Source of the DNA: Syntrophorhabdaceae bacterium
GTDB lineage: Bacteria > Desulfobacterota > Syntrophorhabdia > Syntrophorhabdales > Syntrophorhabdaceae
DNA length: 64,000 nucleotides
Direction of reading: 5' to 3'
NCBI GenBank assembly: GCA_963665295.1
Contig: OY762209.1
Coordinates: 1,408,001-1,472,000 of the forward strand
The notes under the pieces are model-generated. The model was not told the DNA's origin. It did not search any database and was given only the letters and a program-made list of their open reading frames with translations. Both the position numbers and the translations under genes were made by a program. Positions 1 through 64,000 of the stretch are shown piece after piece. The first letter of the stretch is position 1. Each line of letters begins with the position of its first letter.

Positions 1-114
1 GTATTCAAAACTCGCAGTGTGATTGCCGATGACCAGGACGGCCATTATGATTCTCAAAAACTCTATTACGATATTTCTATTTGTGTACGGTGTTATCTTC
101 TTAACTTCCTGCAT
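1..114 (-). CDS. Acyltransferase-3 (OafA-like) family protein, N-terminal part; runs off the window edge
   Basis: Manual translation from ATG at 114 gives MQEVKKITPYTNRNIVIEFLRIIMAVLVIGNHTASFEY. RNxxIExLRxxxxxLVIxxH is the typical start of this family. An in-frame ATG at 141 is an alternative start. Not in the ORF track. Confidence 0.6.
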   Translation of the reverse strand, partial: MQEVKKITPYTNRNIVIEFLRIIMAVLVIGNHTASFEY

Positions 115-389
115 GGTATGTACCCTGTCTCCGGTCTGCATCTTAGCTCAGTTCGGCCATTTTTGCAAGGGCCATGCCTTCTTCGGATGGACAAAGGGCG
201 ACCTTGACCGGCACCCTTCTCCGGTATGCAGAATGGGCTCAAAGCCCGTTTTCCCCCAGGCTTTTGCGCGTGCGTCTCAAGAGGTTGTGTTGCCGCCCGC
301 CCATGCCTATTTTATGTATTGACCATTTCATGGGGTCGTTTATAATATCAGACCATGAGGGCACCAAAAATACATTTCAGGAGGTTCAC

Positions 390-794
390 ATGACCACCGC
401 TCTTGAGTATCTGAAAATCAATCCTGTATTTCACATTGCCACTGTTGACGGCACGAAGGCCAGGGTCCGCCCCTTCGGTTTCAGCATGGGGAGAAACGGC
501 GCCCTGTATTTCTGCACCAACAAGACCAAAGACGTGTACAAACAACTGGTTCAGAATCCTGAAATCGAGATTTCCGACATGGGAAAAGACGGAACATGGC
601 TCCGGGTAAGAGGCAGGATCGCATTTGATGAGACCCGGGACGCAAAGGTTCAGGCCTTCGGGGAGTCGGCCAACCTCAGTAAGGTCTATCCCAAAGGGGC
701 GGATGACGAAACCTTTGTAACCTTTTACTTTACCGAGGCCGCGGCAACATTGTTCTCCTTTACGGAAGCCCCCAAGGACATACCTCTCCTTTAG
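390..794 (+). CDS. Pyridoxamine 5'-phosphate oxidase-like FMN-binding protein
   Basis: GGAGG precedes ATG at 390. Motifs IATVDGTKARVRPF, LYFCTNKTKDVYKQLVQNPEIEI and WLRVRG. Confidence 0.85.
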   Translation: MTTALEYLKINPVFHIATVDGTKARVRPFGFSMGRNGALYFCTNKTKDVYKQLVQNPEIEISDMGKDGTWLRVRGRIAFDETRDAKVQAFGESANLSKVYPKGADDETFVTFYFTEAAATLFSFTEAPKDIPLL

Positions 795-1108
795 GAACAC
801 CCTGTCTTAAACAGGCAAAAGGCGGACCTTCACTTCCGGAAAGCGGCCGGAGTGCGGAGGTCCGCATAGTGTCTGGAAACATTCAATCGCAAGGTCCGGA
901 AATATTACTCACGGCAAACAAAGGGCGCAGGTCGCAACGGCGATGCGTTGCTGCCGCCCGTTGCTCCGGAAAAGTATCCTTTTTTCATACCGTTTAGGAA
1001 CATTATGGTTGCAAAGTCAACAGAATAAAGAGAAAATGAATTGAGTGAACCTTGGGAAGAGAATGACATCCCACGATTTGACGCCATGACGAAGAGAAAC
1101 CGGGAGAG

Positions 1109-4100
1109 ATGAGGCGGGTATTGGACATTCCGGGAGCCATGTTCCTGTGCTCCCTCACGATTTTCCTTTTGTGTTCCCTCGGGTCGCTTGCGGAAGCCAT
1201 GACGGACCTCGGGGCCATGGGAGGAGACCACAGCGAAGCCACTGCCATCAACAGCGCGGGACAGGTGGTGGGGTATTTCTCCTCAGGCCGTTATAACCAT
1301 GCCTTTCTTTACGACCACGGGACCATGACCGACATCGGAACCCTGCCGGGCGGGGACAGCAGTGCGGCCACCGCCATCAACAGCGCGGGACAGGTGGTGG
1401 GGAATTCCGACTATGGATCCGGCCATTGGTGTGCCTTTCTCTACAAGAGCGGATACATACAGGACCTCCGCTACACGGGGGGTCACCTCGGTTCCGCCGC
1501 GGGCATCAATAGATCGGGTCAGGTGGCGGGGCTTGACTACACTCCCTATGAACATGCCTTTATCTACAGGGCCGGAAACATGACCGACCTCGGAACCCTG
1601 GGAGGAAAACGGAGCTATGCCGCGGGCATCAACGATGCGGGACAGGTGGCGGGATACTCCGACACACCGTCCGGCGACCGCCACGCCTTTCTCTACAACA
1701 ATGGAAACATGACCGACCTCGGAACCCTCGGCGGAAACAACAGTTATGCTACGGGCATCAATAAATGGGGACAGGTGGCGGGGTACTCCGAAACGTCATC
1801 CGGCAACCATCACGCTTTTCTCTACAACAACGGGACAATGACCGACCTCGGGACCCTCGGAGGAGGCAACAGCACGGCCACCGGTGTCAACGAGTCGTTA
1901 CAGGTGGTGGGGTATTCCGACACGCCGTCCGGGAACACCCGTGCCTTTCTCTACCGCGACGGACACATGATCGACCTCGGGACCCTCGGCGGAGAGAATA
2001 GCTATGCCACGGGCATCAACGACGCGGGTCAGGTGGTGGGGGGCGCTGAAACTTCATCCGGCGCTACCCATGCTTTCCTGTCGGAAAGCCCCTCATTCCT
2101 CACCGTCACCAAGGCCGGGAACGGTTTTGGAGCCGTTACTTCCTCTCCCGCCGGTATCTCCTGCGGTTCGGCCTGTTTCGCCTGTTTCGCCCCAGGGGAC
2201 AGTATCACCCTCACCGCCGTGCCGGAAATAGGCTCCAGGTTCACGAAGTGGTCGGGAGGGAAGTGCACGGGTAAGGGCGCATGCACCATCAAGATGCCCG
2301 CCGACGATGTTGCCGTGGAGGCCACATTCACGCACACCACCTACGTGCTGACCGCGACGAGAACGGGCACGGGCTCAGGGACCCTCTCCGCAACGGGCCT
2401 TACCTGCGTCGGCACGAGTTGTTCGGGAACCTATGACTGCGATACACCGGTGACCATAACCGCAGAGGCAGGCGCGGGTTCCACTTTTACGGGCTGGACG
2501 GGCTGTGATTCGACCTCGGGGAACTCCTGCAAGGTCACCATGACGGGCAACAAATCCGTAAACGCCGACTTCACCCTGAATACCTTCACCCTGACTGCAA
2601 CAAAAACCGGCACTGGCTCAGGGACCCTCTCCGCAACGGGCCTTACCTGCAACGGGGCTACCTGCACAGGGAAATACCCCTATAATTCCTCCGTAACCAT
2701 AACCGCCGCCCCGGCGACGGGTTCCACTTTCGGCGCATGGACGGGCTGCGCCACCTCTTCGGGGACTGCCTGCACGGTTACCATGAGCGTAGCCAGATCG
2801 GTCTCCGCGAGCTTCACCTCGAATGCCTACACCCTGACTGCAACAAGAACGGGCGCAGGCACCGGCACCCTCTCCGCAACGGGCCTTACCTGTAACGGCG
2901 CTACCTGCACGGGGGCGTACCCCTATAATACTTCCGTGACCATAACCGCCGCCCCGGCCACGGGTTCCACCTTGGGCACCTGGACGGGCTGTGATTCAAG
3001 CTCGGGAACTACCTGCACGGTTACCATGAGCGCAGCCAGATCGGTCTCCGCGAGCTTCACCTCGAATACCTACACCCTGACTGCAACAAGAACGGGCACG
3101 GGCACCGGGACCCTCTCCGCAACAGGGCTTACCTGTAACGGCGCTACCTGTACAGGGACATATCCCTATAATACCTCCGTGACCATAACCGCGGCCCCGG
3201 CCACGGGTTCCACCTTTGGCACCTGGACGGGCTGTGATTCAAGTTCAGGAAATTCGTGTAAGGTTACCATGAGCGCAGCCAGATCGGTCTCCGCGAGTTT
3301 CGTTGTGCGTACCTACGCGGTGTCCGCCTCTGCTCCAGGCGGTCACGGCTCAGTGAGCCCCGGCGTTCAGACGGTGAATTACGGCGCGTCATCTGCCGTC
3401 ACCATCGTCCCCGATAAGGGCTACCACATAGACTCCATTACGGATAACGGCCGGTCGGCGGCAATCGCCAACCCTTATGTCATAAATAATGTAGTTGCCG
3501 ACCATGTCATAGCGGTTACCTTCGGCACGACCTACACCCTCTCCCTGCAACCCGGTGGCGGGGGCGTCGGCACGGTCACGAGCAGCCCCAAAGGGATCAA
3601 CTGCGGGAGCACCTGCACCTATGATTTCAAATCGGGCACGAAGGTGACCTTGACCGCCAAACCCGTGGGTAACGCCGCCTTCACAGGCTGGTCGGGGGGA
3701 GGCTGCCAAGGTACGGGCGCGTGCACGGTAACCATGCTGAACGATACGAACGTGACCGCCGGCTTTGCGCCCCCCGCAACCATCACAATCGATCCCACGG
3801 GTCAGGGCGACGGCACCGTCACGAGCAGTCCAACCGGTATCAACTGCGGCAGTACATGCAGCGCGGCATTCAAGATGAACTCCAGGGTAACCCTCACGGC
3901 AAGGCCCGGGGCAAACTCATACTTCACCGGATGGACCGGCCCCTGTTCGGCAGGCAAGACCACCTGCACGATTACCGTCGCCGGCGCGACTACGATAGGC
4001 GCGAACTTTTCCTCCGATCCGAAGATTTCCGTCACCCCTTCCTCCAAGGACTTCGGCAAAGTCTCTCTGAATAAGAGAAAGAATCAGACTTTTACGGTAA

Positions 4101-4375
4101 AGAACGTGGGAAAGGGAACCCTGTCTCCGTCATCAATCAACATAACGGGAAGCCCCTTCTTCACCATGAGCGCCAACGGATGCGGCAATGCGGACCTGAA
4201 GCCGAATAAGACCTGTACCTTTACAATAGTCTTTAAGCCCCTCAACCCGGCCCCTGCTCCCGGAGCGGTTTCCATCTCCTCCAACGATCCGGCGACCCCC
4301 GTTTTCATCATACCTGTCGCGGGAAATGCCGGTGGTACGGGCAGCGCGCCGGAGGAGGACGCACCCGATTCCTGA
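1109..4375 (+). CDS. Exported protein: HAF-family extracellular repeats + InlB-B-repeat-like modules + C-terminal Ig-like (choice-of-anchor D-like) domain
   Basis: Hydrophobic N-terminus. About 7 repeats of MTDLGTLGGxxSxAxGINxxGQVxGxS...HAFLY, then Cys-containing modules (GTVTSSPxGINCGSTC...FTGWxGxC...CTVTM), then ISVTPSSKDFGKV...TFTVKNVGKG. Confidence 0.85.
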   Translation: MRRVLDIPGAMFLCSLTIFLLCSLGSLAEAMTDLGAMGGDHSEATAINSAGQVVGYFSSGRYNHAFLYDHGTMTDIGTLPGGDSSAATAINSAGQVVGNSDYGSGHWCAFLYKSGYIQDLRYTGGHLGSAAGINRSGQVAGLDYTPYEHAFIYRAGNMTDLGTLGGKRSYAAGINDAGQVAGYSDTPSGDRHAFLYNNGNMTDLGTLGGNNSYATGINKWGQVAGYSETSSGNHHAFLYNNGTMTDLGTLGGGNSTATGVNESLQVVGYSDTPSGNTRAFLYRDGHMIDLGTLGGENSYATGINDAGQVVGGAETSSGATHAFLSESPSFLTVTKAGNGFGAVTSSPAGISCGSACFACFAPGDSITLTAVPEIGSRFTKWSGGKCTGKGACTIKMPADDVAVEATFTHTTYVLTATRTGTGSGTLSATGLTCVGTSCSGTYDCDTPVTITAEAGAGSTFTGWTGCDSTSGNSCKVTMTGNKSVNADFTLNTFTLTATKTGTGSGTLSATGLTCNGATCTGKYPYNSSVTITAAPATGSTFGAWTGCATSSGTACTVTMSVARSVSASFTSNAYTLTATRTGAGTGTLSATGLTCNGATCTGAYPYNTSVTITAAPATGSTLGTWTGCDSSSGTTCTVTMSAARSVSASFTSNTYTLTATRTGTGTGTLSATGLTCNGATCTGTYPYNTSVTITAAPATGSTFGTWTGCDSSSGNSCKVTMSAARSVSASFVVRTYAVSASAPGGHGSVSPGVQTVNYGASSAVTIVPDKGYHIDSITDNGRSAAIANPYVINNVVADHVIAVTFGTTYTLSLQPGGGGVGTVTSSPKGINCGSTCTYDFKSGTKVTLTAKPVGNAAFTGWSGGGCQGTGACTVTMLNDTNVTAGFAPPATITIDPTGQGDGTVTSSPTGINCGSTCSAAFKMNSRVTLTARPGANSYFTGWTGPCSAGKTTCTITVAGATTIGANFSSDPKISVTPSSKDFGKVSLNKRKNQTFTVKNVGKGTLSPSSINITGSPFFTMSANGCGNADLKPNKTCTFTIVFKPLNPAPAPGAVSISSNDPATPVFIIPVAGNAGGTGSAPEEDAPDS
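2341..3301 (+). repeat. Four tandem ~243-bp (81-aa) coding repeats
   Basis: Unit (Y/F)xLTAT(R/K)TGxGxGTLSATGLTC... recurs at about 2341, 2584, 2827 and 3070 with high nucleotide similarity. Confidence 0.9.
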
Positions 4376-4420
4376 ACCCCTGTCCCGGCAATGCATAAGG
4401 ATACGGGTTTGACCCCCATA

Positions 4421-4558
4421 TTACTGCTTGCTTTGCACCACCGTGAAGACTTTCTTCTGTTTGGGGTCTCCGGTGAGGGTTATGTTGATCTTGCCCGTCC
4501 TCCTGGCGCCCGGCGCCTTCGGGATCACCGAATAGGACACTTCTCCCGTTCCCGTGCC
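4421..4558 (-). pseudogene. Detached 3'-end fragment of a C1A/BACON gene; direct repeat of 8187..8324
   Basis: 138 bp with 8 mismatches to 8187..8324 by eye. Encodes GTGTGEVSYSVIPKAPGARRTGKINITLTGDPKQKKVFTVVQSKQ* and is preceded in frame by TGA. Confidence 0.85.
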
Positions 4559-4579
4559 TCATGTCTCCCGAAAAATGGA

Positions 4580-4608
4580 TTGACAGGCATTTACATAGTC
4601 GCTACAAT
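4580..4608 (+). promoter_or_regulatory. Sigma70-type promoter upstream of 4865..8080
   Basis: TTGACA-17 bp-TACAAT. Confidence 0.65.
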
Positions 4609-4864
4609 TGTCACGTTATCGGGCCCCCGCGTGCGGTTTGCAGCTCCCGGGTGGGAAGGGGAAGAAGCAAATGGGCCTCATTCAGGGCATTTTTTCTTCT
4701 GTCTCTTTTTCGGGCTCACCATGGCGGAGTGGAATGGTCCGTTCAGGAGGGGTGCGTTCGCCGGGCATCAGAAAGGAAAACCCCGGGAGAAACTCAAAAT
4801 AAACATGACATGAAAACGGGCCTTCCATAAGCGAGCACGACTTTGTTGCGGAAAAGGAGGAGGA

Positions 4865-7800
4865 ATGATACCACCGCTCCCAGCGTGGAAGACCATGCAC
4901 AGGGTAAGCAGATTTGCGTCACAATGGGTGATGGTGTTCTTCTGTGTCTTCCTGTTCCATCTCCTCGCCCTCCCGGTTCACCCGGCCCCAACCGGTGCAG
5001 CCGCGGGGAAGGTCAACACAGGAGGTCAACCAGGGACTTTCTCTTCCAGTCGAATCTCTTCTTTCAGGATCGACACCGATCCCCTTGCCCAGTGGGTCGT
5101 GAGAAACAAGGCAATGCCTGCTGACGCTAATTTGGAGAGTGTAGCCTACGGTAATGGACTCTTCGTGGCAGTGGGCAACCCCCAGGTTAGCTCTTCCTGC
5201 CCCATATACACTTCTCCCGATGGCATCGTATGGACCCAGCAGACACTGCCGGCCAAAACTCTGGAGACGCTCGAACGATTCTTCGGCGTCACTTACGGTA
5301 ATGGACTTTTCGTGGCAGTGGGAGCGTCCAGGACCGGCGCAGACGACTTAGTGTTGGTGCCCACGATCTTCACCTCACCGGATGGGGCCACATGGACCCA
5401 GAGGACCGCACCCGTGGAAGCGGGGTTACTTAGCAGGCTCTACGGCGTGACCCACGGCAACGGAACCTTCGTCGCGGTGGGGCATTATTTTACCGATGAT
5501 ACGATGGCAACCTCTTCCCCGGTTGTTCTCACCTCACCGGATGGGGTCACATGGACCCGGAGAACTCCGCCGGGCGGGAACAGGGCCCTGGCGGGCGCCG
5601 GTTACGGCAACGGAACTTTCGTGGCAGTGGGGTATGACCGTTCCATAAAACTCTGGGAGCCCGATGTCCCTGTCCTCCTCACTTCCCCTGATGGCGAGAC
5701 GTGGACCCAACAGACGGTACCGCCTCAAATAGGCGGGGTGCTGAACGGCCTCAGCAGCGTTACCTACGGCAACGGGCTTTTCGTGGCAGCGGGGTATAAT
5801 TATGACAATGTGTCTGGTAGAACCGTTCCCACCATATTCACTTCCCCTAATGGCGCCGCATGGACCCAGAGGACGCTCCCGACCATCCAAACCGGGGCGG
5901 TCCTCCGTAGCGTCACCTACGGCAACGGAGTCTTCGCAGCAGTGGGAGGCAATGATTATTATGGGGGATTTGTCCCTATTGTCCTTTTCTCGCCTAATGG
6001 CGCCACATGGACCCAGGTTACAATGACGGATCAAAGGCGGCCGCTCTCCGGGATCACCTATGGCAACGACATGTTCGTCGCAGTCGGGGGTGTCGACGCA
6101 TACGACAATCCCGTACCCGCCGTATTGACTTCGCCCGACGGCAGTGCGTGGACCTGGAGGACCTCGGCGGCTCAGAACGGAACGCTCCTCGGGATCACCT
6201 ATGGCAACGATATGTTCGTCGCAGTGGGGGAATCTGATTACGGCTATGCCATACTCGCCTCATCCGACGGCATCACGTGGACCCCGGGGACACAACCGTA
6301 TCAACACGGCTACACCAATGGGCTCGGCAGCGTCACCTACGGTAATGGAACCTTCGCGGCAGCGGGATTTAACTACCATGACACAGCCCAGGTATATACC
6401 CCCGTTGCCTTTTCCTCGTCCGACGGCATCAATTGGACTCAGGGGACGCTCCCCGCTCTGGTACAAACCGGGGCGCTCAACGGCGTCACCTACGGCAACG
6501 GAATTTTCGTAGCAGCGGGGTATAGCCATACTACCACGCCTCACGTATATACCCCCGTTGCCCTTTCCTCGTCCGACGGCATCAATTGGACCCAGGCGAC
6601 GCTCCCTGCGCAAACCGGGGCGCTCTACGGCGTCACTTACGGCAACAATATGTTCGCAGCAGTCGGTGATGCCGTATTCACCTCGCCTGACGGAAACACA
6701 TGGACCAGGAGGGCCGGCAAGACTTTCTACGGCGTCACCTATGGCAACGGAATGTTCGTGGCGGCCGGCGCCAACATATTCACCTCATCCGACGGCATCA
6801 AATGGACCCAGAGGACGACCAGCAAGAGCAAGCAGAGGCTTACGAGCGTCACCTACGGCAACGGAAGCTTCGTGGCAGTGGGGTGGGATGATTACCCGTA
6901 CATCCCCATTGTCCTCTTTTCGTCCGACGGCATCACATGGACCCGGAAAACCTCGCCCGTGGCAGCGGGACTGCTGAGCGGGGGGCTCTTCTGTGTGACC
7001 AATGGCAACGGAACGTTCGTGGCGGTGGGAGACGAGGGCGTCATCATCCAGTCCCAGTCGGGCGGTTCCGAATACACGCTTTTCGTCGCCCGGTCGGGCG
7101 CAGGCAGCGGCGCTGTCGTAAGCTCCCCTGACGGCATCAACTGCGGGAGTACCTGCTCCGCTCCCTTCGCAAAAAGCAGCTCCGCGACTCTCACGGCAAC
7201 AGCCGCATCAGGGTCTACCTTCAAGTCCTGGTCCGGCTGCACCTCTTCGTCGGGCAATATCTGCATTGTTACCATGGACCAGACAAAGACGGTGACCGCC
7301 ACATTCATCATCGCCAACCCCATGAAGCTCACTGTCGCCAAGGTAAAGCAGAACGGCGGGGACGGGACCGTCGTGAGCTCCCCTGACGGCATCAACTGCG
7401 GGAGTATCTGCTCAGCCCCCTATGCCCCGGGCGCCCAAGTGACCCTCACGGCAAGCGCCGATGCAGGTTCCGTTTTTACCTCCTGGTCCGGCTGCGCTTC
7501 TTCCTCGGATACCCTCTGTACCGTTACCATGGACAAGGCAAAAACCGTAAAGGCGGGCTTCGCGGGACCCCAGACCCTCACCGTGAAGAACGCTTCCGTA
7601 AACAAAGGTTCGGGCACAGTAATGAGCGACCCTGCGGGCATTAACTGTGCATCAGGTTCCTGCAAGGGAACCTTCGCATATAATACAGAGGTGACCCTCA
7701 CGGCAAGCGCCGATGCAGGTTCCGTTTTTACCTCCTGGTCCGGCTGCGCTTCTTCCTCGGATACCCTCTGTACCGTTACCATGGACAAGGCAAAAACCGT

Positions 7801-8080
7801 AAAGGCGGGCTTCGCGGGACCCCAGACCCTCACCGTGAAGAACGCTTCCGTAAACAAAGGTTCGGGCACAGTAATGAGCGACCCCGGCGACATCAACTGC
7901 ACCTCCGGGTCCACGGGGATCTGCAAGGCGTCACTCCCTTATAATACCGGCGTAACCCTCACCGCGGTCCCTGACAGCGGCTCGTCTGTCGCGAGTTGGT
8001 CGGTTCCCGGGTGTAACGGCGCCACGTGCGTAGTCACCATGACGAAAGCACTGAGCATTACCGTGAAGTTCAAAAAGTAG
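4865..8080 (+). CDS. Exported beta-propeller (BNR/WD40-YVTN-like repeat) protein with C-terminal InlB-B-repeat-like modules
   Basis: Signal-like N-terminus. About 12 repeats of LxxVTYGNGxFVAVG...TSxDGxTWT and four Cys-containing SSPDGINCGSTC-type modules. AGGAGG upstream. Confidence 0.85.
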   Translation: MIPPLPAWKTMHRVSRFASQWVMVFFCVFLFHLLALPVHPAPTGAAAGKVNTGGQPGTFSSSRISSFRIDTDPLAQWVVRNKAMPADANLESVAYGNGLFVAVGNPQVSSSCPIYTSPDGIVWTQQTLPAKTLETLERFFGVTYGNGLFVAVGASRTGADDLVLVPTIFTSPDGATWTQRTAPVEAGLLSRLYGVTHGNGTFVAVGHYFTDDTMATSSPVVLTSPDGVTWTRRTPPGGNRALAGAGYGNGTFVAVGYDRSIKLWEPDVPVLLTSPDGETWTQQTVPPQIGGVLNGLSSVTYGNGLFVAAGYNYDNVSGRTVPTIFTSPNGAAWTQRTLPTIQTGAVLRSVTYGNGVFAAVGGNDYYGGFVPIVLFSPNGATWTQVTMTDQRRPLSGITYGNDMFVAVGGVDAYDNPVPAVLTSPDGSAWTWRTSAAQNGTLLGITYGNDMFVAVGESDYGYAILASSDGITWTPGTQPYQHGYTNGLGSVTYGNGTFAAAGFNYHDTAQVYTPVAFSSSDGINWTQGTLPALVQTGALNGVTYGNGIFVAAGYSHTTTPHVYTPVALSSSDGINWTQATLPAQTGALYGVTYGNNMFAAVGDAVFTSPDGNTWTRRAGKTFYGVTYGNGMFVAAGANIFTSSDGIKWTQRTTSKSKQRLTSVTYGNGSFVAVGWDDYPYIPIVLFSSDGITWTRKTSPVAAGLLSGGLFCVTNGNGTFVAVGDEGVIIQSQSGGSEYTLFVARSGAGSGAVVSSPDGINCGSTCSAPFAKSSSATLTATAASGSTFKSWSGCTSSSGNICIVTMDQTKTVTATFIIANPMKLTVAKVKQNGGDGTVVSSPDGINCGSICSAPYAPGAQVTLTASADAGSVFTSWSGCASSSDTLCTVTMDKAKTVKAGFAGPQTLTVKNASVNKGSGTVMSDPAGINCASGSCKGTFAYNTEVTLTASADAGSVFTSWSGCASSSDTLCTVTMDKAKTVKAGFAGPQTLTVKNASVNKGSGTVMSDPGDINCTSGSTGICKASLPYNTGVTLTAVPDSGSSVASWSVPGCNGATCVVTMTKALSITVKFKK
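7439..7884 (+). repeat. Near-perfect internal duplication, 252-bp period
   Basis: 7439..7632 reads identically to 7691..7884 (VTLTASADAGSVFTSWSGC...GTVMSDP). Confidence 0.9.
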
Positions 8081-8186
8081 GGCGGGGGCCCCTTCGTTTA
8101 GCGAAATATGTTCTAGAGGCCCCAGGATAAATTCCATGGGGCCCTATCGTGGTCCGTGTGAGACGGGGAAGGTTGTTCTTCGGCCT

Positions 8187-10028
8187 TTATTGCTTGCTCT
8201 GCGTTACGGTGAAGACTTTCTTCTGCTTGGGGTCTCCGGTGAGGGTTATGTTGATCTTGCCCGTCCTCCTGGCGCCCGGCGCCTTCGGGATCACCGAATA
8301 GGACACTTCTCCCGGTCCCGTGCCCGGGGTCCCGGAATGTATGACGATCCAGGCCTCTGTTGTGGAGGCCTGCCATTCGCAGCCCTCTTGGGTGCGAACG
8401 GTGAAGGTGTCCTGCTCGCCCGCCGACGGTAACGTTGCGCTCCCGGGAGCAAGGGAGGAAAGCTTGCACACCACCCCCGCCTGGTCCACAATAAGGCTTT
8501 GATCGGCTACGGCTATCGACGCCTGTCTCCCGCCGGGAGTGGGCTTTCGGGCAACCGTTACCTTGACGGTTCCGCGGTTTCCCTTGAAAACGGATGCCTT
8601 CGTCCCGATCCACGGGGCATCGCTCGCGACCTGGGGGCTCGGACAATCCTCGCCGTCCTCCCCTTTTACGCTTATCGTAAATGTTCCGCCGTTGACGCCG
8701 ACCTTCTTCGTCTTCGTCGGGGATATCTCGTAGGTGCAGTTCGAGTCGAATTCGTCTTCCAGGTCCACGTCCTCGTCAAGGACCAGGGTACACGTCGCCT
8801 CCGTACCCGAACAGTCCGTGCCGGTCCAACCCTTGAAGGTGGAATTCGGATTCGCCGTTGCCGTGAGGACCACGGTTTCGCCGTCGTCGAAGTTTGCGGT
8901 ACAGGTCCTGTTGCTGGTGCTGCAATCGATACCCGGAGGGTCGCTCACTATTCTCCCTTCGCCCGTACCCTTGAGGTTGAGGGAAAGAGACTTGCCGGCC
9001 TTGACGCCGAGGGCCTCGAAATGGGTGACGTAATTTAAGACGCCCTCCTGCTTGAGCTTGCAGTCATAATTCATGTACATGGGGATCCTGAAAAGCCCGT
9101 TCGGCCTTTTCCCTCCCGCCGTTCCATTGGATTCGAGGACAATCCAGTAATGCTTCGCCGGGTCCGTAGCATCGTCGTTATATCCCACAAGGGCCGTGGC
9201 GTGGGCTATGCCCGTGGAGGGATCATATTGCTTGCCGCAGTATTTGTCGGGACGCCAGAGCACCGTTTCGTCGGAACCGGTCCAGAATTCGTCAAAGGCG
9301 TCCCAGTCCTGGCTGTTTGCCAGGGCGAAGGAGTATTCCACGGCCCTTTTTTGATTGAGCACGTTTTTTATGTTCTCGATAGCCTGTTTCTGGGTGATGC
9401 CGTGGGTTTCTATTGCCTCCGCCTGGAACTTGTCCACCCCGTAGCTCGTGTCCTTTGCGATGGAGTCACAGGAGACGGGCGATGCCGAGCACACGTTTGC
9501 CCCGGAGCACGTGCGGGCCCCGTCCGCGTAGGAGGCGTTCGTGTTCGACCAGGGTATTACCGCGCCCTGGCTGTTATACCAGGCGGTGAATGTGCCGAGG
9601 TCGCCGCCGCAGCACGCGCACCGCTCCCCCGAGGAGTAGGTCTTGCAGGACGTGGTGTACTGTATGGAGAGACGATCCTTAATCCCCTTGTTGACGCTGA
9701 GCATGATCTCGTAGAGGGCCGTGCTGGACCAGACCCAGCAACTGCCGCACTTCCCCTGAACGCGGTCGGCCGCGACATAGGAGAGATGACTGAGGAGGTC
9801 CATGGAGGTAGGCTCCCCCGAGGCCTGCTTCCCGGAAAGCTGCGCCGCAATGGCCGGGTCGGATTTCGCCCTGGGCATATTCCGGTGACGCTCGGCCCAC
9901 GTGCGGAACTCCTTTGCGTCCATGCGCATGGGAGCGCTCTTTGCGTCAGGCAGGTCCGCCGCCCATGGGATACCTCCGAGGGCGAAGAATAGGGCGATAC
10001 CCATGCACACGGCCTTTATTCTCATCAT
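8187..10028 (-). CDS. Exported C1A (papain-like) peptidase homologue + InlB-B-like module + two BACON-like domains
   Basis: AAGGAG then ATG at 10028, followed by a signal peptide. QGKCGSCWVWS and AHATALVGYN are present; the third motif is YWIVLESNG instead of NSWG. C-terminal WQASTTEAWI...G.G.GEVSYSV...RTGKINI. Confidence 0.85.
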   Translation of the reverse strand: MMRIKAVCMGIALFFALGGIPWAADLPDAKSAPMRMDAKEFRTWAERHRNMPRAKSDPAIAAQLSGKQASGEPTSMDLLSHLSYVAADRVQGKCGSCWVWSSTALYEIMLSVNKGIKDRLSIQYTTSCKTYSSGERCACCGGDLGTFTAWYNSQGAVIPWSNTNASYADGARTCSGANVCSASPVSCDSIAKDTSYGVDKFQAEAIETHGITQKQAIENIKNVLNQKRAVEYSFALANSQDWDAFDEFWTGSDETVLWRPDKYCGKQYDPSTGIAHATALVGYNDDATDPAKHYWIVLESNGTAGGKRPNGLFRIPMYMNYDCKLKQEGVLNYVTHFEALGVKAGKSLSLNLKGTGEGRIVSDPPGIDCSTSNRTCTANFDDGETVVLTATANPNSTFKGWTGTDCSGTEATCTLVLDEDVDLEDEFDSNCTYEISPTKTKKVGVNGGTFTISVKGEDGEDCPSPQVASDAPWIGTKASVFKGNRGTVKVTVARKPTPGGRQASIAVADQSLIVDQAGVVCKLSSLAPGSATLPSAGEQDTFTVRTQEGCEWQASTTEAWIVIHSGTPGTGPGEVSYSVIPKAPGARRTGKINITLTGDPKQKKVFTVTQSKQ

Positions 10029-10161
10029 TGTGCTCTCCTTTGGACTTTTCCTGTTGATAACCACGTTCTCATGCGTAACCCCGGCTTTCCCGTGGAAAAG
10101 GCCTGCCTCGCCGGCTCATCTCCGGCCATCGGCTCCGTGACCATACCTTGAAGATGAAGTG

Positions 10162-10190
10162 AGTATATGATGGAACCCTTTGGCTGTCAA
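10162..10190 (-). promoter_or_regulatory. Sigma70-type promoter for the C1A gene
   Basis: Minus strand TTGACA-17 bp-TATACT. Confidence 0.6.
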
Positions 10191-10360
10191 CGCAAAAGAA
10201 AACCGGGGAAATACAGGCCAAATCCGTAATTTTTCAACCCTATTCCAGGAACGGAAAGGGCAAGGAATCTCATTTTCGGTCCCCCCTTCGTCCTTTTCTC
10301 ATGCGAACCTGAGGGGAGACCATGGCCGTCGCCTATTCATGCCCAGTGGAGGACTAATTA

Positions 10361-12035
10361 GTCTCCATCCGGAAACCCCCATTTTCGAGCAAGCCCCCGG
10401 TCTATTGCCAGGGTGGGCGCTCAGCCGTCCGGTGATTCCGTCATCCCTTTTCGGATTTCACTCCATCGGGCCCGTTTTCCCCAGAGTCAGGGCGTAGCTC
10501 ACCCTTGTCCCCTTGAGAAAATAGTCTTCTCTCATCATGAGGCCATCCTGATGCGGGCGATGACGAGAAGATTGTAGGAGACGATACTGGAGAGCACGTA
10601 CCGGGCAAACCCTTCCCATCCTGTCCACGTCGCCCGGTCAAGGCCGAAGGACCGTTTCAATGTGGAGATGCCTGCTTCAATGCCCGCCCGGAAGTTCCTG
10701 AGCTTCTTGTAGACCCAGGTGCTCTTTGCCATGTCGAGGATGGAGAGCCCCCTCTTTCTGGCGAAGACGGCATCCTTGATATGGTTCTCCTTCGCATAGG
10801 CGAGGTTCTCTTTTGAGGCAAAGCCCCCGTCGGCCGTCACTTGGCGAGGCATCTTCCCGTACCACTCCTTATGCTGCTCAAGGAGGGATTGATACTGGTC
10901 GGTATCAGCGGGGTTGCCCGGGACGATGAGACACCCGATGATCATGGTGGAGCGTCCTCCTGTAAGGAACACCTTATGGCCGTACTCGGTATCCCTCCTC
11001 CCCTTCACGATGATGTCCGTGTGGTCCTCGAAGAAAGAGACGATCTTCTCGGAGGCGGGGACCTTCTCGTTCTTGAAGACTCTCCGGTCGGTCTGGTCGA
11101 TGACCTTCCCGAGTATGCCCACGGCGCGTTCAAGTCTCCGGGCAAGCTCGCGGGCAGCGAAGGTGTCCATGAGATTATCGCCCTCGTAGGGGATGAGTTC
11201 GGTGATCGCCTCTTCGGCATATCCCTTCACGAGATTCGCATAGTGGAGGAGGTCCTTGTAGGCGCTCTTCCGTGTTCTGTCGTTCTTTGCATTGAGGATC
11301 GTCATGAGCTTCTTCTTGGCTACTCTCCTATGGTCACTGTAGGCATACCGGGGCACGGGAGCAAGCTCCTTCCCTTCGGTGAGTAACCGGGTAATGACGC
11401 GGATGCCGTCCACGATGAGCGATGAGTCGGTGGGGTGGTGGATGTTGGTCTCCACCGTGGTGGAGTCTACTCTTACCACGCGGCCGGATTCTATCTTCTC
11501 CTTTACCGCGTAGCGGTTTACTTCCTGAATGATCGCCTCCCAGGTTTCTTCCCGTATCGCCTTTATGTTCTCCTGAAGGACCGATTTGGAGGGGTACTGT
11601 CCCATCTCCAATCTCGCGAAACTGCGGAGTGCGTCGGAGTCTTCCATGTGGAAGGCAAGCTCTTCATACGTCAGTTGGCGGTACTGCTTGAGTATGGCGA
11701 TCCGGAGCACCTGTTCCGCGGTGAGCCCCTCTCTTCCCGTGTCGGTGCGACAGAAGGAGGTCATATCCCCGAAGACCAGATCCAGAAGGCGGGGATTGGC
11801 GTCTATGACCTTTGACATCTCCTGAAGCTCCTTTACAATAGAATGGCGCATCATGGGGGAGAAGAGACCTGTCTGGGGGTTGAATTTCTGGCGCATTCCG
11901 GAATCCTTTCTGAAGGCGTTAGGTAATGATATTGCCTTGTTACAACCATATTGTACCTCAGATGAGGGGCGAAACTCCAGGGGAATGTGGGGATTTGGGC
12001 AAATATTTCATGGGGTTAGGTTTCCGGATGGAGAC
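10361..12035 (-). mobile_element. Complete IS element (ISNCY-type, ISDol1-like size and target duplication)
   Basis: 17-bp terminal inverted repeats GTCTCCATCCGGAAACC / GGTTTCCGGATGGAGAC, flanked on both sides by TAATTA. Single transposase ORF. Confidence 0.85.
10535..11896 (-). CDS. DDE transposase (ISNCY/IS5-like)
   Basis: GREGLTAEQVLR, VRVDSTTVETNIHHPTD, TADGGF, RAGIEAGISTLKR. Confidence 0.9.
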   Translation of the reverse strand: MRQKFNPQTGLFSPMMRHSIVKELQEMSKVIDANPRLLDLVFGDMTSFCRTDTGREGLTAEQVLRIAILKQYRQLTYEELAFHMEDSDALRSFARLEMGQYPSKSVLQENIKAIREETWEAIIQEVNRYAVKEKIESGRVVRVDSTTVETNIHHPTDSSLIVDGIRVITRLLTEGKELAPVPRYAYSDHRRVAKKKLMTILNAKNDRTRKSAYKDLLHYANLVKGYAEEAITELIPYEGDNLMDTFAARELARRLERAVGILGKVIDQTDRRVFKNEKVPASEKIVSFFEDHTDIIVKGRRDTEYGHKVFLTGGRSTMIIGCLIVPGNPADTDQYQSLLEQHKEWYGKMPRQVTADGGFASKENLAYAKENHIKDAVFARKRGLSILDMAKSTWVYKKLRNFRAGIEAGISTLKRSFGLDRATWTGWEGFARYVLSSIVSYNLLVIARIRMAS

Positions 12036-12250
12036 TAATTAAGTTCCTATCGTACCTGATTAGTGAAAAAAAGCGCTTGACAGTATATTCGGTTATATTA
12101 TAAGACAAACATAGACGATTTGTATTGTTATTCACCAATGACGCTTCATCACCGCAAAAGTCTTATTTGTTTTCCTTTAATACAGGTTCGTCCATGACCA
12201 CAGGCATGGACAGCAGACAATGAATGCACAGGACATCATGGAGGGGGGTC

Positions 12251-15200
12251 ATGACGCGGGTTAAATCTGTCTTCGGCTTAAACATCGTGTGTATCTGTAT
12301 ACTTATCGGCCTTCTCTGGGTTTTCCCCCCGTGCAGCCATGGGGAGAACGAGATAGGGGAGACGGGCGACGCGGAGCTTCCCGTTACCATCCCCGAGAAT
12401 TCCATTCTTTCCGGGGCCGCAACCTATACCTACCAGGTGGCGGCGCCCCCGGGCAGAAACGGCCTGGGCCCCCGGTTGGCCCTCACCTACAACAGTCAAA
12501 GGAAAAGCGGCTGGGTCGGGATGGGATGGGACCTCGATATGGGCTACATTCAGCGGTCCACCACGTGGGGCCTCGATTACGCCTCTCAAGGTACGGACCC
12601 TGCCAAGCCCGGTTTTGTGGTGTCCATGAACGGCTCCACGACTGAGCTTGTGAGAAGGACAGACTGGGATTCCAACGGCCTTACCTGTTACGGCGCGAAG
12701 ATAGAAGGGGCCTTCACCCGGTACTGCCGCACCGAAACCAACAGTTGGGAAGCGACCGCAAAAGACGGCGTCACGTACTACTACGGCAGAACCTATGACT
12801 CCCGGCAGGAGTTCTTCCGTACCCCCGGCCCCGGATCGGATACCTTTAAGTGGTGTCTGGACAAAGTGCAGGACACGAACGGAAATTATATGACCATGAG
12901 TTACCAGAAGCCCATGGACCAGATATATCTGTCTCAGATCAACTACAACTTCAGAGCAAACGGCTCGCCCGCAAACCGGATCGTATTCACCATCGGTTAC
13001 ATGCCTTCGCTTGAGGAAATTTCGCCGAATTATACTGCCGGCTATGAGCTTTCTTCGAGCTACAAGCTTACTCAAATAGACGTTTACGGGTTGAACGCCT
13101 CCGGAAACGACGAACTCGCAAAGTCGTATGGTCTGGTCTACAACACCTATTGCCCCCCGAGGCAGGACTGCTCTTATCCTTTCTCCTCCATGCTTCAGTC
13201 GATCACCCGGGCGGGGAGCGACGGGACAACGCTGCGGCCCGTGGTTTTCACCTATCAATGGCATGCCGATGAATTCACCAAGACCCCCACGAACAATATC
13301 CCCGTATGGTTCGGAGCCAAATTGTATAACAGCAGTACATGGAAAGGCTATAATTTGACGGGCGATTTCAACGGCGACGGCAGAACCGATATCGTCAGTT
13401 GGGACGCGAGCGGGGACTACCTTAATATGAACCTTTCCGCCTTGCCCGGCTCCGGGGACATGTTCCGGAGCTACCTGTGGCCGCACAGTCTCACGGGCAA
13501 TTTTGTCAAGGACGGGAACGGCCACCCAAGGCTCTGGGTCGGCGATTTTAACGGCGACGGCCTCTCCGACGTGGCAACCATCGAGGGCGGCGGCGACAAC
13601 GGCAAGATCTGGATCTATATGTCCACGGGGTCCGATTTTGCGGACAGGCAATGCTGGAACGACTGGACCAACAATACGGAGAAGAAGGCCCGTAAGGCTG
13701 CCACGGACGTCAAGAAGGTCCGCGTGGGGGACTTCAACGGGGACGGCCTGGCGGACATGATCAGTTGGCTCGACTCCGGCCACATCCGGGTTTATCTCTC
13801 GAAAGAGGCGGGCAACGGGTTTGATATCCAGGATTGGGAGGGCGATTTCAGTTTGAGCGGCGGCTTCGGGATGATGATCTGGCTCGGGGACTTCAACGGC
13901 GACGGCAAGACCGATATCGCGGCATGGGATGAAAAGAACCCGGGCACCCAGCTCATCATGCATATGTCGAACGGGTCAGGCTTTGATAGGGCTGTCTGGC
14001 TGCCGACTTCGCCCGCGAAATTTCACAAAGACGGCACCTACGGTCCCCTTATCTGGCTCGGGGACTTCAACGGCGACGGCAAGACCGACATTGCAAGCTG
14101 GAACAGCAGCGATCCCGGCAAATCTCTCTGGATTCACAGTTCCATGGGGACAGGTTTCAAATCCCATCAGGCCTTCCTGGACCCTGGCCGGCCCCTCAAT
14201 AAGAACCCGAAATACGGACCGTGGCTCGGGGATTTTGACGGAGACGGCAGAACGGATATTGCAACCATCAAAAATGGCACGACCATCGACATTTACAGGT
14301 CCATGGGGTATGAATTCCAGATGCTGACCCTGGCCGCCGATGTGCGCGGCGACGCCTCGAACGGGGGGAGGGTGTGGCTCGGGGATTTTGACGGAGACGG
14401 CAGAACCGATATCGCGGGCTGGAACAGCAACGATCCCGTGGAAAATCACATGGTGAGCCTCCATATGCACTCCTATCACGGCCAACCTGTCCGCTACCTC
14501 CTCTCGAAGGTGGATAACGGCCTGGGAGGCTTTGCAACGGTGGAGTATAAATCGTCTTCCGCCTGCAATGATGTTGGCGAGGACTTCCCGTATTTCCCGT
14601 GTTTCTCCGGTCTCCCCTTCAATGTCCCGGTGGTGAGCCGCATAACGGTCGGCAGCGACGGCGGGGTGACCGGGTCGATAATCGGCGGGGGTGCGGTGAC
14701 GAGGACGATGGTCGGCGACGACAGCGGCTCGGGAGACTCCGTTACGACTTACGACTATGACGGCGCGTTCTACACCAGGTCGGCAAGGGAAAGGGAATTC
14801 TACGGATTCAAGAACATCAGGGCCGCCGATTCCTTCGGGACCCAGGTGGAGACCACATTCCTGCAGTCGCACCCGGACTGGGCGCCGGGCATATATAAGG
14901 GCCTCATCGACTCTCAGGTCACAAAAGATCAGTTCGGCAAGCCCTACAAAGACATAAGGAACTTCTACCAGTCAGCGAGTCCCGCCTCAGGGGTGAACTT
15001 TCCGCATCTTGACAGGAGAGACGAATACGTACTGGATGGCCGGTGCACCCTCGCCAATCCGGGACTGCAGCCTCCCGCGTATCACGATTCCGACGGCGAC
15101 CCGTGCTACCCCGTAGAGACTTCCTTTGCCTACGACGGATACGGGAACGTGACCGGGAAGTTCTTCTGGGGTCATATAGACAAAGTCAGGGGAACAGACA

Positions 15201-17749
15201 TTCCCGGCGACGAACGTTTCGAGATTACCTCCTACAGCAAGGATGCCGGCCTTCTGTCCAGATATATTTTGGACCGTCCGTGGGTTACGGAGGTAACGGA
15301 CAGCGCGGGGGCCGTCTTCGCCCGCACGACCTTGAACTATTATCCGAACGGCAACCTGAGAACGAAAACGGAATACTACGACAGGGCGTCCCAGGGCACG
15401 CACGGTGACCCCGTCACCTCGTACACCTACGATGCATATGGGAACAAGGCGTCGGTTACCGATCCCATGGGTAACGTGACACGGCATTACTATGACGCCG
15501 TCGCCAACACCTATCCGGAGACTACCGTGGTGGAAGGACTGGGCCTTCAGACAAACAAGACCTGGGACTACCGCTATGGGAAGCCTCTCAGCGAGACCGA
15601 TTACAACGGGAGGACCACGTACCATCAGTATGACAACTTCGGAAGGATATGGCGGACGTACCAGCCGCCGGATTCCCCGGGCGGCCTTCCCACCAGACAA
15701 TATACCTACAACCTTACCGGCGTCGTGGGACTCCAGAATGTGAGGGTCGAGCTCAAGGTGGATGACGGCCGCAGCTCCTGGAAGGAAACATACTTCGACG
15801 GCCTGGGCCGGACCGTCAGGACAAGGAAGCAGGGGGCGGCACGTCCTATTGTCGTGGAAAGGGCGTATGACTCAAGAGGCCTCCTGTCGAAAGAATCGTT
15901 GCCTCATTTCGATGCGGCAAGCGCATCGGTCTATTGGACGAAGTATGCCTATGACCCCGTAAGAAGGGTTACCCAGGTCATGTACCCGGACGGCACCTAC
16001 ACGACAACGGGGTACGATCGCGAAAGGACAACACTCGTCGATGCGAGCTTTCATTCCAAGGTCAGGGAAACGGACGGCCTCGGGCGGCTCACGGCGGTTC
16101 ATGAGTTTAAGGGCAATGGAAGCCTCGACCCGGAATCCCCGACGCCCTGGGCGCCCTATGCGGTTACCGGATATACCTATAACCCTATGGGTAAACTCAC
16201 CGCGACACGGGATGCCCGGAACAACGTCACGGAGATACGGTATGACTCCCTTTCGCGGAAATACTATATGAAAGACCCGGACATGGGTGAGTGGACCTAC
16301 GGTTACGACGCGAAGGGCAACCTCACGGGACAGATTGATGGAAACGGCCGATCGATCACCTTCGCCCACGACGGACTTAACCGCGTTACACAGAAGACCT
16401 ACGTGGGCAGCACGACGCCCCCGGTAGTCTATACCTACGACCTCGGCCCCTTTGAAAACCCGAAAGGTAAGCTCACCGCTGTTACCGATGCGTCGGGCTC
16501 CGCCCAATTTTCCTATGATGAGCGGGGGAGAACGAAGGGCACGATGAAGGCCGTCAACGGCGTCTACTATACCATACTGACGGCATATGACTCCCGGGAC
16601 AGGGTCACATACATTACCTACCCCGGACCGAACCCCGAGACGGTGAGCTACCTGTACGACAACGCAGGGAACCTTGCCGTCGTCCAGGGCAGCCTCCCTC
16701 AACCGTATGCGGCCTATACGGACTTCAACGCCAATGGTCAACCCCGAACCGTCCTGTATGGAAACGGCGTCTATACGGCCTACAATTGGGACCCTGCCAC
16801 CACCCGCCTCGCCAACCTTACGACCGTAGGGACCGAGACGTTACAGAGTCTCGGCTATCTGTACTATAATGCGGGCAACGTAAAGACCATCACCGACGGG
16901 GCAGGGGGGGCGAGATCCAGGACCTTTTATTATGACGAGATGAACCGTCTTGTCCAGGCGGACAGTCCGGTTTACGGGACAATTTCCTACGCCTATGACG
17001 AGATAGGGAATATGACCGGTAACAGCCGTGTAAGCAGCGAGCCCTATGTGTATCCCCAGTCCGGCCAGGTTCATGCGGTGACCTATGCCGGCCCGAATGT
17101 CTATACCTATGATCCGAACGGGAACATGACGAGCGGAGAAGGCAGAACTTTTGCCTGGGATTACGACAACAGGCCCGCAAGCATAAACGGGGTGCCCATG
17201 GTATACGATCACGAGGGAAAGCGGGTGAAGAAGGGCTCGACCCTGTACGTAGACAAGTTTTACGAATGCACCGTCGGCAGCGCCTGCACCACATACATCT
17301 TCGCCGGGAAGAACAGGATAGCGAAGAAGACGGGAACGTCGGTCGGCTACTACCACCCCGACCACCTGGGAAGCTCGAACATTATCACCGGCGACGGCAT
17401 GGCCAGGGTGGAGGAAATCGATTACTATCCTTACGGAGAGATAGGGATGGACGTGGGCTCCTCAAGCGCGTCCCACAAATTCACCGGCCAGGAATGGGAC
17501 AGCGAGACGGGACTTTACTATTACGGGGCGAGATATTACAACCCCGTCATCGGAAGGTTCATCTCGGCGGACACGACGGTGCAGGACCCCGCGAACCCGC
17601 AGACACTGAACAGATACAGTTACGTGGGGAATAACCCGATCCACTACGTGGACCCGAACGGAAAAGCGTTTATCGGGTTTCACATGTTTACCGAATTCAC
17701 AGGCTCCCTGTCTGGACTCATGTTCGGTTCCGGCAAGAACCCGTTCTAG
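12251..17749 (+). CDS. SpvB/TcdB-like + FG-GAP(VCBS) repeats + Rhs/YD-repeat protein with signal peptide; C-terminal tip cut by an in-frame TAG
   Basis: GGAGGGGG before ATG at 12251 and a hydrophobic N-terminus. PPGRNGLGPRLALTYNS...GMGW (SpvB-like), seven GDF(N/D)GDG repeats, YD repeats, and Rhs core FTGQEWDSETGLYYYGARYYNP...NNPIHYVDPNG. Confidence 0.9.
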   Translation: MTRVKSVFGLNIVCICILIGLLWVFPPCSHGENEIGETGDAELPVTIPENSILSGAATYTYQVAAPPGRNGLGPRLALTYNSQRKSGWVGMGWDLDMGYIQRSTTWGLDYASQGTDPAKPGFVVSMNGSTTELVRRTDWDSNGLTCYGAKIEGAFTRYCRTETNSWEATAKDGVTYYYGRTYDSRQEFFRTPGPGSDTFKWCLDKVQDTNGNYMTMSYQKPMDQIYLSQINYNFRANGSPANRIVFTIGYMPSLEEISPNYTAGYELSSSYKLTQIDVYGLNASGNDELAKSYGLVYNTYCPPRQDCSYPFSSMLQSITRAGSDGTTLRPVVFTYQWHADEFTKTPTNNIPVWFGAKLYNSSTWKGYNLTGDFNGDGRTDIVSWDASGDYLNMNLSALPGSGDMFRSYLWPHSLTGNFVKDGNGHPRLWVGDFNGDGLSDVATIEGGGDNGKIWIYMSTGSDFADRQCWNDWTNNTEKKARKAATDVKKVRVGDFNGDGLADMISWLDSGHIRVYLSKEAGNGFDIQDWEGDFSLSGGFGMMIWLGDFNGDGKTDIAAWDEKNPGTQLIMHMSNGSGFDRAVWLPTSPAKFHKDGTYGPLIWLGDFNGDGKTDIASWNSSDPGKSLWIHSSMGTGFKSHQAFLDPGRPLNKNPKYGPWLGDFDGDGRTDIATIKNGTTIDIYRSMGYEFQMLTLAADVRGDASNGGRVWLGDFDGDGRTDIAGWNSNDPVENHMVSLHMHSYHGQPVRYLLSKVDNGLGGFATVEYKSSSACNDVGEDFPYFPCFSGLPFNVPVVSRITVGSDGGVTGSIIGGGAVTRTMVGDDSGSGDSVTTYDYDGAFYTRSAREREFYGFKNIRAADSFGTQVETTFLQSHPDWAPGIYKGLIDSQVTKDQFGKPYKDIRNFYQSASPASGVNFPHLDRRDEYVLDGRCTLANPGLQPPAYHDSDGDPCYPVETSFAYDGYGNVTGKFFWGHIDKVRGTDIPGDERFEITSYSKDAGLLSRYILDRPWVTEVTDSAGAVFARTTLNYYPNGNLRTKTEYYDRASQGTHGDPVTSYTYDAYGNKASVTDPMGNVTRHYYDAVANTYPETTVVEGLGLQTNKTWDYRYGKPLSETDYNGRTTYHQYDNFGRIWRTYQPPDSPGGLPTRQYTYNLTGVVGLQNVRVELKVDDGRSSWKETYFDGLGRTVRTRKQGAARPIVVERAYDSRGLLSKESLPHFDAASASVYWTKYAYDPVRRVTQVMYPDGTYTTTGYDRERTTLVDASFHSKVRETDGLGRLTAVHEFKGNGSLDPESPTPWAPYAVTGYTYNPMGKLTATRDARNNVTEIRYDSLSRKYYMKDPDMGEWTYGYDAKGNLTGQIDGNGRSITFAHDGLNRVTQKTYVGSTTPPVVYTYDLGPFENPKGKLTAVTDASGSAQFSYDERGRTKGTMKAVNGVYYTILTAYDSRDRVTYITYPGPNPETVSYLYDNAGNLAVVQGSLPQPYAAYTDFNANGQPRTVLYGNGVYTAYNWDPATTRLANLTTVGTETLQSLGYLYYNAGNVKTITDGAGGARSRTFYYDEMNRLVQADSPVYGTISYAYDEIGNMTGNSRVSSEPYVYPQSGQVHAVTYAGPNVYTYDPNGNMTSGEGRTFAWDYDNRPASINGVPMVYDHEGKRVKKGSTLYVDKFYECTVGSACTTYIFAGKNRIAKKTGTSVGYYHPDHLGSSNIITGDGMARVEEIDYYPYGEIGMDVGSSSASHKFTGQEWDSETGLYYYGARYYNPVIGRFISADTTVQDPANPQTLNRYSYVGNNPIHYVDPNGKAFIGFHMFTEFTGSLSGLMFGSGKNPF

Positions 17750-18178
17750 ACGATCGGTAGAAACCTCGAACTGGACCGAGATGGCGTAACCAAGAGCGGC
17801 GAATTGGACGTTGATAAGAAGACTTTTGAAATCCATGCCAATGCGTGGCGTGGGGAAGTAACCGCGGGTGAAGCGTTGGGTGCGGCAGGCGAGTCGCTTG
17901 CCGCTGATCTGGCTGCCGGCGATACTACGAAAGCCAACCATACGTTCTACGACATTATCACGCACAGGGGATGTGAGTATAACGGCACGTGGGACGACAT
18001 CAGCACCTGGCCCGGCGCAATCAGCCACTTTGTTCTTAATGATTTTGTGTTGGGTACGTTGTTCTTGCCCGTCGCGTTGGTGGAGTCGGTGGCGGTCAAC
18101 GTCTATTCAACTGTATCGAGTTGGTTCCCGGCCGGCTATGGCGGCGGAGGCGGCAGCGAAGAGATTATCCTGGAATAA
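17750..18178 (+). pseudogene. In-frame continuation of the Rhs toxin tip beyond the TAG
   Basis: Same frame as 12251..17749 and open for 142 codons to TAA. No convincing RBS. Contains ANHTFYDIITHRG. Confidence 0.7.
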
Positions 18179-18230
18179 GATAGGCCAGTAAAGCTGTTCA
18201 TATGAAAGGCAAGGGAAAGGAGGCGTATGG

Positions 18231-18869
18231 ATGACAGGTAAGGTATCTCTTCTCGTAACTTTTTGGATGTTCATGCTTGTATGTCCGGTCTGCAGTGAGG
18301 ACACTCCTCCCACCTGGATACCTTCTCCGGAGATAAAAGCCGCGGCTCCGTGGGCGACGCTACCCGATGAAGTGTATCTGGGTGGTGCTATGGTGGCAGG
18401 CGCCTTGGGGAGAATCCTCCTCATCAGGAAGGGCTCGGAGTTCTGCGCCCTGAAGTTTACGAATACCTGGCTTGGCAGAAGGCCGGGCGAGCATTATACC
18501 TCATACGAATATTACTACCAGGGTGACGGAAGCGGTGAATTTTCAAAGGAGAACGTGAAATCCGGCAAAGGGGAATTCTTCTATCCGGGAAGGACGGTCT
18601 ATCTTGGTCACCCGAGTTACCTGCCGGGCCGCGTAGACACCATCCGATTCGGGAAGATAAAGATAGAATGGACCTATACCACGGTGGTCCGCTTTCGAGG
18701 AAACGAAGTGGCTCCGACGCCGTGGACCTCCATCACAGAGGTCAATCTCAAAGACCCGAGGATAAGATGGTACCGTAAGGACAGAGGCAGGGAGCGGACC
18801 ACGATGCATATCGATCAGCTCTGGCCCCGGACACCCGGAGACATGGAGGAAGAGACAGCAAAAGAGTAA
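18231..18869 (+). CDS. Exported hypothetical protein, candidate Rhs immunity protein
   Basis: GGAGG upstream, hydrophobic N-terminus, lies directly downstream of the Rhs tip. Confidence 0.6.
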   Translation: MTGKVSLLVTFWMFMLVCPVCSEDTPPTWIPSPEIKAAAPWATLPDEVYLGGAMVAGALGRILLIRKGSEFCALKFTNTWLGRRPGEHYTSYEYYYQGDGSGEFSKENVKSGKGEFFYPGRTVYLGHPSYLPGRVDTIRFGKIKIEWTYTTVVRFRGNEVAPTPWTSITEVNLKDPRIRWYRKDRGRERTTMHIDQLWPRTPGDMEEETAKE

Positions 18870-18879
18870 AGCAACCACG

Positions 18880-19166
18880 CCAAAGGAACTTCGGGATCAG
18901 CCGGTATCCTTTGATCTTCTTCCAGGTCTTTCTCGTCTCCGGCACGAGCTTAAAGACCATGGTGAGGGTGGAGAGCCTGGCGCCGCAGCCTTTGGTCTTC
19001 TCCGTCCTCAGTCTCACTGTCGCAAAGGTTGATTCAATAGGATTGGTAGTCCTTATGGCTGCCTGCAGGAGACGTCGTGCGCCTTCCCGTGCGATCTTCT
19101 CCAACAGACTGCCTGTGCTCTCCTCTTCTGCTTGTTTTTTCTGTCAATGGGTTCATCATTCTTCAT
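18880..19166 (-). pseudogene. Internally deleted IS256-family transposase remnant
   Basis: N-terminal LEKIAREGARRLLQAA is joined directly to C-terminal IRTTNPIESTFATVRLRTEKTKGCG...MVFKL. Frameshift near the start in an A-run. Confidence 0.8.
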
Positions 19167-19250
19167 GGGCGTATCCTTCCTCCCCTGCTGATTACAGGGG
19201 CAAAGCGGATCGCCGTTTCCGGCATCACGTTGCTCCATGGTCCGTGGCCA

Positions 19251-19568
19251 CTAATGTGGATGTAGTTCGCTATTTGCCTTCGCTTTACCATGGCGCTCGG
19301 GGATTTTCTTCAACGCGTCCCCGATTTCACTTGCCGCCCGCCTCAGTTCGTAATCCTTCTGCAGGTTCATCCAGATGTCCGGCCCGGTCCCGAACCATTT
19401 GCCGAGACGCAACGCTGTATCCCCGGAAATTCCACGCTTCCCGGCGATAATCTGGGTCAGCCGGTTTGTGGGCACGCCCAATTCCTTCGCGAGTTCGTTT
19501 GCGCTCATGCCGAGGGCCTGCAACTCGTCGGCCAAGTGTTCCCCAGGGTGTATAAGAATTCGTCCCAT
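19251..19568 (-). CDS. higA: HigA-family antitoxin (HTH)
   Basis: IHPGEHL...LAKELGVPTNRLTQIIAGKRGISGDTALRLGKWFGT...WMNLQ. Confidence 0.9.
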   Translation of the reverse strand: MGRILIHPGEHLADELQALGMSANELAKELGVPTNRLTQIIAGKRGISGDTALRLGKWFGTGPDIWMNLQKDYELRRAASEIGDALKKIPERHGKAKANSELHPH

Positions 19569-19577
19569 GGTGTCCTC

Positions 19578-19859
19578 CTAATGGTAATCTACTATTTCCA
19601 CGTTAAGCGGTCCCGGCGAACCCTCAGGCCATTCAAAACAAATCCGCCACTGATCGTTGATCCGGATGCTGTACTGGCCTTTCCGGTCACCCTTAAGCCC
19701 TTCGAGCCGGTTCCCCGGCGTATTCAGCGCCATAAGCCGATCCGCCGCATGGAGTCGGTCGAGCCGCAGCATCGCTTGCCGCTCAAACCCCTGAAACGCC
19801 TTTACGTGCTCGCCTTCGAAGAACAGTGCCGTGCGCTTATCGCGAAAACCTATAATCAT
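19578..19859 (-). CDS. higB: HigB/RelE-like toxin (killer protein)
   Basis: MIIGFRDK...PGNRLEGLKGDRKGQYSIRINDQWRICFEW...VEIVDYH, with the toxin upstream of the antitoxin. Confidence 0.9.
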   Translation of the reverse strand: MIIGFRDKRTALFFEGEHVKAFQGFERQAMLRLDRLHAADRLMALNTPGNRLEGLKGDRKGQYSIRINDQWRICFEWPEGSPGPLNVEIVDYH

Positions 19860-19866
19860 CTCTATT

Positions 19867-19903
19867 ATTCTACCACCTTGTACGGTGTACGTCAATCGTA
19901 CAA
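19867..19903 (-). promoter_or_regulatory. higBA promoter with overlapping inverted-repeat operator
   Basis: Minus strand TTGACG-17 bp-TAGAAT. Inverted repeat TTGTACG (19878-84) / CGTACAA (19897-903) straddles the -35 box. Confidence 0.7.
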
Positions 19904-20216
19904 ACGACACTTTCTCTCCGGATCATGGCGTTCCGTTGTCCTCATAACATTATGCCTTCATGCCTTATGCGATGCTGTGAGAGTTCGGTTTTGCGGGAGG
20001 CACGGCCCGGACACACTCATATTCCCTGTACGGATTCCCGTCACCCGGAACATATACGCACACCGTCAAATTTTCCGTGGCGGCGGACAGTTGGAAGAAC
20101 GCATGGAACATACCGCAGAAGACATCGTCCATAAACGTGAAAGTAAAGGTAACCAGCGCGCCCAGCGGCATTTTGGACGCGACCCTCGACAGCTTCGAGG
20201 CTGAACCCGATTAGGA

Positions 20217-20271
20217 GCAAGAGAACCCCCGGGGTTCCATGTCGTGGCGAAAACCCCGGGGGTTCTCTTGC
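20217..20271. repeat. Perfect 20-bp inverted repeat (REP-like or terminator)
   Basis: GCAAGAGAACCCCCGGGGTT ...15 nt... AACCCCGGGGGTTCTCTTGC, just downstream of the 20307 stop codon. Confidence 0.8.
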
Positions 20272-20306
20272 AGATCATTGGACATCCGTGCGCAAGGCCT
20301 CGCCCG

Positions 20307-22148
20307 TTACTTGCCTGTCCCCCGAAGGTTTACCGTAGCGAGGGGCTGCTTATGAGGGTCATTCGACACTATGTCGAGGCGGGCCTTCCTCGCCTTTTTA
20401 CCTCCCGGCGTAAAGGTTATGAGGAGGGTGCACGGGCTCCCGGCGGGGATGACGGAGCAACTTCCCTCCACCGCGAAGTCCGACGCATCCGGCCCTCCCG
20501 GCGTGATCGATGCGACCGTGAGGTCGCTTACTCCTTTATTCCGTATCACGAGGGGCTTCGGGTCGGAAGCATCGCCGGTCCTCAGGGACCCGAAATTGAG
20601 ACTGGCGGGCACGCTCATTCGGGGCTCCCCTGCGGTCCCTGAAAGAGACACGAGGAGCGTCTCTTTCCCGGGGTCGTTCGACCTTATGCTCATAAGGGCC
20701 GACTTCCGGCCATAGAGCGGTGTCGCTCCGGGAGAGGCGGTAAGACTCACCTTGACGGCGCATGTGGCCCCGGCCCCCACCGGCTGGGTGCAAAGGTTGA
20801 GGAAGGAGAACTCCGGGGCGTTAACGCCCGTAAGCTCGATGGCCTCCACCACCATGTCGGCGGCCCCTTCCTTCGCCGTGTTGCCGATTGTCACGGATTT
20901 CTCCGACGATTGTCCCACCTTTACGGGCCCGAAGCCGAGGGAGCCCGGGGTCACCTTAGCCTTCGGAGGCTGCGTGAACGCCGCGGTGACGGTTACATCG
21001 CCCGTCATGGTCACGGTGCACGTGTTCCCCGACACGGAGCCGCACCCTTGCCACCCGGCGAAGAACGCTCCCTTTGGCGCGGACGCGGTGATGGTCACTA
21101 CCGAATCCTTCGGATATGAGCCCCAGCACGGCTCCTGGTCGCAGTCGAGGCCCTCCGCGGCGACCGTGCCTTTGGCCTTGAGGTTCCCCGTCCTGGCGAC
21201 GGTGAGGAGAGGGGTAGCGCTTGACGAGGCCGCATAGGCGAGGGTCCAGTATCCGAACTCGGACCCTCCTCTATTCACGCTCTTTATCTGGGAATAGGCG
21301 ATCCTGAAGAATCCGGCTTCCCCCCAGTCGGTGCCCCAACTGTTCTTGGCCGTAAAATACCCGCCATCATCGTTGTATCCCACAATCAACACCGCATGGA
21401 AGCCCGAGCAGTGCTTGCTCACCCGCGAATAGATGCCGCCTGTATAATAATACAGATCGTCGTATACATAAAGGGTGGTCGCAAGGGGGCCGTGGGTCAC
21501 GAGGGCGGCCTTAAGGACGTCGAGTTTGGGCGACATGACCGTAACGTAACTCCAGCGCCGGATCTTGTATGAGGTATCCATCCAGTTGGGACATGCCCCG
21601 GAGCACTCACCGTCCGTCGCTGTATAGGGGTAGCATGATTCGAGGGGCAAACCGTTGCGGCGTATGAAGTCCGCCGCGTCCATGGTGTAGCCGGCGAAGC
21701 AATTACCTGTTTTGCTGCATGAGACGAGGACCTGCTCGGCCAGGTCGAGATCGACCCCCGGCGTGCCCCGGACGATGAGGGTCACTGATTCGGCGGTGGC
21801 GGTGGCGGCAAAGGCCCAGCAACTCCCGCACGCGCCCTGGTCCCGGACGGGGGTGATGTAGTTTCCGCCCCGGTCCCGCCAGTCCACGCTCGAAGGGAGG
21901 ACGAGTCCCGCCGGGACGTCAAGGACCGGGATCCGGGCTTCCTCTTCCGCGGTGAGGGTGGGCCTGATGAGGCCGAGGCGCATGCGCCTCTCCTCGGGCG
22001 TAAGGCGCGTCATGGACGTTTCCCCCGCGGTCCAGGCTGCGCCCCTCGCCTCGATGGCGGCCCGGATTTCTCCAATCTCTTCCGCCGAGGAAAAGGAGAA
22101 CAGGAAAATGCTCAACAGGACCGATCCCAGAATAGCGTATATCTTCAT
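20307..22148 (-). CDS. Exported C1A (papain-like) cysteine peptidase + InlB-B-like module + two Ig-like (choice-of-anchor D-like) domains
   Basis: Signal peptide. LPSSVDWR, DQGACGSCWAF, FHAVLIVGYN, KNSWGTDWGEAGFF. Confidence 0.9.
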   Translation of the reverse strand: MKIYAILGSVLLSIFLFSFSSAEEIGEIRAAIEARGAAWTAGETSMTRLTPEERRMRLGLIRPTLTAEEEARIPVLDVPAGLVLPSSVDWRDRGGNYITPVRDQGACGSCWAFAATATAESVTLIVRGTPGVDLDLAEQVLVSCSKTGNCFAGYTMDAADFIRRNGLPLESCYPYTATDGECSGACPNWMDTSYKIRRWSYVTVMSPKLDVLKAALVTHGPLATTLYVYDDLYYYTGGIYSRVSKHCSGFHAVLIVGYNDDGGYFTAKNSWGTDWGEAGFFRIAYSQIKSVNRGGSEFGYWTLAYAASSSATPLLTVARTGNLKAKGTVAAEGLDCDQEPCWGSYPKDSVVTITASAPKGAFFAGWQGCGSVSGNTCTVTMTGDVTVTAAFTQPPKAKVTPGSLGFGPVKVGQSSEKSVTIGNTAKEGAADMVVEAIELTGVNAPEFSFLNLCTQPVGAGATCAVKVSLTASPGATPLYGRKSALMSIRSNDPGKETLLVSLSGTAGEPRMSVPASLNFGSLRTGDASDPKPLVIRNKGVSDLTVASITPGGPDASDFAVEGSCSVIPAGSPCTLLITFTPGGKKARKARLDIVSNDPHKQPLATVNLRGTGK

Positions 22149-22462
22149 CGAATTATGCCCCCTTCGTTACCGGTCCCTGAAGTCCGCCATGGGCCGGGAC
22201 CGCTACGGAATTATACAACGGAAAGAGATGATTGCTTCGAAAATAATCTCACCCTTGCGCGAAAATTGAAGAGGGGCACACCATTCTTCGTCGCATAATC
22301 CAGGCGGCTGTTGAGTTTCCGGCGGCAGCCCGTTGGAGGGTGTCCCCGGGGTTTTCAAAGGTGCGTTTTTGGGTTGACATATTTCGGGTTGAGTTTTATT
22401 GTTGTATACAGGGCCTTTGTGAAAATGGCTCAAATAAAACAACAAAAGGAGGGGAAAGGATA

Positions 22463-22804
22463 ATGAAAAAGGCATTTCTGGTGGGATTGGTTGTTTTGTT
22501 TTGCGGCATGGGCCTTATAGGCATGGCATTTGCGCAGGGCGCCGACACCGCCCAGGTTGCGCAGGCTATTGCGAAGGGCAAAGCGGGTAATTTCAAAGGA
22601 GAAGTAGTGAAGACCGATCCCGCGGCCAAGACCATTACGGTCAAGATGGCCAAGGGCGGGGAAAAAGTGGGAGACACCACGTATGCAAGCTTCAATGGCG
22701 CGTTCAACGCCGCCCAGGATCTGAAACCGGGCGACAAGATCGCCGGTCACTGGTCGGAAGTCAAGGGAAAGATATATGTCACCTATATTGTGAAGTTGAA
22801 CTGA
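22463..22804 (+). CDS. Small exported hypothetical protein
   Basis: AAGGA before ATG. Signal peptide MKKAFLVGLVVLFCGMGLIGMAFA. Confidence 0.75.
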   Translation: MKKAFLVGLVVLFCGMGLIGMAFAQGADTAQVAQAIAKGKAGNFKGEVVKTDPAAKTITVKMAKGGEKVGDTTYASFNGAFNAAQDLKPGDKIAGHWSEVKGKIYVTYIVKLN

Positions 22805-22827
22805 TACCGCAGGTTTGCGATGTGCCG

Positions 22828-22859
22828 CGAGGGGCGTCCGTGCTCACGGACGCCCCTCG
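22828..22859. terminator. Hairpin between convergent genes
   Basis: CGAGGGGCGTCCGTG-CT-CACGGACGCCCCTCG, perfect 15-bp arms; no clear U-tract. Confidence 0.6.
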
Positions 22860-22873
22860 TAACGTACAATGCG

Positions 22874-23311
22874 TCACAGACCCAGGGAAGTTATCTGATA
22901 TTTAAAGGCAAAGCCTGCTTCCCGGGCCTTCTTTTCTATGGCGGCGCGTATGGTCTTATAGTCGAAGGTATAGCTGTAATGCTTCCCGAAGAGGCTCGAC
23001 TGTTCCTCTATGACGCCTTCCCTTCCCCCGGCGCCGGTTTTGTAGGTTTCCTTCTTGAATCCGAAACCGGGACTGCTGTCGAAATCGCCCCCTCCGGACA
23101 GGCCCGAACCCGACTCCTTGAGCATCTCCGTGAAACGCACCTCCCCTTTGTCCTCGTCTATCCGGTATTTTGCCGTATAGACAAGCTTCCTCTTCGACAG
23201 GAAGGACTTTCGTTCCGCTACCACATATTCCACGGTGATCAATCCTTTCTTTTCCGAAAACTCCGCGGGGAGACTGGAGAAGACCCCTTTTATCTCTTCG
23301 TGCAGAGCCAT
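22874..23311 (-). CDS. Hypothetical protein
   Basis: AGGAGG upstream, protein-like composition, 13 bp downstream of the kinase stop. Confidence 0.75.
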   Translation of the reverse strand: MALHEEIKGVFSSLPAEFSEKKGLITVEYVVAERKSFLSKRKLVYTAKYRIDEDKGEVRFTEMLKESGSGLSGGGDFDSSPGFGFKKETYKTGAGGREGVIEEQSSLFGKHYSYTFDYKTIRAAIEKKAREAGFAFKYQITSLGL

Positions 23312-23324
23312 GTGATCCCTCCTT

Positions 23325-26300
23325 TTATGGATTCCGCGCCTTATCTTCCACGTCCAGCGCCCGCCGGATCGCGGCGGCCAGTTCCTGCTTGGTAAGGGGT
23401 TTCATGAGGCATTCCCGGATGCCTGCTTTCCTTGCCATATCCGACGACACCGTTTCGCTGTGTCCGGTGCAAAGTATGATGGGCATACCGGGCCTGATTC
23501 TGAGGAGTTCCCTGGAGAGGTGTATCCCGGTCATGGACAGCATAGTCTGATCCGTAACGACAAGGTCGAAGCCGTAAGGATCGGAAGAAAAGGTTCTCAG
23601 GGCTTCGAGCCCGTCCGTAGTGGCGGTCACGTCATAGCCGAGCCTTTTGAGGACGGCCCGACTCCATTCCACGAGCATGGCTTCGTCATCGACAAAGAGA
23701 ATCTTCTCCTTGCCGCCGGGAGCCTGGGTTGTGCCTGCGCCTTCGTTCTCAAGCCCCGTTTCCACCTTGGGGAGGAGTACCCGGAACGTGGAGCCCATCC
23801 CCGGCGCACTTTCCACGATGACGGCGCCCTGGAGGTCCTTCACGATCCCATAGACGACCGCGAGGCCCATGCCGGTGCCTTTGCCCACTTCCCGTGTAGT
23901 GAAGAAGGGCTCGAAGACCCGTTTCATCACCTCGGAATTCATACCCGTGCCTGTATCCTTCACAGCGAGCTGCAGGTATTCTCCGGGCAGCACATCCGGC
24001 CCCACCACGGGAGAGTCCGGTGCGAAGTCGACATCCGTAAGGCTCACCTCCAGCGTTCCCCCTTTGTCCTGCATGGCATGGGAGGCATTGGTGGCGAGGT
24101 TCATGAGTATCTGCTGCACCTCCACCGGGGAGGCGAGGACCGTATCCGCGGCTGCGGTAACATGGAGTGTGATCTCGATCGTGGCAGGAATGGAGGCCCG
24201 AAGAAGCTGGACCGTCTCTTCGATAAGCGGGGTGAGGGAGAGATGAATCCTCTCATGGCTGGTCTTCCTGCTGAAGGCGAGGATCTGCTTCACGAGGTCC
24301 CGCGCCCTCATGGCGGATTTGAGGACGTTCTGGAGGCTCCTGCCCAGCTCCGGGCGATCCGAAGCGTCTTCAATCGCCATCTCGGTGAAACCCAGGATGG
24401 CGGCGAGGATGTTGTTGAAGTCATGGGCGATGCCTCCCGCGAGGGTGCCGATGGCCTCCATCTTCTGGGACTGGCGGAGTTGCTCTTCCGTCCGCCGGCG
24501 TTCATCCATCTCACACTGAAGGGCAACGTAGGCCTGGTCAAGTTCGGCGGTGCGCTCCCTGACGCGAAGTTCAAGGGAATCGTAGGCCCTTTGAAGCGCC
24601 ACCTGGTCCCGTGTATGTTCAATAATATCGGCAGCCTGACGGGCGAGCAGGTCGAGACGCCACAGGTCATGCTCGTCGGGCACGTGGGGAGAACTCCACT
24701 GGGTGGTGAGGATACCCAGTAGCTCACCTTTGCGGCTCATGAGCGGCGTGGATTGGACGGCTCTCACGCCCGCGTTGCGGAGGATCGGGAGTGACTGCGT
24801 TCCCGCGAAGAGGGGACTCGCCTCCACGTCCTCCACCACCACGCGCCTGCCGCGCCTCGTCGCCTCCCCGCATACGGAAGCCACATTCTCGGCGGAAGCA
24901 AAGAAATCGAGGAAGGGGCCTTCGTGACCGTGATGGGCAACGATGTCCAGGGCATCCTCTCGCGCCAGTTGCAGGGTGCCTTTTTCCGCCCCCGCAATAG
25001 CGACGGCCGCTTCCATGATCTCCTGCAGCACCGGTTCGAGCCGTCCTGTCTCAAGGACCGTGGTGCTCAGGGCGTGCATGAGGGTGAGGGTGTTCAGGTT
25101 CGACGCGAGACGGTTCTCGGCGCGCCTGCGTTCGGTGATGTCCTGTATCAGGGCCACGAAGTGATCGGCGAACCCATGGCCGTTACGGACACACTTCACG
25201 GAAATCGTGGTGTCGATGATCTCGCCGTCTTTCCGGACGAACCGCTTATCCATGGAATAGCCGTCGATCTCCCCCGCAAGTACCCTGTTGAAACAGGCCG
25301 TATCGGCGGCCAGATCATCGACATGGGTTATCTCCGCCCACGTCATCCGCAGGAGTTCCTCCTTTCCGTATCCCAGGATTTCACAGACCTTCTCATTGGC
25401 ATCGATGAGCCCTTTGTCCGGGGACGCGATCGCCATACCCACGAGTCCGAGCTCGAAGTAGCTCCGGAGCTGCTCCTCGCTTGCCCGCAGGGCTTCCTCC
25501 GCTTTCTTGAGGGAGGTTATATCCGATCCGGCGGTGAGGGAGCCCCGGACCCGGCCGTCGGCGCTGAAGAGGGGCACCGCGCCTATGACGAGGGCTACCG
25601 TGCGTCCATCGGGGAAGGCGAGTTCCATCATTTCGGGCGGCACCGGTCTGCCCGCCGCCGCCGTCTGGGCGGGCAGCTCGTGGGGCGTCATCTCCTCGCC
25701 GTCCTTGATCATCCTGTAAGCGACGGCCCCTTCGCCGGGCGCTGCGGTGAGAGAGATGTTCGCTCCCCGGGGTGCTTTCATGATCTCATCGGCGTAGCGG
25801 TTTCCCGTGATCTTCAGACACTGCGGGTCGTGGGCGATCCAAATGGCCACGGGCGCCAACTCCAGCACGGTCCGGAGTTCCTCCGCAACCTGTTCCGCCT
25901 CTGCCCGGGCCCGCGCAAGAGCCTCCTCGCCATGCTTGCGGTCCGTGATATCCACCAGGACATGGACCGCGCCGCGAGGGTCGCCCTTCTCGTCGAGAAG
26001 GGGCGTGCCGTAGCCCAGCAGGTGGCGGGTCGTGTCATCATCGAAGACAAGGCTGAACTCGAAGTCCCGCACGTGCTCGCCCGAGGCGGCCCGCTGGGCG
26101 GGCAGTTCATCGAGCCTCAACTCGCGGCCGTCCTTCATCGCCCTGAAATGACGAGGTTTTTGCGCGGGGGGTGCCGACAGGGATACTTCGGCGCCGTGTT
26201 CCTGCCTCAGCAGTTCGTCCGACGCGCGGTTGCCCGTCATGTGGGTGCCTTCCCGGTCGTGGACGATGACGACGGGCGTGGGCACGGCTTCGAGCACGAT

Positions 26301-26462
26301 GGCGAGTTCCTTCGCCCGTTCCCGTTCCCGGCGCTCGCTCTCGCGCAGCGCCTCCTCCGCCTCCTTGCGGGCTGATTCCGATTGCTCCAAATCCCGAATT
26401 CTTCGCCTTAACAGGGATATCTCTTCCATGAGTTCCGGATTCGTCTTAGGGGGGTTTTTCAT
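23325..26462 (-). CDS. Hybrid sensor histidine kinase (3 PAS, GAF, HisKA, HATPase, REC)
   Basis: GTLAGGIAHDFNN, QILMNLATNA, DTGTGM, FEPFFTT, GTGMGL, ILFVDDE, TDQTM, KP. Confidence 0.95.
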   Translation of the reverse strand: MKNPPKTNPELMEEISLLRRRIRDLEQSESARKEAEEALRESERRERERAKELAIVLEAVPTPVVIVHDREGTHMTGNRASDELLRQEHGAEVSLSAPPAQKPRHFRAMKDGRELRLDELPAQRAASGEHVRDFEFSLVFDDDTTRHLLGYGTPLLDEKGDPRGAVHVLVDITDRKHGEEALARARAEAEQVAEELRTVLELAPVAIWIAHDPQCLKITGNRYADEIMKAPRGANISLTAAPGEGAVAYRMIKDGEEMTPHELPAQTAAAGRPVPPEMMELAFPDGRTVALVIGAVPLFSADGRVRGSLTAGSDITSLKKAEEALRASEEQLRSYFELGLVGMAIASPDKGLIDANEKVCEILGYGKEELLRMTWAEITHVDDLAADTACFNRVLAGEIDGYSMDKRFVRKDGEIIDTTISVKCVRNGHGFADHFVALIQDITERRRAENRLASNLNTLTLMHALSTTVLETGRLEPVLQEIMEAAVAIAGAEKGTLQLAREDALDIVAHHGHEGPFLDFFASAENVASVCGEATRRGRRVVVEDVEASPLFAGTQSLPILRNAGVRAVQSTPLMSRKGELLGILTTQWSSPHVPDEHDLWRLDLLARQAADIIEHTRDQVALQRAYDSLELRVRERTAELDQAYVALQCEMDERRRTEEQLRQSQKMEAIGTLAGGIAHDFNNILAAILGFTEMAIEDASDRPELGRSLQNVLKSAMRARDLVKQILAFSRKTSHERIHLSLTPLIEETVQLLRASIPATIEITLHVTAAADTVLASPVEVQQILMNLATNASHAMQDKGGTLEVSLTDVDFAPDSPVVGPDVLPGEYLQLAVKDTGTGMNSEVMKRVFEPFFTTREVGKGTGMGLAVVYGIVKDLQGAVIVESAPGMGSTFRVLLPKVETGLENEGAGTTQAPGGKEKILFVDDEAMLVEWSRAVLKRLGYDVTATTDGLEALRTFSSDPYGFDLVVTDQTMLSMTGIHLSRELLRIRPGMPIILCTGHSETVSSDMARKAGIRECLMKPLTKQELAAAIRRALDVEDKARNP

Positions 26463-26515
26463 GAGGCCTTCCTATGAGTGTGCGTTGGGCCGACAGAATA
26501 GTCCAACATAAGAAG

Positions 26516-26543
26516 ATTATATGCAGATCGGCCCACATGTCAA
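26516..26543 (-). promoter_or_regulatory. Consensus sigma70 promoter for the kinase gene
   Basis: Minus strand TTGACA-16 bp-TATAAT. Confidence 0.65.
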
Positions 26544-26600
26544 GGCGATATCCCGGAAACCCGGGCCGGGGAGGGAAGGAAGCGTCCCGGCGGATGTCCC

Positions 26601-27824
26601 TAGTGTCACATCACACTTGTAATGTCGTATAGTATGATATAGAATCTCCTCAAGGGTTAAATTTCACCATGGGGAGGTCCGAATGATAAAATATAGGGTG
26701 GTGCTCGAAAAAGAAGAGCGAAAGGAACTTGAAGGCGTGGTGCAAAAAGGAAATCATAAAGCCCAAAAGGTGCTCAATGCGCTGGTTCTTCTCAATTGCG
26801 ATCAGGGCCGGTTCCAGGACCACCCGATGAAGAACGAGGATATATCGGCAGTGTTGCGAATCAGCATGCGTAAGATAGATAGAGTAAAAAAGCGATTCGT
26901 GGAAGAAGGACTTGAGACTGCCCTTACCGGACACAAAGCAGAGCGAGTCTACGAGAAGAAGGCGGATGGCGATTTCGAGGCCCACCTCATTGCCTTGAGC
27001 TGTAGCGAACCACCAGAAGGTTTTGCGAGGTGGACCTTGCGTATGCTCGCGAACCGGGCCGTAGCGCTCAATTATATCGAGAATATCTCCTATGAAACCG
27101 TGCGTCGGGTTTTAAAAAAACGAAACAAAACCCTGGAAGCAGCAAGGATGGGTCATTCCACCGGAGGGCAATGCTGATTTCGTCGCCGCCATGGAGAACG
27201 TACTCGATGTATATAAACGCCCGTATGATAAAAGATTCCCGGTGGTCTGTATGGATGAAACCCCAAGACAACTGATCAAAGAAACGCGTACCCCGATTCC
27301 CCGCGCTCCGGGACGGCTCGAGCGTCACGACTACGAATACGAGCGATGTGGCGTCTGTACCGTATTTATGGCCAACGAACCATTGGCGGGCACGCGCCTG
27401 ACCAAGGTATCGGAAAGGAGAACGAAGCGCGACTGGGCGGAGTTCATCCGGGAACTTTCAGGACGGTATGGAAAGGCCAAAAGGATCACCCTTGTCATGG
27501 ATAACCTGAACACCCATAAACCAGGCTCTCTTTATGAAGCCTTTTCTCCCGAAGAGGCAAAACGCATCTGGGACCGTTTTGAATTCGTCTATACTCCCAA
27601 ACATGGAAGCTGGCTCAATATGGCGGAGATTGAGCTTAACGTGCTCATTCATCAATGCCTGAGTCGCCGGATCGACACTCTCGCCGAGGTCCACTCCGCC
27701 GTGTCTGCCTGGCAGGCCCATCGCGACAATCTCAACGCAAAGGTGAACTGGCAATTTACTACTAAGGATGCGCGGGTGAAACTTAGGCGACTTTATCCGA
27801 CATTAGATGAGTGACGTGACACTA
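26601..27824 (+). mobile_element. IS630-family element (coordinates include both TA copies)
   Basis: Ends cTA-GTGTCACATCAC ... GTGACGTGACAC-TAg, with TA duplicated in a CTAG context. Confidence 0.9.
26683..27814 (+). CDS. IS630 transposase, two ORFs joined by a probable -1 frameshift
   Basis: ORF1 is HTH-like (RWTLRML, ETVRRVLKK). Slippery TTTAAAAAAAC near 27111-27121 gives KNETKPWKQQGWVIPP in the -1 frame. ORF2 has VCMDE, MDNLNTH and YTPKHGSWLNMAE. Confidence 0.9.
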
Positions 27825-29336
27825 GTACCGCTTTCTTTTCTTTTCCTCGTACATCGATATGTCCGCCCGGGCCAGAAGCTCATCCAGGGTCGAGGGGGTT
27901 GCGGGGTCATAGTGTGCTATGCCTGCGCTCAGGGAGAGGGTATATCTTCTTCCCCCGGGCGCGTTGTAATGATCGAGGGTATCTTGCAGACGGGCCTTGA
28001 GTGCTTCTCTGGTTTCATCGGTCGTGTCAATGGCAAGGATGGCGAATTCATCTCCTCCCATGCGGCCGATGATATCCGATTCCCTGAATACCTCTTTGAG
28101 GATGGTTGCAAGGTCCACAAGGGCCTTGTCCCCTTCCTGGTGGCCCAGGGTGTCATTGATCTGCTTCATTCTGTCCAGGTCGACAAAGAAGAGGAGCATC
28201 CCCTTCTTTGTTCTTTCCGTTATCCTGAACTGCTGCTGGGCCAGGGTAAAAAAGCCTCTCCTGTTATACAGGCCTGTGAGTTCATCCGTAAGGGACGCGG
28301 CGTGAATCTTTTCTTCCAGCTTCTTTCGCTCCGAAATGTCGCGGGTGACACTGATCATATGGGGCACGCCCTGGAGGCTGATAATTCTCGCAGAGAGCAA
28401 ACCGCTGAAGAGGGTGCCGTCCTTCTTCCCAAACTCGGATTCGTAGTTTTCGACGAATCCTTTCTCGCGAAGCTGGTTGACCATTTGCCTGCGGTCTTCG
28501 GGATCTTTCCAGACGCGAATGTCCTGGATCGATCTCCCCACTGTTTCATCACGGGTAAAACCGGAAAGGACCCGGAATCCTTCATTGGCATATACGATAT
28601 GGCCATCGCTTAAACGGGTAATGACCGCCGCGTCGGGATTGGTGTTGAAGACCATCTCCATCTCCTCCTTGGCTTCCGTTGTCGCGGCGTTCAATCGCTG
28701 GTTGATCATGACAATGAGAACGAAGGTCCACAGAATGCTGCAAACCAGGGCGTCCATGTAGGTCGCCACATTCACTAATGTCGGGACGAAGAGCTTTGCA
28801 TGGATGGGCTCTTTGTAGAGCATCAGGACGCGGAAGACAAAGAACCCGCCGTGGGCGAGGAAGATGGCACCGGTAAGATTCGCCGATGCAATCACTGCGG
28901 GCGGCCTGTAGAAGAACAGGGCATGGGCGGTCAAGAATGAAACGGTCGCAAGGGTAGCGCCTATAATGATTCCCCGCGTCACAATGTCGTCATGGACCAG
29001 GATAAAATAGAGAAAACTTGCAAGGAAAGCGGTGAAGACCAGGGCGACGGACCACAGGCGCTCCTTCCTGTCAAAGAAGCGCATGATGCCGATGTAGAGA
29101 AAGATTACCCCCAGGATGATCATGGAGTTCTGACAGATTATGGCGATCAGCCTGATTGAGGGAATCTCACGGAGAAGCAGGCAGGTAAACCCGATCACTT
29201 CGCAAGCGCTCCACATCAACCACCACCCGATTCCTCGATAGTGCGTGTTGGTGACGTATTGGTAGGAGAATACCGCTACCTGGATGAAGTGGGTGATGCC
29301 CAGTACCAGGATCAGGGTGCGGATATCAAACTGCAT
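27822..29336 (-). CDS. Membrane-bound PAS-GGDEF diguanylate cyclase
   Basis: Multi-TM N-terminus, PAS domain, DELTGLYNRR, RMGGDEF. Confidence 0.92.
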   Translation of the reverse strand: MQFDIRTLILVLGITHFIQVAVFSYQYVTNTHYRGIGWWLMWSACEVIGFTCLLLREIPSIRLIAIICQNSMIILGVIFLYIGIMRFFDRKERLWSVALVFTAFLASFLYFILVHDDIVTRGIIIGATLATVSFLTAHALFFYRPPAVIASANLTGAIFLAHGGFFVFRVLMLYKEPIHAKLFVPTLVNVATYMDALVCSILWTFVLIVMINQRLNAATTEAKEEMEMVFNTNPDAAVITRLSDGHIVYANEGFRVLSGFTRDETVGRSIQDIRVWKDPEDRRQMVNQLREKGFVENYESEFGKKDGTLFSGLLSARIISLQGVPHMISVTRDISERKKLEEKIHAASLTDELTGLYNRRGFFTLAQQQFRITERTKKGMLLFFVDLDRMKQINDTLGHQEGDKALVDLATILKEVFRESDIIGRMGGDEFAILAIDTTDETREALKARLQDTLDHYNAPGGRRYTLSLSAGIAHYDPATPSTLDELLARADISMYEEKKRKRY

Positions 29337-29597
29337 GACGCTCCTTCCCTGTTGCTGCTTCAGGACCGGCGGGCAAACTTGAATCGGAATCTTTCACGGG
29401 CTGACCAGTGCTCCGGATATGGTATGATTTTGACTACTTGGCAAAGCCAATCATACCATATCAAGGCTGTCATGTCACAGGATAATCGTATGAAGGCCTC
29501 TCCGACGCGGGCGCGCAAGGGGCCATCAGTCACTTTCCTGCAAAGAGGAAGCCGATCCCTCCTGCCCGATTATCCCCCTGTGCCTGTCCGGGGAAGG

Positions 29598-31400
29598 CTA
29601 CGCGTTTGTGAGGTCAAAGCCGATCTTCAGCCGTATCCGGTGCCATTCCTCGTCCATGAGCAGAAAGAAACCGAAGTTGCGGTACTCATATGCGGCGGGG
29701 TCGGCGTGCGGATCATAGGGGAGCGCCACGTTTACCGCATACATGAGCTGCCCCAGATAGAGCCCTTCCGCGATCTTCACGACTTCATCGATGCAGTACC
29801 GGTCGGGTATAATGGTTTTCAGGTTCGGCCACCGGTAATTGAGCTGGTAAACCGTCTTCTCCCCGCACGCGGGGTTGATGGAGGGGGCCTGATGGGCGAT
29901 GAAGAAGAAATTCTTCATGTCATAGCCGTTCTTGAGGATTTCCTCCTGTGACACGGGCTCGTTCCAGACCTGGGCGATGCCCGTGATATTCCCGACAAAC
30001 CGTTCCTTGAAGGTCCTCAGTGATTGCGTGTTGGACCCCCACCGCGTCGGCGCATGGCCCGACTCGTACCCGTCCGTTATCTCTTCGATCCGTTCCTTCG
30101 AGACGGCCTCGAAGGATTTGCCCGTCCATGTGCTGAATTTCATAGCCAACCCTGTCCACGCAAGGTTGAGAGTATTGACGTCAAAGAGCTTGAAGACCCC
30201 TTCGGAATGCCAGGAGACGAGGGCGCCGCGATAGTAACCCGCCATGTCCTCCACTCCTGTGCCCCTCACGAAGATCTCCTGCATTTGCCGGAACAAAGGC
30301 GAGTCGTTGTCGTGGCTGCCCTGGAGCCTGTCGGAATAATCTTTGAGCAGATGCATTATGGTAGGTTTGTCTTTCATGTCGGCAAGGATCGTCCCATAGA
30401 GGGCGTCGTCCCTCGGCGCCGGGTCCCCGTCCCCGGAAAGGAACGTGGAAAACCTGGGCAGCTTCATCAGGTCCTCCGCGGAAGGGGTCACCATGCCGGG
30501 GGCGTTCTCCGGTATCTGCAAGAAAGGAAAGAGCCTTCTCGCTTCGCGGTTCCACCTCTCGTCAAAGAGCAGAAAATAACCGAAATTCCGGTACCGGTAC
30601 CCGGCGACGGGAGACTCCGGGTCGTATTGGTCAAGGAGCCTGTCGGTGGCATACATGAGCTGTCCCAGGTAAAGCCCTTCCCCTATCTGCGTAAGCTCGT
30701 CTATGAGCCAGGACATGGGTGGGAGATTATTGAGGTTTTTCCAACGGTAGTTGAGCTGGAACACCCTTTTTGCAGGGTCCGGGCCCACGGAATTCCCCTG
30801 CCTGGCGATAAAGTTGCACCCCTCCTTGTCGTGGCCGAATTTCAACCGTTCTTCGGGGGATGGGATTTCCAGGCGCATCAATATGTTGAGAACAGGGAAA
30901 GAGGCGTTGTTGGCAACCTTCAGGGGAATCTTGTTGAAATGGTTGATGCCGAGAAAGGCCTCTTCTTCCGCGTCCGCCGGACCGGGTACAATCGCATTGA
31001 GCACGCCGGGGGACAGGGGCGAAAAGCTTTTTCCGGCCCAGGGGCTCTGGCCTTCAAAGCCGGAGTCCCACAGTATTTCCAGAACGTTCCCGATGGAAGA
31101 CAGGGGCGGCTCCTGGTCGCCGGTCCTGAAGCACAGGGGCACGCCGTAAAAATGGCCCTCCAGGCGGTCCGGGGTCATACCGGACTCGAAGAGCTTTGCC
31201 ATTTTTTTAAAGGGCGGGGCATCGTTGTCGGGGTTGCCCCGTAACTCCTCCATGTATCCGGCGAACAATTCGAGGATGGAGCCCTTGCCCTGGAGGTCCT
31301 CGTCAATCGCTTTGAGCCCGGCGTCGTCAAGGCTGCAATCGGGCCGGAACGTCCATGAAGTCAACAGGCCGCGGCTCCTGTCCATCGATTTTGTTCCCAT
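29598..31400 (-). CDS. Hypothetical protein of two homologous halves (GXWXG/DUF4334-like beta-barrel motifs)
   Basis: GGAGGAG before ATG at 31400. Each half has WxGKSF, V(F/Y)QLNYRW, IDE...EGLYLGQLMYA and YRNFG(Y/F)FLL. Confidence 0.75.
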   Translation of the reverse strand: MGTKSMDRSRGLLTSWTFRPDCSLDDAGLKAIDEDLQGKGSILELFAGYMEELRGNPDNDAPPFKKMAKLFESGMTPDRLEGHFYGVPLCFRTGDQEPPLSSIGNVLEILWDSGFEGQSPWAGKSFSPLSPGVLNAIVPGPADAEEEAFLGINHFNKIPLKVANNASFPVLNILMRLEIPSPEERLKFGHDKEGCNFIARQGNSVGPDPAKRVFQLNYRWKNLNNLPPMSWLIDELTQIGEGLYLGQLMYATDRLLDQYDPESPVAGYRYRNFGYFLLFDERWNREARRLFPFLQIPENAPGMVTPSAEDLMKLPRFSTFLSGDGDPAPRDDALYGTILADMKDKPTIMHLLKDYSDRLQGSHDNDSPLFRQMQEIFVRGTGVEDMAGYYRGALVSWHSEGVFKLFDVNTLNLAWTGLAMKFSTWTGKSFEAVSKERIEEITDGYESGHAPTRWGSNTQSLRTFKERFVGNITGIAQVWNEPVSQEEILKNGYDMKNFFFIAHQAPSINPACGEKTVYQLNYRWPNLKTIIPDRYCIDEVVKIAEGLYLGQLMYAVNVALPYDPHADPAAYEYRNFGFFLLMDEEWHRIRLKIGFDLTNA

Positions 31401-31589
31401 TCTCTCCTCCCGGATATGAATATTGGTGTTTTCTCTAATTAAGCGCCTTGAGAAACCGGCGCGGATCATTGTTAACCGGTACCATGGAAAGGCGCCTGTC
31501 GGCAATGACCTGTGTCACCTTCATGTCCCGAATGCCCCTCCGGGCGCTCCTGTATGGAAGAGGAAAAGGCACCTCCGCAACGGGGCCTG

Positions 31590-32897
31590 CTATATCCCGA
31601 TCGCCCATTCCTTTCCCCGCTTCCTCGCACCGTTTTTCATTGCATCGAGAAACCGGGAGCGCATCCTGTCGCTCAGGAGGGCCCTCTTGACCGGCGGGAG
31701 TCCGAGAAAAGCGCCCACGAAGGCACGCATGAACTTCTGGTCCATCCTGTTCGGGTCGTCGAACAACTGATTCTGGAGCGTTCCCGTTTCGAGGCTTCCG
31801 AGTATGATCCGCTCGAAGGTGGTCTCCGGATGGATGACCCTTTGTGCGCGTTTTGTAAGGGTGCACGCCCCCTTGGGGCATTTGAGGGCGCATACCCCGC
31901 AGCCGAGGCACATGGTGTGATCGACCAGGGCAATCTGCGTTTTTTCCTTTCCCCCCCGTTCCCTTCCGGCCATGGTAATGGCGTCAACCGGGCACGCCTC
32001 GGCGCATTTTCCGCAGCCCGTGCAGGTTTCACCAATGACCTCCGCAATGAAGTTCGAGGTTACGAGACAGCCGGAATAGCCGTACCTGTTCACCGCAAGG
32101 AGGACGTTGCAGCAGCACTTGCAGCAATGACACACGAATTTCACGTTCTTCCGCACGTTATCCGCGGTCAATACCAACCCCATGCCCTTCGACCGCGCAA
32201 AGTTGTCCTCCATTTCAGAACGGGAAACTTCCCGCGCCAGATTATGCCTGATCAGCATATCCGCTGCATAGCCGAACTGGGAACACGTCTCCAGGGGGAC
32301 ATGGCACTGCTTCTCCCCCAGGTGCGCCTTTTCGTGACGGCAACTGCACAGGCCGATGGCGAACCTGTCCGACCCGGCGATAAGAGACGACGCCTTCTCG
32401 TAATCCATTATCTCCACGTATTCGGCGGGCCTTACAGTCCCTTCGTGGGGAAGGGCCCGCATGATGGGGAACCGCATCTCTTCTCCCCAGTTGGCCGCCC
32501 GGAACGAATCGTCCATGTATTCATGAAGGAGCTTTGCCCATTCCCGGGTGTTCAGGTCCGGTCCCATCCTCATCATGGTAAACTCAAAGATGCCGACTAC
32601 CATGGGGGAAGGCGCGTAGTGGTATGTCTCCTGCAACCACAGGTCGAGGACCAGCCCTTTGGCGGTCAAGCCATCGAGGATGGGGCGGAGCGCCTTCGAC
32701 TCGTAACCCGTCACCTTCGCGAGCCGCTCCAGGGTGGAGAGTCCGTAGGGCATCTTGACGACCACCTCCGCCTCCTCGGCGGAATAAAGCTCCTTGAGAA
32801 GGGCGTGGAGCTTCCCGTTCCAGGGCGTCCTGCTCCCCAGTCCGTCGATCTTCCTCCCGAGCCTTCTGAAGATGTCTTTTCCCACGAGATGACCCAA
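31590..32897 (-). CDS. Multi-cluster 4Fe-4S binding protein
   Basis: GGGAGG before TTG at 32897. CSCRH, CHCCKCCC, CTGCGKCAEACP, CLGCGVCALKCP. Confidence 0.85.
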   Translation of the reverse strand: MGHLVGKDIFRRLGRKIDGLGSRTPWNGKLHALLKELYSAEEAEVVVKMPYGLSTLERLAKVTGYESKALRPILDGLTAKGLVLDLWLQETYHYAPSPMVVGIFEFTMMRMGPDLNTREWAKLLHEYMDDSFRAANWGEEMRFPIMRALPHEGTVRPAEYVEIMDYEKASSLIAGSDRFAIGLCSCRHEKAHLGEKQCHVPLETCSQFGYAADMLIRHNLAREVSRSEMEDNFARSKGMGLVLTADNVRKNVKFVCHCCKCCCNVLLAVNRYGYSGCLVTSNFIAEVIGETCTGCGKCAEACPVDAITMAGRERGGKEKTQIALVDHTMCLGCGVCALKCPKGACTLTKRAQRVIHPETTFERIILGSLETGTLQNQLFDDPNRMDQKFMRAFVGAFLGLPPVKRALLSDRMRSRFLDAMKNGARKRGKEWAIGI

Positions 32898-33136
32898 GGT
32901 GAACCTCCCTTTCCGCTTAGCTTGTACACACCGAAAGAAAATGTCAATAAGTTTTGACGGCAGCCCTGCAATGTCCGGAGATGGCTGTTCGCACACGAAA
33001 CCCGGCGCGCCCGTGACGGACGGCATTCTGTATACAAGGACAAAGGGCACGCCGGGCTCTTCTTTTTCATTGCCTTGTCTTCCTAAAAGTGAGAGAATGG
33101 AACCACTTTCTTATTTAATATCGGGAGGAGTGTTAC

Positions 33137-35137
33137 GTGGACGCGCAGGGAATAGACGCTGATTTTTGTTTTTCCATGCTGGAAAAGGCCCCCTATGGAG
33201 TGATGGCGATTGACCGCGAGGGAAACTTCGCATATCTGAACCGGGAATTTACGAACATCACCGGTTATGCCCTTACCGACGTCCCCACGGGAAAGGACTG
33301 GTTCAACGCGGCCTATCCCGACCCCGAATACCGCGCAAAGGTGATCGAGTGCTGGAAAGGCGATGTGGACGAGGTAGGCGTGGACCGGGAATTCCGCATA
33401 GTTTGCAAAGACGGGAGCACGAAATATATCGATTTCCGGTCCTTTCTCCTGGAAGGCGAGAGGGCGGTGGCCATCCTGTCCGACATCACGGAGAAGAAGG
33501 CGGCGGAAGAGGCGCTCAAGGAGAGCGAGAAGAAGTTCCGGGCCTTTTTCGAGGATTCGCGGGATGCGATCTTCATGACCAATCTGGAAGGGAGGTTTCT
33601 CGATGTAAACAAGGCGTACCTAGACCTCTTCGGCTACACGAGGGAGGAGCTGGCGGACATCACCTCGGGGAACACCTATTTCAACCCCTCGGAGCGCAAC
33701 AGATTCCGGGCCAAGATCGAAGAGGCGGGCTCCCTCACCGATTTCGAGGTCATGTTGCGGAAGAAGGACGGCACCGTAATGACGTGCCTCATGACCGTGG
33801 CGGTAACACGCGGACAGAATGGGAGCGTGACGGGGTATCAGGGGAGTATTCGCGACATATCGGCTCAGAGGCGGATGGAAGATGCCATCAGACAATCGGA
33901 AACCATGTACAGGAGCATCTTCGAAACAACGGGTTCGGCTACCATCATCATCGAAGACAATTTCATCATCTCCATGGCGAACAGGGAATTCGAGACCCTG
34001 TCGGGGTTCAGGAAGGAGGAGATAGAGGGGAGAAAGAGCTTCGCCGAATTCGTGGACAGGAAGGATACGGAGAAACTGAATGAATACCGTGAGATCCGGA
34101 GGATGACGGAAGACGCGGCGCCGAGGAGCTACGATCTCCGGTTTGTCGATCGGCTCATGAACGTGAAAAACGTGTACATGACCGTGGCCATGATCCCGGG
34201 TACGAGACGAAGCGTGGGGTCCCTTCTCGATATTACCGAACAGAAACACTATCAGGAAAGTCTTTCAAAGTCCTATAAGACGATGCGGGACATTATCAAA
34301 CACGCCCCCATAGGCATTTTTATCGCAAACAAGTGGGGCGAGGTCGAATTTGTAAACCCCGAGATGCTCCAGATATCGGGGGATACGAGGGAGCAGTTCC
34401 TTAGCCTCAGCCTCTTCAGGCTCCTCGCGTACCAGAGGATAGGGCTCGTGGAGATGATGAAGCGGGGCCTGGAGGGAGAATTCTTCCGCCTCGACGGGGT
34501 TGAATACACCTCACACTTCGGAAAGAGAACGACTATCAGGAATTTCATCGGTACGCCCTTCGACGAGGGGGGAGAGAGGAAGCTGCTCATGTTCGTGGAA
34601 GACATTACGAAGCAGAAATTCAACGAGTTGCAGTTGGCTCACCTGGCCACCCATGACATGCTGACGGGCCTGCCGAACCGGGTGCTCTTCCTCGACCGGC
34701 TCAAGGTCGCCCTTGCAAACGCGCAACGCTTCAGCCAGACCTTCGCGGTGATGCTCTTCGACCTCGACAAATTCAAGGATGTCAATGACGAGCTGGGTCA
34801 CAAGATGGGGGACCAGTTGCTCGCGCTGGTGGGGGAGCGCGTTATCGGCGTTCTCCGTCAGTCCGATTCCCTGGCCCGCATGGGCGGCGACGAGTTCCTC
34901 GTGCTCCTTACGAACATGGTCCATCCGGGTGACGCGGACATCGTAGCGAGAAAGATACTCGATGTGCTCCGGGAGCCTTTCAGTATCGAAAACCATCTGC
35001 TCCACATTACCACGAGCATCGGCGTCGCCATTTATCCCGAAGACGGCGTGGACGGGGATACCCTCATCAAACGCGCCGACATCGCCATGTACGACGCCAA
35101 GCAGAGCGGGAGAAACGCCTACAGGCGATTCAGGTAA
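33137..35137 (+). CDS. Four-PAS GGDEF diguanylate cyclase
   Basis: GGAGGAG before GTG. Repeated PAS/PAC ending D(I)(T/S)xxK, HDMLTGLPNR, RMGGDEF. Confidence 0.92.
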   Translation: MDAQGIDADFCFSMLEKAPYGVMAIDREGNFAYLNREFTNITGYALTDVPTGKDWFNAAYPDPEYRAKVIECWKGDVDEVGVDREFRIVCKDGSTKYIDFRSFLLEGERAVAILSDITEKKAAEEALKESEKKFRAFFEDSRDAIFMTNLEGRFLDVNKAYLDLFGYTREELADITSGNTYFNPSERNRFRAKIEEAGSLTDFEVMLRKKDGTVMTCLMTVAVTRGQNGSVTGYQGSIRDISAQRRMEDAIRQSETMYRSIFETTGSATIIIEDNFIISMANREFETLSGFRKEEIEGRKSFAEFVDRKDTEKLNEYREIRRMTEDAAPRSYDLRFVDRLMNVKNVYMTVAMIPGTRRSVGSLLDITEQKHYQESLSKSYKTMRDIIKHAPIGIFIANKWGEVEFVNPEMLQISGDTREQFLSLSLFRLLAYQRIGLVEMMKRGLEGEFFRLDGVEYTSHFGKRTTIRNFIGTPFDEGGERKLLMFVEDITKQKFNELQLAHLATHDMLTGLPNRVLFLDRLKVALANAQRFSQTFAVMLFDLDKFKDVNDELGHKMGDQLLALVGERVIGVLRQSDSLARMGGDEFLVLLTNMVHPGDADIVARKILDVLREPFSIENHLLHITTSIGVAIYPEDGVDGDTLIKRADIAMYDAKQSGRNAYRRFR

Positions 35138-35161
35138 CCCCCTTCGCCCTCGCGGGCAGGG

Positions 35162-36133
35162 CTATGGCTTCCCGTAAAGGTGCGCGAGCTGTTTCCGCGA
35201 GGCCGCCACGTGGGCTTTCGCCGCCTCCTGGAACTTGTACCAGTTTGATTCGAAGAAACCTTCTTTTGCCCAGTATTTGTCGAAGATATCCAGCTCCAGG
35301 TCCCTTTTTTCCAGGGCGTCATGGCGCCATTTTTTCTCGTCGTACTCCGGGATATGGCGGACGATCTTTTCGTACGCGGCGATCCGCTCCTTCTGATCGG
35401 AGTCGGGAAGGGGGCCGGGAAGGCCGCCCGCGTTCATTGCATAGCCCAGTTGTCCCTTCAGTTCTTCCCATTCGGCGGCGATGGACTGCTCTCCCTTCTC
35501 CGGCCGCCTGTGTTTCGAGAAGGCCATGAATATCCGTTCCGCCGCCCGGAGGAACCGGTCGTTGTTGTCAACCCTTTCGTTTGTCTCGACAAGGCGGTTG
35601 TCCGTCCACCGATGATCGACCTTATCCGGGTTGGTATGGGCGTCCGCGTGGCCGATGTTGGGGGTGAATTTACCCATCAGGTCGGGGGTGGCATTGAAGT
35701 CGTGCTCGAGGCCGAGAAAATTCTGGTGCGCCCACGTGTCGGCATAGACGTGAGCGGCAATACCGATGCGGAAGAGGTTGCCGCTCTCAAGGGCATCACG
35801 GAATACGATCTTCACATTCCCGCTGTCGGGGGTCGTGTTGAAGGGGTGTGTTCTGCCGTCTGTTCTCTCTGCCGTAGGGCTCGCGGGATCACCGGGAAAG
35901 AAATGAAAGTACGGGTATATCCTCTGCTGCTTCCACGACGGTTTTGTGATGTCCATGGTCTGGGACACCTTCGAAAGGTACCCTTCATCGCTGTCCTTGA
36001 AATTGACGTAATACTGGCAGGAATTGTCGTCCGTGTGCTGGCACGCGTAGGCGATGACGGCGGACTCGTCCTTGGCGAAGCCGGCCTTCTCCGCGAGGAC
36101 GTAAGTGATGTAGTAGTGAAATTCGATATCCAT
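35162..36133 (-). CDS. DUF6765-like protein with Zn-phospholipase C/P1-nuclease-like metal motifs
   Basis: MDIEFHYYITYVLAEKAGF, QHTDD, YFHFFPG, GIAAHVYADTWAHQNF, GHADA. GGGAGGGG upstream. Confidence 0.7.
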   Translation of the reverse strand: MDIEFHYYITYVLAEKAGFAKDESAVIAYACQHTDDNSCQYYVNFKDSDEGYLSKVSQTMDITKPSWKQQRIYPYFHFFPGDPASPTAERTDGRTHPFNTTPDSGNVKIVFRDALESGNLFRIGIAAHVYADTWAHQNFLGLEHDFNATPDLMGKFTPNIGHADAHTNPDKVDHRWTDNRLVETNERVDNNDRFLRAAERIFMAFSKHRRPEKGEQSIAAEWEELKGQLGYAMNAGGLPGPLPDSDQKERIAAYEKIVRHIPEYDEKKWRHDALEKRDLELDIFDKYWAKEGFFESNWYKFQEAAKAHVAASRKQLAHLYGKP

Positions 36134-36161
36134 GTTCCCCTCCCTTGTTCGATTCAACTCC

Positions 36162-37070
36162 TCAGGACCGGGCCCGGAAAAACGTCCCGGCAAAGGTCCT
36201 CCTCGATCTGTCCTCCGTCTTTCCGTTCCACCGGATGCTTTTCAGCGCCGCCGGCACGTCCTTTCCCAGGGTAAGCCTCTTTGCGATCCCGCCTGAATTA
36301 TAGGGCAGTAACTCATATCGTGACGCGCCGTTTCTTCTGAGAAATTCCGCGATTCGTCGCAGATTTTCCGTGGTTGCCGTTATGCCCGGAACAAGGGGTA
36401 TCCGCGGAATGACGGGTATCCCGCCGCTGCCTGACAGCTCGACAAAGTTGTCCATGATCCGCCGGTTGCTCCTTCCCGTCCATGTCTCGTGTTTCCGGGG
36501 TTCAAGTATCTTGATGTCATAGTATATGAGGTCCACATGGGGCAACAGCTTTTCCCTGAATTCGCGGAAATCGAAGATCCCTGCGGTCTGGAGGGCCACG
36601 TGTATCCCCTTCTCCTTAAGCTGTTTCGCCACCTCCGCCGCAAAGTCCATGGAGAGGGTCGGTTCTCCGCCCGAAAGGGTCACGCCGCCCCCGGAGGTCT
36701 CGTAGAAGACGCGATCCTTCAGAAGTATCTCCACAAGGCCGGCGGAGGTGTAGGCTATACCCACGACCTTCAGGGCCGTGGCCGGGCAGGCCTCGGCGCA
36801 TGCGCCGCACCCGTCGCAAAGGTCCCTTGCGATCCTCTCGCCGGAGTCCATCCGGATCGCCCCCCGGCTGCAGGCCCTCCCGCATTCTCCGCATCCTATG
36901 CAGAGTCCGGCGCGAAAGGATATTTCCCTGCCGGGGTCCATGGACTCGGGGTTGTGGCACCATGCGCACGAAAGGGGACAGCCCTTAAAGAATACGGTGC
37001 TCCTGATGCCGGGACCGTCGTCGAGAGCGAAATGACGGATACCGCATACCAGTGGAACCTTCTCCCCCAC
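36162..37070 (-). CDS. Glycyl-radical enzyme activating enzyme (radical SAM with ferredoxin insert)
   Basis: DGPGIRSTVFFKGCPLSCAWCHNPES, two CxxCxxCxxxC motifs, GGGVTLSGGEP. Confidence 0.95.
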   Translation of the reverse strand: MGEKVPLVCGIRHFALDDGPGIRSTVFFKGCPLSCAWCHNPESMDPGREISFRAGLCIGCGECGRACSRGAIRMDSGERIARDLCDGCGACAEACPATALKVVGIAYTSAGLVEILLKDRVFYETSGGGVTLSGGEPTLSMDFAAEVAKQLKEKGIHVALQTAGIFDFREFREKLLPHVDLIYYDIKILEPRKHETWTGRSNRRIMDNFVELSGSGGIPVIPRIPLVPGITATTENLRRIAEFLRRNGASRYELLPYNSGGIAKRLTLGKDVPAALKSIRWNGKTEDRSRRTFAGTFFRARS

Positions 37071-37072
37071 AA

Positions 37073-37537
37073 TCAGACTTTTCCCGCAGCCATGAGCTGG
37101 AGGCGTTTCGCCATATATGCGAACTTATAGAGATAGTTCAGGTTCCCCACCAGGGTCACGTCCTGCCTGAGCATGGCGCCCAGGATGTCGGGCTTCGGCG
37201 AGAGGATGAAATTCATGAGAGCCTTTCCGTTCCTGAAGGTCACGGCTATGTCCGGCCGGTCTATCTTACCCTCCTCGACTGTCATGACGCCATTGTCGAA
37301 TATGGCCGAAACAGTAATCGAATCATCGCTGCTCCTGAAGAGGTACCGTCCGCTGAAACCCTCGATGTTCCGCCTGAAGCCGTTCGGGTTGAGGATGAAT
37401 ACGAGCTTCATCAACTTGAGGAGGATCTCCAGGAATTGCTCGGACGACTCGGATTCGATGGACCCGAGAAGCCGCTCCATGGCGCTCTTGATTCCCGGGT
37501 TGTGAACCAATAGGGAATCGACCATTTTATTGCCCAT
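37073..37537 (-). CDS. SCP2 (sterol carrier/lipid-binding)-like domain protein
   Basis: AAGGAGG upstream. FDNGVMTVEEGKIDRPDIAVTF...DILGAMLRQDVTLVGNLNYLYKF. Confidence 0.75.
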   Translation of the reverse strand: MGNKMVDSLLVHNPGIKSAMERLLGSIESESSEQFLEILLKLMKLVFILNPNGFRRNIEGFSGRYLFRSSDDSITVSAIFDNGVMTVEEGKIDRPDIAVTFRNGKALMNFILSPKPDILGAMLRQDVTLVGNLNYLYKFAYMAKRLQLMAAGKV

Positions 37538-37585
37538 GTGTACCTCCTTGGCGGACCGTCATTTTGCGGCCTCCCGAATCCCCGC

Positions 37586-40048
37586 TCATTTCCCGGGCTC
37601 CGTGTAAGGGACCGCTTTTCCTTCCCTGAGGTCGTATTCGGTGCGGGTAATAATCTCCTCTTTCATGGCGTCGTTGAGGTCTTTGAAATAGGCCGAGTAC
37701 CCTGAGACCCTCACGAGAAGGTCCGGGTACTTCTCAGGGTTGTTTTTCGCGTCGAGAAGCAGGTCGTAGGACATGATGTTGAACTGGATGTGCATGCCCC
37801 CGCTTCTGAAGTAGGCCTCTATGGCCTGGGCGAATTTCACCATGTCCTCGTCGTCCTTCACTGAGGAGAATTTCAGATTGAGCGCTTCCCCCATAGGGAT
37901 GCACAGGCTGTCAAGCTCCCCCACCGCTCTCAGGCACTGGGCGAGGTCGGACGCGGCCTGGGACACGGGCGTAATGCCGCCGGCGAAGACCTTGTTCGCC
38001 TTCCTCCCGTTGGGAAGGGCGCCGGAAAGCTTCCCCTGCCCCGCGTGGTTCGTCATGCTCCAGTACGCGGGCTTGTATTTCCCTCCCCGGTAGTTCGTAT
38101 GGGACTGATAGAGCTTATAGAGAAACCGGACAAGGTTCCGGGCGTTTTTTCTCGCAATGGGATCATCCGTGCCGTACTTGGGCGTCTTGCGCGTAAGGTA
38201 TGCGTGGAGCTTCTCGTATCCTTGAAAATCCGCGCGGAGGGCCTGGAGCAGTTCCGCGAAGGAACACTTCTTGTCCACGAAGACCGCCTTTTCTATGGCG
38301 TTCAGGGAATCCACCGTGTCGGCGAACCCGATGTGGGTCGCCCCCGACGAATTATAGAGGGCCCCGCCGAAGATGAGATCCTCTCCCTTATCCATGGGAC
38401 CTTCGAAAAATGAGGAGAGGAGAGGGGTCGGGAGCAGTTCCTGGTGGGCGCGGCCGAAGTATTCGTTCAGTTCTATCGCGTTTCCGATGAGCCAGCGGAG
38501 CTGGGCCTTCAGGGCCTCCCAGAACTCCTCGAAGCTCCGGAACGCGGAGGGGTCCCCGGTCTCTATGGTCATGAGGTCATCCCCCGTTATGGGCCTGCGG
38601 CCGTTATAGAGGGTAACCTCAAGGGCCGAAACGAGATTGAACATGATCGAGCTCGACGCGTCGTAGCTTCTGCCGGGAACCCCCGGTTCGACACACCCGA
38701 TGATGGCGTAATCGCGGGCATGCTCCGTTTTTACGCCCTGGTTCTCAAGGGTCCTGATATCGGCGACGTCATTGTGGAAAGCGGGGACGGCCTTTGTGGC
38801 CACCACTACCTCGGCCACCCTGTTTCTGTACTCTGCGCTGTTCTTTTCATAGTTGTACCGGGCGTTGAGGCTCGGGTCTCTCATCCTCAGGAGTTCGGTC
38901 ACCTTGAGCATAAGGTACGTGAGATCATTGACGCAATCCTCGCCGTCACCATCGACGCCCCCCACCGTGACGGCGGGGACCGTCCCGGCGCCCCCGAAGA
39001 GCTCCTCGGCGGTCTCGGGCACGAGGTTCGTGTTGTCGTTGAGCTTGAGCCACAGGCAGGAGAGTATCTCCATCGCCTCCCGCACGGTAAGGGCCCCCCG
39101 GTCCGTATCGGCCCGGTAGTATGGATAGAGTATCTGGTCAAGCCTCCCGGGGCTCATGGCCATGTTGATGTTCTCCCCATGGATTGCGACCTGAACGATC
39201 CAGAGGCTGTTCACCGCCTCCCGGAAGGTGCTCGCAGGCTTGGCAGGGACCTTTTTCAATATTTCCGACATGGTCCGGAAGTTTTCCTTTCGAAAGGGGT
39301 CCGTGGCCGACCCGGCCAGCTCGGCCGCCTTGTCGCTCAGGTTATGCGCGTAGGCAATAATGCCTTGCATGGCGATCTGGACGGCCTGGTAAAAATCGGC
39401 CTTCCGCCGCCGCTCATCCGACAGGCTGCCTTCCGCCCGGATCGCGGCCTCCCTGGAAGCTGCATCGACGATAACGTATTCCAGACCCTTGCCGAGGGCT
39501 ACCGTGTAATCGGGTATGGTATGGGAAATGGCGCCCGCCTTGCTTGCGATGAAAAAGACCAGTTTCTCCAGGAGGTTCATGCACCGCGGGTTGTAGTGCT
39601 TCTTCCTCGTGTATTCCAGAATGTTCCGGTCCATCCAGTAGGGGAAGATATCGAAATTGAGCTCCTCCCCGTCGGCGGCCGAAAGGACGAGAGGGTTCTT
39701 CTCCCTCGTACTGATGGTGTCCAGTTCCGGCCATATAGTCATACCCGTCAGTTCGGGGTAGACCGGGGCCCCGAAGGGTTTTGAGGTCGTGGTCCCCGCG
39801 AGAAGGTTGTCGTCGAAAAAGAGAGGTTCCTTGTGGGCGAGGAAGAAATTGACCGCCCTCGCGTAACGGACCTCCATGGGTTCGCCGTCGGCGGACATAT
39901 CTTTCAGGTAGCGCGTAACATACCGCGCCCTTTCGATGCACACCTCAGGCCTCAGGGCCATCTGATTGTTTCTGAGTTTTTCCACAAGACCGAGGGCGGG
40001 CAGGGTATATTCCTGAAGCCGGATATCTTTGAGACCTATGGTTGCCAT
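37586..40048 (-). CDS. Glycyl radical enzyme (PFL2/eliminase-like), substrate unknown
   Basis: CIERA, PGRLDQ, single-Cys loop IIGCVEP, Gly loop DLLVRVSGYSAYF. Activase encoded downstream. Confidence 0.93.
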   Translation of the reverse strand: MATIGLKDIRLQEYTLPALGLVEKLRNNQMALRPEVCIERARYVTRYLKDMSADGEPMEVRYARAVNFFLAHKEPLFFDDNLLAGTTTSKPFGAPVYPELTGMTIWPELDTISTREKNPLVLSAADGEELNFDIFPYWMDRNILEYTRKKHYNPRCMNLLEKLVFFIASKAGAISHTIPDYTVALGKGLEYVIVDAASREAAIRAEGSLSDERRRKADFYQAVQIAMQGIIAYAHNLSDKAAELAGSATDPFRKENFRTMSEILKKVPAKPASTFREAVNSLWIVQVAIHGENINMAMSPGRLDQILYPYYRADTDRGALTVREAMEILSCLWLKLNDNTNLVPETAEELFGGAGTVPAVTVGGVDGDGEDCVNDLTYLMLKVTELLRMRDPSLNARYNYEKNSAEYRNRVAEVVVATKAVPAFHNDVADIRTLENQGVKTEHARDYAIIGCVEPGVPGRSYDASSSIMFNLVSALEVTLYNGRRPITGDDLMTIETGDPSAFRSFEEFWEALKAQLRWLIGNAIELNEYFGRAHQELLPTPLLSSFFEGPMDKGEDLIFGGALYNSSGATHIGFADTVDSLNAIEKAVFVDKKCSFAELLQALRADFQGYEKLHAYLTRKTPKYGTDDPIARKNARNLVRFLYKLYQSHTNYRGGKYKPAYWSMTNHAGQGKLSGALPNGRKANKVFAGGITPVSQAASDLAQCLRAVGELDSLCIPMGEALNLKFSSVKDDEDMVKFAQAIEAYFRSGGMHIQFNIMSYDLLLDAKNNPEKYPDLLVRVSGYSAYFKDLNDAMKEEIITRTEYDLREGKAVPYTEPGK

Positions 40049-40275
40049 CTATGCCTCCGTTCTAAGTCATCCGGGGTAGTGCTGAAGGATAAGAGTATCC
40101 CCGGAAATGTGGTTCGACGCGGTTTTATCAGAGTCGGATCAAACTGCCGACAGGAAAGCCCCTCATTGTCGTGGTCACCGCTTCTCCATTTTCCTGCAAT
40201 CGCGACGGTCTGTCAAGTGATATTGGACACCCTCCCCATGACACGACCCGGGTGGACCGGGGGCGCCCGCGCCCT

Positions 40276-40749
40276 TTATCCGCCTGTGTCCCGCCTCCAA
40301 TGCCGCCGGGCCCGGAGCGCCTTCAGGATCAGCGCCGTGCCTATTCCCCACGCACCGTTGATCACGAAAGCCGTGACGAGCAACCGGGCGTGCCAACCGC
40401 CGCCCATGGGCAGACCCTTCGCGGGGAACACGACCACGAGGGCCACCGCGGAAGGCAGGACCGCCCCGAAGAGGAACGCCGCGACCCAGTAGCCTGCTCC
40501 CCGGGGAAAGCGGGTCATGAGCGATACATAGGCCATGCCCCACACGCCTCCCCAGAAGGCGAGGGAGAATACTGCAGGCACTCCGAAGGGATGAGTGGCC
40601 GTGAGCGGGAAAGGCCTGAAAGGCGCGAAACCCGCGCCCCAAAGGGCAGCCAGCGCCAGTTGGTGGAAGATCAGGGTGGCGAAGAACCCCGCGATAAAAC
40701 CCCGGGTTAACTCCGCGCCGCGGCCCGTGTGTTCCGTGTCTTCGGTCAT
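40276..40749 (-). CDS. Small multi-TM membrane protein
   Basis: GGGAGG upstream, four hydrophobic segments. Confidence 0.75.
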   Translation of the reverse strand: MTEDTEHTGRGAELTRGFIAGFFATLIFHQLALAALWGAGFAPFRPFPLTATHPFGVPAVFSLAFWGGVWGMAYVSLMTRFPRGAGYWVAAFLFGAVLPSAVALVVVFPAKGLPMGGGWHARLLVTAFVINGAWGIGTALILKALRARRHWRRDTGG

Positions 40750-40994
40750 ATGTCCTCCCGTGGGAACATGGTGTAAAAGCCTCTATGATGAAGCGTAATG
40801 GCGGAGGCGGGCTATTGCAAGGGTCAGGGCGGGGGCGGTGGCCCGGACAAAGGCCTCCCGGGACAGGGCGAACATTTTGTATTGAATTAGGGACTTCATT
40901 GTGAGAATACTATTAAAACGAATTCCCGCCGGAAATGCGGGGAAGGTGACGCAAAAGTGAGTAACGACTTTGCGGGGCAAGGGAGGGCCAGAGC

Positions 40995-42239
40995 ATGTCT
41001 TCGGGGGCAAAAACTAAGGCGGGAGTGGGGTTTTGCGACAGCAGCGACGCGCTCTTCGCAGGCACCCATGCGGCGCGGGAGGCCCTTCGATCAGGGGCCG
41101 TGACGCGGCCTGATTTCGTCTACGCCTTCTGTCACGGAAAACTGGACCACGAGGGGTTTTACGCAGGAGTGAGGCAGGTCGTCGGCCGGGACGCGCCCAT
41201 CGTGGGCGGCTCCGCGGTGGGTGTGGTGACCAATGACCGGCTTTGCTACGAGGGATTCCCTTCAGGGGTCGCCGTCATCGAGAGCGACCGGATCCTTCAC
41301 CGGGTCGCCGCTGCGGGGGACCTGGATAAGGGGGAGGAAGCATCGGGACTCAGTCTCGCCCGATCCCTTGCCGCAGGCCCGGGCGACCGGATGGCCCTTC
41401 TTTTTTTCGACTGGGTCCGGAGCGCCGCTACAGGCGACACGCCCCCGGTCCTCAATGCCTCGGCCCCTTTTCTTGCCGGTGTGGCGCAGGGGATGGACCC
41501 CGGAGTGCCGGTGGTCGGGGCAGGGCTCGTGGGGACCTACCAGATCGACAGGGGAAAACAGTTCTGCGGTTCCTACGTGGGTTCCCAGCAGGCGGTAGGC
41601 GTTGCCCTTTCGGGTGACTGCGCCGTTTACTCCAGAATCATGCACGGCTGTAGCCCCCTGGACGGGATTTACCGTACCATCACGAGGATGGAGGGCTCCT
41701 TTATCTATGAACTCGACGGCAGGCCGATCGTCGGCATCATGGACGACCTCTTCGGCAACAAGGAGTGGCGGTCCCGAAAGCCCGTCAATTACCTCACCCT
41801 GGGTGTCAATTACGGCGACAGGTACGGCGAACCCCGGGAGGCCAATTATGTGAACCGTCTCATGATCGGCGTGCTCCCTGATTCGAGCGGGGTGAGCCTG
41901 TTTGAGCCGGACTTTCATGAGGGCGTGGAGATTCAGTTCATGCTCCGGGACACGAAAAAGATGGTGGAGTCGGCGAGGGCCAACTCGCGGGAATTGATGG
42001 AGATCATAAGGGAAAGAGGGCAGAGGCCCGTCTTTGCCCTCTATATAGACTGCGCGGGCAGGACCATGGAATATTCGAGCTCCACCGAAGAGGAATCGGC
42101 TGAAGTGCAGCGCGTGTGCAACCGGTACGGCGTCCCCCTTCTGGGGTTCTATACAGGCGTCGAGATAGCCCCTCTGCTCGGCAGGAGCAGGGGACTCGAC
42201 TGGACGGGGGTGCTCGCGGTGGTGGCAGAGGATATGTAA
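40995..42239 (+). CDS. FIST-domain (NosP-like) sensory protein
   Basis: IVGGSAVG, HGCSPL, IYELDGRP, DCAGR, LGFYTGVEI. Confidence 0.88.
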   Translation: MSSGAKTKAGVGFCDSSDALFAGTHAAREALRSGAVTRPDFVYAFCHGKLDHEGFYAGVRQVVGRDAPIVGGSAVGVVTNDRLCYEGFPSGVAVIESDRILHRVAAAGDLDKGEEASGLSLARSLAAGPGDRMALLFFDWVRSAATGDTPPVLNASAPFLAGVAQGMDPGVPVVGAGLVGTYQIDRGKQFCGSYVGSQQAVGVALSGDCAVYSRIMHGCSPLDGIYRTITRMEGSFIYELDGRPIVGIMDDLFGNKEWRSRKPVNYLTLGVNYGDRYGEPREANYVNRLMIGVLPDSSGVSLFEPDFHEGVEIQFMLRDTKKMVESARANSRELMEIIRERGQRPVFALYIDCAGRTMEYSSSTEEESAEVQRVCNRYGVPLLGFYTGVEIAPLLGRSRGLDWTGVLAVVAEDM

Positions 42240-42240
42240 T

Positions 42241-43935
42241 ATGGGTGATCCGGCCATGGAACAGCAGGAGAAGATCGCCCTGCTGGAGAGGCTTCTCGAA
42301 GAGGAACGGTCCAAAAGTGCGTATTACAGGGCCATGTCGGAAGAGAGGGGAAAAACGGCCTTCCGCGAGATCGCCGACCTGTCGGAGGCCCTCCAGAAGT
42401 ACAGGCAGACCGAAAGGGCCCTGAGGGAATCGGAGGAGCGCTACCGCGTGGCCATCGAGGATTGCCACGATGGTGTGGCCATCATCAGGGACGGCCTCCA
42501 TGTCTATGTAAACCGGCGGCTCGTGGAGATGTTCGGGTATGAGGGCGCCGAAGACATTATCGGGAGTCCGTCCACGATCCTGGTCCATCCCGACGACAAG
42601 GACAAGGTTTTCAACTATATCGTGATGCGCCTGAGAGGTGAGGCCACGCCTTCGCGGTACGAGTTCAAAGGCGTCCGGCGGGACAACGCCGCGGTGTATG
42701 TCGAAGCGGCGGTGACCACCATAACGTACAAGGACGACATCGCGGTCCTTGTGTACCTCCGGGATATCGCGGACAGGAGGAGGCTGGAGGAGGAACTCCT
42801 GAAGGCGAGCAAGCTGGAGTCCCTGGGCACCCTCGCGGGCGGCATCGCCCATGATTTCAACAACATCATGACTGCCATCATGGGTAACATCTCCCTGGCG
42901 AAGATGAGCACCAAACCTGACAACCCGTCATACAGGCGCCTCGTGGGGGCCGAGCAGGCGGTGCACAGGGCGAAGGACCTGACCCAGCAGTTGCTTACCT
43001 TCTCAAAAGGCGGTACTCCCATAAAGAAGACCACGGGCATTACCCATATCCTTGAAGATTCCACCAACTTCACCCTTACGGGCTCGAATGTGCGGTGCTT
43101 CTTTTCCCTTCCCCGCGACCTTTGGAATGCAGACGTGGACGAGGGGCAGATGAGCCAGGTAGTCCAGAACCTGGTGATCAACGCGAAAGAGGCCATGCCC
43201 ATGGGAGGCACTATCGAAGTAAAGGCCGAAAATGTGACCATAGAGGATGAAGAAGGGTTCGCCGCCCTTGTCCCCGGGAGGGGCGCGTACCTGAAGGTAT
43301 CCATAAAGGACCATGGGATCGGGATACCGGAGGAATATATCGACAAGATCTTCGATCCTTTCTTCACGACCAAGAACAGGGGGAGCGGGCTGGGGCTTGC
43401 GACCTCCTATTCCATAATCAGGAAGCACGGGGGGTTCATCCAGGCAAAATCCCATCTCGGCATAGGGACCACCTTCACCGTCTACCTTCCGGCCACGCGA
43501 AAGAAGGTCTTTGTCGCGGGAGGGGACAAGCCGGGGGTGACCTCGGGTAAAGGAAAGATCCTCCTCATGGACGACGAGGAGATCGTGCGCGACACCATAG
43601 GCGAAATGCTTTCATACCTGGGCTACCGGACGGAATTTGCGAAAGACGGCGTGGAGGCCATCGACCTCTACGTGCATGCCCGGAAGAACAACGACCCCTT
43701 TGACATGGTGATCCTCGACCTGACCGTCCCGGGGGGCATGGGAGGGCAGGAGGCCATGGAGGAATTCCTTGTGTTGGACCCTCACATCAAGGCCATAGTG
43801 TCGAGCGGATACGCGAATAATCGGATCATGTCCGAGTTCGGGCGCTATGGTTTTGTCGATGTCATTTCAAAACCTTACAAACTCGAAGAATTGAGCGAAA
43901 CGGTTTCGAGGGTTATGGAAAAAATATCCCGGTAA
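42241..43935 (+). CDS. PAS hybrid histidine kinase with receiver domain
   Basis: GTLAGGIAHDFNN, QNLVINA, FDPFFTT, GSGLGL, LLMDDE, LDLTVPGGMGG. Confidence 0.95.
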   Translation: MGDPAMEQQEKIALLERLLEEERSKSAYYRAMSEERGKTAFREIADLSEALQKYRQTERALRESEERYRVAIEDCHDGVAIIRDGLHVYVNRRLVEMFGYEGAEDIIGSPSTILVHPDDKDKVFNYIVMRLRGEATPSRYEFKGVRRDNAAVYVEAAVTTITYKDDIAVLVYLRDIADRRRLEEELLKASKLESLGTLAGGIAHDFNNIMTAIMGNISLAKMSTKPDNPSYRRLVGAEQAVHRAKDLTQQLLTFSKGGTPIKKTTGITHILEDSTNFTLTGSNVRCFFSLPRDLWNADVDEGQMSQVVQNLVINAKEAMPMGGTIEVKAENVTIEDEEGFAALVPGRGAYLKVSIKDHGIGIPEEYIDKIFDPFFTTKNRGSGLGLATSYSIIRKHGGFIQAKSHLGIGTTFTVYLPATRKKVFVAGGDKPGVTSGKGKILLMDDEEIVRDTIGEMLSYLGYRTEFAKDGVEAIDLYVHARKNNDPFDMVILDLTVPGGMGGQEAMEEFLVLDPHIKAIVSSGYANNRIMSEFGRYGFVDVISKPYKLEELSETVSRVMEKISR

Positions 43936-43944
43936 AATTTCTGC

Positions 43945-44004
43945 TTGACATAGTTGGAAGCCATATATAGTATACATGTCAGGTAACATCACTAAATATA
44001 GGGG
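43945..44004 (+). promoter_or_regulatory. nrdD promoter with tandem NrdR boxes
   Basis: TTGACA-17 bp-TAGTAT. Boxes AAGCCATATATAGTAT (43958) and TCACTAAATATAGGGG (43989) lie 31 bp apart and resemble acaCwAtATaTwGtgt. Confidence 0.8.
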
Positions 44005-44010
44005 GCATTG

Positions 44011-46095
44011 ATGGAGACTACTGACTTAAACCTTTTTGTCCGGACGTCGGAAGAGTCCATTTCGGATTGGGATAGAACCAAGATAGTGGACGCCCTCATC
44101 AGGGAGACACTGATCGACCACGACACTGCGAACGAAATAAGTAAAGATGTGGAGCGGATGGTCAGAAAATCGGGCATAAAGGTGGTAACTGCGCCCCTCA
44201 TCAGGGAAATCGTGAACGCCAAGCTCATTGAGAAAGGGCTTGAAGCCCCACGTAAGATGCATACAAGGCTCGGTATGCCGGTATATGACGTGGACAACCT
44301 CATCCTCCATCCCAACAAGGAGAATGCAAACGTGCCCCACGGTCCCGAGGCGACCAACCTGACCCTTGCGGAGAGGATAAAGAAGGAGTACGCCCTTCTT
44401 TCCGTGTTTTCTCCGGATGTGGCGGATGCCCACATGAACGGGGACATCCACCTCCACGACCTCGGCTTCATCGACAGGCCCTATTGCAGCGGCCAGTCCC
44501 TGGAGTATATCAAGAAGTTCGGACTCGACCTTCCCCATTCGCTCTCCATGGCGAAGCCGGCGAAACAGCCTGAAGTGCTTCTTGCCCACCTCATCAAGTT
44601 CGCCGCCGCCCTGCAGAGCAACTTCGCGGGTGCCATAGGATGGGATGCGGTCAACATATTTTTCGCCCCCTACATCGAGGGGATGGCCGACGAAGACGTG
44701 AAACAGCTTGCCCAGATGCTCATATTCGAGTTTTCCCAGCAGGCGGTTGCGAGGGGCGGTCAGGCGATATTCTCCGATATCAATATCTACTGGGAAGTAC
44801 CCAAACACTTCGTGGATGTCCCGGCCATCGGCCCCGGCGGCAAGTTCACCGGCAAGACCTACGGTGAGTACGAGAAAGAGGGGCAGAGATTTGCGTGGAA
44901 GCTCTTCGAGGTTTTCAAGGAAGGCGACGGCGCGGGAAGGCCTTTTTTCTTCCCCAAACCGATCGTGCATATTACGGAGAAGTTTTTCCGCACGCCGGAC
45001 CACATGGATTTTCTCTACCACATCTGTGATGTGGCAGCGGACAAGGGGAACACCTATTACGTATTCGACAGGGGCGACACGGCCAAGATATCGGAGTGCT
45101 GCCGCCTGAGTTTCAAGCTTGAGGAACATGACCTTCTCGATGCAAAGGAACCGTGGAGGATGCGGTATTGCGCCCTCCAGAACGTGTCGGTGAACCTTCC
45201 GAGAATTGCGTACCTGGCGCAGAATGACGATACCAAGCTGTTCAATCTCCTCACGGAGCGGTTCGTCCTTGCTGTCCGGGCCCACAAGGAAAAGAGGGTC
45301 TTCCTGGAAAGGCTCCTCTCTCTCGGCGAAGACGGCCCCCTTTCCCTGCTCACCATGAACAGGGACGGCGCGCCTTACCTCAGGTTCAACCTCGCCTCAC
45401 ACCTCATCGGCATGGTGGGCCTCAACGAGATGGTCCAGGTCCACACGGGCGAGGAACTTCATGAGTCCAAGAAAGCCCTGAAATTCGGGCTCAAGGTAAT
45501 AGCCCACATGAACCTCCTCGCCGATAAGATGAAAAGGCAGGAAGGCATGAGGATCCTCCTCGAACAGACCCCGGCGGAGAGCACGAGCTACAGGTTTGCG
45601 CGGCTCGACCTCAGGTACTTTTCTCCTGCCTCGGGAAGGGTGGTAAAAGGCGATATCGCGACAGGCGAGGTTTACTACACCAACTCCACCCATGTAAACG
45701 TGAAGGTCCCCATGAACCCCATAGAGAGGGTCACGAGCGAAGGCATATTCCATCCCCTCATAGAGGCAGGGTCTATTTCCCACGTGTGGCTGGGCGAATC
45801 ACAGCCGTCGAAGGAGGCCATAGCCGACTTTGTCATAAAGACTTTTAAATTTACCACCAATGATCAGATCGCTTTCTCCCCGGAGTTTACTACATGCAAC
45901 AAATGCCACAGGACGGGAAGGGGCCTTCAGGACACATGCTCCTACTGCGGTTCCACCGATGTTGACGGCATAACGAGGATTACAGGGTATTTTACGAAGG
46001 TGTCGAGTTGGAACAAAGGGAAGCTCGGCGAGTTGAAGGACAGGCACCGGAATGTCGAGTTCTTCTCAGGCGACGTGGCAGCAGTAAACGAGTAG
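44011..46095 (+). CDS. nrdD: Anaerobic (class III) ribonucleoside-triphosphate reductase
   Basis: N-terminal ATP cone, GDIHLHDL, SECCRL, EQTPAES, YYTNS, CxxC...CxxC, TRITGY. TTG at 44008 is an alternative start. Confidence 0.96.
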   Translation: METTDLNLFVRTSEESISDWDRTKIVDALIRETLIDHDTANEISKDVERMVRKSGIKVVTAPLIREIVNAKLIEKGLEAPRKMHTRLGMPVYDVDNLILHPNKENANVPHGPEATNLTLAERIKKEYALLSVFSPDVADAHMNGDIHLHDLGFIDRPYCSGQSLEYIKKFGLDLPHSLSMAKPAKQPEVLLAHLIKFAAALQSNFAGAIGWDAVNIFFAPYIEGMADEDVKQLAQMLIFEFSQQAVARGGQAIFSDINIYWEVPKHFVDVPAIGPGGKFTGKTYGEYEKEGQRFAWKLFEVFKEGDGAGRPFFFPKPIVHITEKFFRTPDHMDFLYHICDVAADKGNTYYVFDRGDTAKISECCRLSFKLEEHDLLDAKEPWRMRYCALQNVSVNLPRIAYLAQNDDTKLFNLLTERFVLAVRAHKEKRVFLERLLSLGEDGPLSLLTMNRDGAPYLRFNLASHLIGMVGLNEMVQVHTGEELHESKKALKFGLKVIAHMNLLADKMKRQEGMRILLEQTPAESTSYRFARLDLRYFSPASGRVVKGDIATGEVYYTNSTHVNVKVPMNPIERVTSEGIFHPLIEAGSISHVWLGESQPSKEAIADFVIKTFKFTTNDQIAFSPEFTTCNKCHRTGRGLQDTCSYCGSTDVDGITRITGYFTKVSSWNKGKLGELKDRHRNVEFFSGDVAAVNE

Positions 46096-46138
46096 GGAAG
46101 CAGTTCATAATTTACTCAAGAGAGGAGGATTACACGAT

Positions 46139-46399
46139 ATGAGCGTAGTGAAGATATTTTATAAAGACGATTGCCCCATGTGTCCTATGGCGAAGCAGCT
46201 TGGAGAAACCCTCAAGGAAAAGAATATCGGTGTTGTCTCATATAATACGGGAACCGCGGAAGGGCTGGCGGAGGCCACATATTACCGCGTCATGGCCCTC
46301 CCCACCGTGGTGGTGGAGGACGAAATGGAGAACGAAATCGGCGAGTGGAGAGGGAAAGTGCCGAAGCTGGAGGAGGTTTTGAACACGTTCCATGGTTGA
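46139..46399 (+). CDS. Thioredoxin/glutaredoxin-like (NrdH-like) protein
   Basis: CPMC motif and LPTVVV cis-Pro motif; lies between nrdD and nrdG. Confidence 0.85.
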   Translation: MSVVKIFYKDDCPMCPMAKQLGETLKEKNIGVVSYNTGTAEGLAEATYYRVMALPTVVVEDEMENEIGEWRGKVPKLEEVLNTFHG

Positions 46400-47117
46400 T
46401 GCCCCTCCCATCAAAGGTTTCATCGAAACCAGTTTCATTGACTGGAAAGGGAAGCTCTCGTCGGTGATTTTTACCGGGGGGTGCAATTTCAGGTGCCCCT
46501 ACTGTCATAACAGCGGTCTTGTCCTGGACCCGGGGCAGTTCCCGGACGTACCCATGGACCACCTGTTCCTCACCCTGAAGAAGTACAGGAACTGGGTGGA
46601 CAGGATCGTGATCACCGGTGGAGAACCCACCATCCATAGCGGGCTTCTTCCTTTCGTGCGCCGGCTGAAGGACGCGGGCATGGAGATCAAGCTCGATACC
46701 AACGGCTCGAACCCGTCTGCGGTGAGAGATATCGTAAAGGAGGGGCTCGTCGATTACATCGCCATGGACATGAAGGGCCCCGTGGGAGAGTACAGGAGAT
46801 GGTGCGGCGTGGAAGTGAGCGCCGCCGACATAGAGGAAAGCATCGATTTCATCCTGGAGGGGAACGTGGACTACGAGTTCAGGATGACGGTGGTCCCCTT
46901 CCTTCACAGGGAGGAAGACGTGTATCGCGCGGCGGAAAGGGTGAGGGCCGCGAAGAGGTTTTTCATCCAGGAGTTCAAGCCCACCGGGACGCTTAATCCC
47001 GCGTTCTCCCAGATAAAGCCGTTTTCCCCGGGCAAGACTGCCCGGATAAAGGAAAATGTCGCCCAAATCCTGCGGTCGGCAGGCCCCGCACCGGAGCTTG
47101 AGAACTCAAAAGGGTAG
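46392..47117 (+). CDS. nrdG: Anaerobic RNR activating protein (radical SAM)
   Basis: FTGGCNFRCPYCHN, ITGGEPT, KLDTNGS, AMDMKGP. Confidence 0.9.
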   Translation: MVDAPPIKGFIETSFIDWKGKLSSVIFTGGCNFRCPYCHNSGLVLDPGQFPDVPMDHLFLTLKKYRNWVDRIVITGGEPTIHSGLLPFVRRLKDAGMEIKLDTNGSNPSAVRDIVKEGLVDYIAMDMKGPVGEYRRWCGVEVSAADIEESIDFILEGNVDYEFRMTVVPFLHREEDVYRAAERVRAAKRFFIQEFKPTGTLNPAFSQIKPFSPGKTARIKENVAQILRSAGPAPELENSKG

Positions 47118-47148
47118 GCAAGAGGCGTTGCCCCGGAGGCCGAAGGGC

Positions 47149-47586
47149 CTATTTTCTGCCGATCTGCTCGTGGAGTTGAGCGATCTCGGTCCCCTGTTCC
47201 TTGATAATGGCTTTGACCACATCCCCGATGGAGACGAGACCCACCAGCTTACCCTTGTCAAAGACCGGCAGGTGCCTGAAACGTTTTTCCGTCATGAGTG
47301 AAATGCATTCATCGACCGTTGTGGAGGGGAATACGACGTAGAGGTCCTTTACCATGATGTCCCCGGGGAAGGTTTCCTTTGAGGACCGCCCTTTGAGTAT
47401 TACCTTCCGCGCGTAATCCCGTTCCGATATGATCCCTGCCACGCCGCCTTCTTCGTCCAGGACGACCACCGCTCCTATGCCCTTTTCATGCATCAACCGG
47501 AGTGCGTCGTACATGGAGGTATCATATGAAACGGCCCAGACCTCGTTCCCTTTGAGCTGCAAGATTTCGCCTACCGTGGTCTTCAT
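47149..47586 (-). CDS. CBS-domain pair protein
   Basis: IGAVVV, GIISERDYARK, RHLPV, GLVSIGDVVK. Confidence 0.92.
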   Translation of the reverse strand: MKTTVGEILQLKGNEVWAVSYDTSMYDALRLMHEKGIGAVVVLDEEGGVAGIISERDYARKVILKGRSSKETFPGDIMVKDLYVVFPSTTVDECISLMTEKRFRHLPVFDKGKLVGLVSIGDVVKAIIKEQGTEIAQLHEQIGRK

Positions 47587-47706
47587 AGCTGCCTCCTCGG
47601 GTGGGACTATATATAAACAGTATAGCAGATAATATCCCCTGCGAGGCCGGGGCGTGGATGGGGCGGAGGATGGGCATCCGTTTCTGGGGTGAGGGCGGGG
47701 AAAGGC

Positions 47707-49218
47707 CTATTCGAGAAAGCTCTCCAGCCTTTTTCTCCGTGAGGGGTGTTTCAGTTTTCTCAAGGCCTTGGCTTCTATCTGCCTGATCCTTTCCCTTGTG
47801 AGGCCGAAGACTTCTCCCACCTCCTCCAGGGTGTAGTCCGTTTTTTCTCCTATGCCGAGCCTCATCCTGATGACCTTCTCTTCCCTCGGGGTGAGGGTCG
47901 AGAGGACCTTGTAAATCTCTTCCTTGAGGGAGATGCCCACCAGTTCGGTAAAGGGGGAGGGTGACTTCGGGTCCGCGATGAAATCGCCCAGTTTCGACTC
48001 ATCGTCGCCTATAGGCGTTTCAATGGAGATAGGTTCGTTGGAGACCTTCATGATCTTCCGCACCTTTTCGAGGGGCAATCCCGCCTTCGAGGATATTTCC
48101 TCGAGGTTGGGCTCTCTCCCCAGTTCCTGGAAGAGGGAGATGGTGACCTTGGTAATCTTGTTCATGGTTTCGAGGACGTGGACGGGCACCCTGATGGTAC
48201 GGGCGTAGTCCGCAATGGCCCTGGTGATGGCTTGGCGTATCCACCACGTGGAATAGGTGGAAAATTTGTAGCCCTTCTGGTAATCGTACTTTTCCGCCGC
48301 CTTCATGAGGCCCATGTTTCCTTCCTGGATCAGGTCGAGGAAGGACAATCCCCTGTTCAGGTACTTCTTCGCGATATTGATGACGAGCCTGAGGTTTGCC
48401 TGGATAAGGCGGTTTTTCACCACTTTCAGGCTGTTTTCTATCTCGCTTATCTCTGCGAAGGTCTTTCGCACGGAGTTTCCCTCACGTTCGTCCATAAACT
48501 TGAGCTGCTTGGCAGTCTTCCGGACGATCTCCTCGAGGACTTTCTTGTTGAGGCTGAGGTTGGCGAGGGATTCCTCTATCTTGGTGTCAATGGCTTTTAC
48601 CTTCTTCTCCGACTGCCTCTTTGCCAGTTCGTCCATCCCCGGCAGAAGGGAGAAGAGCTCTTCTTTCTTATCGAATTGAGACTTTATGGTACTTATGAGA
48701 AAGAGGGTCCTTTTCTTGTATTTCTCCTCATCCTTTTTCGTGTAGTTCATCTCGTCGATATTCTTGATTACATCGACAATCGCCACGGTCTCTTTCTTGA
48801 GGAGGGAGGACAGTTCCTGGAGTTCGCGGATAGCCTGGGGGAGGCCGAAGAGGAGGTTCCTTATCTTCCTCTCACCTTCCTCTATCTTCTTCGCTATGAG
48901 GTATTCTTCCTCGGACGTGAGGAGAGAAACGCGACCGATGTCCTTCAGATAAGCCCAGATGATGTTATCCGTTCTCTCGGAGGGGAACCGCTCGATCTCG
49001 CCCCATTCCGGAGTCTCCTCGGGGGTTTCTATCTTTTCCTTTATGGTTTCGACTATGTCGATATTCGATTCCGTAAGATAGTCGAATATGTCTTCAATGT
49101 CTTCAGGTGAAAAGATGTTCTGAGGAAGGTAATCATTTATTTCATCAGGAGTAAGGTAGCCCTTCTCCATGCCCATATCTACAAGATGTTTAATTTCAGT
49201 ATAATTTTTTATACTCAT
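47707..49218 (-). CDS. rpoD: RNA polymerase sigma-70 factor, RpoD-like
   Basis: Region 1.1 ([13 protein letters not shown]), [53 protein letters not shown]. Confidence 0.85.
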
Positions 49219-49563
49219 TCTTTCATCTCCAAAATATAGAAATGCCCTCTGTAACTCGCAGTGAGAGCAGGACTCATAATTATGTTATCCTAAATCTTGA
49301 GTGATTGTAATACCTTCCTTTTGCCGCGTCAATAGCCCTCAGCCGCTTTCTTGAAGATTTTCCTGCGGTCGGTGAAGAAAAAACCATATATATTATAGTT
49401 TAACCAGACTTGACGTACAAAGTCAACACCCCACCCCGGTCCCGTTTCCGCCATCAAAGCAGGATTCGCGGGTTTGGTTGGTAACTCCCCGAAATGGAAT
49501 ACAGTTGACTCGCGTGAGAATAACATATATAAACAATCAAAGCCATAAAAAAGGAGGGAGCCT

Positions 49564-50019
49564 ATGTTCAAAAAGATACTTTACCCCGTAGATTTTTCCG
49601 ATTATGCGGAAGAGATTCTCGATTACGCCGTGGCGATCGCGACCCGGTTCGAAGCCGAACTCCACCTGATCCACGTAATCCCGAACCTCAACTACTTCAC
49701 CCCCTACGAATCCTTCCTTACCCCTGAGAACATGGTGGCCATTGAGCGTAACATCGAAGGCGAGGTGGAGAGGGACTTCGACAAACTGACGAAGAAGCTC
49801 GCCATGCCCGTGGTAAAGGTGGTGAAAACCGGGGTTACCTTTGTGGAGATAATCGACTATATCAAAGAAGCGGGCATTGACCTTGTGGTCATGGGAACCC
49901 ACGGAAGAAGCGGCATCGAGCACATTCTTATAGGAAGCGTCGCTGAAAAAGTCGTGCGAAAGGCCCCTTGCCCCGTACTCACCGTAAGGCCGAAAAGCCA
50001 CAAGTTTTCCATGCCCTGA
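49564..50019 (+). CDS. Universal stress protein
   Basis: KKILYPVDFS...DLVVMGTHGRSG...GSVAEKVVRKAPCPVL. Confidence 0.95.
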   Translation: MFKKILYPVDFSDYAEEILDYAVAIATRFEAELHLIHVIPNLNYFTPYESFLTPENMVAIERNIEGEVERDFDKLTKKLAMPVVKVVKTGVTFVEIIDYIKEAGIDLVVMGTHGRSGIEHILIGSVAEKVVRKAPCPVLTVRPKSHKFSMP

Positions 50020-50052
50020 GCGATAATCACCGGGAACCCGGGGAGGGAGGGA

Positions 50053-50493
50053 TTATATCCCTACTCCCTTTTCCCGCGCCTCTTCACATATATCGTTGAG
50101 GGTGACCGAATTGAAATAATCCATAAGCCTCTTTGAGGCTTCACCCCACACATCCGAAAATACGCACTTTCCATACCGGTCGCACGCCTTCTTGGCGGTT
50201 CGCCTGTCTCCTGAACAGAACACGAGCTGAATACTCTTCCCGTCCACTGCCCTTATGACGTCCCCCACAGTGATCTCTTCAGGCCTTCTCGTGAGGTAGT
50301 ATCCTCCTGTGGGTCCGCGTATGCTCCGTATGATCCCCGCCTTCTTCAGTTTCTGGAATATCTGTTCGATATACCTGGGCGACAGGCCCTGCCTTTCCGA
50401 GATGCACCTCACCTGGGCCGGGCTTCCTGCCGAGTTATACGCGATATCACAAAGCGACCTTAGCCCGTACTGAATTTGCGTGGAAATCTTCAC
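50053..50493 (-). CDS. Rrf2/IscR-family transcriptional regulator
   Basis: GTG start (MKISTQIQYGLR), YIEQIFQKLKKAGIIRSIRGPTGGY, three C-terminal Cys. Confidence 0.9.
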   Translation of the reverse strand: MKISTQIQYGLRSLCDIAYNSAGSPAQVRCISERQGLSPRYIEQIFQKLKKAGIIRSIRGPTGGYYLTRRPEEITVGDVIRAVDGKSIQLVFCSGDRRTAKKACDRYGKCVFSDVWGEASKRLMDYFNSVTLNDICEEAREKGVGI

Positions 50494-50935
50494 ATTACGC
50501 CTCTTCACTAAGAATTTTGCTTACCCACGCGTCCCTGAAACAATTTAGGGCAGCGACCAAGAAAAAGACCAATTACGCTTAATCGTTCGCCGGGGACCCA
50601 TGGCGGCGCCCTTGTTCCGGCAACCTGCCTTTACCCCTGTCATGTTTTTACCGATGATGCCGGTGTAATACCACCTGTCCCAATGCCCCTTATCGGCCTT
50701 CCGGTGAAAGGGCTTTAGATCCAGACCCTGACAACCCCCGGCCTTCCGCGCCTTGCCGATGCCGTCACTATGACTGATCAGATTTATAACATAAATTGTC
50801 AAGTTCAAAAACAATTTTTTTTAAAAAGCCCACCCGATCGCGGCCATGGCCTGCCGGAAACGGCATTTTAATTTCCGGGATGACGAGTTCTATTGAAAAA
50901 CGACCCACATATATATTAACATGAGGTGGTATTGT

Positions 50936-51979
50936 ATGAAACTGTTTTTCACCATCTTTTTTCTCATTCTCGCCACCGTGGCTTCGGGGGCCGACCTCAT
51001 TATCGGGGGCGAAACCAGGTATACGGTCCAGAAGGGCGACCGGTTTGAAATCATCGGGGCCAGGCTCGGCGTTTTCTGGAAAAACATTGCAAAAGAGAAC
51101 GGACTCGATCCCCTGGGGCCCGTCACTCCGGGGCAGGAGATCCGGGTCACTACCAGGAAGATCGTCCCGAAGGTGGTGGATGACGGCATTGTGATCAACA
51201 TAGCGGACAGGACCCTTTACCTTTTCAAGAAGGGGAAACTGACCTCCTATCCCGTGGGCGTGGGCCAGCCCTCGGAAACGGACTTCGGCGACTGGCGGAC
51301 GCCCACGGGAAGGTTCACCATTGTGGCCAAGAAGAAGAACCCCACCTGGTACGTTCCCGACTCCATCCAGATGGAGATGGCGGCCAAGGGGAAGACCGTG
51401 GAAGAAACGGTCGCTCCGGGTCCCAAGAACCCCCTCGGAAGGTATGCCCTCATCACCTCCATACCGGGGGTGCTGATCCACGAAACCATATGGCCGGCGA
51501 GCGTATACCGCTTTCAGAGCCACGGGTGTGTGAGGATGCTTCCCGAGAGCATGGAAAAACTGTTCCCGGAAGTGGAGCGGGGCACCAAAGGGGAGATCAT
51601 CTACGAGCCGGTCAAGGTCGCGGTGGCGGAAAACGGGGCGGTATACCTGGAAGTCCGCACGGACACGTATAAGAGGGTCGCTTCCATGAAAGACCACGCG
51701 TGGAAGGTGATAGAGGAGCGGAAGCTTGGCGGCAAGGTCGACCGGGTCAGGGTCGAACAGGTCATCAAGGAGAAGTCGGGAATTGCGGAAAACGTCACGG
51801 CCCGACCGAAAGAGGCGGAGGTAGCCAAAGAGAAGGTGTTTTTTCAGAAATTCTTCGATTTTTTCAAGCCGGGGTCGGCCAAGAAGGGTAAGACCCCCCG
51901 TCCTCAGGGGACGGCTTTTCTGGGCGGTTGGGCCCAGAATGGGGCATCAAGGGTAAATCTTCGTATCTCATCCGTGTGA
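50936..51979 (+). CDS. LysM + L,D-transpeptidase (YkuD/ErfK-like)
   Basis: Signal peptide, YTVQKGD, YPVGVG, TPTG, GPKNPLG, IHET...SHGCVRM. Confidence 0.9.
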   Translation: MKLFFTIFFLILATVASGADLIIGGETRYTVQKGDRFEIIGARLGVFWKNIAKENGLDPLGPVTPGQEIRVTTRKIVPKVVDDGIVINIADRTLYLFKKGKLTSYPVGVGQPSETDFGDWRTPTGRFTIVAKKKNPTWYVPDSIQMEMAAKGKTVEETVAPGPKNPLGRYALITSIPGVLIHETIWPASVYRFQSHGCVRMLPESMEKLFPEVERGTKGEIIYEPVKVAVAENGAVYLEVRTDTYKRVASMKDHAWKVIEERKLGGKVDRVRVEQVIKEKSGIAENVTARPKEAEVAKEKVFFQKFFDFFKPGSAKKGKTPRPQGTAFLGGWAQNGASRVNLRISSV

Positions 51980-52803
51980 CCCGGTTTGACGATTTTCACA
52001 TAAAGCTCCGGAAATCCTTCCCGGGGCAGGAAGGCGACCCACGTCGCCAGGGTGCACACCTTTTTTGAATCACCGCATGCCTGCCGGATGCTGTCGTTCC
52101 CCGTGCCCGATTTATCCTCCGTAAGAAGTATGAACTGTTCGAAGCCGAGAGGCAGGCGGGAGCCGGCCAGGAGGCCGTTGATGCGATCGAGCCTCTTCCT
52201 GCTGCCCGGGGTGGGTCGCTCGTTCGACCCCGAGAATTTCCTGTCCAGATAGTGGTTGGTGTGGGTAAGAATTCCGTCCGCAGTACTTCTCAACGAAATC
52301 TTCCCTCCCGGCGCCACCTCGACGACGGCGATCTTCGCCGTGTCGGCGAGGATGTAAAAGGCGGGGTGACTGGCCGCGAACATGGCTTCTTCGTGAAGGA
52401 CCCCGTCCACCGAGGAAAAGGTCGTGAGGATCCTGTCGGTGAGGTCCTCCGTGGCGACGTTCCGTTTCTCGTCGGGGAGGCTCGTGGCCGAGGCGTTCAC
52501 CACGGTGAGACCCTTTTCGTTGATTCCCGATACCACGTATCCGTCGGCCTCCGGATCGAAAAGGCCGAGAAAGCGAAAGCCCTTCTCCGGGGCGACAAAC
52601 CTGAGTTCGGTGACGAGATTCTTCGAGTTATCACGGTTCTTGGCGATGAGGACGCCCCTGTCGCCCACCATCGAGCCTTTTGCCGTGAAAAGGGTGCAGG
52701 CCCCGGAAGGCGGGGGGCATATAGCAAAGAGGAAGAACAGGATGCCGGCCCATAAGGTTGCCATCAGGCTCCGAGGGAATGAAATATTCTCTAAAGCGGC
52801 CAT
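51904..52803 (-). CDS. Exported Ntn-hydrolase (C45/acyl-CoA:6-APA acyltransferase-like)
   Basis: Signal-like segment followed by CTLF...IAKNRD, GINEKGL, THTNHY. Confidence 0.8.
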   Translation of the reverse strand: MAALENISFPRSLMATLWAGILFFLFAICPPPSGACTLFTAKGSMVGDRGVLIAKNRDNSKNLVTELRFVAPEKGFRFLGLFDPEADGYVVSGINEKGLTVVNASATSLPDEKRNVATEDLTDRILTTFSSVDGVLHEEAMFAASHPAFYILADTAKIAVVEVAPGGKISLRSTADGILTHTNHYLDRKFSGSNERPTPGSRKRLDRINGLLAGSRLPLGFEQFILLTEDKSGTGNDSIRQACGDSKKVCTLATWVAFLPREGFPELYVKIVKPGHTDEIRRFTLDAPFWAQPPRKAVP

Positions 52804-52810
52804 GGGACGC

Positions 52811-53290
52811 TCAGTTGTTGCCCGGTGTGGAGGGGAAGCCCTTTTTCGATACCTCGAGCCATTCGAGCATGTGGGAGAGCATCTCGATCTGGGCGTCTTC
52901 GAGGATGGAGTCGAACCTCTCCTTCGCGGCCCCGATGAGCATGGCATTGGCCGTGTCGGTGGTGTCGCTTGAAACGAGGATGACGGGAAGGTTCATGCAG
53001 CAGGCGTAGCCGGCCTCGAAGGCGGTGCCCGTGTCGTTGTCGTCCGTCAGGGCCATGAGGGCGTCGCAGTCTTCGAGCAGGTCGAGGCAGGACTTCTTTA
53101 TGGCCTTGCTCATGGTGAGCTTGGTCTCCATGTCGCCCTCCACGTTGGGGGAATAAAGGAAGGGGTCCACGATGGTGATGTTCCTCCCGTGTTCGAGTCG
53201 GGCCAGGCTGCCCGTCAGTTTCTGAAGAAATTCTCTCTTCACGCGTTCCTGCTCACTGGTAAAGCATGGATGTGCAAAATACACGAGCAT
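52811..53290 (-). CDS. Nucleoside 2-deoxyribosyltransferase-like protein
   Basis: VYFAHPCF, DTGTAFEAGYA...PVI, NAML. GGAGGG upstream. Confidence 0.85.
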   Translation of the reverse strand: MLVYFAHPCFTSEQERVKREFLQKLTGSLARLEHGRNITIVDPFLYSPNVEGDMETKLTMSKAIKKSCLDLLEDCDALMALTDDNDTGTAFEAGYACCMNLPVILVSSDTTDTANAMLIGAAKERFDSILEDAQIEMLSHMLEWLEVSKKGFPSTPGNN

Positions 53291-53346
53291 ACGACCCTCC
53301 AACAGTAGTATGGGACATTATAACCCATTTCCGCGAACTTGTCGCC

Positions 53347-53376
53347 GGTCGGCGTGAAGGTCGGCGTGAAGGTCGG
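53347..53376. repeat. 12-bp tandem repeat (2.5 copies)
   Basis: GGTCGGCGTGAA GGTCGGCGTGAA GGTCGG. Confidence 0.8.
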
Positions 53377-53519
53377 GATTGTGCTTGTGAGTCTTGCGTA
53401 CACTTGGACGGATCGCCGCACGGAACGAAAACGCTATATAGGCCGCTCTGCAAAGGGAGGCGTGCTCTGGCGTATGAATATACGCCGACGCCCAGCCTCC
53501 CTTCACAGCCCAACCTATC

Positions 53520-54658
53520 TAGTGTACTGTCTCACTAATAGCTTTCCAATTACCCTTGGCTATGCTATCATAGTGCATGTGGAATCCAGCCAGTACGCTA
53601 GACATGACGGAAGAGCAGAGAAAGACATTGGAAACATGGGTCAAAGCAAAGAAGACTCCCCAAAGGGTGGTTCTACGCTCCCGCATCTGCCTGCTCGCGG
53701 CAGAAGGGATGTCCCATAACGCCATAGCGAAGAGGCTCAATACCTCCCGCCCTACGGTGATATTGTGGGTAGGCCGCTTCAGAGAACAGGGCCCCTCCGG
53801 TTTGTCGGAGGACGCACCCCATGGGCCGAGTTCAAGGCGCCTTAACCCGGAGATAGTGCGCACCATCGTGGAAGCCACGCTCCATACAACTCCCAAAGAT
53901 GCTACTCAGTGGTCCACCCGCACCATGGCAAAGGAGAAGGGCGTGAGCCATGCCACCGTGCAGCGCATCTGGGATGCCCATGGACTACAGCCCCATCGGG
54001 TAGAAACTTTCAAGCTGTCCAGAGACAAGAAGTTCGTGGAGAAACTGACCGATGTGGTGGGCGTCTATCTCAATCCTCCCGACAAAGCGGTGGTACTCTG
54101 TGTGGATGAGAAAAGCCAGGTGCAGGCCCTGGACCGGACCCAGCCGGGATTACCGATGAAGAAGGGGCGCTGCGGCACGATGACCCACGACTACAAAAGG
54201 AACGGCACTACCTGTCTTTTTGCCGCCCTCAATGTTCTGGAAGGAAAAGTCATAGGCTCCTGCTATCCCCGCCACAGAAATACCGAATTTCTTAAGTTCC
54301 TGCGTACCATAGACCGTCAGGTGCCAAAGGGCCTCGATGTCCATATGATTCTCGACAACTACGGAACTCATACCCACCCCAATGTGAAAGCATGGCTCGA
54401 AAAACACCCCCGTTTCGTTCCCCACTTTACACCCACAAGCTCGTCGTGGCTTAACCTGGTGGAGCGCTGGTTCGGGGAGATCACACGAAAGAGAATTCGT
54501 CGCGGCATCTTCAAAAGCGTTCAGGAACTGGTGACCGCCATCGAAGAATATATTCGCTGCAACAACGAAGACCCCAAACCCTTCGTATGGACCAGGAAGG
54601 CCGAGGAGATACTTGAAAAAGTGAATCGCTGTAAAGGCGTTACTGAGACACTACACTA
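53520..54658 (+). mobile_element. IS630-family element (coordinates include both TA copies)
   Basis: Ends cTA-GTGTACTGTCTCACTAA ... TTACTGAGACACTACAC-TAg, CTAG target. Confidence 0.92.
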
Positions 54659-54659
54659 G
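53577..54659 (+). CDS. IS630 transposase (single ORF)
   Basis: LCVDEKSQVQALDR, THDYKRNGTT, LDNYGTH, FTPTSSSWLNLVERWF. Confidence 0.95.
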   Translation: MWNPASTLDMTEEQRKTLETWVKAKKTPQRVVLRSRICLLAAEGMSHNAIAKRLNTSRPTVILWVGRFREQGPSGLSEDAPHGPSSRRLNPEIVRTIVEATLHTTPKDATQWSTRTMAKEKGVSHATVQRIWDAHGLQPHRVETFKLSRDKKFVEKLTDVVGVYLNPPDKAVVLCVDEKSQVQALDRTQPGLPMKKGRCGTMTHDYKRNGTTCLFAALNVLEGKVIGSCYPRHRNTEFLKFLRTIDRQVPKGLDVHMILDNYGTHTHPNVKAWLEKHPRFVPHFTPTSSSWLNLVERWFGEITRKRIRRGIFKSVQELVTAIEEYIRCNNEDPKPFVWTRKAEEILEKVNRCKGVTETLH

Positions 54660-54982
54660 CGTCTCCGCCCCGTGCGACGATCCACTCGACCCGGCAGCAA
54701 TTAATCAAAAGAGCTAATGATGCCGGGAGATTTGCCCCAGGGGAGAGGCAGGCCTACCGGCGTAGGAACAGAGTGTACAAAGGCCCGGCCCAAAAATAGA
54801 ACGCCCCGGGCGCAGGGGAGTACCTCCCCCCCAACAGGCAGGCTGATATCCCCGCTCCAAAGATATGGAAAGGCATATATAGATTACCCCGCCGCAGGCA
54901 GCGGGGCACGAAACCCCGGGGACACCACCATGGGGCCCGCGGCTTGGGTGCAACCCTTCGCTGATCCAACTGGTCGTTATTT

Positions 54983-55170
54983 CCGGCATCGATTGATTAA
55001 AATAAATAAGATGTGCCGGGTGGAGTAGGTGGGGGCATGGAGGGGAAGTTTCAGATGGGCTGCTCTGTGAAGGGGTGTGGCCTGGAGCCGTACTTAATGT
55101 ACGGAGGAAGGCTCGCCCCTTTGCAGAGGGGTCCATATGGAGCTTTCCCTTTATGCCCCCACCTATCCAC
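54983..55170 (+). other. Structured element B (188 nt); candidate ncRNA or ssDNA hairpin element
   Basis: Small CCGGCA..TGCCGG hairpin followed by a ~150-nt rod (55020..55170) paired on the plus strand with many G-U pairs. Confidence 0.6.
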
Positions 55171-55243
55171 TAAAACAGCCTTGCACGCCCCACGCAGCAA
55201 TACCAGGTGCTCGCGCTGCCCGGGGAATATCGGGGGGGGGATA

Positions 55244-56537
55244 GGCAATGTACAATCTCTTGTGTCAAGAAAGAAGATGGGGTACCATTCGATCTTTGCC
55301 GTTTGCACCGCCAAGCACATAGACAAGGAGGAGGTACCCCGAATGAATCAGCATGTAATGGTAAACAATCTATCACAGGCAATGAAAATGGTAAAGGAAA
55401 TGGATGGTTTTTCAGAAGAGCGGTGGACCGATGACTACCGGGAGGTCGGACGCAACGCCATAGGGAATTTCCTCCGGGACCGTATGAAGGAGTCCATAAG
55501 CGATTATCTTGGTCGTGTACCCGAAGGAGCAGACAGAAGGAACGGAAGTTACCCCAGGCACGTGCTGACCGAGATAGGAGATATAGCCCTCTCTATACCC
55601 CGGACGCGGACCTATAACCCGATTCACGTGATTGAAGCCTATGCGAGGAGAAGCAAGGAAGTAGACCGGCTCATCCTCTCCTGCTTCTTGTTGGGTCTCT
55701 CCACCAGGAAGGTAGGAGCAACGCTCCTTACCATTCTCGGGGAGAAGGTGAGCCCCGGTACGGTGAGCAGGGTGGTAAAGACACTCGACGCGGATGTGGC
55801 CGCATTCCACAGGAGACATCTCTCCAATATCTACAAGGCGCTCATCTTGGATGGGGTGGTCCTCTCCAGGAAGACCGGCATGGGGGCCGCAAAGAGACCT
55901 GTCCTCGTAGTCCTGGGCATACGCGAGGACGGCAGGAAAGAGGTCATCGACTTCCGCCTTGCCTCCTCCGAGAGCAGCGCAGAATGGGATGTCTTCCTTC
56001 GTGATCTCTCTGCAAGAGGGCTCACCGGGAAGAATGTGGAGGTAGTCTCGGTAGACGGGGGAAAGGGACTCCTTTCCGTTCTCCGTCATTATTATACCTC
56101 CATCCCCATCCAGCGCTGCTGGGCTCATAAGATACGTAACATCACCGATAAGGTAAAGAGGAAGGATCAGGACGCGGTAAGGGAAGGACTACGAGATATC
56201 TATAATGCCGCCCATATCCGTGAGGCGAGGAAATATGCGGGGCTATGGAAAGAGAAATGGAAAGACACGTACCCTGATGCGGTGACGTGCCTCTTTGCCG
56301 ATATTGATGATCTCTTTACCTGTTTCATGTTTAAGGACCTTGCCTTCCGGAAGAGCATACGCACTACCAACCTCATAGAAAGGAGATTCAAAGAGGTGAA
56401 GAGGAGGACGAGACCTATGGGGGTGTTCAGTGATAAAACGAGCATGGACAGGATTCTCTATGCCATCTTCATGTATGAGAACAGATCGAAGGGGACGTCC
56501 CCCATTTTCTCGCTGACACATAAGTCTTGACATTGCC
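55244..56537 (+). mobile_element. Complete IS256-family element
   Basis: Imperfect terminal IRs GGCAATGT...TGTGTCA / TGACACA...ACATTGCC and a 9-bp target duplication GGGGGGATA on both sides. Confidence 0.92.
55343..56530 (+). CDS. IS256-family transposase
   Basis: RRNGSYPR, GLSTRKV, LILDG, SVDGGKG, QRCWAHKIRN, IRTTNLIER. GGAGGAGG upstream. Confidence 0.95.
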   Translation: MNQHVMVNNLSQAMKMVKEMDGFSEERWTDDYREVGRNAIGNFLRDRMKESISDYLGRVPEGADRRNGSYPRHVLTEIGDIALSIPRTRTYNPIHVIEAYARRSKEVDRLILSCFLLGLSTRKVGATLLTILGEKVSPGTVSRVVKTLDADVAAFHRRHLSNIYKALILDGVVLSRKTGMGAAKRPVLVVLGIREDGRKEVIDFRLASSESSAEWDVFLRDLSARGLTGKNVEVVSVDGGKGLLSVLRHYYTSIPIQRCWAHKIRNITDKVKRKDQDAVREGLRDIYNAAHIREARKYAGLWKEKWKDTYPDAVTCLFADIDDLFTCFMFKDLAFRKSIRTTNLIERRFKEVKRRTRPMGVFSDKTSMDRILYAIFMYENRSKGTSPIFSLTHKS

Positions 56538-56610
56538 GGGGGGATATCGGGTTTGACACGGGAGGGGAATTACGGGTAATTTGTTGTACGAAGGTGTTCA
56601 GGGAGAGAGA

Positions 56611-58167
56611 ATGAGCGAGAGACTTGTCAATGTAGGTGACTGGATACGGCAGTGGAGCGCGATCAGGCCGAATGCCACGGCGATCATCGCGAATGACGTA
56701 CCGTGTTCCTACCGGGAACTGGACCGCCGAATCAACAAGCTGTGCCATGCCCTTATCGGGCTCGGGATTTCAAAGGGCGACCGGGTGGCGGTGTTGCTTC
56801 ACAACTGCCGGGAATACATCGAGATATTCTTCTCCCTTGCCAAACTGGGGGCAATCATGGTTCCCATGAACTGGCGACTCGCCGCGCCGGAGATACGCTT
56901 CATTCTCCGCGACAGCGGCACCAAAGTGGTGATCTTTGAGGGAGAATTCACGGAGGCCGTGAACTCGGTGCGGTCAGGGGAAGCCATCGAATGCTGCATT
57001 CACCTCTCTCCCCACGGTGGGGAAGACGCGGCGCCCTCGTGGGCCAACGGCTACGAGTCCCTCCTTGCGCCCATGAGCGACCATGAGCCGGAACCGGAAG
57101 AGCGGGCCGGGGACACCGACCCTCACATCATCATGTATACTTCCGGGACTACCGGGGTGCCCAAGGGCGCGGTCCTGTCCCACAGGAAGACCTTCTTCAA
57201 CGTGCTCAATTCCGACATGTTCTTCGACCTCACCACCAGGGACCGGATGATCGTGACGCGGCCCATGTTCCATTCGGGAGGACTGATCGTCGATTCCGCG
57301 CCTGTCCTCTACAAAGGAGGGACCATCATCGTGAAACGGCGGTTCCGGCCCATCGAGATCCTGGAGACGGCCCAAAGATACCAGGTCACGCTCATGGAAC
57401 TCCCCGCCACGGTCTATCAATTTATCCTCAACGAGTGCAATCTCGACGAATACGACCTGAGTTCGGTCCGCTGCTGCTTCACGGGCGGCGAACGGGTCCC
57501 GGTTCACCTGCTCCGGTCTCTCGCCGACAAGGGCCTCGTAGTCTCCCAGATTTACGGATTGACCGAGGCCTCCACGATCTTCTGGCTGCCGAGCGAAGAG
57601 GCCCGGGAGAAGATAGGCTCCGTGGGCCATCCTATCTTTCACGGCAGGGTGAAGATCGTGGACGAGGAAGGCGTGCCCGTGAAGCCGGGCGAGAGCGGCG
57701 AGGTGGTGGTCAAGGGCCCCATCGTCATGAGCGGTTACTGGCAGCGACAGGACCTGACGGACGAGGTCGTCAAAGACGGATGGCTCCATACAGGGGACAT
57801 TGCGCGCATGGACGAGGACGGGTTCGTCTACATCATGGACAGGAAGAAGGACATGTACATAAGCGGCGGGGAAAACGTCTATCCTGCGGAGATCGAAAAG
57901 CTTCTCCTCGCCCATCCGAAAGTGATGGACGCCGCGGTGGTGGGTGTGGCGGACGAGAAGTGGGGGGAAGTCGGAAAGGCCTTCGTCGTGTTGAGAGACA
58001 ATGAGGAGGCAAGGGCCGAGGAGATCCTCGCATTTCTCAAGGACAAACTTGCCAGGTATAAGATGCCCAAATATGTGGAATTCACCGACGCCCTCCCCAG
58101 GACCGCATCGGAGAAGATACGAAAGTACCTGTTGAAGAACGGGGCTGACGGCGTGGTTTCTACTTAG
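56611..58167 (+). CDS. Long-chain-fatty-acid--CoA ligase / AMP-dependent synthetase
   Basis: YTSGTTGVPKG, YGLTE, GWLHTGD, DRKKDMYISGGENVYPAEIE, LPRTASEKI. Confidence 0.93.
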   Translation: MSERLVNVGDWIRQWSAIRPNATAIIANDVPCSYRELDRRINKLCHALIGLGISKGDRVAVLLHNCREYIEIFFSLAKLGAIMVPMNWRLAAPEIRFILRDSGTKVVIFEGEFTEAVNSVRSGEAIECCIHLSPHGGEDAAPSWANGYESLLAPMSDHEPEPEERAGDTDPHIIMYTSGTTGVPKGAVLSHRKTFFNVLNSDMFFDLTTRDRMIVTRPMFHSGGLIVDSAPVLYKGGTIIVKRRFRPIEILETAQRYQVTLMELPATVYQFILNECNLDEYDLSSVRCCFTGGERVPVHLLRSLADKGLVVSQIYGLTEASTIFWLPSEEAREKIGSVGHPIFHGRVKIVDEEGVPVKPGESGEVVVKGPIVMSGYWQRQDLTDEVVKDGWLHTGDIARMDEDGFVYIMDRKKDMYISGGENVYPAEIEKLLLAHPKVMDAAVVGVADEKWGEVGKAFVVLRDNEEARAEEILAFLKDKLARYKMPKYVEFTDALPRTASEKIRKYLLKNGADGVVST

Positions 58168-59104
58168 AGAGCAGGCGATCGAGAAAAGCCGCGCCCTTCC
58201 GGTAGTCGTCGATATTGGCGACGCCCGCGAGATACCGGCCTGACTGGCGTATAACCAATCCTTTGTAAAGGGGGTCCCTGGCCGTCAGGGTGACCGTGCG
58301 CGCGGTCCTTGTTACCCCGGGCTCCACCTCTGACTTGGCGAGATACGCCGTATACTGCTCGAGGGTCCGGACTGCGGCGTTGGCGGACGGATCGAGGATG
58401 AGAAAGACCTTCACCTTCTTGCCGTCGATAGTCCCCTCCGCAGTCAGCCCCTTCTTGAAAAACTCATAACCCAGGACGCTCACGGCAACATACTTTTCCG
58501 TGCGGGGGGTGATTCCGGGGGCCCCGAGAACCTCCGTTTCCCGAGGACGGGTAGGCGGCCCCGGCAGCTTTGCGGCAATGGCCCTGGCGCAGGCAACGAG
58601 GGAGCGTGCTTCGGGCTCTCCTTCTCCCGACGAGGATACCTGTACGAAATAACGGTCCTGATAGAACATAAGCTGGGAACCGGTGGAGAAACCCTCCGCC
58701 CCTATGAGGACAGGTTCCGCATCGGGGTCCCTGTAATTCGAATATATGCCGAAGGCGTCGAGGAGAGAGCCCATCCGGTAGATATCGACGGCGATGGCGG
58801 TCTTCGGACTGCCTGCCCTCGCGTAGACTGCGGAGGCAAGGGCGGCGAAACCGTAAGGGAGGTAAAGCTCCGCTTCCCCGTTGATGTGCTGGTAGAGATT
58901 TTCCGGAGTAAAGGTCTCCGGTTTGCCTTGCATGACCCACGTGACACCGAATCCGGGCAACGGCAGAAGACGGGCTATGGACGCGTCGGGACTTGTCCCG
59001 GAGGGTCCGGCGGCCGACAGGGGGAGGGAAAAGGCGACAAGGGCAGCCGCGAGAAGGGCGCCCATAAGAAACATCTCCGTGAAAACAGCCGATTTCGGTC
59101 TCAT
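58160..59104 (-). CDS. Exported DUF6599-like protein
   Basis: Signal peptide. LYQHINGEAELYLPYGF and VDIYRMGSLLDAFGIYS. 11 bp downstream of the AKR gene. Confidence 0.7.
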   Translation of the reverse strand: MRPKSAVFTEMFLMGALLAAALVAFSLPLSAAGPSGTSPDASIARLLPLPGFGVTWVMQGKPETFTPENLYQHINGEAELYLPYGFAALASAVYARAGSPKTAIAVDIYRMGSLLDAFGIYSNYRDPDAEPVLIGAEGFSTGSQLMFYQDRYFVQVSSSGEGEPEARSLVACARAIAAKLPGPPTRPRETEVLGAPGITPRTEKYVAVSVLGYEFFKKGLTAEGTIDGKKVKVFLILDPSANAAVRTLEQYTAYLAKSEVEPGVTRTARTVTLTARDPLYKGLVIRQSGRYLAGVANIDDYRKGAAFLDRLLSK

Positions 59105-59115
59105 TCTCACCTCTT

Positions 59116-60252
59116 TCAGACGAATAAAGTCCTGGCCCGTTCCATCTTCGAGGGAATGTCGAGGCCGTTGACGCATTGGGCCACGCATTCGTCGCAGTTG
59201 AGACAGGCGGATGCCGACGCGGCGTTCCCGACCTCTTCGTAGGTTGCGCGGGCAAGCTCCATGCTCCCGTAGCTTTCGAGGTACATAAGGGAACGGTTGA
59301 CGGTGCTGATGGCCACCTTCCTGGGGCAGGTGGGTTCGCAGGTCGCGCAGAGGCGGCAGTAAACACCGCCTACGGCCCGGGCATAGCGTTCGAGAATCCG
59401 AGCGTCGGCGGCGGTGAACTTCATGCCCATGACGGACATGTCTTCCTGAAGCATGCGCATGTCTTTCATGCCGGGGATGGCGGCAGTCACGTTCGTGTCG
59501 AGGAGCGCCCACTTGAGGGCGGCCTGATGGGGGCTGAGAGGTCCCAGGGCCTCGGTCTTGTACCCGCCCGCCTGGGTCTTCATGGCGATTATCCCCATGC
59601 CCGTCTTTGCCGCCCGGGCGATGGCCTCCTTGACCGCAGGAGGGCTCGTGAAATTGTATCCCACCAGGGCCGTATCGAAAAACCTCTCGGGGTCCGCCAT
59701 GAGGGCGTTTAATACCTCGGCCTGGCCCGTGTGGCTGGTAACGCCGAAGAACCTCACCTTCCCCTGCTTTCTGAGTTCCGCGAGGGCCTCCCGGGTTTCC
59801 GGGTTGGAGATACGGTCCGTGTTCCCGTGGGTCAGGTTATGAAGCTGGATTACGTCGATGTGGTCCGTACGGAGCTTCGTCAGGCTTGTCTCTACATCGG
59901 CGAAGATATCCTTTTTCGAAACCGAGTCCGGCCTGGTCTTTGTGGCGACATACACTTTGTCCCTTCGTCCCTTGAGTGCCCTCCCCACGATCTCCTCGTT
60001 CCTGCCGTTCATATACCTGCGTGCAGTGTCAACATAGTTGACGCCCATATCGAAGGCGACCTCCATGACTTCGTGCTCAGGCGTAAGCATGGCGCCGAAA
60101 CCGACCATAGTAACCTTGAGGCCGGTTCTGCCCAGGACCCGGTAAACAGGACCCGGGGCCGCGCCTCTCGATGGGCCGGCGAGACCGGCGAGACCGGTTG
60201 CCGCAGACGCGGCCCCCACGATGCCAAGTTTCAGGAAATCTCTTCGTTTCAT
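59116..60252 (-). CDS. Aldo/keto reductase with Tat-like signal and C-terminal 4Fe-4S dicluster
   Basis: MKRRDFLK, YRVLGRTG, DTARRY, ATK, QLH, CRLCATCEPTCP and CLNCDECVAQC. Confidence 0.9.
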   Translation of the reverse strand: MKRRDFLKLGIVGAASAATGLAGLAGPSRGAAPGPVYRVLGRTGLKVTMVGFGAMLTPEHEVMEVAFDMGVNYVDTARRYMNGRNEEIVGRALKGRRDKVYVATKTRPDSVSKKDIFADVETSLTKLRTDHIDVIQLHNLTHGNTDRISNPETREALAELRKQGKVRFFGVTSHTGQAEVLNALMADPERFFDTALVGYNFTSPPAVKEAIARAAKTGMGIIAMKTQAGGYKTEALGPLSPHQAALKWALLDTNVTAAIPGMKDMRMLQEDMSVMGMKFTAADARILERYARAVGGVYCRLCATCEPTCPRKVAISTVNRSLMYLESYGSMELARATYEEVGNAASASACLNCDECVAQCVNGLDIPSKMERARTLFV

Positions 60253-60417
60253 GGGTTTGCAACCTCCCGAAGGACTATTTTGAACCTCTTAAAGGCAGGT
60301 CCAAGGACCTTTTCGTAGTATACTCCAAACAGTTTGCAATTAGTAGGGGCCTTCCGGCCGCGAGGGCCGGGCAAGGTCCCGAACGACAGAGGGGCATGAC
60401 ATCCCGCCCGTCCCGGT

Positions 60418-60813
60418 TCACGGACCCGGATCGCGGGCCGCGTCGGAGCCTTTTGCGTACTCCGCCATTCCCTGGAAATCCACGAGCACCACGGGTTCGT
60501 CGCCCACCACCCACGCGTCATGTCCCATGGGCAGCAGGGACACGTCGCCGGGCCTGCACTCCATTTCCGTCCCGTCGTCCATGAGGACCTTCAAAACGCC
60601 CGCCACGTGATACTGGAGATGAGGGGCTTCGCAGCTTTTCGTCCCGGCCGAGGGCTTGACGGATATGGACCATTGCCATCCCGGCTCCAGGGTGGCCCGC
60701 CCTACCACCACGCCGCCTATAATGATGATCTCGAGTTTCCCTTTCGGGAAGAACCTTATTTCATCCGACTCGCTGAAGCTCCTGAGTTCCGGTTTCCCGG
60801 GTGCCTTTTCCAT
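60418..60813 (-). CDS. Cupin-domain protein
   Basis: LEPGWQWS, SCEAPH, GHDAWVVGDEP. Confidence 0.85.
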   Translation of the reverse strand: MEKAPGKPELRSFSESDEIRFFPKGKLEIIIIGGVVVGRATLEPGWQWSISVKPSAGTKSCEAPHLQYHVAGVLKVLMDDGTEMECRPGDVSLLPMGHDAWVVGDEPVVLVDFQGMAEYAKGSDAARDPGP

Positions 60814-60964
60814 GAGGCGCCCTCCTTGTGACTGAGATGAACAGGCCTCCAAACCCCTTGTGCCGGAGGCCGGGCCGTTTTGAGGGAATATAAGGCCGGG
60901 ATGGGAAGCCGGGAAGTACTGTGACGCAATTTTTTTGGGAAAAGGAAAATGCGGGGCGGGACCG

Positions 60965-61768
60965 CTACCACAACCTGTCGCTCACGATCCTCAGGCCCAT
61001 GCCGAAGAAGGTGGGCATCTGTTCACTTCCGAAGAACCCCCCGCCTATGGTCATGTCTATCTGGAGGTTGTCGGTCACGATCTGACGGAAGCCCGCCTGG
61101 TACGCACCGCCGGTCTTGCCCGCATAGGGGTCGTTGTAAAACATTTCAAGCACCCCGTGGAGCCCGCCTATAAGGCGGATCTGCGTTCCCAGGCCCCAGG
61201 TCCCTACCGCGGCGGGGTTCGTGGTGGAGACGCCGATATTCGCGTGGACCAGGACCGCCTCCTTGTCGAAGAGGGATTCGGTGAAGGCGAGATAGACGAA
61301 CTCGCTCCACGTCTGCTGCTTGAAATCGCCCTTGCCCCATGGAGGCAAGGCCCCCACGGCAACCGCCATGCCGGGGTAGGCGTTCGGTTTGGCGTCCCAG
61401 AAGAGGTACTTGAACTGCATGAGGGGGCCGACTATGGAATAGCTCCTGTTCGACTCCATTTCGAGGGGGAAACCATGGGAAAAGCCGAGGGTGACCTCGG
61501 AATTCTCCGTGGGACCGAAGGCAACGAGGTTGAGGTTCGTAAACTCGTCCTTATCGTAGCGCACCGACGTTTCGAGTTGCATAAGATGGTATCCCACCAC
61601 GCGGGCGTCATCGGTGACAAAGGGACGGACCGCGAAGGCGGGACCGGAAAAAACCAGGCACGCCATGAGGCACGCCATTGCGGAGACTATGAAGCGGCTC
61701 ATGGCGTGCCCCCAGAGGGCGGCGGCGGTCACCCGCGGTCGTAATAGGACGGTAGATTTAGTCGGCAC
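60965..61768 (-). CDS. Putative outer-membrane beta-barrel (MetA-pathway 'transporter'-like)
   Basis: Signal peptide ending AFA, then RPFVTDDARVV; alternating beta pattern and terminal W. ATG at 61702 is an alternative start. Confidence 0.65.
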   Translation of the reverse strand: MPTKSTVLLRPRVTAAALWGHAMSRFIVSAMACLMACLVFSGPAFAVRPFVTDDARVVGYHLMQLETSVRYDKDEFTNLNLVAFGPTENSEVTLGFSHGFPLEMESNRSYSIVGPLMQFKYLFWDAKPNAYPGMAVAVGALPPWGKGDFKQQTWSEFVYLAFTESLFDKEAVLVHANIGVSTTNPAAVGTWGLGTQIRLIGGLHGVLEMFYNDPYAGKTGGAYQAGFRQIVTDNLQIDMTIGGGFFGSEQMPTFFGMGLRIVSDRLW

Positions 61769-61775
61769 CGGCGCG

Positions 61776-62906
61776 TCACCTTCCTTTGATCACCACGTGC
61801 CCGAAGCCTCCGGAGCCCTCGTTCCGGGCCCATGTGGCGGGGTCGGAATCGATCACCGTGTATCTCCCGGCAGGGAGCGTGAGGTTGCCCCGCACTTCCC
61901 AGTATACCCCGTTGTTTACCGCTACGGACCAGGGACCGTAAAGGACGCCGTTCTCGGAACGAATGGCGATGGTTCCTCCCGGTGCGCCCCTGCCGTGGTT
62001 CCAATGGTAGGTCATAATATAGGTGATAGTGGTTGGCTGATTAAGGGTGAAACCGGGTGAAACGCCGCCGTTGGAAACGCCGTTATCGTTTACGGTAGAG
62101 AATATGATCCGCTCGGGAGTTGTTGGGGCTGTGTTATACGGAGTCCCACCGGTTGCGACTCCCCCGGCCCCTCCGGCCGTGGCGCGAGGGGTCCCGGTAG
62201 CTGCGGCCCCTCCGGGCCCGCCGGTTGTGGTGTAAGGAGCCCCACCGGTTGGCGCTCCCCCGGTCGCACCGGTTGCGGCCCCGGTCCGGCCCGCCTGTTG
62301 AGGCGCGTTTCCCGGTACCCAAACATAAGGTATACTCACGGCAAAACCGCCGCTGTAGTTCGTGGGAAACCCGATGCGTAAAGTTGCGGCTCCCCCGCTG
62401 TTATCCGTTGCAGGGGCCTTCGCCCGGGACGAAGTGTTGGTCAATGTCCTCGATTCCCCTGCCCTTGTTGCCGTTATGTCTTCTCCTTTAATGACATACG
62501 CGGGCCCTCCGACACCATTCCACATGCACGTGGGGGTTTCGAACTTGCTGGGCCATTGCGTCCGTTCATAACCGACGTGGGTAACCGCGCTTTTCACGGT
62601 GAGGTTGATGATCTCGCCGGGAAGTACCTGTGCGGGAGGTCCCCAGTCGGAGCGGAAGGTCATGGTGTTAAATCCCCCGCCCACCATGCCGGACTTGGTT
62701 ATCACCACATGTCTGGAATCGTATTCGACGATCTCGATATTCGTGCCTTGAGCATTCCATGTTCGCGACCCGTCATTGTTGCCGAAAGTAACCGTGGGTT
62801 CCCCCTGTATCTTCCAGTATCCGGCCTGCGCCGGTGAGGCAACGAGCAATGCGGAAACCAAAAAGACAGTGAGGAACAGAACCGCTCCTGCGTAGCGTCT
62901 TGCCAT
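61776..62906 (-). CDS. Exported two-domain hypothetical protein with Gly/Ala/Thr/Pro linker
   Basis: GGAGG before ATG at 62906 and a signal peptide ending AQA. Low-complexity linker, then a C-terminal domain with TYHWNHGRG and YGPW. Confidence 0.75.
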   Translation of the reverse strand: MARRYAGAVLFLTVFLVSALLVASPAQAGYWKIQGEPTVTFGNNDGSRTWNAQGTNIEIVEYDSRHVVITKSGMVGGGFNTMTFRSDWGPPAQVLPGEIINLTVKSAVTHVGYERTQWPSKFETPTCMWNGVGGPAYVIKGEDITATRAGESRTLTNTSSRAKAPATDNSGGAATLRIGFPTNYSGGFAVSIPYVWVPGNAPQQAGRTGAATGATGGAPTGGAPYTTTGGPGGAAATGTPRATAGGAGGVATGGTPYNTAPTTPERIIFSTVNDNGVSNGGVSPGFTLNQPTTITYIMTYHWNHGRGAPGGTIAIRSENGVLYGPWSVAVNNGVYWEVRGNLTLPAGRYTVIDSDPATWARNEGSGGFGHVVIKGR

Positions 62907-63152
62907 CTTGCGCCCTCCGAACCTTTTCTTGATTGAAACATGCTTTCCGGAACAGGGACATATGACCCATATCCACCCGCGAGTATAGCACGCAAAATCG
63001 TTACCGGTCAATGAAAGGAACCTTCGAGGCGCATGGGGCGGGGTCCGGGGGATTGACCTTTCTCCATGGCGGGATTAGATTAGTGAAGGCCGGGTGCGGC
63101 TTTATAAGGGTAAGACTTTCACGGTCCCCGACAAACGAAAGGAGATGTGGGA

Positions 63153-63458
63153 ATGAAGGATGTTATAGGAATTGCCTGGTTCAAGGATGAGCTTACGTAT
63201 GGGAAAGCGCTTGCCATGTTTATGGATTCCAAGGATATGCCCGCCTCGTATGACGCATGGCGAGCCATTGTCGGAAGGCAATGTGCGGAGATCAAGGCCG
63301 CGGGCAATATCGCACTTCGCGTGGACATCGAGCCGGAAGCGTTTGCCGATTGGTGCAGGGTGCAGGGATTCAAACCCGATGCCGTGGCAAGGACGTCTTT
63401 CGTCAACCATGTCGAGATCGAGTACCAGAAGACCGGCAAAGGAACCATCATCGAATAG
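63153..63458 (+). CDS. Hypothetical protein
   Basis: AAGGAG upstream; compact ORF GIAWF...YDAW...FADWC. Confidence 0.65.
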   Translation: MKDVIGIAWFKDELTYGKALAMFMDSKDMPASYDAWRAIVGRQCAEIKAAGNIALRVDIEPEAFADWCRVQGFKPDAVARTSFVNHVEIEYQKTGKGTIIE

Positions 63459-63585
63459 GCCGGGACGGGACTCCCGCCAATGAAAGAGGGCCTGGAGCGT
63501 AAGTCTGCGGGATCAGGCCCGTGAACCCCGTGCTTTCAGGGCATAAGGTCTCCTTGCCGATGGCTGGGAGTCCTTCCGATCTTCC

Positions 63586-64000
63586 CTACTTCTTAAACTT
63601 CACCGTCACGTTCCGGGCCTTGTTCATGGTGACGCTGCAGGTGGTCCCGGTACAATCGGAGACGGACCAGCTCAAGACGGATGATCCACTGTCCGGTGTC
63701 GCGGTGAGAGTCACCTGGGTGCCGTAGGGTATGGAGGAGGCCTTGCAGTGCCCTTTGGAGCCGGGGGCGCAGTCTATGCCCCACGTGCTGTTCGTCACCG
63801 TGCCCGTGCCCTTGTTCACCGATGAGTTCGTCACCTTGAGGGTCTCGGGGCCTATGAACGTTGCTTTCACCGTCTGGTTCGCAGTTATGGCGACGGTGCA
63901 GGTAGTCCCGGCGCATGACGGTATGGACCAGCCGTTAAAATAGGAAAGAGCACCCGGATTCGCGGTGAGGGTCACGGATGAGCCCTTCGCATATGAGCGG
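63586..64000 (-). CDS. C-terminal part of an InlB-B-repeat-like surface protein; starts beyond the window
   Basis: SVNKGTGTV...CKAS...VTLTATPDSGSSV.SWSV..C.GTTC.VTM.KA..VTVKFKK*, closely paralogous to the end of 4865..8080. Confidence 0.85.
   Translation of the reverse strand, partial: RSYAKGSSVTLTANPGALSYFNGWSIPSCAGTTCTVAITANQTVKATFIGPETLKVTNSSVNKGTGTVTNSTWGIDCAPGSKGHCKASSIPYGTQVTLTATPDSGSSVLSWSVSDCTGTTCSVTMNKARNVTVKFKK

Follow-up and report, generated by a model that had tools for sequence, protein, structure and literature searches.

Short palindromic repeats that are scattered between bacterial genes have been described in several lineages, and the closest to the element reported here are the ERIC/IRU sequences and the RPE MITEs of Rickettsia, which, in the accessible part of a review, appear as non-coding repeats of 130-190 nt, with tens of intergenic copies, a long stem-loop and a lineage-patchy distribution, all of which our element has as well (PMC10969869). 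The same part of that review attributes RNase-dependent effects on host transcripts to ERIC and Correia elements (PMC10969869). A repeat family of G. metallireducens is likewise deltaproteobacterial, multicopy and intergenic, and its central palindrome, GRCGTAGCGCTGCTACGCC, is close to the GCGTAC-loop-GTACG apex of our element; in the available portion of the source, this family is known from a BLAST alignment, without a structure model or mobility analysis, and the likeness is one of description (PMC2700814). What moves ERIC/RPE-like repeats, and why their folds stay exact, is a long-open question.

In the window, that is, the whole 64,000-nt stretch of a Syntrophorhabdaceae chromosome that was analysed (contig OY762209.1, positions 1,408,001 to 1,472,000), two hairpin elements lie back to back, and the initial annotation was correct in seeing that an IS630 insertion hides one of them. 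In element B (54980-55171, plus strand), a 5' hairpin of 7 bp with an AT-rich loop (54983-55019) precedes a rod (55020-55170). Element A, on the minus strand, is split. Its 5' part, which contains the 5' hairpin, the linker and the outer left arm (54659-54728), matches an unbroken paralogue at 96.8% over 125 nt, and its 3' part, with the apical stem and the right arm of the rod (53404-53521), matches the paralogue at 98.5% over 130 nt. This paralogue is located at G000:C1:308040-308227, G000 being the window's own genome. The two parts are separated by an IS630-family insertion sequence (53522-54656, plus strand; ORF 53577-54659), which duplicated TA in a CTAG site inside A and is present in about 15 near-full copies in the same genome. 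Element B folds at -131.8 kcal/mol (z -14.2), a value reached by 0 of 200 shuffles, versus -89.4 kcal/mol (z -9.0) on the opposite strand; the paralogue of A folds at -124.2 and its opposite strand at -93.5. The folding that had been proposed for one strand only is thus confirmed. Two irregularities that had been pointed out, a G.A mismatch and a G bulging out near the base of the rod, are seen both in the fold of B and in the family alignment, and the sequence motifs quoted for A and B are present.

On its left side the insert borders on a host gene of the nucleoside 2-deoxyribosyltransferase family (ORF 52811-53302, minus strand; PF05014), which lies downstream of A and is syntenic in the related genomes G001 and G003. 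Between this gene and A is the 3' tail of A (53303-53403, minus strand), which is G-poor and A/C-rich, contains a 12-nt tandem repeat and carries a promoter-like site (GCGACA-17-TATAAT, 53345-53317) that faces the separated host gene and might act as its promoter. The spacer between A and B (54729-54979) is formed at its ends by the 5' leaders of the two elements, and its middle varies in length among three sister pairs, namely the window pair and two close sisters elsewhere in the genome. The 3' tail of B (55172-55243, plus strand), also G-poor, is partly common to the copy at G000:C1:2251955. It is followed by an IS256-family insertion sequence (55244-56537, plus strand; four genome copies, 9-bp target duplication), a later insertion whose ends differ from the MITE ends of relatives, and by an acyl-CoA synthetase-family gene (56581-58167, plus strand). 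Element A with its IS630, the spacer, B, the IS256 element and the acyl-CoA synthetase gene make up a block of about 4.85 kb that is absent from the matching site in G003 and G001, and in G003 the host genes flanking the insert abut directly. The corresponding site of G001 harbours a different rod repeat of about 200 nt (L406:4179-4382). No target site duplication was recognised around the window pair or its sister pairs, and no promoter-like site was found where either element begins, nor a terminator-like site where it ends.

When the window's chromosome, a single contig of 5.5 Mb, was searched with an iterated profile, 26 full-length copies were obtained, comprising 25 unbroken ones and the split A, besides one copy interrupted by an insertion at the apex and nine cut-down or decayed copies. 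The repeat of about 190 bases is a dispersed, non-coding, intergenic, multicopy family. Divergent back-to-back pairs occur at five sites, and two further sites keep the stub of a lost partner. Covariation statistics were obtained from the 25 unbroken copies, whose mean column identity is 71%: 97.4% of cells pair, and 35 of 62 pairs show two-sided changes, which strongly supports the fold of 5' hairpin and rod. The covariation noticed between A and B is real. None of 500 shuffles matched any covariation measure, and slid controls dropped to 39-50% paired. The rod cells comprise 1132 Watson-Crick, 208 G-T, 11 A-C and 24 other combinations. In a model-fitted alignment across genera (60 distinct rows, two of them partial antisense rows), 91.6% of cells are paired and 55 of 62 pairs covary. 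The apical loop varies in length and sequence, and a closing helix between the 5' leader and the 3' trailer is visible in some subtypes. Several traits are RNA-like, including 15% G-U pairs, an invariant tandem UG/GU and a purine-rich apical internal loop. With RNA as well as DNA parameters, it is always the same strand that folds better (25/25 copies); therefore, the folding strand is clear, and the folded molecule may be either RNA or DNA. No family of Rfam 15 reaches its gathering threshold; the best score, 47 bits where 137 are required, belongs to a plant miRNA model, and relaxed thresholds gave nothing real. The initial annotation had likewise recognised no tRNA, SRP, 6S, attC or riboswitch consensus. 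A description of the repeat family was not found in the open-access literature. The family is real and undescribed. From the initial annotation, which had inferred an undescribed non-coding RNA or single-stranded DNA element present as a back-to-back pair, the undescribed, structured and one-strand nature of the element stands, and the pair loses its special status, being one arrangement of a dispersed multicopy repeat with further homologues throughout the chromosome and in the genomes of relatives. A match to a known Rfam or MITE family had been named as contrary evidence; there is no Rfam match and no named MITE family was matched, but the finding that the same core lies in a MITE-marked unit in related genera comes near to this contrary evidence.

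In the window's genome, left and right arms belonging to one stem module have a common history (Spearman 0.77, 0.53 and 0.87), and adjacent modules are barely correlated (0.06-0.35), indicating that nested stem modules were shuffled between copies. In cut-down copies, the 3' rod was lost at short repeats located at its base, as is expected of hairpin slippage. In the 60 nt after the rod, G falls to 12-17%, and these tails contain short tandem repeats and are common to several copies. With the origin near 1.07-1.09 Mb and the terminus near 3.91 Mb, 22/26 single copies and 16 of the 17 full-length singles face the origin (p 5e-4), which makes the folding strand the leading-strand template. None of 29 element loci lies at 2.91-4.89 Mb around the terminus, versus three of about 15 IS630 copies. 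This bias would fit a loss of copies whose hairpin forms on exposed template. The origin-facing bias was not seen in G040, where 6/17 full-length matches face dnaA by manual count, or in a weak test by local skew (22/45). For IS200/IS605, insertion favours the lagging template, the opposite of the bias of our element, according to the accessible part of a preprint (bioRxiv 10.1101/279083). The downstream gene runs in the same direction in only 18/27 cases in the window's genome, which is near the background of about 59%. Genes 5' of copies often look foreign in this genome, and many copies in G001 and G003 are at synteny breaks, an impression recorded without a formal control.

A few individual loci of this genome deserve mention. 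At L027 (G000:C1:616982-617785), three perfect 170-bp tandem repeats precede a full copy, and the repeat unit consists of the upstream region plus the 5' hairpin of the element, stopping at the rod base. At G000:C1:969966-972348 and 4981280-4985962, the 70-115 bp preceding a copy are repeated 2-4.5 kb upstream, and these repeats bracket restriction-modification or DUF262-type genes in a cassette-like manner. At L051:1501-1718, the rod has turned into a near-perfect palindrome in a phage-like gene context, possibly by template-switch perfection. A second rod family with the same apical motif is present in six copies (L398-L403), two of which, at 3.89 and 5.05 Mb, are identical.

The model R1 matches 40/96 genomes of the order, patchily by genus, and 5/151 genomes in the phylum, three of these weakly. 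A wider model, R2, matches 37/151 phylum genomes, mostly over the rod part and often many times each. The phylum-wide sister rods share CAGATG...GAGGCGTAC-loop-GTACG...GCAGATGG, differ in their outer ends and are often preceded by a hairpin. A pattern scan of 185,579 genomes returned 62 loci, almost all of them under the titles Syntrophorhabdus, Syntrophorhabdaceae/-ales, Syntrophaceae, Syntrophus or uncultured delta proteobacterium; they include one Streptomyces locus without a model match and one Chitinivibrionia-labelled locus with a model match. The pattern scan gave 0 matches in viral contigs, BLAST gave no match to the element in plasmids and phages, and two patterns gave none in metagenome contigs, where the second is a pattern that recovers 22 of the family's own copies and the first was unchecked against them. 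Even within one genus the positions of the element differ. Three copies of G001/G003 correspond to empty sites in the window's genome, with gaps of 373, 872 and about 2600 bp versus 50, 62 and 128 bp, at a divergence too high for reading the junctions.

Marks of a MITE were found in the relatives. Units of about 370 nt with 16-bp inverted ends enclose the same core in genera g5 and g3, and the end motif GRTATTGTMAAAAGTT has 64, 42, 19, 8 and 5 matches in five g3/g5 genomes, compared with 0, 1, 1, 0 and 3 for the control. Unit sizes range from 143 bp (no core) through 238-250 bp (part deleted) up to 980-1280 bp. A target duplication of at least 7/8 was obtained for 5 of the 19 automatically called units, several of which had mis-called ends, against a mean of 0.27 and a maximum of 3 in shuffles; manual reading gave an 8/8 duplication for L096 and for the third L374 unit. 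The g3/g5 end matches 15/16 bases of the right end of an IS256-family element (NF033543) in G005, and the IS256 family typically makes target duplications of 8-9 bp. The units are oriented with respect to genes: 8/19 units are followed immediately at their 3' end by the start of a gene, and 0/19 at their 5' end, which would make the G-U-rich strand the transcribed one there, and MITE units in related genera often sit just 5' of a ribosome-binding site. To our knowledge, such oriented placing is not known for IS256. In g5, the tail is a fixed part of the MITE. Sister rod Y of G007 has an end that agrees at 21/22 positions with that of an ISNCY-family element in the window's genome, and G064 has an empty site for it with a single TAATTA. 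With IS256-type ends on the core and ISNCY-type ends on the sister rod, one kind of core is found between the ends of at least two transposase families. The ISNCY-family element is also present in the window (10360-12040; ORF 10535-11896, minus strand; six copies), and its end matches MITE Y of G007. In the MITE units of 1-1.3 kb (L316:56-1035, L310, L325, L329), the sense frame is open for 311-403 codons despite indels, and homologues of this long frame of g3 units include fusions annotated as formate dehydrogenase accessory protein. As a recognisable protein the frame was rejected, since no Pfam match was obtained and its homologues are of hypothetical type only.

Comparable ends were not seen around the copies in the window's genome, where no inverted repeat occurs at a fixed distance within -250/+200 of 25 copies. 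Copies of G001 and of family f3 also have no inverted ends, and only one or two copies of G003 show a different one. Among the multicopy elements listed for the window's genome, no insertion sequence ends resemble the rod feet. The TTGAC motifs seen downstream in this genome were rejected as remnants of ends, because flanking similarity is lacking.

The initial annotation had asked whether other copies lie beside a reverse transcriptase (RT), HUH transposase or recombinase gene, and no mobility gene recurs beside 69 loci from relatives. Element presence was compared with the profiles of RT, FGDD RT, Y1, Y2, IS256 as a whole and the matching IS256 subtype, and none of these tracks with it. Y1/RAYT genes are in 76/96 genomes and absent from G020, Y2/IS91 genes are in 15/96 and absent from G000, and RT genes are in 44/96 and absent from G001 and G003, two genomes with 17 and 19 element matches. 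The matching IS256 subtype, in 15/96 genomes, was not found in G000, G007 or G020, and IS256 of any kind was not found in G007, G020 or G063, absences that come from draft genomes, which lose IS copies. No core lies beside IS256 at the ten IS256 loci scanned, and reading of ORF starts next to 30 end-motif loci revealed no recognisable transposase. A Y1 gene or fragment is near only two copies in the window's genome and 1/69 loci in relatives; the Y1 genes of the window's genome are long, TIR-flanked types that are not flanked by the element. Four such long transposase genes (TIRYT-type, L021-L024) were seen, two of which share an upstream end motif. A XerC/D-like gene pair, considered as a partner, is near 2/69 loci at different distances and was set aside. 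A stand-alone 551-aa RT with an FGDD motif is encoded at L108:943-2598 (minus strand; G000:C1:2650044-2651699) behind a conserved paired-end leader of about 120 nt that is different from the element, and has close orthologues in five other genomes of the order; all six are element-positive, which is 6/40 positives, and no element lies beside this RT. A group II intron-type RT gene with a C-terminus that looks disrupted (L107:1258-2517, minus strand) is 2.6 kb upstream of the copy at 689280. The element is not directly upstream of an RT gene in the manner of a retron msr-msd or a G2L4 long direct repeat. In DNA contigs of sequencing runs, the only joints are those explained by paralogues.

These observations can be read in several ways. 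In one account, mobility or recombination belongs to the core, which would act, in attC- or REP-like fashion, as a folded site in single-stranded DNA for a host enzyme or an enzyme acting in trans, and the transposon ends would have been captured later. The conservation of the core while the ends change among lineages agrees with it, as do the foreign-looking genes 5' of copies and the synteny breaks in G001 and G003. Arm-wise shared module history is what crossovers on a folded stem would give, but nested gene-conversion tracts combined with selection yield the same pattern; similarly, the leading-strand-template bias and the empty terminus region speak for a single-stranded site, but the bias is missing in G040 and in the local-skew test. 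Considering also that no neighbour gene recurs, that Y1/RAYT, Y2/IS91 and RT genes do not track with the element, and that the rod feet have no integron-type boxes, we regard this account as rather unlikely.

That the copies are independent small RNA genes acting in trans, which is the RNA reading of the initial annotation, would be consistent with the G-U content, the tandem UG/GU, the purine-rich internal loop and the covariation across genera in the fitted alignment. We do not favour a free-standing RNA gene family, because A and B have no promoter-like or terminator-like sites and the apical loop is variable; its positions also vary within a genus, rods are often deleted and no Rfam family matches, making this explanation improbable. 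Lower still is the chance that a reverse transcriptase copied the element in the manner of a SINE-like retroposon and left the A/C-rich tail as a priming or tailing scar. The drop in G after the rod, the tandem repeats in the tails and the FGDD RT in element-positive genomes would suit such a retroposon, as would two palindromic repeats of about 140 bp that precede G2L4 RT genes in the accessible part of a preprint (bioRxiv 10.1101/2022.03.14.484287). Against it, the FGDD RT is restricted to a minority of the positive genomes and has its own leader and no adjoining element, G001 and G003 carry many copies with no RT found, and the tails are common to copies and a fixed MITE part in g5; there is no 5'-truncated series, and cut-down copies lose the 3' rod.

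The explanation that we favour, with a confidence slightly better than even, is that A and B are MITE-type passenger copies mobilised by DDE transposases on borrowed ends, with a fold likely selected in the host transcript. A DDE transposase acting in trans on these ends would copy the unit, a step suggested by the ends and duplications of the relatives, and the copies of the window's genome would descend from MITE-type units whose recognisable ends were lost. The copies may then swap nested stem modules by recombination and lose rods by slippage deletion, processes to which the module correlations and the cut-down copies point. The fold would be kept because the transcript carrying the element is affected, and selection at the transcript level is proposed because of the G-U content and the oriented placing before ribosome-binding sites. 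An RNA rod with G-U pairs and fixed internal loops could be handled by host RNases, and its DNA would avoid being a perfect, unstable palindrome. The patchy spread and the filled and empty sites between relatives count for the MITE reading. Against a simple MITE count the unique copies, about 70% identical and yet all about 97% paired, and the origin-facing bias, both of which it leaves unexplained. Also counting against the favoured explanation are the copies without inverted ends in the window's genome, G001 and f3, the genomes in which the matching IS256 subtype was not found, the end-motif loci with no recognised transposase, the core-free IS256 loci among those scanned and the near-background share of downstream genes that run the same way in the window's genome. 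More tentatively, and with a probability that we place well below even, the conserved apex may be a module found across the Desulfobacterota that is swapped as a cassette between unrelated transposon ends, shuffles its stem segments and is read as folded RNA or single-stranded DNA by a host factor. If true, a host factor reading the folded module would explain the origin-facing bias and the oriented landing before ribosome-binding sites.

Compared with known systems, the element has partial likenesses in several directions. With REP/REPIN sequences and their RAYT or TIRYT it shares dispersed intergenic hairpins and back-to-back dimers, and B-type copies carry a REP-like GTGG...CCAC double foot; in the portions of the sources available, REPs are 20-40 nt long and flank their own RAYT gene, whereas the rod of our element has 140 nt and the Y1 genes are unflanked (PMC3733652, bioRxiv 10.1101/279083). 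The long direct repeats of G2L4 RTs are similar in being palindromic pairs of about 140 bp with a spacer of about 240 bp, but in the accessible part of the preprint they are direct and precede an RT gene, unlike our elements, which are divergent pairs or singles with no adjoining RT (bioRxiv 10.1101/2022.03.14.484287). In the alignments and neighbour lists that were read, integron attC features (RYYYAAC / GTTRRRY boxes, cassette arrays, a nearby IntI) do not occur, and for an IS200/IS605 or IS91 relationship the window's genome has no Y2 transposase. The IS256 family is the likely driver in genera g3 and g5, where the 15/16 inverted end and the 8-bp duplication are alike; the autonomous IS256 elements scanned have no core, and the window's copies have no such ends.

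The nearest relatives in form are still ERIC and RPE, the apical stem of ERIC and RPE-1 being similar to that of the element. We do not file the element under ERIC/RPE or the G. metallireducens family, because these were likened by description alone and the window's copies fail the inverted-end test. The occurrence of one core between the ends of different IS families suggests that what persists is the fold rather than the ends. By sitting immediately in front of ribosome-binding sites, the units could adjust the expression of many genes in syntrophic bacteria; if the element is only a MITE with a tolerated hairpin, describing the family still helps annotation and cautions that repeats of this kind mimic non-coding RNA genes. 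As the family offers a deep covariation set, sites both filled and empty, a candidate transposase whose ends match and a copy in a cultured host, the question of what moves such repeats and keeps their folds becomes testable. Relative to ERIC and RPE, our element adds a 5' hairpin, ends that are lineage-specific (IS256-type, ISNCY-type or none found) and the shuffling of nested stem modules.
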